Shown one piece after another: positions 1-64,000 of a DNA stretch of 64,000 bases (within the stretch, counting starts at the first letter, position 1; each line of letters begins with the position of its first letter). This DNA comes from the human T2T-CHM13v2.0 reference genome, Homo sapiens. The stretch is taken from assembly GCA_009914755.4 (NCBI GenBank), contig CP068257.2, positions 28,992,001-29,056,000 on the forward strand. Reading direction: 5' to 3'. The notes under the pieces were generated by a model that did not search any database, had not been told where the DNA came from, and was given only the letters and a program-made list of their open reading frames with translations. Position numbers and translations under genes: made by a program.

Positions 1-17356: not shown

Positions 17357-17743
17357 GTATTTGCTACTAAGTTTTATAGCGATAACATCACAGCTGTGTT
17401 GATTAAGATTTAAATATGCATATAAGAAGAAGGGTATTATTAGCAAAGTGATCGGAAGAGGATGGCATTTGCCTCCTCCACGTGATGTCATCCAACATAG
17501 CTACAAAGGTTAAATTCGGCATCAGTGTGAGTAAGGTCATGGAACTCAGTATTTTTTTTTCCTTTAAAGTCTATCAGCTGTTTGGCAGGATCATAACATA
17601 CTGAGAAGAAAATCTCAATTTTATCAGGATAGGGAGTCTTTTTTTAAAATCTAAAGATACAAGATTAATGAGATTTTTAAATACAGGTTGGTCTATATGA
17701 CAATGTCAGGAGTGCCTGTGGTTTGTCACACCTCCACTGAGAC

Positions 17744-17752
17744 TGATAAAAG
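17744..17752 (+). promoter_or_regulatory. Degenerate TATA-like motif (TGATAAAAG) at the position homologous to the KRTAP20-2 TATA box
   Basis: ccactgagacTGATAAAAGaccc aligns with ccactgagggtgTATATAAAAggac of the 10.1 kb copy. Confidence 0.35.
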
Positions 17753-17826
17753 ACCCAGTATTTTAGTGTTTTTATGCACTAAAACTTATGCTGGCCTCTC
17801 AGGCTAGAGACTTAAATCCTGACACA

Positions 17827-17961
17827 ATGAGCTACTATGGCAACTACTACGGAGGACTGGGCTATGGCTATGACTGTAAATATAGTTATACCTCTGGCTT
17901 TGGTGCCTTTAGAATCCTGGACTGTGGCTACAGATGTGGCTGTGGTGGGGTATGGATTTGA
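17827..17961 (+). CDS. KRTAP20-family short ORF (44 aa; KRTAP20-3/20-4-like), possibly C-terminally frameshifted
   Basis: The ORF is MSYYGNYYGGLGYGYDCKYSYTSGFGAFRILDCGYRCGCGGVWI*. At 44 aa it falls below the 60-aa cutoff of the ORF track. The N-terminus is paralogous to KRTAP20-2, and the upstream 130 bp aligns with its promoter. From memory this resembles the annotated 44-aa putative KRTAP20-4, or KRTAP20-3. An Alu lies about 150 bp downstream at 18115. Confidence 0.65.
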   Translation: MSYYGNYYGGLGYGYDCKYSYTSGFGAFRILDCGYRCGCGGVWI

Positions 17962-18114
17962 CTGCTGCCACCAATATGATTATGCTACATGCTTATTATC
18001 AGGCACTGACTGAATAATATCTACAATTGGGTCCATTTTCTTATGAGACAGGGGTGCTGTTCTACTACACTTTTTTTAATTTGTTTAACCCAATTAGAAT
18101 TCTTAATGATTCCC

Positions 18115-18392
18115 TATAATCCCAGCACTTTAGGAGGCCGAGGCGGGTGGATCACCTGGGGTTAGGAGTTCGAGACCAGCCTGGCCAACATGGCAAAATC
18201 CCATCTCTACTAAAAGTTAAAAAAATAGCCAGGTGTGGTGGTGGGTGCCTGTAGCCCCAGCTACTGGGGAGGCTGAGGCAGGAGGATCACTTGAACCCAA
18301 AGGCAGAGGTTGCAGTCAGCCGAGATGGCACCACTGCACTCCAGCCTGAGCAACAAAATGAGATTCCATCTCAAAAAAACAAAAATAATGCT
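18115..18392 (+). mobile_element. Alu, slightly 5'-truncated, with an A-rich tail
   Basis: taatcccagcactttaggaggccgaggcgggtggatcacctg...gagattccatctcaaaaaaacaaaaataatg. Confidence 0.85.
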
Positions 18393-19099
18393 TAGTTATT
18401 CAATCTAATTCTAGGCAAAGAACACACATCATTAAATTCACACTAAATCCACATCAGTGCCCCAGATTAACTACATTTTTCTCTTCCAAACTGATGTGTT
18501 TTCATAATTTACCAAGCAAATTACTTTTTGATATGTTTCAGGAGTAGGGAGCTCTAGGTTTATTTTTAATTAAACTTACTTTGGCCAGGCCAATGTCATT
18601 CATTTTTTAAATTTATTAATTACTCACTTGTTTAATAAGTCCTCATTAAGTAATTTCTATATAGGGCTTCCTGTTAAGTCTTAGTGTTACTTATGGGAGA
18701 AGAGTTTTTAAGCAGAAAAACAAATGTTTAAATAAACATGTATGCTACAACATGATAGGTGATGTAATAGCCACGTAGGAACACAGAGGAGAAGCTCATG
18801 TTTGGATGCAAAAGAGCGAGATTGTAGAGCAAACAGATCAAAAATATTCTCATTGAAGGTTACATTTGAATAAATTTTTAACCAACGAAAAATACATTGG
18901 AGGTAAAGTGTATGCCAGGCAGGGGAAACAAATATGCAAAGCCATGAAAAAAGTATTGCACTGCAAAGTCATAAATTGATGTTATTTCTTGAGAGAACAG
19001 TGGGCAAAGTCACTGGCAGGAAATGAAGCCCTGGGCAGTGAAGAGAAACTAGAACATCAAGGCCATATATATTTTGCAATGGGTGTACTGGATAATGTT

Positions 19100-19445
19100 T
19101 TATAAAGTTGTAATATTTTCCTTTACCTGGATGAGATTGGAAACTATTATTCTAAGTGAAGTAACTCAGGAATGGAAAACCAAACATCGTATGTTCTCAC
19201 TGATATGTGGGAGCTAAACTATGAGGATGCAAAAGTATAAGAATGATACAATGGACTTTGGGAATGTGGGGGGAAGGGTGAGAAGGAGGTGAGGGATAAA
19301 AGACTACAAATATGGTGCAGTGTATACTGCTTGGGTGACAGGTGCACCAAAATCTCACAAATCACCACTAAAGAACCTACTCATGTAATCAAATACCAAC
19401 TGTACCCCAATAACTCATGGAAAAATAAAATAAAAATAAGAAGCG
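19100..19445 (+). mobile_element. L1 3' end fragment of an older L1P subfamily
   Basis: ggaaactattattctaagtgaagtaactcagg...catcgtatgttctcactgatatgtgggagctaaactatgaggatgc...ggaaaaataaaataaaaataa has the structure of an L1 ORF2 end plus 3' UTR. Confidence 0.5.
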
Positions 19446-19940
19446 CATGTTTTATACAAATAATTATGGCATCCAATTGAAGGAAAGGTGGCCAAGGAGT
19501 ATGACCACAGACCAAACGACCATTCTGGAGGCTGTGTAAGCAGCCAATGCAAGGTCTTAATGTAAAAGCGGCAACTAAGATTCCTATGAAGGCCTAGATC
19601 AAATAGATTATTATGGGATAGAAGTTAAAGAACATGCCCATGTGGTATGAGAATGGAGGGGGCTAAGGAATAAAACAGAGCACAAAATAAACAAGGACTT
19701 GAACAGTCAACGACTGACTGTGGAACTAATGGCACATGTGATACGGGAATCGGAACATTTGGGGGACAATCAAAGTGGAGCCGCAAAAGTTTACTCGAGT
19801 ACACGTAAATGTCATCTGTGGGAGGGCCAAATAAAGATTTTTCCTGGCAGGTTGTTACAAAAATCTACAACTCAGGAGAAAACTGAGTTTTAAATATAGA
19901 AAATAATTGGATAAAGTTCGTCGTAACTTCAGAAATACAG

Positions 19941-20323
19941 TGTATTAGTCCGTTCTCACTCTGATCTGAAGAAATATCCAAGACTGGGTAATTTATAAAG
20001 GAAACAGGTTTAATTAACTGACAGTTCTACATACCTGGGGAGGCCTCAGGAAACTTACAATCATGGCAGAAGCGGAAGAAGTCACGTCCTTCTTCACAAG
20101 GCAGCAAGAAGGAGAAGAATGAGCACAAGGGGGAAAATCCCCTTATAAAACCATCAGAAGTCGTGAGAAAGTACTCGCTCTCAGGAGAACAGCAGCATGA
20201 GGGTAACCACCCCATGATTCAATTACCTCTCTCTGGGTCCCTCCCATGCCACCTGAGGATTATGGGAACTGCAATTCAAGATGAGATTTGGGGAGGGGGA
20301 ACAAGGCCAAACCATATCATAGA
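19941..20323 (-). mobile_element. MaLR LTR (THE1/MST type), antisense
   Basis: tgtattagtccgttctcact...ccaagactgggtaatttataaagg...ggaggcctcaggaaacttacaatcatggcaga...ccaaaccatatca is the reverse complement of the THE1/MST LTR. Confidence 0.65.
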
Positions 20324-22530
20324 GTATTCCAATAATTATAGGTGAATTAAAAAAAAAGGTGTTTGCAAATCAGGGAAGGAGCAGATAAAAGTTAAAAAGG
20401 AAATGAAAAGGGAGTCATGGCAGGAAAATCAAGGGCCCACCAACTTTCTGGGAAGAGAAACTTCTTAATCTTCCTCTCTTCAAACATGGATTTTTTCAGA
20501 AAGGATTTCTAGAGTAATAACGTAAATTCTGACGCTGAGCTAGATGCTGACAATTACACGGTCAGTAGTATTGGCATGTTCCCTGCCTTCACAAAGGTTA
20601 ACATCAAGAGGGGTTGACAAAATATCATAAATGCAATCACAGTAAAGCAACAGAGGCCTTAGTGCTTAGGTATGGGAGAGTCTCTCCAGTCCTCCATGTG
20701 TTGGTATGGACCCTAAACTCCATCCACATGATTGCCATGGGAGCAGCAATTTTGAGTATGATCTTCATGCCCTGACAGGAGTTGATGGGTCCAGATATGG
20801 CCATTTGAACAAAATGAAGCAGAAAATTCCCAGAATTTGCAAACAAAAGCCAATATGTTTTCTACCTGATGAAGCTTTAAGGTCTAACCCTTGTGATCTA
20901 TTAGAATAGTAGCTATGTGCTTCTCCTTGTAGAATGCCCATTTGAAGTTTATTATAAGGTACCTGCTTATGTTTTCTGCTGAAGAATTCTATGTATGTGC
21001 TACTCAGAGTTGGATCACAGAAAATCTTTTTTAACTTTTGTACACTGGCCATGTCAGAGATATTCCATCAAGTCTAAGATGTAAGATGTTCAGCATCCTA
21101 AAATAAACAGATGAGTGAGCTTGAAAACCATCACTGCTCTCCAGACCTACACAATGATCACAAATGCTGTGCTCTGTTCATTCATTATACACTTGTTTAC
21201 TGCAGAGTTACCAACTCTCAAGCTGGTTTGCTTTGTATGGGAGTGGATAGAACATCGTTATAATTGAGTTATTATGCAGTATCCAGAAACCATACTTAGT
21301 AAATTGTGGCAGGAAGCTTAAAATTTTCTGATAGTTTAGAAATATAGCACCATGAGATATCAGAGGGGTCATTTTCTCTAAAGTTGTGATAGTGATAACA
21401 GGTTAAGAAAAGACTGTGAAGAAATTACTCTAATACATGACAGTCTGGAGCAAAATTTCTGGTTTGGTAGCAAAAGGCAATTGCAAAAATTACACCTTAA
21501 CAAGGTTGAAAGGAAAAATATTGACGGGGAAAACCCAGAACGCTGAGTTCTTCCAGTCTCTTTTAAGAGCCTTAAAACCCTTAACACCTGTGGGATTGAA
21601 TCATGTTTGGCTCCTAAACAGAGAGATTTTACTCCAATTCCCTGTACGGACCAAAGTGGTCAGTAGATCTATAGCTCTAAAAGGAACAACAGCTCAAAAC
21701 TTAAAACATTAAATAAAACATTTACTTATATCTATATGTCTGTATCTGTTTATGAAATATATACATTTATATATATATATCGAGAGAGAAATATGGTAGA
21801 TAATTAAGTATCCAGTCATCTGGATGGGATGGGGTAGGAAGATGATGTGTAGTGTTGGATTGGTAGGTGGAGATGAGAGAGGGTAAATTGGTAAGCAAAA
21901 GGTAAGCAATTTAAGAAGACAGAAACTTAACTGAAAAAAATTCCAGAACAATGAATATATCGTGTATATGTTTACATTTATTATGTCATATATAGTACAC
22001 ATAGAGACTGCATCTATTTACTTACAGCATATCCAAAATACATACCAAGATAAAAAGGGCAAGGGCCTCATATGTGTAATGCAATTCTTTTTTGTCTGAA
22101 ACAACAAACTCCAAACCCCCATATGTGTGTATGCATGGGTGGAGATAAAATTGCATATGTATGTATGAGGAAGTAGAAAGTAATGGAAGGTCATTTGAAG
22201 GGAATGCCTGTGGGCAGCAGCATGAGACATAACTAACACCATCTTTGTGCATATTTGTATTGCTTTACTTATTATTACAGATGTGCATTATTTTCTGAAT
22301 AAAGAAAACATCAAATGAATGAAAAATTTGAAAATAAAGGGATGCTTTAAATTTGAAAACTAAAGGGATGCTTTAGATAATGGAAAACTTAATCATGAAC
22401 CTATGGAATTGGGGAAAGCTCTAGGGAACATAACTTTATTAACTTTTGCTTGATCTACAATGTATTTGTCAATTTTTACTGTAAAAATTGTTAGTATTTG
22501 CTTAGAAACAGTTGACACTTTTTAATATTT

Positions 22531-22664
22531 ATTTACATTTGGTGTACCTTTTTGACATATCCTGAAGAGAAGGGCTACTTGCTCATAGCACTCCAAACAA
22601 CAGCAGATGATAGTCATAAAATCCAAACAAATGAGGTAATGTAAAATGTAATGACAATGTAAGC
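22531..22664 (-). repeat. Unclassified ~134-bp MITE-like element, copy 1, TA-flanked
   Basis: Its reverse complement is about 94% identical to 24279-24412. Both copies are bounded by TA dinucleotides and carry short imperfect terminal inverted repeats (cattgtcat ... accaaatg). Confidence 0.4.
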
Positions 22665-24278
22665 ATAAGTTTTCCACAAGCATACCAGATCTTATTCTCA
22701 AGAGAGATTTCCTGCCTTTGTTAGCACCTACTTCCACCATGCCACATTGGTATATAATTAGGACCAAGATTATTTCAGGAAACATAACACAATAATTTGC
22801 ATTTATATACAGCTACCCAGAAACAAAGTGTAATGCTGTTTAAAACCCTCAAGAGTTGAGCAATGTTATTAGTCAGGCAGAATGGCAGTTTTATTTACTT
22901 GCTAAGCCAATTCCATATTATGAAGAACTAATGACTAGAGTTGATACATACTTTATTAGTTTGTTTCTGAAAACTCTGCTAGAGCCAAAAGAAGGAATAT
23001 AGGAAGAGCTCTGAGCATCAAATAGGAGAAATAAACCTCCAGAGATCATCAGCTGACTTAATTCAGTGAAGACTCCCTTAACAGTTGCAGAAAACTGCAC
23101 ATGCATTTAATTGCATGCTAGGTGCTTTGTTGCGGAGATCTTTACAGATTATCCTTGGTAGAACGTCTTTACTATAGAAAATTGTTAGGGAGAACTACTT
23201 AAATAGGTTTCTGGTTGCCATAATAATCAGTAGTCGGTTTACTCCTTTTAAAAAATAGTCCTGATATACGACAGCACAATAGTTTTCACAGTATAAACAA
23301 ATCAAGCAAGCATCATTCATTTGTTCAGACAAATATTTATTGAGTGTGGTCTCTGTGCATAGTCTCAGTACCTACATGGTTTAAGCACAATGGTCTTAGT
23401 ATCTACAATTATTCTTGTTATTGTGAGTTATGTTTGCTCTCGCCAGGTTTGGTTCCTCTATAAAATATAAGTAACATGAACAAAGAATATATCTATATTT
23501 AATTTTTTATTTTAAAAATAAAAATGATATGAATAGGCTTCTGTGGAATTAACCATGGTATCAAAAAAGAAGTTATATAGTGAAAACCTACAACATTCTT
23601 ATTGCTATAGGAAAAACATATATTTGGGGACTGAATTCTAGCGACCTACAACCCATTTGGACAATTTTAGCACAAAATAGAAAATATACTTCAAAATGGC
23701 ATATAGTATAACATAAAGATAAGTGTGAAATGCTGTAATATATTACAGAACATAACTATCACAGAAGTTCGGAGGAAGGAAAAAATCAATGAAAGCTAGA
23801 AAGGAGTATGATGCTTCATAGACGGGATGGGGAAACCTGAAGCATAATTAGAGAAATGAGAATGGTTTAGATTAAAAGAGGGCTGAAACAACCAATGTGT
23901 GCAGCGAAATACACTGCATCACCTCTGCATACTTGCCAAAGTATCAAGCTTGCCTTAAACCAAGACTTACAATCTAACCTACTATTTACAGAAAATAAAG
24001 GAGTTACAAGAGGAACAAGTTAAACATCATGAGTAAACAACTAAACAAATAAAGAATGTGCCTTATTCTAGAAGGCAACTGGTCTAATTTTTTCAGCAAG
24101 CCAATGGCATATAAAGGCAGAGCTGTTCTGAATTTGAAGAGACTTAAAATGTATAACAACTAAATGCAATGTGTGGAACTTATTTGAATCGTGAGTTTAA
24201 AAACAGAGGGGAACTTCCTCAAGTTGATAAAGAAAAAATAGCTACAAGAAACCTACAGCTAACATCATATTTAATGTT

Positions 24279-24412
24279 ACATTGTCATTACATTTTACAT
24301 TACCTTATTTGTTTGTTTGGATTTTATGACTATCATCTGCTATTGTTTGGAATGCTGTAAGCAAGTAGCCCTTCTCTTCAGGATATGTCAAAAAGGTATA
24401 CCAAATGTAAAT
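24279..24412 (+). repeat. Unclassified ~134-bp MITE-like element, copy 2, TA-flanked, inserted inside L1M ORF2
   Basis: acattgtcattacattttacattacc...caaaaaggtataccaaatg interrupts the L1 ORF2 sequence between ..atatttaatgt TA and TA aatgtagtgagaaactcaaag. Confidence 0.4.
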
Positions 24413-25222
24413 GTAGTGAGAAACTCAAAGATTTCACACTAAAATCAGGAATAAGTCAAAGCTGTTCCCTCTTATCACAACTTTTCAAATGTATGTCCTA
24501 GCTAATGCCATTAAACAAGAAAAAGAAATAAAGACATACTGATAGGAAAGGAAAAAATAAAACTGCCTTTCTTCACAAGATCATTTATGTAGGAAATCCA
24601 AAAGAATCAACAAGAAAACCTCTGGAATTAATAAACAGTTATAGCAAGATTGTAAAATACCACACTAATATGCAAAAGTAAACTGCTTTCCTATATGCAA
24701 GCAACAAACAAGTAGAATTTGAAATTTTAAAAGAGAAGGACCCTACTATTTACTTTAGCACCCCCAAAAATGAAATGCTTAAGTGTAACTCTAAAAAAAT
24801 ATATACCAATCTAAGTGAGTAAAAGTCCAAAACTCTGCTGAAAAAAAAATCAAACAAAAACTAAATAAATGGAGAGATATTCCATGTTCATATATGAGAA
24901 GACTCGATGTTGTCAAGCTGTCAGTTCTTCCCAACTTTATAGATTCAATGTAATCACAATCAAATTCCAACAATTATTTTCTGGATATCAACGAATTGAT
25001 TATTAAGTTATATGGAGAAGCAAAAGACCCTGAGTAACCAACTCAATATTGAAAATAAAGAACAAAGTCAGAGAACTGACACTACATGACTTTAAGACTT
25101 ACTACAAAGCTGCAGTAATCAAGACAGTGAAGAAACAAACAGGTCAATGAAACAGAACAGAGAACCCAGAAGTAGATGAACATAAATATAGTCAACTTTC
25201 TTTAACAAAGAAGCAAAAGTAA

Positions 25223-25545
<323 letters not shown>

Positions 25546-27029
25546 AACCAGTGATAGATCATCTTTTTAACAAATGGTGCTGGAACAACTGGACATTTGT
25601 ATGCAAAAACATAAGTTTAGACACAGACCTTATAAACTTCACAAAAATTAACTCAAAATGGGTCATGGGACAAAATAACATGCAAAACTATAAAACTGCT
25701 AGAATATAACATAGGAGAAAATCTAGATGGCCTGGAGTTTGACAATGCCTTTTTAGTTATGAAACCAAAGGCATAATCTAAGAAAGTAAAATTTGATAAG
25801 CTAGACTTACTTAAAATTAAAAAAAAGTTTTTTCTGCAAAAGACACTATAAAGAGAATGAAAAGACAAGCCACAGACTGGGAAAGAAGTCTTTGCAAAAG
25901 ACTTACGTGATAACGTACTATTATCCAAAATATACAGGAAATTATTAGGACTCAACAATAAGAGACTAAACAACCTGATTTTAAAAGTGAGCCAAGACTT
26001 TAACAAACACCTCACTAAAGAAGATTTACAAATGGCAAAGAAGCAGATGAAAAAAATGCTCCATATCATATGTCATAAGGATAATGCCAATTAAAGCAGC
26101 AAAAAAGATACTGCTACACACCTATTGGAAAGGTTGAAACACAGAACACCAACAAAACTAAACCCTGACGGAAATGAGGAGCAACAGGAAGGTTCATTCA
26201 TTGCTGGTGAGAATTCAAACTGATATAGCAACTTCATAAGACACTCTGGCAGTTTTTTATATAACTAAATATACCCTTATTTTATGATCCAGCAATTGCA
26301 CTCCTTGTTATTTACCCAAATGAGTTGAAAACATGTCCACACCAAAACCTACACATAGATGTTTGTGGTAGCTTTATTCATAGTTGCCAAAACTTGGAAG
26401 CAACCAAAATGTCTTTTAGTGGGCGAATTGATAAATAAAACAGTGGAACATTCAGACAGTGGAGTATTATTCAACACACAAATGAAATGAGAGCCATGAA
26501 GAGACATGGAGGAAACTTACATTCATATTACTAAGTAAAAGAAGCCAATATAAAAAAGTTGTAAACTGTATGTTTCCAACTATATGGCATTCTCATAAAG
26601 GAAGAACATAAAGGAAGAACAGAGAAGAGAGAGAGATAAATAGGTGGAGGACAAAGGATTTTTTAGAACACTGAAAATACTCAGTATATTAATATAATGG
26701 TTGATACATTTGTCAAAGTTTATAGAATGTGCAAGAGCACAGGTGAACGCTTATGTTAAATATGGACATTAGATGATAATGATGTATCCATGTAGGTTCA
26801 TGGAGTGCCACAAATGTACATCTGGTTGAAGGCATGAGGGAGGCTTTGCATGTATTAGGGCAAGAGATATTTAGGAAATTGTGTATTTCCTCCTCAATTT
26901 TATAGTGAATTAAATCTGCTTTAAAAAATGGACTTGTAAACACAACTAAAACAACTTTTTAAAATAATTAGGAATTTTTAACTACTTCATTAGGGATGTA
27001 AAGAAAATATTAATGTTACCAGCAAACTG

Positions 27030-27292
27030 TCACAAGGACAAAAATCAAACACCGCATGTTCTCACTCAGAGGTGGGAATTGAACAATGGGAACACTTGGA
27101 CAGAGGAAGGGGAACATCACACACCGGGGCGTGTCATGGGGTGGGGGGAGGGAGGAGGGATGGCATTAAGAGATATACCTAATGTAAATGATGAGTTAAT
27201 GGGTGCAGCACACCAAAATGACACATGCATACATTTGTAACAAACCTGCACATTGTGCACATGTACCCTAGAACTTAAAGTATAATAAAAAA
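27030..27292 (+). mobile_element. L1PA 3' end fragment (about 260 bp), sense
   Basis: caaacaccgcatgttctcactcagaggtgggaattgaacaatgggaacacttggaca...ccctagaacttaaagtataataaaaaaag. Confidence 0.8.
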
Positions 27293-29949
27293 AGAAAATA
27301 TTAATATTGCTATTATAATAAGAAAATGCCCTTAGTTTTAGAGATGCATAATGAACTATCTCGAAATATGAAATATCACAATATTTGTGATTTATTTTTA
27401 ATATTTCAGAAAAATGATGGTCAAGCATTTCAAAATGCTAATGAGTGTTAAAACAAGGTAGTAAATAAAAAGGAGCATGGTATTCTATTTTTCTGCTAAT
27501 TAAAAGTTTTATAATGAAAAGTTTATAAAGCATAGCAAAAGGAGAGGGCATTCATGAACGAGATAAAATGAGCAACAAGTCATGAGTGGGACTATTCACG
27601 TCCTAGCCACAGATTCATAAAACCTTTACTGAAGCTGAGGATTTGAGAAAAAGATTCACGAGAGCTAAACTGGAAAAGGTAGACATGAGCTATCATTACT
27701 GAAGACCTACATCTGTGAGGATTACATTTCCAAAAAAGACGATGGGGGAAGGTGAATCATCATGGAATTTTGAGCAGTGAGATTTTTCATTTGTTGGGTT
27801 GGCTTGGTTTAATTTTCTTAAAAAGATTAAATAGCTTATGGGTTAGTGAAATGAATCATGAAGAAAAAATACAAAGTAGGAGAAGAATTAAGAGATTGCT
27901 CAAAGGACCTAGTATGTATTTATTGAAGCAGAGGCTAGGGAAATATGAATCAAGAGAAGAATGGAAAGACATCAAAGATAAATTAATGGGGCTCAGACAT
28001 GAGAAGGCATGGGGATAACAAATAAAATGTGGCCATAAATTATTTTGAGATTTCAAGCCATTAACCATTGGAGAAAGAAGGGAGAAGGGTGAGGTCAATT
28101 GTCTGCAGCAAGATCTGGTGCCCATAAATAATGAATCTGATTGTAGACAAATGTGAATGTCCTACTGAACAGGGATTCACTATCAGCCACTTGGCTTTGA
28201 AAATTCTGAAAAAGCCTTCAGTTTTGAAACTCTAAAAAGCATTTTACTCTACTCCCTTTTAATCAAACTTTATGTCAACAAGTAGTATTCAATTCCCTTA
28301 TTGTCTGTCATTGTCCTGTAACTTAGATAAAACTGAGAAATATGTGATAAACCATAAAAAGTAATTTTAATTTGAATATGATTGACCAAACATAAAAATC
28401 CCTTACTGAGCAATCATAACTTATTCTTTCTGGAATTTCAAGTGATTTGAATATCCTCTACAATTGTCCTTTTGAATTTTTTAATATTGTACTTATTTGA
28501 TTAATATACTTACTTCTCTTTATATATTTACTAGCTATACCATGCTCCAATCTGGACCAAAAAGATAAATAGGGCATAACCAAGTCTTTTGCATTTCAGA
28601 GGCAGACATATAAAGAAATGATTGCACATGTGTGTGTTAGTTTTCAAAGAGTGGTGTACATAGTGAAAAACAATTAAAAATTGCTTTATGGGATGTTACG
28701 GTAGGCATTATAGGGGCCTGGCTTTTAAAATATTAGAGGATCTTCTGGCATATAAAGCCTTTAAGAACACTCTAGTCTAATGGTATTCCCTATTTTTGTG
28801 TTTTTAGCATACATATCAACTCGGTAGTCCCTCTAACAGACATGATGAGGATCAAGAGATAGCCTCCATTAAGATCATTATAAACATGTCATATAAATTA
28901 AACTTTATCGACTTATATGTGAAGGTTATGTGGTACACAGTGCTATGGTACATACTTATTGAGAACTCATCCTATCCAGAAAGGCAAATTAGTTATCAGA
29001 ACATTAGGAGAGTTCAATATTAAAACTTTGTAAAAAGGAGAGTTATCCAATTAAACTATGAAGTTAGAAATGTCTTCCCAGAGGAAGTAACCAGTCAAAT
29101 TATAGATGCATATGGCTCCAGGTATTTGGACAAAGATAGAGAAGGCACTTTGGCCAAAGAGAAAAGCCCATTGTAGGTAGGAAATAGTATAATGCTAGAA
29201 AAATTTAAAGTAACTCACTATGGTTACAACAGATGAATGGAATGGAATAGGAGCAGCAGCAGTGGTAGCTGAGCTGGCACAGATTTTTTTTAAAAAGCAG
29301 CAATATAAGCATAAAAAATGGTGCACAGGACAAGCATCATGAAAAGAACACTGAAATCAATGGAGATGCCTAGTCTGGTTTGTGGGAAAAGAAGAAAGAA
29401 AAACAGGGGTGGCTACCACACATACTCACCACATCAGTATGTTTCTATTTCCACTCTTTCACAGCTTCTGAATTTTAGAATCCAAGTATGGACATCGGTT
29501 AACTTATTATTTAATAGTTTTCTGTGTTAACAAAATGATTTTTTATTTTATACTAAAAGTTATAGTCTTTCCTTGAAGAATTTTAATTGTAAGTGTGGCA
29601 TACTCAGTTTTGCATTTTAAAAGAACACTATAACTGCTTGTATGTGTTTATGTGGTGTTATGGTAGACAATACCATAGCTCACAATCTATTTCAATAATC
29701 TACCATAAGGTGACAATAAAAACTAAGCTAATGTCTTTGAGGACATAGAATTTATTGGACTTGAATGACAGTGCATTCTCTCATTTAGGTAATATAGGTG
29801 AAGAAAGTGCTAATTTGAGAGTATTTGGGAGACAGAAAAATGCTGAGATGGAAAGTTAACTTTTGAATACATTGAGTTTGAAGTACTTATATATCTAAAT
29901 AGATTTATCAAGAAAGCATTTCCAAGTGATGTCAGCAGGAATGGCAGAA

Positions 29950-31900
29950 TATGGAACTCTGAAAATCTATCCTAAAAAAAATTAAGACATTTTTATATAA
30001 TCATAAACTGAAAGAATCTATAGTTAGCATACCTTCTCTACCAAAAACAAAAACAGAAAAAGACTAAAGAGAGTACTTTAGGCTGCAATAAAAGGACACT
30101 AGATAGTAACTCAAATTCGTATGAAGAAATGAAGAGCACGAGTAAAGGTGACTACACAGGCAAATTAAAAGGCAGTAAAAATGTAAGAGAAATTAGAAAT
30201 ACTTTGATATGAATGAAAACTAAAACACAAAATACCAAAACTTTTGACATGCAGCTAAAACAGTACATAGAGGAAAAGTTATATGTATATAAATACCTAT
30301 ACTTTAAAAATAAAGATATTAAATCAATAATCTAACATTCTAACTTAAGAAAGTAGAAAAGACAACAAGAACTAAATCCACAACTAGCATAAAAAAGGAA
30401 ATCATTATTCGAGTGGAAATAAGTGGAGGACAGTAAATTAATAGAGAAAATCAACAAAACCAAAGTTGATTGTTTCAAAAAAATCAACAAAATGGACAAA
30501 CTTTCAGCTAGACAAACCAAGAAAAAAAAGATTCGAATTACTGAAATAAAAAGTTATTAAGATTGCACATGAAGGGAACGTCACTGACTTACAGAAATAA
30601 AAGGGATTATAAGGGAATATCATAAACAACTTTACATCAACAAATTATATAACTCGTATAAAATAGCTCAATCCCTTGATTGACACAAACTACTGAAATT
30701 AAGTCAAGGAGAAATAGAAATTTGTTTTGATGTATAATAGGTAAATAGATTTAATTAGAAATTTTAAAATTTCCCCCCAAAAAAGCCCAGACTCAGATGG
30801 CTTCACTGTTGAATTCTACCAAATATTTACAGAAGCATTAGCATCAATCTACACAAACTCTTCCAAAAGTTAGAAGACAGAACATTTCCCAGCTCATTCC
30901 ATGAGTCTAGTATAACTCTAATACCAAGACTGGGCAAAAACAGTAGAAAAAAAAGAAACCTAAGACTAATAAGTCTCATGAACTTAGACGAAAAACGGGT
31001 CAACAAATACTAGCAATCCAATTCCACCAATAATATATAAATAACATTTTACACTGTGAACTTTACACAAGTGGGATTTATCACATAAATCTGAGGTTGA
31101 TTCAACAAATAAAATCAAAGAATGTAATACAGCATGTAAATAGGACAAAGGGCAAAAAAAAAAAAAACCCATATGATCATCTCAATAGATGCATAAAAAA
31201 CTCTTGGCAAAAATTCAACACACTTTCATAATAAATTACATTCAACCAAAAAGAAATGGAAGAAAACTTTACAACTTGGCCGGGCGCGGTGGCTCACAGC
31301 TCTCAGTGGAGCTGAGATCGCGCCACTGCACTCCAGTCTGGGCGACAGAGCGAGACTCAAAATCAAAAAAAAAAAAAAAAGAAAAAAGAAAACTTTACAA
31401 CTTGATAATGAGTAGCTATAAAATACCCCACAGCTAACATCAAAGTTAATGTTAAAGCTTTCCCTGTAAGGTCAGGAATAAGATAAAGATGTTCAATTTT
31501 GCCACTTCTATTCAACAAACTACTAGAGATCATAACAAGGGCAATTAGACATAAAACTAAATACAAAGGCACCCAAATTTGGAAAAAAGAGAACTGTCTC
31601 TATTTGTATTAGACATTCTCTTTTATGCAGAAAATTCTAAGAAATATACATACACACACAATTAGAACTGATAAATGAATTCAGTAACATTGCAGGACAC
31701 AAGACAAATACATAAAAATTAATTATTTCTACATACTTTCAGTCAACAATTTGAAAATGAAATTAAGTAAACTGCAATAGCACAAAAAAAGAGTAACATA
31801 CAGATTTTCTTTTTAAAAAAAAGAGTGTAAGACTCACACACTGCGAACTACAAAATATTGCTGAAAGAAATTACAGAAGATTTGTATCATTTATTTGGGT
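29950..31900 (+). mobile_element. Ancient L1M, end of ORF1 into ORF2, sense
   Basis: The translation resembles L1 [29 protein letters not shown]... and HMIISIDAEKAFDKIQH..KTLNKL. It is interrupted by the deleted Alu at 31279-31397. Confidence 0.5.
31279..31397 (+). mobile_element. Internally deleted Alu (about 115 bp) with a perfect 17-bp target-site duplication
   Basis: ggccgggcgcggtggctcacagctctcagtggagctgagatcgcgccactgcactccagtctgggcgacagagcgagactcaaaatcaaaaaaaaaaaaaaaa is flanked by gaaaactttacaacttg on both sides, at 31262-31278 and 31398-31414. Confidence 0.75.
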
Positions 31901-32169
31901 TGGTAATATTAAAAATCCTCTCTTCTAGGTATCTGAAAAAAATACAATAAATTATTGTTTACTATAGTCTCCCGACAGTGCTATAAAACACTAGAACTTA
32001 TTCTTCCTATTTAGCTGTAACTTCGTATTCACCAACCAATCTCTTCCTATCCCTCCTTCTCAGTCTCTAGTAACCACTATTCTACTCCTTACTTCTACTA
32101 GATCAAATTCTTCAACTCCCACGTATAAGTGAGAACATGCAGCATTTATCTTTCTGTTCCTTACTTATT

Positions 32170-32945
32170 TCTCATAACATAATGTCCTTCAGGCTCATTG
32201 ATGTTGCTGTGAATGACCGAATTTTATTATTTTTATGGCTAAATAGTATTTTATTGGGTATATATGTGCCAAATTGTCGTTATCCATACATCTGTTGATG
32301 GACTCTTAGGTTTATTCTATATCTTGGCTATTGTGAATAATGCTGCAATAAACATGGAAGTGCACACATCTCTTCAACCTACTGGTTCCTTTTCTTTGGA
32401 TATATACCCACTAGAGGAATTGCTGGATCATACAGTAGTTCTACTTTTAGCTTTTTGAAGAACCTCTGTACTGTTTTACATAATGACTCTAACAATTTAC
32501 ATTCCCATCAGCAGTATATGAGTTTCCTTTTCTTCACATCCTCACCAGCATTTTTTTAAATCATTTTAATAATAGGGAAAGATGACCATCAGGATTGAGG
32601 TGATGGATATGATAATTACCCAGATTTGATTATTACATGTTGCATGCGTTGATCAAAATATCACACTGTATACCGTAAATATGTACAATTATTACATCTC
32701 AACTAAATATATACATTAAAAATATGGAAGATCTAAATAAATACAAAAATTCCATGTCATGAAGTGGAAGAAAATATTGTTAAAATGGCAATACTTCTCA
32801 AATTGATCTGCAGATTTAACACAATCTCTATCAAAATTCCAGATGTGCATATTATAGAAATTCACAAATTGAATATAAAATTTACATGGAATTGAAAGGT
32901 ACCTGGCATAGCAAAAATAAAAATAAAACTTCAAAAGAAGTTGAA
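32170..32945. mobile_element. Mosaic of old L1 (L1M/L1PB) 3'-region fragments in both orientations
   Basis: 32170-32570 is an antisense L1 ORF2-end/3' UTR-like sequence (ttttatggctaaatagtattttattgggtatatatgtgcc...). 32600-32945 has sense L1-like strings (attacccagatttgattattacatgttgcatgc; ttctcaaattgatctgcagatttaacacaatc). Confidence 0.4.
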
Positions 32946-32947
32946 GT

Positions 32948-33685
32948 CTTGCTATTGTGAATAGTGCTGCAATAAACATACGTGTGCATGTGTCTTTATA
33001 GCAGCATGATTTATAATCCTGCGGGTATATACCCAGTACTGGGATGGCTGGGTCAAATGGTATTTCTAGTTCTAGATCTTTGAGGAATTGCCACACTGTC
33101 TTCCACAATGGTTGAACTAGTTTACAGTCCCATCAACGGTGTAAAGGTGTTCCTATTTCTCCACATCCTCTCCAGCACCTGTTGTTTCCTTTTTAATGAT
33201 TGCCATTCTAACTGGTGTGAGATGGTATCTCATTGTGGTTTTGATTTGCATTTCTCTGATGGCCAGTGATGATGAGCATTTTTTCATGTGTCTGTTGGCT
33301 GCATAAATGTCTTCTTTTGAGAAGTGTCTGTTCATATCCTTTGCCCACTTGTTGATGGGGTTGTTTTTTTCTTGTAAATTTGTTTGAGTTCTTTGTAGAT
33401 TCTGGATATTAGCCCTTTGTCAGATGAGTAGATTGCAAAAATTTTCTCCCGTTCTATAGGTTGCCTGTTCACTCTGATGATAGATTCTTTTTCTGTGCAG
33501 AAGCTCTTTAGTTTAATTAGATCCCATTTGTCAATTTTGGCTTTTGTTGCCATTGCTTTTGGTGTTTTAGACGTGAAGTCCTTGCCCATGCCTATGTCCT
33601 GAATGGTATTGCCTAGGTTTTCTTCTAGGGTTTTTATGATTTTAGGTCTAACATTTAAGTCTTTAATCCATCTTGAATTAATTTC
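32948..33685 (-). mobile_element. Inverted 5' segment of a twin-primed L1PA insertion, antisense ORF2 C-terminus
   Basis: The minus-strand ORFs at 33153-33335 and 33332-33700 are L1 ORF2, for example [11 protein letters not shown]...[21 protein letters not shown] and [32 protein letters not shown]. The segment runs from ..INSRWI.. to ..FTIAK in L1 coordinates. Confidence 0.85.
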
Positions 33686-34112
33686 CCAAATGTCCATCAA
33701 TGATAGACTGGATTAAGAAAATGTGGCACATATACACCTTGGAATACTATGCAGTCATAAAAAAGGATGAGTTCATGTCTTTTGTAGGGACATAGATGAA
33801 GCTGGAAACTATCATTCTTAGCAAACTATAGCAAGGACAAAAAACCTAACACCACATGTTCTCACTCAGAGGTGGGAACAGAACAATGAGAACACTTGGA
33901 CACAGGCAGGGGAACATCACACACCAGGGCCTGTTGAGGGGTGGGGGGAGGGGGGAGGGATAGCACGAGGAGATATACCTAATGTAAATGACAACTTTAT
34001 GAGTGCAGCACACCAACATGGCACATGTGTACATACGTAACAAACCTGCACATTGTGCACATGTACCCTAGAACTTAAAGTATAATAAAAAAATAAAATA
34101 AAAAAATAAAAG
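33686..34112 (+). mobile_element. Direct 3' segment of the same L1PA insertion, sense: ORF2 end, 3' UTR and poly-A
   Basis: ccaaatgtccatcaatgatagactggattaagaaaatgtggcacatatacacc...gtaccctagaacttaaagtataataaaaaaataaaataaaaaaataaaag. A roughly 16-bp target-site duplication AAAAGAAGTTRAAGT flanks the whole composite at 32932-32947 and 34110-34126. Confidence 0.85.
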
Positions 34113-34448
34113 AAGTTAAAGTACTTATACTTCCTTATTCAAAGACTTACCACAAAGCCCCATTAACTATGTGATACTGACATAAGGATAGACATATCAA
34201 TCAGTGGAATAAGGGAAAGTGCCCAGAAACAAACCCTTACATTTATTATCAATTGATTTTTGACAAGAGTGTCAGGACCAATCAATGGGAAAGAATAGGC
34301 TTTTCAACAAATGGTGCTGAAACAACTGGGTAATCATATGCAAATAGGTGGAGTTGGTGTCTATCTCACATCTCACGCCATATGCAAGAATTAACTCAAA
34401 TTTTACCAAAAACCTAAATGTTAGAGCTAAAGTTATAAAACTCCTTAT

Positions 34449-34802
34449 ATTAGTTGTTCTCACACTGCTAATAAAGACATACTCAAGACTGGGTAATTTA
34501 TAAAGCAAAGAGATTTAATGGACTCACAATTCCATACAGCTGGGGAAGCCTCACAACCATGGCCAAAGGCAAAGGAGGAGCAAAGTGAAGTCTTACATGG
34601 TGGCAGGCGAGAGACAGAGAGCATTTGCAGGGGAAGCCCACCTTTTAAAACCATTAGATCTCATGAGACTTATTCACTATCATGAGAACAGCATGGGAAA
34701 AACCTGCCCTCATGATTCAGTTACCTCCCACCACATCCCTCCCACAACATGTGGAGCTACAATTTGAAATTTCGGTGTGGACACAGCCAAACCATATCAT
34801 TC
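34449..34802 (-). mobile_element. MaLR LTR (THE1/MST type), antisense
   Basis: ttgttctcacactgctaataaagacatactcaagactgggtaatttataaagc...cagccaaaccatatcattc. Confidence 0.65.
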
Positions 34803-35831
34803 TTTAAAGAAAACACAGGTGTAAATGTTGATGGCCTGGGAGTTGCCAGTCATTCCTTAGATAGGACAGCAAAGGTACAAGCCACAAAATAAAAAGTAAA
34901 TAAATTGCACTTTATTAAAATTAAAAGCTTTTCTGCTTTAAAGGACCCTATCAACAGAGGGAAAAACAAACAATAGTAAGGTTCCAGAAAGTATCTGCCT
35001 TTCATATATTCTATAAGGAATTTGTAATATAAAATACTCTTACAACTCAAAAATGAACAATATTAAATAGTAGACAAAGGATTTGAACAGACAGTTATTC
35101 AAAGAAGATCTTCACATGGTTAATAAACACATTTAAAAAGCTGCACAACATTATTAGCCCTTAATGAAATACAAATCAAAATCACAATGAGAAAACACTT
35201 CGCATCCAGTAGGACGTGTATAATCAAAATGACAAAGAATAACAAGTATTGGCAAGGATGTGGAGAAATTCAAGGCTTATACATTATTGGTGGGAATAAA
35301 GAATGGTAAAACCACTTAGAGAAACAGTTTGACTGCTCCTCAAAAAATTAACTAAAGAGTTTCCATATGACCCACGATTCCACTCTTAAAGACTTTCACC
35401 CAAAAGAATTGTAAACATATGTCCACACAAAATATTACGTATGAATGTTTGCAGCAGCTTTATTTATAATAGCCAAAAGTAGAAATCATCCAAATGTCCA
35501 TCAATTCATAAATGGATAAACAAAAGTGACAAATTCATATAAGGGAATATTATTAAACCACAAAAAATAATGAAGTACCGATATGTGCTACCATGTGGAT
35601 GAGCAGCAAAAACATGCTAAGTTAAGGAAGCAAGATATAAAATGCCACCTGTTACACAGTTCCATTGCTATGAAATGTCCAAATACTTAGAGACAGAAAA
35701 TAAATTTGTAATGACTAAGGACTGGAGGAAAGTGGGAGTGCAGCATGACTGCTAACAAGTACAGGGTTTCTTTGGCAACTGATGAAAATATTTTAATATT
35801 AGATAGTGGTTATGTTTTAACACCCCTGCAT

Positions 35832-36222
35832 GTATTAGTCCATTTTCACACAGCTATAAAGAACTATCTGAGACTGGGTAATTTATGAAGAAAAGAGGTT
35901 TAATGGACTCACAGTTCTGTAGGCTGTACAGGAAGCATACTTGGGAGGCCTCAGGAAACTTATAATCGTGGTGGAAGGAAAAGGGTAAGCAAGCACATCT
36001 TTACTATGGCAGATCAGGAGAGAGAAAGAGCAAAGGGGGAAGTGCCACACACTTTTAAACCAACAGATCGTGGGAGAACTCATTCACTATTGTGGGAAAA
36101 GCAAAGGGGGTGCTCGCCTCCATGATTCCATCACCTCCCACTAGGCCACTCCTCTGCCACGTGGGGATTACAATTTGACTTGAGATTTAAGTAGGGACAC
36201 AGAGTCAAACCGTATCACTGGA
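35832..36222 (-). mobile_element. MaLR LTR (THE1/MST type), antisense
   Basis: tgtattagtccattttcacacagctataaagaactatctgagactgggtaatttatgaag...gtcaaaccgtatcactgg. Confidence 0.65.
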
Positions 36223-39200
36223 TATACTAAAATTCACATATAAAGCGCACTGAATTGTGCACTTTAAAAGGCTGAATTTGATGGTGTGTGAATCATTTCA
36301 AGTTTTTAAAGCAATACCATGGGTAAGTTTGAAAAACAGGAAAAACACCGGACAGAAGATATAATTTTTTGGAGGAATCAGTGGATGATAAAAAGTTGAT
36401 AAATATGTCACTTTTTTGTAATATCCCTATTTATTTGAGGGACGATTTTGCCCCCCCGGGGGCATTTGACAATGTCTGAAGACATGCTCAGTTGAAGCAA
36501 CTTGAGGGTGTTACTGGTATCTAATGGGAAAAGGCAAGAAATGCTGTCCTACATTTTACAATACACAGGACAGCCTCCCCAACAACAAAGAATTATCTAA
36601 CTTGCCATGCCTATAGTGCTGAGGTTGAGAAACTGTGACCAAGATATAGTGATTTGTACATACTTAAAATTCACCTAAATTTCTGTATTGTAAAATAGAA
36701 TTTACTTGATGATGTTAATATAAACAGCAGGGTCCAGAGAAAATTTAGAATAGTTTATTCACTAGCTAGTAAGTCTCATGGAGGAGAATGACAAGAACAC
36801 TGCTTATACTAATTTAGCTAAATTATTTGTAGGCCATAGGAGTATATATTACACATATAGAAGTCACTTTCCTCCCTCTATGTGAGTTGTGCTAGACATG
36901 CTCCCTGTACCTCCAGAGATCCACCCTTTCCCCTTTCCTCCTTACATAATGTGTCTGGAAAGTCACCTTCACCCATCTTATCAAGGCCCCCTTGCTCTCT
37001 GGTTTCCCATTATGTTCAATTAATTGGAAAGACCAGCAGGAGAACTGGAGAGTCTGAGTACTTATGTCCCTGGTTCTCTCTCTGCAAGGACTCTGTTAGT
37101 TGGTGGTTGCATTTCTCTACCTAAGGAAACAGCATTTGGGGTGTCCACTCATCTTCACTGACAGATCTCACTAGATTCTGGAGACCACTCCCTTCCCTTG
37201 GAACCTCAGACATAGGCATGGTGGAGACTTCCTACAGTTCCTAGCCCTGAGTGCTTAATCATAGTTTATGGGTTTCTGCTGTGATCTGAATATGTGTCCT
37301 CCAAAATTCATATATTAAAATTTAATTGACAATGTGATCATCTTAAGAGGTGGGGCCTTTCAGAGGTGATTAGCTCATGAGGGCTTCATTTTTGTGAACC
37401 AGATTAATGCTCTTATTTTTAAAAAACAAGAGCAGGTCACACAGAGTTTGTCCATTTTTGCCCTTCCACCGTCCACCATATGTCAAGCCAAACACTGAAT
37501 TTGCTGGTGCATTGACCTTGGACTTTCCAGCCTCCAGAAACATGGAAGATAAATTGCTATTGTTTATAAATTACCCAGTTTGTGGTATGTTCTTATAGCA
37601 GCAGGTTTAGACCAAGACAGTTTCCTTAGATAGCCACCCTCCACCCCCCGGAAAAAAATTTGTATACAGTTATCTTTACAAAACTCTCTTCAAATGTCCC
37701 CTTTGAGCACATCATCTCCTCCTGGCCAAGCTTTTGAGTGACATAGTAAAGCTTGTTTTTAATGATCCCACTATCTTTTTAAATTAATAATCCTATAGCC
37801 AGGACTGTGGTAGAATGTATTTTTCCAAAAGTGACTATGGCACCCCTATACCCAATGAGTATTCAAGTACCATGCCACCCTGAAATTTATACCTAAGCTT
37901 TGGCTGACTTTTGTTTAAGTCTTATAATTTCAAATCTTTATTTACAAGGTTTGGTTCTTTGTATATTACTCTGCAAAGTCTGTGTAACATCAACACTACA
38001 GGATATGCCACTGTTAAAGGTACATAGTTAATACTAGATTAATGCTTACAAGTTGATTCTTTAAAATTATTTGAGCTTATTTTTCTGGTAAAAGATAAAT
38101 CTCTTTAGAAAAATACATAATCCAATTAAATGGTATTAAAAATCAATGAAAACAAAGAAGATACAATTACCAATAATATCTTAGATTCTAATGGCTATTA
38201 TTTTCAAATTGTACCACATTTTCCTAAATATCTTCCCATGAATGCCTAATTAGGATTATTTTTGCTTACAAGTTATTTTTAAATTATTTTTCTTTGTGTC
38301 ATTTGTTTTATTGTTTTATTTATAATAAACTTTGTTATTTTTAGAATAACTTTAGGCTTATAGAAAACTTGCGAAGACAGTGTGGAGGTTCCTCAAATAT
38401 CTCACACCCTATTTCTTTTATTACCAACATCATCATAGTGGGTTGAATAGTGGCCCCAGAAAGATCCGTCCAAATCCTAATCTGTGGTACCTGTGTAAGT
38501 GATGTTATTTAGAAAGAAGATCTTTGCAGATGTAATTGTTAAGGATTTTAAGACAAGATCTTCCTGGATCTAGGGTGAGCCCTAAATCCACAGACACTTT
38601 TTCAACAGCCTCAACTAATAGAATGAGGCAAAACTGCCACTATAGGACTTCCAAGGCGAAGTCAGAAAAAGCAGTGTTGCTCATGCCTGCTGTCTCTCAG
38701 GATGCTCCTTTTTAGAATTCAGCCATCTCACACTGTGAGGAAGCCAGGCAGTAACTGAGACACCACGGGTCAGTGTTCCTGCTGACCACTGTAGTCTCAG
38801 CCCACAGCTTGCATCAACCACCATACATTCGGGTGAATGAATCCTCAGATAACTCCAAATCCAAGAGACTTTAAGCTACTCAAGCTGATTCCTACTGGAG
38901 TGAAGATGAGCTGTCACAGCTGAGCCAAATAAAGAATTGTTGTTCTTTATGCCAGTGAGTATGTGCTGGCTTGTCATGTAGCAAAACAAAATTGGAAAGA
39001 GCACGTAATGTGTCTCTGTGCTAAGTACAAAAAGACCCCTTTCTCCAGGCTGATATAGTTTCATAGCTTGGCAAATGAAGTAGGGTCATTTCAAGCCCCA
39101 CTCACACCCTTGAATGGGTACCTTGATGAAGACACAACCTGCCCACTATACTAAGAGGTGACGCATGTAACACACCAAATGTAAACAGGTCTTGTTCAAA

Positions 39201-41904
39201 AAAGCCCGTTCGGGTTGCTCCTTGACTTATATTTTCTACCCAGTCACAGGGATCTCACCAGTAACTGGGTCTACCTGATTACGTTTCTCATATGGATCTC
39301 TTTCCAGAGAGCATTATACAAAGAGATAAAACAATTAATGGAAGTTTAAAAACACAATATAATCAGTTATATTCAATTCACTGATTTGTTATTTTAAATA
39401 CAAACATAATATAAATATAACAAAATCTTGATCTATGGCGGTATGGATCTGTTGTTAGCTTCTGGCGCCATATTCCGAAAATGCAGTGGATATTTAGACC
39501 AGTTAAAATTAGTAAAAGGGCTACTGTCCTGGTTCTTTATGGATTTATTTCTTGTTTTGAGTGTCTGCTCTTAATCATTCTTCTTGCCTCTTCAAAAACT
39601 CCATGTTCTGTGTTTTAAATCTATTCACATCAGTTCTCATTAAACTGGTCAATTCCTGGTATCATTTCTGACACACTAATGATAGAAATGCTCAGTTTCA
39701 AGCATTTTCTCAGTTTCCAGATGTCATTGATTCACAGGATTTCTATAGCTCTTTACATGGTGATTATTATTATCTTGGATTGCATGACTTTAAGCAACGC
39801 TGAAATGTAAAGGTGATGATTCGGCTCAGAAAAGTTTTTCAAAATTGCCTACTGCATCTGCCTAGGAAAAGCTTTCTCCCCACCTAGTGCTGTGACCACC
39901 AAGACTTTCCAAAGATCAGGATGGGTTTTTCCCCGGCGGGGAAGCTACTTCCACGTGGAATTCATTCTCAGAAATACTTCCCTATCACTCAATTTTTCCC
40001 GTAAGTTCCTTGCAACAACAGCCACCAGTCTTGTTATTACTTTCCTTGTCACGTACTTGAATATTCTCCACCCAGAGGAATTTTTTAATCCATGTATCTA
40101 TGCACTACGTAAGCAATGATAAAATATCCACATAAACTCTGGCAGAGCCTGTCATCTTGTAGACTCATGGGTACTTATCATTTTCCACGGCCCAATGTTG
40201 TTGGCAAACTCAGTATTTTGCAGAGGACTTAACAAAATAAATGCATATGAATCTGTCTTCAATGTGCCCTTATCTTAGAGTATTTCTAATGGGTCTCAGG
40301 CTAACTCACTTTTTTAAGTTTCCGCTTCTTACAGAGAATATTTATTCCCAACATCTCAACTTACAAATGCTGAATTTTATATCTCTTCATAGTTTTTCTG
40401 TACATTTTAAAAATGCAACATGCCTGCATTGTATTGTGTGAAGCTGGAATCATTATTTTTAGGGAACAGTATCTCAACAAAAATAAAATCCAACACTCTC
40501 AACTGAAGAACATTATAATACATCTTAGGATGACTGTTTTAGCTTGATATCATGAGATGGTATTAAGAAGCAGTGTGAGCAGAACTGTATTTGAAATTTA
40601 TCCTCATCTTTTGACTGATTTAAATAAGTTACCTCTGCTTTGAATATAAACGAGTCAGCAGGCATAATTCCTGTGGTTAGCTGAGTTACCCATCCCTAGG
40701 AAGGAACATATTCAGTTTATACATGAATCTGTAGATTCATATGTAGGCTATGGATTTTTCATTTTGAATTATAGGTTACACAAAAATGTATAAAACTCAA
40801 TCTTTTTGTTTTTATGTGGAATCCCAATTTTGCCATAAGGATTCCAGTACCATCTTAACCTTTTGTTACTCATATGTAGCAGAATTAACTATTGTTTTGA
40901 CACAAATTAGTATATGGAATTATACATTAGAGACCTGGAATTTTCCATAGCCACCCTTCGTAGTATAGAAAACTCTCACATTTGGTAATAAAATTTGCAC
41001 ATTGATCCTCGCTCAAAAATCATCTTCATATTCCAAGACTATGCTGAAGCTATTACAAAAACTGCTCTGGGGATCATGGTGGTGAGTACTCTGGCTTAGG
41101 ATGTGGGAGCTTAGAGTATGGGACTTCAGAGGCCAGGCCAAGTCAGTGAGTATGGTTCCAATGAGTGTGGCTGTTGTCACCCATTCTTCTGTGAGAAAAC
41201 AAGTCTTGTGGCTTCTACTGAAAACTTTGATAGCTCAAAGCGATTACCATGAGATTAATCAGCTCAATTTCAAATGATGAGAAATCCTCTTCTTTTCACC
41301 CACCGTTTATAGAACTGGTAATCACCTCTACATCGCTGAGTAACTCTCCACTGCTGGCCACAATTAACATGGGAGTTAGCCTACATCAATCATACTGATC
41401 AGATTCTCTGACATCTGAAACATTTGAACATTTGAATTGCAAATCTCAACATTTTAATTGCAGCTCCTCTTGTCAACTTATTTTTCACTCTAACATCAAC
41501 TATTTTTTCTGCATTCCATGTCTCAGAATGCTTACATTTTCACTTTTTCAATAGAAATGCTTAATCTGCCCTAGGAAATATTGTTCTTATTTGTGTTTAT
41601 TCAGTTCAGTAGGCTTTTGATGTCACAGGTACATTATTTGGAACTCAAACATAAATTTCTCTTCACTTGCAGCTGCAGGTAATTTATCCCCTAAGAATGG
41701 CTGAGTATATGTATGAAAAAGTTGAGTCACCTAATATCTTGTAGCTTCTTATAAAAGAAGAGATGAAATTTGGCTTCTTGTTTACTTTTGCCTTTTTCAT
41801 GAGAAAATGTATTTTCCTCTTATTCTTACATTCAAACACAGCAGATGCACAGGAGATTTTAAAAGCCAGAGATAGTAAACAGGAAGAACAGTCTTGCCTT
41901 AGTT

Positions 41905-42352
41905 TCCCATGGCTGCAGTAACAAAGTACCCAAGCTGGATAGATTTAAACAACAGAGATCTATTTTCTCACAGTTTTAGAAGCCAGAAATCCAGAATCAT
42001 GTTGTTCAAATGGCCATGTTCTTCTGAAGACCCTAAGGGAGAATCTACCCCATCCCTTTCTCCTAGTTTCTGCTGTTGCCAGCAGAATGCTTTGAATTCT
42101 TTGGCTTGTAGACTCATTACTCCAATCTTGCCACCATCGTGATATGGCATTCTCTCTGTGTATCTCTGCATCTCTTCTCTTCTTATAAGGACATCAGTCA
42201 GATTGATTTAGGGCCACCCAGAGTACGACCTCATCTTAACTTGATTGCATCTGCAAAGGCCCTATTTTTCTAAATAAGTCCTATGCACAGTACCAGGGGT
42301 TAGGAACCCAAAATATCTTTTTGGAGAACACAGTTACAACCCACAATAACAC
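41905..42352 (-). mobile_element. MaLR LTR (MLT1/MST-like), antisense
   Basis: tggctgcagtaacaaagtacccaagctgg...ttctcacagttttagaagccagaaatcc...tcttcttataaggacatcagtcagattgatttagggccaccc...cccacaataaca is the reverse complement of MaLR LTR structure. Confidence 0.55.
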
Positions 42353-42946
42353 CCATGGTTATTGAGAGTTTCTCAAAATATTCAACCTCAGAATGAGCGA
42401 AAAGGGCAGATCTCCCCTCGTATATTTGCTTCTGTGAGAATTAGGGACCACTTGTACTATTGACCAAGAATAAGTAAAAACCTTAAGACATCAGGAAAAA
42501 GAAGCACACACTGTATCTGTCTTGGAAAATAACAGTGCTAAGGCATCAAAGTCTACTGATAGGAAAAATTAATGACTATAAGCCTATGAAAAACAAAAAT
42601 ACCAGTTTGGCCAACTGCCTGAGACCAGGGAATTAGGAATCAGGCTGACCTGGCTTCAAGTCCTAGCTCTGCTATTTAGTTATCTGTATAATTCCTAATA
42701 GCTGGTTTTACTAAATTTTCATTTATTTATTGGTAAAGTGGTGATAATATGCCATCTTCACTGAGTTTTTGTGAAAAATAAATAGGTTAGTACCTGTAAG
42801 ATGCTTAGTAGACTGGCTGGCACATAACAGCACTCAGTAAAGATCATATACATCTATGTTTATCTTCCCACAAAGTAATAAGCTAAAGATAATTAAATTA
42901 TCTATTAATCAGAGTTCACAAAAAAAATAATTTTAAATGATCCAGG

Positions 42947-45224
42947 TATATGATTTGCCTGTGCCTCCACCCAAATCTTAATTGTAACTTTTATATTTCC
43001 CACATGTCATGGGGAAAAGCCGGTGGGAGGTGATTGAATTATGGGGGCAGGTCTTTCCTGCACTGCTCTCATGACCAGTGAATGCGTCCCATGAAATATG
43101 ATGGTTTTAAAAATGGGAGTTTCCCTGCACAAACTCTCTTCCCTTGTCTGCTGCCATGTGAGACATGCCTTTTACCTTCCACCATGATTGTGAGGTCTCC
43201 CCAGCCACATGGAACTGTAAGTACAATTAAAACCTATTTTTCTTCCCAGTCTCAGGTATGTCTTTATCAGCAGTGTGAAAACAAACTAATAGAGTAAATT
43301 GGTACCAGTAAAGTGAGGTGCTGCTAAAGATACCTGATAGTGTGGAAGCAACTTTGGAACTGGGTAACAGGCAGGGGTTGGAACAGTCAGGAGGGATCAG
43401 AAGAAGACAGGAAAAATGTGGGAAAGTCAGAAACTTCCTAGAGATGTGTTGAATGGCTTTGACAAAGATGATGCTGATAGTGATATGGAAAATAGCATCC
43501 AGGTCGGGGTGGTCTCAGATGGAGATAAGGAACTTGCTGGGAATTGGAGCAGAGGTGACCCTTCTTATGTTTTACAAAGAGACTGGCAGCATTTTGACCC
43601 TGCCCTAGAGATCTGTGGAACTTTGAACTTGAGAGAGATGCTTTAGGGTAACTGTCAGAAGACATTTCTAAGCAGCAAAGCATTCAAGATGTGACTTGGG
43701 TGCTCTTAAAGACATTCAGTTTTAAAAGGGAAGCAGAGCATAAAAGTTTGGAAAATTTGCAGCCTGACAATGAAATAGAAAAGAAAATCCCATTTTCCAA
43801 GGAGAAATTCAAGCTGGCTGCAGAAATTTGCATAAGTAGCAATGAGCTGAATGTTAATCCCCAAGACAATGGGGAAAACATCTCCAGAGCATGTCAAAGG
43901 CCTTCACGGCAGCTCCTCCCATCACAGGCCCAGAGGCCTAGGAAGAAAAAGGTGATTTACTGGGCCAAGCCCAGTGTCTCTGTGCTGTGTGCAACCTAGG
44001 GACTTGGTTCCCTGTGTCCAAGCCACTCTAGCCATGGCTGAAAGGGGCCAATACAGAGCTCAGGCCATGACTTCACAGGGAGCAAGCCTCAAGCCTTGGC
44101 AGCTTCCTGGGGCTGTGAAGCCTACCAGTGCACGGAAATCAAGAATTGAGGTTTGGGAACCTATGCCTGGATTGCTGAGCATGTATGGAAATGCCTGGAT
44201 GTACAGGCAGAAGTTTGTTGCAGGGTCAGGGCACTCATGGAGAACCTCTGCTAAGGCAATATGAAAGGGAAATGTGGGGCCAGAGCCCCCACACAGAGTC
44301 CCTACTGGGGCACCACTGAGTGGAGCTGTGAGAAGAGGGCCAATGTCCTCCAGACCCCAGAATGGTAGATCCACAGACAGCTTGCACCATGTACCTGGAA
44401 AAGCTGCAGACACTAAATGCCAGCCCATGGAAGCAGCCAGGAGGGAGGCTGTACCCTGCAAAGCCACAGGGGCAGTGCTGCCCAAGACCATGGAAACCCA
44501 CCTCTTGCATCAGCAAGACCTGGATGTGAGACATGGAGTCAATGGAGATCATCCTGGAGCTTTAAGATTTAACTGCCTTGCTGGATTTTGGACTTGCGTG
44601 GGGCCTGTAGCCCCTTTGTTTTGGCCAATTTCTCCTATTTGGTATGGCTATATTTACCCAGTGCCTGTACCCCCATTGTGTCTAGGAATTAACTAACTTG
44701 CTTTTGATTTTACAGGCTCATAGGTGGAAGGGACTTGCCTTGTCTCAGATGAGATTGGAATGTGGACTTTTAAGTTAATGCTGAAATGAGTTAAGACTTT
44801 GGGGTACTGTTGGGAAGGCATTATTGGTTTTGGAATGTGAAGACATGGAATTTTGGAGGGGCCAGGGGCAGAATCATAAGGACTGGCTCTGTCCTCACCC
44901 AAATATCATCTTGAATTGTAACTCACACAATTCCCACGTGTCATGGGAGGAAGCCGGTGGGAGGTGATTGAATTATGGGTGCGGGTCTTTCCTGTGTTGC
45001 TCTTGTGATAGTGAATGAGTCTCATGAGATCTGATGGTTTTAAAAACAGGAGTTTCCCTGCACAACTCTCTTCTCTTGTCTGCCACCATGTGAGATGTGC
45101 CTTTTACATTCCACCATGATTACAAGGCCTCTCCAGCCACATGGAACTCTAAGTCCATTAAAACCTCTTTTTCTTTCCAATCTCAGGTATGTCTTTATCA
45201 GCAGAATGAAAACAGACTAATACA
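42947..45224 (+). mobile_element. Full-length ERVL-MaLR element of THE1/MST type: 5' LTR 42947-43291, internal region 43292-44873, 3' LTR 44874-45224, with a 5-bp target-site duplication CCAGG
   Basis: Two about 350-bp direct LTRs (..ccacccaaatct..gggaggtgattgaattatggg..ctcaggtatgtctttatcagcag..actaata.a) bracket a 1.6 kb internal region. CCAGG occurs immediately before the 5' LTR (42942-42946) and after the 3' LTR (45225-45229). The ORFs at 43416-44696 on both strands are degenerate MaLR internal sequence. Confidence 0.8.
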
Positions 45225-45876
45225 CCAGGAAAAATGTAACTCAAATTATAATGTGTCTTATATGTTTCTTAGAATTTTCTGTTTTATCTAACTATACATA
45301 TCCCTCTGCAGTATTCTAAAAAACCAGACCTATTTAATTGAAAAGTACAGTCCTATAACTGGATACTCAGTATCACTGAAATAAATGAATAAATTTTAAC
45401 TGGTAATTGAAAAAGAATTATTAGTTGCAGCTCATGATGATGATGATGACTATGATGAAATCAGAAATTTCCACATGATCTAATGATTGTCACTGAATTA
45501 CTGGCACAGCTAATATATATCATCTCAAGAAACCTGTACCCTTTCCTTATTACAGTGTTCCATTCACTGTAATAGAGCTTCCCAGGAACAGGCTATTCAG
45601 TACGTATGTGCTGGACTTCTCAAGCATCTACTTTCATGAGCCATTTAATCTGTCCTACTATGCCACAGAGAGCTTAGCACACGTGAAACTACTTGAGGGG
45701 GAAAAAGACGCAATTTCTATGAGCATATCAAATTCCACCCAAACTGACATTGGCAGATCATAGCGCACTACAGAAACAGATAGTATGGGCACCAAACCCA
45801 GAATAAGAATCTGTGATATTTGTTAGAAAACAGGACACATAAGCTAACTTTTCAATGATGAGCAGGAGTTAGCCAA

Positions 45877-46440
45877 CATATTAGTCTATTATGTTGCTGA
45901 TAAAGACATACCCAAGACTGGGAAATTTACAAAAGAGGTTTAATAGACTTACAGTTCCTCATGGCTGGGGAGGCCTCACTATCATGGCAGGAAGGCAAGG
46001 AGGAGCAATTCATGTCTTACATGTATGGCAGCAGGCAAAGAGAGAGCTTGTGCAGGGAAATTCCCATTTTTAAAACAATCAGATCTCATGAAACTCATTC
46101 ACTATCACAAGAACAGCACAGGAAAGACCCACACCTATAATTCAATCACCTCCCACAGGGTTCCTCCCATGACACCTGGGAATTGTGGGAGTTACAATTC
46201 AAGATGAAATTTGGGTGGGGGCACAGCCAGACCATATCATTCCACCCTGGACCCTCCCAAATCTCATGTACTCACATTTCAAAACCAATCGTGCCTTCCC
46301 AACAGTCCCCCAAAGTCTTAACCCATTTCAGCATTAACTCAAAAGTCCACAATCCAATATCTTATCTGAGACAAGACAAGCCCCTTCCACCTATGAGCCT
46401 GGATAATCTGAAGCAATAAAACTTCATCAACCACTGCAGT
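45877..46440 (-). mobile_element. Truncated MaLR element, antisense: 3' LTR at 45877-46240 plus about 190 bp of internal sequence
   Basis: The LTR is the reverse complement (catattagtctattatgttgctgataaagacatacccaagactgggaaatttacaaaag...). 46250-46440 is the reverse complement of the 3' end of the internal region of the full element (compare 44700-44870). Confidence 0.65.
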
Positions 46441-49400
46441 TCCTTTATGTGACATGAAAACAGATCCCTGTGGGAATTACAGGGTCCCATAAAATATAAA
46501 AGACTATAAAGTTTTTGATGTGTGTTAATGAAACGAAATGTCTGGTTTGCTTACCTAGGTAAGTTTATTAGGAAACTGATTTAGATTCACTCGCTCACAG
46601 ATATAACAAAACATAAATGATATAACTAACACAACTAGGGGGTTATAAAAACCAACTTTACTTATTTGAGAGTAGGTTTTTCAGGCAGTCTGATTTCAAA
46701 GTATCTCAGGGTGGAAGACTATGGTTGTGGACTCTGCTCCTTAACTGCTAAGGTGAGGACAAGAGAAAGGGAAGCTGTAAGAAATATTAAAGCATCAACT
46801 ATATTGCAGAAGTTTTACATCAGAGTACATCATAATCTGGAAATATAAGAAGCTACATAACTAATAAGGTAGAAAATGATTGCTTACCTTGTCAAGAAAT
46901 ATGGATGCCACTGTAACTACAGTTGGAGGCATAACCACAACCAGGTCACCAAAGATTCCATGGTCATTTAATACCCAGGTGTCACAAAATCCATAGACAT
47001 TCCTATAGACAGAGCCACATGCACATTCCCCATAGACATTTCCTTGTGTGGCAGACAGACTTTTGAAATGACTCCCAAATGATCCTCACTTCCTGTTATA
47101 CATACTCTTGTGTAGTCCCCTTCCCTTAAGTGTAGGATGAGCCTAGGTTCTTGCTTCTAATGGATAGAATACACAAAATGAGACGGGATGTCACTTTGAA
47201 GATTAGGTTTTCAAAGACTGACTTTCATCTTGCTGGCACTCTCTTTGACTCTTTTCATGAGTTCTTTGATGGAGTTGCCCACATGGCAAACAACTGTGGT
47301 TAGTTAGGAACCTAGGGTTCCAGTCCAACATCCTTCGAAGAACTTAATTCTTCCCACAGCCATGTGAGTGAGCTTGGAAGAGGATTCTTCCCCTGTGCAG
47401 ACTTCATTTGGGACTGTAGCCCAAGCCAACCGCTAGCGAAAGCCTTTCAAGAAACTCTGAAACAGATAACCTAGCTGAACCATGCCAGTATTCCTAACAC
47501 CCAGACACAATGAGATAACTCTGGGTGGTTTTAAGGCACTCCATTTTGAGGTGACTTGTTACACAGAAATAGGTAACTAATACACTTTGGTAATTACAAC
47601 CTATGATGTCAGGATTAAAAAATTTAGTCAGACACCAAAGAAAAAGTTATTTGAGTTTAAATCCCATCTTCTTCAGAGATCATATATTTAATTTCAAAAG
47701 TGATTTTCATGCATGAACATTGCTTCACTCTGGATAGGTTGGAGTACTTTGTAAACTTTCACTGCCCTAGAATAAGAGTGAACAGCCCAGTTTCTGGAAA
47801 AAAGCACAGCTCAAACCCAGACCCACCACTTGTTAGATTCTTAATTTCTTTCTTCTTAAGTTGCTTCATCTGCACTACGTGGATAATGATAGCCCCTATT
47901 ACAAGGTGCCCAAAACTCTGTCTTATACATATGAAGAGTTCAATAAGTGATTGCTAGTCTTGTTTTAAAACATCTAATTACCTTTAGTCACAAGTGTCTT
48001 GTCATTGCTAGAGAGTTTTCCAATCTATTTTCAGCTAGTTTGTGAAGGCTTTTTTTTTGATGAGCTCACTATAAAATGAGAGATGAACACATCATTGGAG
48101 TCACTAGATTAATCTCCTGTGTTTAATATTCACGACCTTCAGTAGAACTCTCTGCAAGTTCAGCAACAGCAAACAGTTATTGAGGTCCTGCTCTGTGCAG
48201 AGAATCATTACACATGCTCAGATAAAATAGTAGAACAGCCTGCCTTTTCAGAAGTATAAGCAAAATAAGTCAGATTTGTAAATGAAAGAAATTTCATTAA
48301 TCTAGTATACTGACTTTAAAAACTGGATATTCCTTAGAAATACCTAGGGCATTTAAAATATGTACACACCAGTGCCAGGGCCCTACTCACAGAGAATCTC
48401 ATTCAATTTAAGATGGAACCTAAAATTAAATGCTTTTTAAAAGCTCTCTGGGGGATTATAATGCACAAGCAGAGTTGAAAATGATTGATTTAGCGCAAAC
48501 CCTCCACTTAAAATGTTAAGACTTACAGAAGCTTATTTCAGGTGACATGGTTAAGTTAGTGCTATAACTAACACTAAATGTTGTGCCTTCTGATACTGGA
48601 TAAATGGTTGTTTAATTACCAAATAACATCTGCATTTCACTGTACTTATTTATATATTTAATCATTCATAAAACAAATATTTACTGAGAATTTTTTCAAT
48701 GCTGGAAATGGGCATACAATGCTAAGCAACACAGAGTCACCCAGTGATTTTTTTCAAGATTAAAATTTTCTAGAGGAGATTGGCAGTAAAAACTAAATTA
48801 AGAAAACAACAATATCTATAAGTATATGACTGCAGCCCTGAGACTGCACTAAAGGCAGAGTATCAGATTCATTAGAATAGTAGGAGACCTGATTTAAATT
48901 AGGAAGAAAAAGAATCCTTTTGGGGGAGTGATTTTTAATCTAGAGATTATATGTAACTGGATTTTAGGATAGGCTGCTAAAAATTATACCCTAGAGGTAA
49001 CTCTTTTCCCCCCATTCCCCCACAAAAAAGATCAATCTCAGTAAGGCTTGCAAAAATTTTCTTAAAAGATTATCTAAATGATAATGATAATAACACAAAT
49101 TGTCTCTTAAATACTTGATTAAGTGCTTTGTGTGCATTATTTTATTTGGTCATCACAGTAATCCTGTTACTATAGATCTCTTCTTAAGAGCAGCTCTTTC
49201 TAAAAACCTCAAACTAAATATGAATAGTGAAAAAGTTCACATTTTCTTCTTGGCATACTGTCTTCACCAACACATATATTTCAGTCATTAGAATGAGATG
49301 ATGACTCACTAAATCCTCAACTTAAATAAGCATCTTGAAAGGCATCCTATTCTAACAACCTCATTTTGCAGATGACATTTGCAAGGAGCTAGGCAGCCCT

Positions 49401-52400
49401 GCACAGCCAGTGAGTTCAGAAACTTGCATGATCTCAACCACTCCCTTGATGGATCTTACAATCTAAGCATAGCATCTGTGAAGCATATAAAATAGAAGGC
49501 AGAGAATAGCAGGCAAATTATGAGTGACATTATTATATAAATTCAAAATGATGAGTGAATACCAAGTGGTAAAGATGACAGCAAATCATACCTCTGGAAA
49601 CTATAAAGGCAGAAGCAGGGACTCAGTTTAATAGCTAACCGATGCCCTCTTGAGAACCAACACACTTGGGCTGCAGAAAGGCAAGAAGGAGTCCATTAAC
49701 AATTAGATTGAATGTTGATAAACTGGAACTGATTATTTAGTTAGTGATATGGACAGGAGGCAGGGAAATACTGGGTAGAAGAGGGCAGTTCCCCAGCAAA
49801 GGCCCCACCCTCAAGCCTGGAAACCCATGGCACTGAATGGGAACAGGCATTCCTGTTTTTGTGCCCAAATGCTGCCTTTTCTAAGACCACTCTGGCCTGC
49901 CACACCCCTATCCTGTCCCCATATAAACCCCAAGCTCCACTGGCAGAGCAGCAGAACAGTGTGGCAGAGAAGGAGAGAAGAGAAGGAGTATCTCAACATC
50001 AAGATGAGTTCAGCTAAGGATGATCAGAAAGGAGATCAGTAGTAAGATGGAGGAACACCAGGGAAAGATCATCTTGCCACTTCATCCCCTTTCCAGCTCC
50101 CCATCCATCCCACAGAGAACCACCTCCATCATTCAGTAAAATCCCCACATTCGCCATCCTTCAAGTCCATGTGACCTGATTCTTCCTGGATGCCATACTA
50201 GACCCGGGCACCAAAAGGGCAGGGTATAAAAGGCTGTCACCCTGACTCTCCACCAAGCTGGTTAACACTTAGCCATCCATGGACAGCAAAGATAAAAGCA
50301 CACTGTAACACACCTAGACACTGCCATGGGGCCAGAGCCCAAAACTGCTCACCCTGGCTCACCTGCATGCTTCCCCTCCCACAAGAAGTTTGAGTGCATG
50401 GAGGCTGAGGAAATGAGCCACACCCCTGTTCCAAGTCCCACAGAGGTGTCAGGGAACTCTTCTGCCTCACTAGGGCTATTCAAAATCAACGTTTTTTTTC
50501 TTATCACTTTTATCAGGTTCACACATATATGGCTCATTTTATTTAAGTATAAAACTTTCTTTCCAAATCACAGGGGCTATGTCTAAGACAATCTATGTTT
50601 GGCAGGTGAAAAAAAATGCCCTGAATTGGGAACAAGGCTAGAGAGAAGCAAAAGGTGCCAATATTAACTTACATAAAGATAACCTAGAGTCATAAAATAT
50701 TACCTAAGAAAAACATTTTTGCAAGTGTTTGGGGGCACCTATTCCAATAACTGTATGTGTTAGTGTTTTCTCACATGTATTCAAAGCTTTGCATAGCAAA
50801 ACAATGTCTGTAGGTTTTAGTTAACAGATTATATTGTGGTGTGTAAATACAAAACTATGGAAATATATGTAGAGGGTGAGGAAAGACTTCCCAAAAGAAG
50901 TGGGGTCTAAACTTTGTTGGCAAAAGAATACAGGTACTTTGGGGTGATGAGAAGTCAAAGAAAGAGAAGAATGTAGAGGCTGAAAAGAAGTTCAGACGAT
51001 TGCGGATAGACTAGTTTGGCTGTTGTGCAGTGCTAGAGAGATGTAAACGCATGAAGATGTATCATGGCAAGAATAAAAAGCTAAGGTAGCATTGGAGACC
51101 TCCTAAGAATTTTATTAGGTGGATCTCATGATGATTATTTTACTTTTAAATAACATTAATTTGACTGTGTTCATGGGAGAAATTAAAGAGAGGAAAGATT
51201 GAACCTAAAGAGACCCATTGAGAGACTCTTGTAGTTACATTATGATAAATCACAGAGACATAGAGGAAACTGCTGGAATATTAAATTCAGGTGTCTGTCA
51301 TCCTCTATTTATCTGAGACTAAGTATGAAAGTTCCAGAAGATGTCCAGTGTTTTTGTATGTTCATATTCACCTGGAAGAGAGAATTTGCTAATGAACAGA
51401 AAGTTATATTTGATATGGGTAAAGTATCTGGTGCAAAACAAATTTTTTCGTAACAGCAAATACAACTGTAGGGGACGACCAAGATTGTCAGAAAAGTATC
51501 GACTGACAAAAAAAAATACAATGATTAAAAACACATTTGCTATATATTCCTCTTTTTGTAGCTCAATATAAAATACTGGCTTGTCTGGCAGTTTTTGCCC
51601 ACCTTAATTTATAATACTGTCCTGCGACTTCTCTCCAAATTATGAGATCCATGAAATGGAGCCATTATTCTGGCATCCTGGGATATTTGTTCAAGAACCA
51701 CAGGACACTAAGGGGTTCAACTATAAAGCATGTAGTTCAGAGCAAGTCAGCTCATTTTATGCAAGGCACAAAGATTTCCTGTAGAAGGCTTCAACATCCC
51801 CAGGCCACTTTGTCCTGTAAGAGACCCAAGCTATACTTTGGATAGTTTAACCAATTAAAAAGTAAAGGAGCTGCCCAGAGGCCAGTGTTCTGCAGTCATC
51901 TCTCAAGTATGATATGACAAGGTCTTTAAAGAATGTGTTGTAATTCTTCCCTCTTTGGTCTTCAATGCAAAGTGTCTCATTTTAAAACCCTGAGGCTCTA
52001 TACTCAAAACTATAGAGATCAAAAAGTTTGAAATTCCCTGATATTCTCTGTTTACCAATGATAAAACTTTGATTACCCACATTTTATCTTTATAAAGCAC
52101 CTGAATGGTAGATCATCATGTTATTAACACCAAGAGCATGGTTTTACCTGTTAGGGATTGCAACGGATTCAAAAGCTTCCCTTTGTTCATGTTCTCAATT
52201 TCTTCCAAGAGCTTTATTTTATACAGGGAAATAAATATCATATTATTTTTTCTAGAATTAGGAGTACAGGGGCAAAGTAACGTTTATCAGAAAATAAGAA
52301 CATGCTGGGATAAGAAATGGGAAGTTAAATGAGCCACCAACTCTTGGTTGCCCTGTACCGTTTTCTTGATATATCTATTCAAGGCCACTTGGGAAAATTT

Positions 52401-54069
52401 TCCTACTGAAACAGTCTGTAGTAGTGCATCCTGTACCCAAAACGTTGCTCTACTTAAAGTGAGAAGGAGAAGGATGAGCAGTTTTTCAACCAACCTTACC
52501 TAAAAACAGGTCAGGTCCAAGTAGAGACTTGCAAATATAAAAAGATGTAAAAATTCAATTTTCTATTAAATAACAAAAATGAAATATCCCTAAAAAAATC
52601 CTTGAAATGCTAAACCAAAATTTAGGTTTGTCCAAGATTATCACTGAAACTCAAGTCCAGAATTCATGGATTCTGTCACACACTTTGAGAATATAAATCA
52701 GTCAAGAAGGGAGAAGAGAAGGGCAATAGTAGAGACATTTCCTGGAGATTTCTATTGACATGCTGTGAGTTCTCACTTCTAAATCCCAGGGAGGGATTTC
52801 TTCCTTCTTTATTTCAGACTTGGTGAGGGGTCCCTCCACTGCATGACTGGGAAAGCTTAAATACTCTGCTGCAGGTGAGGAGATAGAGAGCTGGTCCTGA
52901 TCGTTACTTGAGAAAAGCAAAGGCAACCAGGGGCAAGTGGGAGGTGGATACATTTCTAGAATTTGGTAAGAAAAGTATGTGTGTTATACATGAAAAAGAT
53001 AAAGTTCACATGGGAGGAAAAGCCCTTCTAGGGTCATCTGTTTGGGAAGTGGGAAGACACAGAAGGCCCCCATGCACAAGAAGTTAGAGATCAATTTCAG
53101 ATTCCTCCCTATGGAAGAAAACATGAGTCGTCACCATGAAAGAAATACTTTTGCCTGAGTCAAGAAATGTCAAGAGAATATCCACCAATAATGGCCATCT
53201 CCAATGAACCCATGAATTTTCTGCTAGGAAACAGGAAGACCACAAAGTAAGCAGTGGTTTGAAGATGGTGAAATTCAGGCATGCCCTTTCCCAAGCTTTT
53301 ACCACTTTTGATCAATAACTTGTACTTAACATTTAGCCGCTGATTTTTAAGACACTTTGCAATACTCTATTATCTTTTCCAGATGACAAATTTTATCTGA
53401 CAGTTTTCATCTAGAGACAGAGGAAATTTACATATACTAAATACATGTTAAAGAAACAGCAAGAGAAAAAAAAATGAGGTTACATTTTTCTATTGCCATG
53501 AGTTTTGTTTTTCAGTATCTTGGTTGAGGATGTAGATTTCTACATAGAGACAAGTTCTACAATAAAGTAGAACATTTGAGCTAAATATTTCAGAAAAGTA
53601 AAAGGAAACATGCTCCAGTGTGATTGGTAGCTGCCCATAGAATACTTACAAAACTTTTACTTACAAAATGTCATTTTTTTTAAATCTGGAAAGTTTTCTT
53701 TATTTGAGAGAATGCATAGCTTCCAGGGATGTTCATGGAGTCCTAAGGAAGGAAAGAGAAAGTCACTGCAGAAGATTGCAAAATGTTTCCAATTCAACTC
53801 TCATCCTTGAATTCATGTCCCTTCTGATGTAATTTTTTAGTATCCTCCAACTCTAAGGACTCAACCATCTGATTTTCTTTGGTCAGTAAAATGAGACAGA
53901 GGAATAGTATGCAAGTTCTGACCCAAAGAATCATATGGGAAAAGCTCCTTGATATTGGCCTTAGCAATAATTTTTTTTTGGATATCACAACAAAAGCTCA
54001 GATGACAAAAGCTAAAATTAACAAACGGTAATACATCTAACTAAAAGGTTTCTGTGTAGCAAAAAAGAA

Positions 54070-54870
54070 AAAGAAAAGGCAGCCTACTGATTGGGAGAAA
54101 ATATTTGCACACAATATATCTGATTAGGGGTTAATATTCAAAAGATAAGAAATTCACATAACCCAATAGCCAAAAATACAACCAGTTTTTAAAATGGCAA
54201 AGAACTTGAATAGACATTTCTTCAAATAAGACAGAAAAGTTGCCGATAGATATATGAAAAGGCACTCAACATCACTAGTTATTTGGGAAATGCAAACCAA
54301 AACCAGAAAATATCACCCCACACTTGTTAGACTGGCTATTATCAAAAAGACCAGAGATAAGTGTTAGAAAGGGTAGACATAAAGAAAAGGGAAAACTTGT
54401 ACACTATTGGTAACAATGTAAATTGGCTCAGCCATTATGGAATGCAGTGTGGAGATTCCTCACAAAAGTAAAAATAGATCTACTATATGACCCAGCAATC
54501 CCTGTTCTGCATATATATGCAAAAGAAATGAAATTAGCACCTCATAGAGATATCTGCACTCCCATGCTCATTGCAGCATTATTCACAGCAGCCAAAATAT
54601 GGAAACAACCTTAGTGTCGATTGGTGAATGAATGGATAAAGAAACTGGGAGATATATAGATATATACATGTAGATGTGTACATAGATACATATATAAAAT
54701 TAAATCATATATAATGAAATATAGTAAGTATTATTCAGCCTTATAACAGATGGCAATCCTGCCATTTATGACAACATGGATGAGTCTGGACATTATGCTA
54801 AGCAAAAAAACTCAGATTCAAAGAGAAAAATATTACATGATCTCACTTATGTGTGAAATCTAAATATATA
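54070..54870 (+). mobile_element. Ancient L1M ORF2 C-terminal / 3' region fragment, sense
   Basis: The translation resembles L1 ORF2: ..[24 protein letters not shown]-like and WRFLTKVKIDLLYDPAIPVLHIY..LIAALFTAAKIWKQP. See the ORF at 54423-54614. Confidence 0.5.
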
Positions 54871-54985
54871 TAATTTATATATATTTATATATCACATAAA
54901 AATTATATATCTTTGATATGTAATTTATATATATTTATATATCATATATAAAAATTATATATATCTTTCATATATATTTATATAA
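54869..54985. repeat. AT-rich tandem duplication, about 57 bp repeated twice
   Basis: taatttatatatatttatatatcacataaaaattatatatctttgatatg is repeated as taatttatatatatttatatatcatatataaaaattatatatatctttcatat. Confidence 0.5.
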
Positions 54986-55560
54986 AAATCCTGTTGTATA
55001 CCTTAAATATATATCTTTTAAAAACAGAGACATCTAGGAACCTTAGTGCATACATAAGTCTGTTTTTCACCTTTCAACAGCAGAGTGACTATCACATTAA
55101 ATATATGATGCCTAAAAAGCATCTCTAAAATAAAATAAATGTTGATTATCTTTCTCAACTCCTAGCAGTATTTTGTTAATGTATCTATAGATACTTACAG
55201 TAAAAAGAAGAAATTGTACAAATAGACATGAAAAGAAAAGCAATAGCCCATAGATTAATAAGAAAAAAAACAGAAGGATTAAAAAGCAAGATAGAAAGAA
55301 CATTAAAGTGCTCAGTTTTAAATGAGATATGTCATGAATTTCCCAACTTTAAAAAATTGGGCTGTGCAAAGAAAAATTTGTGTGTGTACGTGGTGTGTGT
55401 GTGTACAGAGAGGCAGAAGGAGAGACATATAATACAATAATATGTTTATAAATTTATAGATATGTGTGTATATATTAAAAAAGTAAAATAAACTATTGTA
55501 TTCATACATTATTAAATGTTAATTATGTATTTATCAATCAACTAGTGAGTATTCTTAGTC

Positions 55561-55906
55561 CATTTGGACTGCTATAACCAAACGTCATAAACAGTAGCTT
55601 AAAAAAATAAAAATTCATTTCTCACAGTTCTAGAGACTAAGAAGTCCAACTTCAAAGGTCTGGCAGATTCATTGTCTGGTGAAAGCCCACTTCCTTACAG
55701 ATGGTGGTTTCTTACTATGCCCTTTCATGGTGGAAGGCATAAGGGACTTCTCTGTTCTCTTTTATAAGGACACTAATCCCATTCATAAGGGCTGTACTTT
55801 CATGACCTAATCCTTTGCAAAGGCCCTACCTCCTAATACTATCACTTTGGGGTTAAGGATTTCAATATATGAATTTTGGGGGAACACATATATTTAGACC
55901 ATAGCA
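55561..55906 (-). mobile_element. MaLR LTR (MLT1/MST-like), antisense
   Basis: ttctcacagttctagagactaagaagtcc...ctcttttataaggacactaatcccattcataagggc...ttcaatatatgaattttgggggaacac. Confidence 0.5.
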
Positions 55907-57499
55907 AGTTCCTACTATGTACTCAATGTTGGTACAGCAAGACATAGTCCTATACCACAAGAAGGTGGCATTATATAATAAAATATAAATATGTTTATAA
56001 AAATAAATATAACTCACACATATACTGAAAGGCAGGCAAGTGAACCAAATCAAATGCTGTGTTGGCTATGAATATTTAGCATGCTCCGGAAGTCAAGAAG
56101 GATTTCAGATACTGGAGCCACTGGTGAAGATGAGGCTTAAACTGAGATGTTAAGGGTCAGTTGGTTAGATGAGAAAGGGCTATCTATTCCCTGCCCTGAA
56201 GGAACAGCCTGAGAGAAGCAGGGGAGGTTCAGCAGCATGAAGCATTGCAGAAAATCCATAGGTACGAATGTGTGGCAGGCATGAAGCATGGGTGAGCAGG
56301 AAGAGTAGAGGGAAGGGGGAGAATGATAGCAAGAAACCTGTGATTAAGGACTTTGCATGGCAAGTTAAAGACTGAGCATATTTCCATAAATAGGAAGGAG
56401 CCTTAACAGTGGATAAATGTGATTTTTTATGCTTTGAAAAGATCACCTTGTCACCATCTGGAAGATGGATGGGAGAGGAACCAGACAAGAGGCAAGATGG
56501 CTTAGCGGAAGGAAGAGGCGATTCTGTGGGCATAATCCAGGAAAAGCATAATAAGAACTTGTCCAGGACAAGAAAAAACTAAAATCAAATAAGTGGGGCT
56601 GTACCAAAGAAGGATAGAATCAAGGTGGTTTCAGCTCATTCAATATTTTAAAAAAATTATACACATATTTTTGTGAGTACATAACTGATGCATGCATACT
56701 TCATTTATCCACATAAACAAGAGAGGATATACAAAAAGTAAAAGTTCTGTGATAATGTGGAGGTAGTATGGGTTTATTGGTTTAATTGACAGCATTTCTT
56801 TTTGCACTTAAAATATAATAAAGCTTATAGCTTGGTTTGGTAATACCAAGTGCCTCAAAAAAAGTCTGTATATCTAAATAAGTCTATAACAGATTTAGTT
56901 TAATATTTAAATCCAAGAGTAATAGAATTACAAGGGTAAAGTGTGTTTCCCTGGAAGAATTACTTGAAGGTGGATAGACATGTAGAAGAATTGAGCCTTG
57001 CAGGGAAATCATTGATTAGAAACAATAATAATGGCATATGCCAGATCACATTGTCGGAAATTTATTTTTGATTTTGCTTAGGCACTAGAAGTAGGAGTCT
57101 ACAAGAGGAATAGAGGCATAAGCAGAAAACTTGAAAGGGCAAATGGAAATTTCCCTTTGTAGTAAGGAGACAGACGTTTCTTACTAAAGAAAAGATAAAA
57201 GGCTGCTTTGAAGCATCCTGAGAAGACTTTATGCACAAAGCTCAGAGAGGTCTCCAAGCTACAGACAAATGCTGGCTCTAATACTAAGAACGGTATGTTC
57301 AATGCTAGACAGAAATGTTGGAGGGCTATTCAAAGCAATGATCAGTAATGGTTGAAAATTAGTAGGAAAAGTTTTGATTGTGTATAGTAGTTTTTTATTT
57401 TTCATTCTTGCTCAAAATTGGATGCCATCTTTTTAAAATATAGCTACTACCTATTTTGTGATTATCATTAGATAGCACAGATAAAATTAATACATAACT

Positions 57500-57845
57500 T
57501 TTAAATTTTTCAACTTTTATTTTAGATATGGGGATACATGTACAGGCTTATTACATGGGAATATTGCATGATTCTGAGGTTTGAGGTACAGATCCCCTCA
57601 CGCAGGTAGTAAGCATAGTACCTGATAGATACTAATATTTCGATCCATACTCCCCTTCTTCCTGCCCCCTTCCCCACTCTAGTAATCCTCAGTGTGTATT
57701 GTTCCCACATTTATGTCCACGTGTGCTCAATGTTTAGCTCTTATGGATATGATTTCATTCTTTTTTATGGCTGCATAGTATTCTGCGGTGTGTGTGTGTG
57801 TGTGATATCACATTTTCTTTACCCAGTCTACCATTGATGGGCACC
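57500..57845 (-). mobile_element. L1 3' end fragment of an older L1P subfamily, antisense
   Basis: gatacatgtacaggcttattacatgggaatattgcatgattctgaggtttgagg...ccttcttcctgccccc...ttttttatggctgcatagtattctg...cccagtctaccattgatgggcac. Confidence 0.5.
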
Positions 57846-58102
57846 TGAAAATGATCAAGGACATCATTTGAGCATAAGCAGGAACATTTTTGCTAAAGTC
57901 TACTGTTAACTAGAAAGTGTCAAAAAACACTTTATGGATAGTAAGAACACAGAAGATTCATAAAGTTTTAAAACATCCCTAAAAAGTAAGCAAGGTGGCT
58001 TACTATGCTCCAGGCATTTGAGATATGTCAGTGAATCAAACTTACAAAGACCCATGCTCTCATGGAGTTTATACTGTAGCAATTGCATTCATTTTCTATA
58101 TC

Positions 58103-58570
58103 TGTTGTAACAAATTACTACTATCTTGAAAGCTTAAAAGCACAAATTTATTTTCTCACAGTTCTGGAAGCCAGAAGTCTGAAATCAGTATAATTGGTCC
58201 CAAATCAAGGAAATCAAGGAGTCTCCAACACCTCATTCCCTCCAGAGGATCTAGGGGAGAATCTGTTCCTTGCGTCTTCCAGCTTCTGGTGTCTACAATT
58301 ATTCCCTGGCTTGTGCCCACATCACTCTAGTCTCTGCCTCTGTGGTCGCATTGCTCCCACTTATGTCCGTCAAATTTCCATCTGCTTCTCTCTTACAGGA
58401 ACACTCATAGCTGCATTTAGAGCCTATGTAGATAATATAAGATAATCTCTCCTTCCTAAGATCCTTAATTTAATCACATCTGCAGAGATCATTTTTCCAA
58501 ACAAGGTAACATTTCTTAGGTTCTGGGCATTAGGACCTGGTGTCTTCAGGGGCGTTATTCAGCCTGCCAC
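58103..58570 (-). mobile_element. MaLR LTR (MLT1/MST-like), antisense
   Basis: tgttgtaacaaattactactatc...ttctcacagttctggaagccagaagtctgaaatcag...the reverse complement of a MaLR LTR. Confidence 0.5.
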
Positions 58571-58620
58571 GGCAATGGAAACGCGCAATTCACCAAGTGA
58601 TAAATAAATAATATAGTAGT

Positions 58621-58922
58621 CAGGCCAAGAACAGTGGTTCACGCCTGTAATCCCAGCACTTTGGGAGGCCAAGGCAGGCAGATCACTTGAGGTCAGGAGT
58701 TCGAGACCAGCCTGGCCAACATGGTGAAACCCCGTCTTTACTGAAAAATACAAAAATTAGCTGGGAGTGATGGCACACGCCTGTAGTCCCAGCTTCTCGA
58801 GAGGCTAAGGCAGGAGAATCTCTTGAGTCTGGGCAGCGGAGGTTGTAGGGAGCCGAGATTGCGCCACTGCACTCCAGGCTGGGAGACAGAGAGAGACAAC
58901 GTCTCAAAAAAAAAAAAAAAAA
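58621..58922 (+). mobile_element. Alu, full length, with a long A tail
   Basis: ggccaagaacagtggttcacgcctgtaatcccagcactttgggaggc...gacaacgtctcaaaaaaaaaaaaaaaaaag. Confidence 0.9.
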
Positions 58923-58943
58923 AGATAGAGAAAATTGATATAC

Positions 58944-59038
58944 ACTTGAGCCCAGGAAAGGGAGGTTGCAGTGAGCCCAGATCGTGCCATTGCACTCCAG
59001 CCTGGGCAACAGAGCGAGACTCTGTCTCAAAAAAAAGA
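58944..59038 (+). mobile_element. Alu 3' fragment immediately downstream of the full Alu
   Basis: cttgagcccaggaaagggaggttgcagtgagcccagatcgtgccattgcactccagcctgggcaacagagcgagactctgtctcaaaaaaaag. Confidence 0.7.
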
Positions 59039-60107
59039 TATGGTAATTAGATGGTGATAAGGGACTTAGGGGGAAATGTAGAAGATGGTAAAGGGACCAA
59101 TGATTCCAGGAGTTGGAGGATAGAGAGAGGAAGAAATTACCTTTTAAAGTACTTTCTTTGGATAAGCTTCATTGAGCAAAAAGAAGGAGAAAAAGGAGTA
59201 GACCTCACTGATACTTGCAGGAAGAGCTTCCAAGCAGCAGACAGGAGCAGCCGGAGTCCAGCCTTTAAGGGGCAGCTGGCTTGCAGCATTCTCGCTACTA
59301 AAAGTTGTGAGACCAAATGAGCTTTTAGGATGACAGTGAAGCAGATAGAAATGGAGAAATCAAGAGGTCTAAGACTGGGACAGAGGCATCTTAACATTCA
59401 AATGTCAGAGAAAATAGAGATAGGAGAAAGGAGACCGAGAAAGCTTGGCCAAGGAAACAGGGAAAGGCAAGAAAGGATGGAGACTTGTAGGTCAAAGGAA
59501 GAAAGATATTCAAAGAGAAATGAATAATGGACTGGCAAAGGCTCGTGATAGGTCAAGTAAGTTGAGAACAGAGAACTGATCTTCGTTATTTAGCGGAAGG
59601 CATTATAGATAAAGTACACAGGATCGGATTTGGCAGGCAACTGTGGGCAAAAAGCTGACTGCAATGAGTTTGAGACTCTTCTGAGTCATGGATCAGCAAT
59701 CATTCCACTAAACCGTTCTGCCTAAGCGTAAGATAATATCTCATTTGCTGTAGAGTTCATAATTTGCCTCTTTAGGTAGTTCTACAGAAAAAAAGAGCTA
59801 AGTGGCTCTTTTCTACTTAAAGTGCATATGTTTCTCTCATGATTTTCCAGATGTTTGATTTATTTTCTGCAAGCTCGAGTATCATCAGACTAGATGCTTT
59901 GCTCTACAAACACAGCTGTGTGAATTTGAACACTGATGAGAGATTCACCCTTATGGAGGCATTGTCAAGGGTCACCTCCTTATCCTGGCCTAGATGGCCA
60001 GTCCATAGTGAATAGAACAATGGAAGCAAAATTATATCGATCTCTGGCAGGGCAAAGTGTGATGAGGATAATTTGGAATAACTCCACAGAATTTTAAAAA
60101 GTACTCC

Positions 60108-60477
<370 letters not shown>

Positions 60478-60844
60478 TAGACACAAATGCACGGAGACAG
60501 GAACAGAGGCAGAATGGGTAGCCCTGCACAGGCTTTGTATCATTCTCCCTCTGGCACAGCAATGGCTATTTTCCACTGTAGTAACTTCCTGGCTTAACAC
60601 ATAAGATGATAAACTTTATGGATTGTTTAATCCTGCTTTTTCCATAAAAGCTTTCAAGCAGCTTTAAAAATATGATGATTCTGGAGGAAAATGTGTAAAA
60701 TAATCTGGACCAGATAAGATGTCAAATGCAAAGACAGTACTAGGAGTAATATTTCACCATGGGGATGCTGGTCACAAGAAACTACATAACCATTACAAGC
60801 ATCTCTGAATTTTTCTTCAAATTTCCTGACATCTAGCATAGAGA

Positions 60845-61234
60845 TGTTGTATTAGCAAGCTCAAGTTCCCGTAACAGAATACCACAGACTAGGTGGCTTA
60901 AACAACAGAAATTTATTTCCTTACATTTCTGGAGGCTCTAAGTCCAAGATCAAGGTGCCAGCAAGCTAGGTTTCCGGCGAGGCCTCTCTCCCTGGCTTAG
61001 AGATGACTACTTTCTTGCTGTGTCTTCATGTGGCCTTTTCATTGTTACTGTCTCTTCCTCTTCTTATAAGGCCACCAATACTTCTGGACTAGGGCCCCAC
61101 TTGTGGATTATAACCCCATTTAACATTACTTACCTCTTTAAAGGCCCTACCTCCAAATACAGTCATATTAGGGATGAGGGTTTCAACATCTGAATTGGAG
61201 GTTTAGGGGAGGAAGATACAATTCAGTTATAACA
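60845..61234 (-). mobile_element. MaLR LTR (MLT1/MST-like), antisense
   Basis: gtaacagaataccacagactaggtggcttaaacaacagaaatttatttccttacatttctggaggctctaagtccaagatcaaggtgccagc...ttcttataaggccaccaatac...aattcagttataaca. Confidence 0.5.
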
Positions 61235-62534
61235 CGAGGCATGAATTTCTGGGGTCTCCCTGTTGCTAAGTTACATAAACCAGGGGGGATAGTAGGACTG
61301 GCACCTCATTGTAAACCTTTAGGAGGCTAATCAAGGTTCTCATCTGAAGGAATATTGACTGCACCTTTAAATAGAACTAGGATGTTTTCATTAAAAGAAA
61401 ATTCTGGAACATCAAACAAATATTCACGGTCTCCAAATTCTTTTCTATTGATCCATATTCACAGACAAATAAAGTTTTGTTGTTATTTTTAATTAAGTAG
61501 TGTGTATGCTTACAAAGGAATATATGTAATTTATACATGAGTTCTGAAGCATAATAATGAACACACCACTCACTGTATGAGCTAGAATTTTAACCATACC
61601 ATTGAATTAGCCTGTGTGATCTGACCTCATCCAAATACCTCTAGGTATGCCCACAAGAGATGTGTTATTTTGCAGTTTCAAATAATACTGCTCTAAAGGG
61701 TCTTCCACATGTCTCTAAGCACCGGAGTGTTTACCCAGGGGGAGAATTGAAGGTTTTCATAAAGTATGTTCAGATCTAGTTTCAGGAAACAATGCTAAAT
61801 TGTGATCCAAAGCAGTAGTATCAATTTACACTCCCACCTACATGACATAGACGTTTTCATTGCTTTACCTTCTCAACAACTCTTAGAATTATCTTTTTAG
61901 TTTTAAATATATATCATTGTGGTCTTCATGTTTCTGTTTATTCATAAGTTTGAGCATCTTTTAAAATGTTTATTTGTCTTGCACGTTTTCACCTCTGTAA
62001 AATACCTGTTCCTGTCTTTAGCTCATTCTTACATGTTTTTATGTGTCATCTATACACATACATATATATGTTATATACACGTTTATGTGTCACATTAGTA
62101 TATTTTTCCTAGATATTTGATCTAAGTCATTTATATATGACACCAGTAATTTCTCCCAATTTATAGGTATTTGTTTTTACTTTTTTTCACTGTCTTCCAG
62201 CATAATTGGTGGGAAAAAATTTCAATTCTAGTAAAATAAAATGTATCAATAATTTATTTTGTGTTCTAATGCCCTATGTAATTGAAAAAATTCAATCTTC
62301 AGTATGGAGATATCCTCCTATATTTTCTTCTGACAGCTTTAAGTTTATGACTTTCACTTTAACTCCAATTTGACTTGCATTTATTGTATTGCAGCATCTC
62401 TCAACCTTGGCACCATAATATTTTGGGCTGAATAATTCTTTGTTTATGGGGTTGTCCTGGACACTTTAGGATATCATGCAGCATCACTAGCCTCAACCCA
62501 CTCAATGCCAGTAGCAACCCACTGCCACTGGTGA

Positions 62535-62935
<401 letters not shown>

Positions 62936-64000
62936 TAGATATTTTAAAGTCATTAATGCCATTCAATAAAATGTCCCACAAAATGATGTATGCCTCATTT
63001 ATTAGATTTATTCCAAATTGTCATATTTTTGCTATTGTAAATAATATATTTTTAATTTTTTTCTACTGTGATTGGCATATAGACATGCAATAGCTTATTG
63101 TAAATCAAACTTATGTCTAGCCATCTTAATACTTACTACTTCTTATAACTTGTTTATAGGCTTATTTGTGCTATTTTTATAAATACAATCATATAAACTA
63201 CACTTTATGAGTTTTGTCTCTGCTTGTCTAATCTTTATGCTTCTTATTTCTTTTTTGTTGTTATTTTGGTATTGTCCTGGTTACAATGTACAAACCATCA
63301 CTGAATAGAAGTGGTAATGAAGCCCCAAATTTAAAACAGAAGTTTCCAACTTTGCCCTGTGTTTTGATCAATTTTCTCAACTTGGCTAGGTTATAGTAGT
63401 CAGTTTCTTGGTCAAACATCAGTCTAGATGTTGCTGTGAAGGTGATATTAAATATAATTAACATCTAAATCAGAAGACTTTAAGTAGAGCAGGTTACCCT
63501 CTATAGCCTGGGCGGTTCTCATCCAATCAGTTGAAGGCCTTAAGAGAAAAGACTGAGGTCCCCCAAAGAGGAAGGAATTCTGCTCACAGGCTGCTTCAGA
63601 CACAAGACTGCAACATCAATGCCTGCAAGAATTTCTAGCCTACTTTCCAGCTTTATACATCTCAGACTTGCCAGCCCACAGAGCTATGTGAGTCAATTCC
63701 TTAAAATGAAACTCTCTACATGTATCTCTGGCTCCATATCTATATATGCTATGAGTCTATGTGTTCCGTTTCTCTGGAGGAACCTTAACTAATACACCCC
63801 ATGAAGAATGAAGTTTCATGTGGGTTTTTGGCAGTTACCCTTTGTCAAGTTAAGACAGTGTGATGGGTTAAATTGTGCCTGTCCACAATATGTTCATTGA
63901 AAACCTCAGATGTAATTAAAGTAAGAATCTCATCATGAGATCATCCTGGATTCACATAGGATCTATATAACATGATGAGAGAGATAGGAAAGGAGACACA

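What the first reader, a model, noticed from the sequence alone, without database searches (positions are those of the whole stretch)
32932..34126. Second twin-primed L1PA insertion, with an intact ~16-bp target-site duplication, nested in old L1M debris
The inverted segment (32948-33685, antisense) covers L1 ORF2 from ..[11 protein letters not shown].. to ..FTIAK. The direct segment (33686-34112) covers ..[14 protein letters not shown].. to the poly-A. These are adjacent L1 coordinates with about 11 bp lost at the junction. The whole composite is flanked by AAAAGAAGTTGAAGTC / AAAAGAAGTTAAAGTA direct repeats, which proves a single retrotransposition event. Two twin-priming events in one 64 kb window is a nice illustration that the mechanism is frequent, reported at about a quarter of human L1 insertions.
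Basis: partly seen in the sequence, partly recalled or inferred. Interest (0 to 1): 0.5.

Follow-up and report, generated by a model that had tools for sequence, protein, structure and literature searches.

The report
Ordinary 5'-inverted (twin-primed) L1PA insertion
This is a decayed 1.17-kb primate L1 retrotransposon copy whose front part was inserted back-to-front in a single event inside a much older L1; it is a well-known and common outcome of L1 insertion and is of no special interest.

Summary
Window 32948-33684 is antisense L1 (ORF2p residues 959-1206). Window 33685-34086 is sense L1 (ORF2p 1211-1275 plus 3'UTR), followed by a degenerate A-tail at 34087-34107. On a full-length L1 reference the arms map to 4983-5732 and 5741-6169, so only 8 nt (GGAACCAA) are missing, or 12-13 nt if the ambiguous GACTT is given to the flank. 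The join at 33684|33685 is blunt. A 15-nt direct repeat with one mismatch (32933-32947 and 34108-34122) bounds the composite; a match this good occurs by chance about 0.1% of the time. Removing the insert and one repeat copy restores a continuous old L1 ORF2 at both protein and DNA level. The inferred first nick is 5'-TTTT/GA. The top-strand 3' end (..GAAGT) is complementary to L1 ACUU exactly where the inverted arm begins. Everything fits twin priming. The direct arm is more diverged than the inverted arm (6.9% against 3.0%). However, both arms share lineage markers with the same reference copies, and strictly private changes do not differ significantly. The subfamily name and cross-primate dating could not be tested. 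Novelty: already known. Interest: low.

The parts
32749..32932 (+). Left flank: host old L1 (L1M-like) ORF2, about residues 802-862
   Evidence: tblastn with ORF2p gave 32749-32913 = residues 802-857 at 54% identity. phmmer against PDB ORF2p placed it at 802-862.
32931..32936 (-). Inferred first-strand nick site: top strand TC|AAAA, bottom strand 5'-TTTT/GA-3'
   Evidence: Read directly. TTTT/G is one of the endonuclease cut-site motifs used in PMC12016303. That a nick occurred here is an inference.
32933..32947 (+). 5' copy of the target-site duplication, AAAAGAAGTTGAAGT
   Evidence: family D1. Chance about 0.1%. A single copy restores host L1 spacing.
32944..32948 (-). Internal priming point. 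AAGT (the last 4 nt of the duplication) is complementary to L1 ACUU, and C at 32948 is templated by the L1 G of ..GCAAAGACTT..
   Evidence: blastn extends the L1 match through 32944. See also the alignment. The 3' repeat copy is followed by A, not C. The priming role is inferred.
32948..33684 (-). Inverted arm: L1 reference about 4983-5728, ORF2p residues 959-1206. It is decayed, with frameshifts, stop codons, and one A missing from the AAA run next to the priming point.
33684..33685 (.). Inversion junction ..GAATTAATTT|CCCAAATG..; a blunt join with no filler bases and no microhomology
   Evidence: The HSPs abut exactly, and the sequence is compared with the contiguous copy at 14380-14500.
33685..34086 (+). 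Direct arm: L1 reference 5741 to about 6145. ORF2p residues 1211-1275 lie at 33685-33879. The stop codon is destroyed (AATTGA to AACAGA). The 3'UTR follows.
34087..34107 (+). Degenerate poly-A tail, AAAAAAATAAAATAAAAAAAT
34108..34122 (+). 3' copy of the target-site duplication, AAAAGAAGTTAAAGT (one G/A mismatch)
34123..34440 (+). Right flank: the host old L1 ORF2 continues, about residues 870-975

Best explanation
A single L1 retrotransposition event with a 5' inversion (twin priming) placed a 5'-truncated L1PA copy into an A-rich site within the ORF2 of a much older L1. The steps below are inferred from the sequence. (1) L1 endonuclease nicked the bottom strand at 5'-TTTT/GA, and the T-rich 3' end primed reverse transcription on the poly-A tail. 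That produced the direct arm, running from the poly-A back to L1 position 5741. (2) The top strand was cut 15 nt downstream. Its 3' end, ..GTTGAAGT, annealed to ACUU inside the same RNA at L1 5729-5732, 8 nt upstream of where the first cDNA ended. It primed a second cDNA of about 740 nt that stopped at L1 4983, giving the inverted arm. (3) The two cDNA ends were joined bluntly, probably by end joining, and gap filling duplicated the 15-nt target. The copy has since decayed as neutral DNA and has no function.
For: Shown by tools. The arms are opposite-strand pieces of one L1 with adjacent coordinates: 4983-5732 and 5741-6169, or ORF2p 959-1206 and 1211-1275. The missing 8 nt are present in a contiguous copy in the same window and in the consensus of the fetched full-region L1 copies; the 48 loci contain it by construction of the search pattern. 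Only the direct arm has an A-tail. A 15-nt repeat with one mismatch bounds the composite, with about 0.1% probability by chance. With exactly one repeat copy, the flanks read as continuous old-L1 ORF2: residues 802-862 and 870-928, separated by 20 nt where human L1 has 21. At DNA level the one-copy version aligns to independent L1 copies with 25 gap positions and 191 bits, against 38-40 gap positions and 176 bits for zero or two copies. The L1 match runs 4 nt into the duplication, which is microhomology at the predicted priming site. The nick site matches TTTT/G (PMC12016303). Both arms share lineage-marker variants with the same reference copies (Spearman 0.64, p=1.5e-4). Sizes are typical: inverted arm 737 nt, total about 1165 nt, duplication 15 nt, gap 8 nt. 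Published germline values are a 751-nt median inverted arm, a 1363-nt median total, a TSD of 10-15 nt, and 46% of cases with arm ends within 20 nt. The definition in PMC2837659 is met.
Against: The direct arm is about twice as diverged from same-type consensus as the inverted arm: 27/394 (6.9%) against 22/733 (3.0%), Fisher p=0.003. Four other old individual copies are symmetric. Most young reference copies show the same 3' excess, and strictly private changes are 2.6% against 1.5% (p=0.25). This weakens the objection but does not remove it. The internal junction has no microhomology, which some earlier studies reported for twin priming, although PMC2837659 argues it is not required. The mechanism itself is inferred from the product and cannot be observed in sequence.
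Confidence: 0.92

Rival explanations
1. An ordinary 5'-truncated L1PA insertion (L1 4983 to poly-A) later underwent an in-place DNA inversion of its 5' 750 nt, with a small deletion at one breakpoint.
For: This gives the same topology as twin priming: the Y end lies next to the 5' duplication and the X end next to Z. Sequence from one genome cannot formally exclude it.
Against: One breakpoint would have to fall exactly at the boundary between the L1 and the target-site duplication, leaving the 15-nt repeat intact. There are no inverted repeats at the breakpoints that could mediate recombination. The 4-nt complementarity at the priming point would be a coincidence, with probability about 1/256. 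5' inversions arise at insertion in 18-22% of new L1 events.
Confidence: 0.03
2. The two cDNAs came from two different L1 RNAs (dual priming or template switching), or one arm was later overwritten by gene conversion from another L1. Either would explain the unequal divergence of the arms.
For: Divergence is 3.0% for the inverted arm and 6.9% for the direct arm, p=0.003. The excess in the direct arm is spread evenly, including its ORF2 part. Dual priming has been proposed (PMC2837659).
Against: Two separate RNAs give no reason for the arm ends to lie 8 nt apart on L1. Dual priming as proposed starts on a poly-A and would leave a poly-T next to the 5' duplication, which is absent. The lineage markers of both arms point to the same reference copies. 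Strictly private changes are not significantly different (p=0.25). The inverted arm is not unusually close to any nearby L1; it is 94.8% identical to the 14k copy.
Confidence: 0.04
3. Two independent L1 insertions in opposite orientation happen to abut.
For: None specific. L1-rich regions do accumulate nested insertions, and this host L1 has at least two other inserts.
Against: The inverted piece has no poly-A/T and lacks the last roughly 440 nt of L1. The arm ends coincide to within 8 nt on a 6-kb element. No duplication bounds either arm separately, while one bounds both together.
Confidence: 0.01

Closest known systems
L1 5'-inversion insertions attributed to twin priming (Ostertag and Kazazian 2001, as described in PMC2837659 and PMC12016303)
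   Same: [quoted passage not shown] The poly-A is on the noninverted arm only. There is an endonuclease-type nick motif (TTTT/G). Arm lengths and duplication length are close to published germline medians. There is microhomology at the junction between the 5' duplication and the inverted arm.
   Different: Nothing material. The internal junction is blunt with 0 nt of microhomology. The two arms differ about two-fold in divergence from consensus, which is not a described feature and is probably a sampling or lineage effect.
The other inverted L1PA in this window (13999-16172, minus strand)
   Same: It has the same architecture: L1 4266-6168 direct abutting 3985-4259 inverted, with a 6-nt gap. 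It is about 95% identical to the full-length reference.
   Different: It is longer (2.2 kb) and is broken at a different L1 position. No convincing flanking duplication was found; the best match was 6 of 7.
Poly(T)-headed L1 insertions: twin-priming variants and 'dual priming' (PMC2837659)
   Same: Second-strand priming during target-primed reverse transcription creates antisense L1 sequence inside a target-site duplication.
   Different: Those loci carry a 5' poly(T) stretch produced by priming on the poly-A. Here the second primer annealed internally at ORF2 codon 1207 or so, and there is no poly(T).

Membership tests
Twin-primed (5'-inverted) L1 insertion | Two abutting fragments of the same L1 in opposite orientation | tested here: met
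   32944-33684(-) maps to L1 4983-5732 and 33685-34111(+) maps to L1 5741-6169, and the HSPs abut with no filler. ORF2p residues 959-1206 and 1211-1275.
Twin-primed (5'-inverted) L1 insertion | The 3' end of the inverted fragment and the 5' end of the noninverted fragment are adjacent on L1 (small deletion or duplication), and the inverted fragment's 3' end lies next to the 5' target-site duplication | tested here: met
   The gap is 8 nt (GGAACCAA), or 12-13 nt if GACTT is assigned to the flank. The orientation is as predicted.
Twin-primed (5'-inverted) L1 insertion | One target-site duplication bounds the whole composite | tested here: met
   A 15-nt repeat with 1 mismatch. Chance about 0.1%. 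The empty-site reconstruction works only with a single copy.
Twin-primed (5'-inverted) L1 insertion | A poly-A tail at the 3' end of the noninverted arm only, and an L1 endonuclease-type nick site | tested here: met
   The A-rich tail is at 34087-34107 and there is no poly-T at 32948. The bottom strand reads 5'-TTTT/GA, and the motif list is in PMC12016303.
Twin-primed (5'-inverted) L1 insertion | Complementarity between the top-strand 3' overhang and the L1 RNA at the internal priming site | tested here: met
   The last 4 nt of the duplication (AAGT) pair with L1 ACUU at 5729-5732. A single case like this has a chance probability of about 1/256.
Twin-primed (5'-inverted) L1 insertion | Both arms derive from one RNA, so they share a source lineage and age | tested here: inconclusive
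   The same reference copies share lineage markers in both arms (rho 0.64, p=1.5e-4), and strictly private changes are 1.5% and 2.6% (p=0.25). However, total divergence is 3.0% against 6.9% (p=0.003).
Twin-primed (5'-inverted) L1 insertion | The inversion arose at insertion rather than later, so the orthologous empty site and the inverted filled site are the only states found among primates | not testable with these tools
   No primate genomes are available. Exact-product look-ups of junction-spanning ORFs found nothing.
L1PA (primate L1 lineage) | High nucleotide identity to primate L1PA elements over ORF2 and the characteristic 3'UTR | tested here: met
   The arms are 94.9% and 90.4% identical to a full-length L1 with intact ORF1 and ORF2 (L014). 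At protein level they are 82-90% identical to ORF2p translated from that reference.
L1PA (primate L1 lineage) | Assignment to a numbered subfamily by curated consensus diagnostic sites | not tested
   No Dfam or Repbase consensus is available. The 3'UTR variants (AATGTAAATGAC, ACACACCRGGGCC, CCCTAGAAC) differ from the L1HS-like copies L027 and L035. From memory they fit roughly L1PA4-7. Divergence of 3-7% fits an intermediate age.
Old mammalian L1 (L1M-type) as host | Flanks are colinear pieces of one strongly diverged L1 ORF2 | tested here: met
   A colinear + strand series of ORF2 residues 273-1248 runs from 30200 to 35601 at 28-55% amino-acid identity. It is continuous across the empty site. 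The subfamily name was not tested.

The most novel reading that the evidence does not exclude
The two-fold difference in divergence between the arms is real and reflects something other than sampling. For example, the two cDNAs might have been copied from two different L1 RNAs that met at nearly the same coordinate, or the inverted arm might have been partly overwritten by gene conversion from a younger L1 after insertion.
Probability: 0.04. Interest if true: 0.3.

Novelty: already known. Interest (0 to 1): 0.07.

Why it matters
It matters little. This is a clean example of a mechanism described in 2001 that accounts for roughly a fifth of L1 insertions, sitting in a decayed, non-functional copy. 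Its practical value is for annotation: the two opposite-strand L1PA fragments and their 15-nt duplication should be merged into a single event. The fact that two of the three L1PA insertions in this window are 5'-inverted is not statistically surprising, with a probability of about 0.1 at a 20% rate.

Tried and rejected
(1) Cross-species presence or absence could not be checked. No primate genomes are available, and exact-product look-ups of two junction-spanning ORFs, each with two alternative starts, found nothing. None of the 168 fetched loci is this locus.

(2) The original twin-priming paper (PMC311219) is not held. I took the defining features from PMC2837659 and PMC12016303 instead.

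(3) I examined whether the arms differ in age. The total-divergence asymmetry is significant. It shrinks to non-significance for strictly private substitutions, and both arms share markers with the same reference copies. I rejected it as evidence for two events, but it is not fully explained.

(4) APOBEC-type editing of one cDNA does not fit. G-to-A changes in L1 sense are 6 of 27 in the direct arm and 5 of 23 in the inverted arm, so there is no skew.

The 15-nt reading with an L1-templated C is more economical.

(6) I looked for a target-site duplication around the 14k inverted element and found none that was convincing.

(7) I did not attempt to name the subfamily beyond a memory-based guess, because no curated consensus was available.

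Full report
**What is there.** The window is primate-like and rich in L1. Against solved human L1 ORF2p (8sxt/8uw3 numbering), the reverse-strand segment covers residues 959-1065, 1066-1125 and 1126-1206 in three frames. It therefore carries two frameshifts, plus stop codons. The forward-strand segment covers residues 1211-1275, the C-terminus. Only residues 1207-1210 (TWNQ) are missing.

**Nucleotide coordinates.** A BLAST of the composite against its own window found a contiguous L1PA copy at about 14003-15185 that spans the break. In sense it reads ..AATAGCAAAGACTT GAAACCAA CCCAAATGTCC...

- I scanned GTDB genome contigs with a 36-mer spanning the gap and got 48 contaminant contigs, each carrying an L1 that is intact there. 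Several are full length.
- The reverse complement of L014 has an intact 338-aa ORF1 and a 1275-aa ORF2, and I used it as the coordinate reference.
- On that reference, 32944-33684(-) maps to 4983-5732 and 33685-34111(+) maps to 5741-6169.
- So 8 nt are absent. The figure is 12-13 nt if the ambiguous GACTT next to the flank is not counted as L1.
- The two HSPs abut exactly at 33684|33685, with no filler and no microhomology.

**Target-site duplication and empty site.** The repeat finder reports AAAAGAAGTTGAAGT (32933-32947) and AAAAGAAGTTAAAGT (34108-34122).

- A 15-mer with at most one mismatch between such flank pairs occurred in 3 of 3000 random position pairs in this window and in 4 of 3000 shuffles.
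- I removed the insert and one repeat copy and translated the result. The left flank aligns to ORF2p 802-862 and the right flank to 870-928. Between them lie 20 nt where human L1 has 21 nt, so the flanks are continuous apart from a 1-nt indel.
- At DNA level the one-copy reconstruction aligns across the junction to independent L1 copies with 25 gap positions and 191 bits. Versions with zero or two copies give 38-40 gap positions and 176 bits.
- tblastn shows the host is one colinear old L1 on the + strand, covering ORF2 residues 273 to 1248 between 30200 and 35601 at 28-55% identity. It is also interrupted at 32127-32522 and at about 34440-34722.

**Signs of the mechanism.**

- The duplication starts with AAAA preceded by TC, so the bottom strand reads 5'-TTTT/GA. 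TTTT/G is an accepted L1 endonuclease motif (PMC12016303).
- The direct arm ends in a degenerate A-tail (34087-34107). The inverted arm has no poly-T.
- The top-strand end ..GTTGAAGT is complementary to L1 ACUU at exactly the point where the inverted arm begins. The next base, C at 32948, matches the L1 G, whereas the 3' repeat copy is followed by A. This is the internal priming microhomology that twin priming predicts.
- One A of the AAA run next to that point is missing. This could be slippage at initiation or a later indel, and I cannot tell which.
[quoted passage not shown] Every element of that definition is met.
- The sizes are typical of germline events: inverted arm 737 nt, total about 1165 nt, duplication 15 nt, gap 8 nt. 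Published germline values are a 751-nt median inverted arm, a 1363-nt median total, a duplication of 10-15 nt, and 46% of cases with arm ends within 20 nt.

**A complication I examined.** Against a consensus of 14 same-type L1PA copies fetched from metagenome contigs, the inverted arm differs at 22/733 sites (3.0%). The direct arm differs at 27/394 sites (6.9%), Fisher p=0.003. Four other old individual copies are symmetric.

- With larger reference sets (47 and 68 copies), 8 differences in each arm are polymorphic lineage markers. The same reference copies carry those markers in both arms (Spearman 0.64, p=1.5e-4).
- Strictly private changes are 11/736 and 10/391, p=0.25.
- Most young reference copies also differ more in the last 400 nt than in ORF2.
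- There is no G-to-A skew that would suggest editing of one cDNA.
- I conclude that the asymmetry is mostly lineage and sampling structure. It is not good evidence against a single event, though it is not fully explained.

**Rival explanations.**

- Two independent insertions are effectively excluded. The inverted piece has no tail, neither arm has its own duplication, and the arm ends coincide within 8 nt.
- A later in-place inversion gives the same topology. It needs a breakpoint exactly at the boundary between the L1 and the duplication, and it leaves the microhomology as a coincidence. Only orthologous loci could exclude it formally.
- Two-RNA models give no reason for the arm ends to be adjacent, and they predict a poly-T that is absent.

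**Context.**

- The window holds three L1PA insertions: this one, a plain 5'-truncated 3' end at 27020-27300, and an element at 13999-16172. The last is also 5'-inverted (L1 4266-6168 and 3985-4259, 6-nt gap) but has no convincing duplication.
- Two inverted insertions out of three is unremarkable at the published 18-22% rate.
- Among 167 fetched L1 loci, 11 show abutting opposite-strand L1 pieces, two of them with gaps of 3 and 17 nt.

**Age and name.** The arms are 94.9% and 90.4% identical to the intact full-length reference, and 3-7% from same-type consensus. The 3'UTR variants differ from the L1HS-like copies. From memory they fit roughly L1PA4-7. Published ages put L1PA6 to L1PA3 at about 26.8-7.6 Myr (PMC4083085). 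I could not name the subfamily or check other primates with the tools available.

**Verdict.** This is an already-known, common kind of L1 insertion product, and it is of low interest.

Noticed in passing
window 13999-16172 (minus-strand element): A second 5'-inverted L1PA. L1 reference 4266-6168 on the minus strand abuts 3985-4259 on the plus strand at 15896/15898, with a 6-nt gap and about 95.5% identity to the reference. No convincing target-site duplication was found; the best flank match was 6 of 7.
   Followed up: partly
window 32948-33684 compared with 33685-34075: The direct arm is about twice as diverged from same-type L1PA consensus as the inverted arm (6.9% against 3.0%, p=0.003), and half of its changes are transversions, including two dinucleotide changes. 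This is largely, but not completely, explained by lineage markers and sampling.
   Followed up: yes
loci L001-L048 (GTDB genome contigs), for example L014 = BMRF01000060.1 'Actinomadura cremea JCM 3308', L012 = LZSC01000001.1 'Mycobacterium sp. 1100029.7', and L018, L025, L036: Forty-eight assemblies labelled as bacteria contain primate L1 DNA. Several contain full-length L1 with intact ORF1 and ORF2. This is host-DNA contamination of public prokaryotic assemblies.
   Followed up: partly
window 32127-32522: An antisense fragment of another old L1 (ORF2 residues about 1140-1271, 35% identity) is inserted in the host L1 between its residues 795 and 802.
   Followed up: no
window about 34440-34722: A non-L1 insert interrupts the host L1 between ORF2 residues about 975 and 952. 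From memory it resembles an antisense MaLR (THE1/MST-type) LTR. Positions 34626-34754 are 78% complementary to 44934-45062.
   Followed up: no
window 44751-45065 and 46048-46361: A pair of inverted repeats of about 300 nt, 87-88% complementary and about 1 kb apart. They are probably two related interspersed repeats in opposite orientation.
   Followed up: no
window 27020-27300: A short, plain 5'-truncated L1PA 3' end of 284 nt (L1 reference 5875-6158, 89% identity) on the + strand.
   Followed up: no
loci L161 (30-287) and L055 (9532-9819): Other contigs carry L1 copies with the same inverted signature, with gaps of 3 nt and 17 nt. Nine further loci have abutting opposite-strand L1 pieces with larger gaps or overlaps, and some of these may be assembly chimeras.
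   Followed up: partly
window about 33877-33882: The ORF2 stop codon of the direct arm is destroyed by a TT-to-CA dinucleotide change (AATTGA to AACAGA).
   Followed up: no
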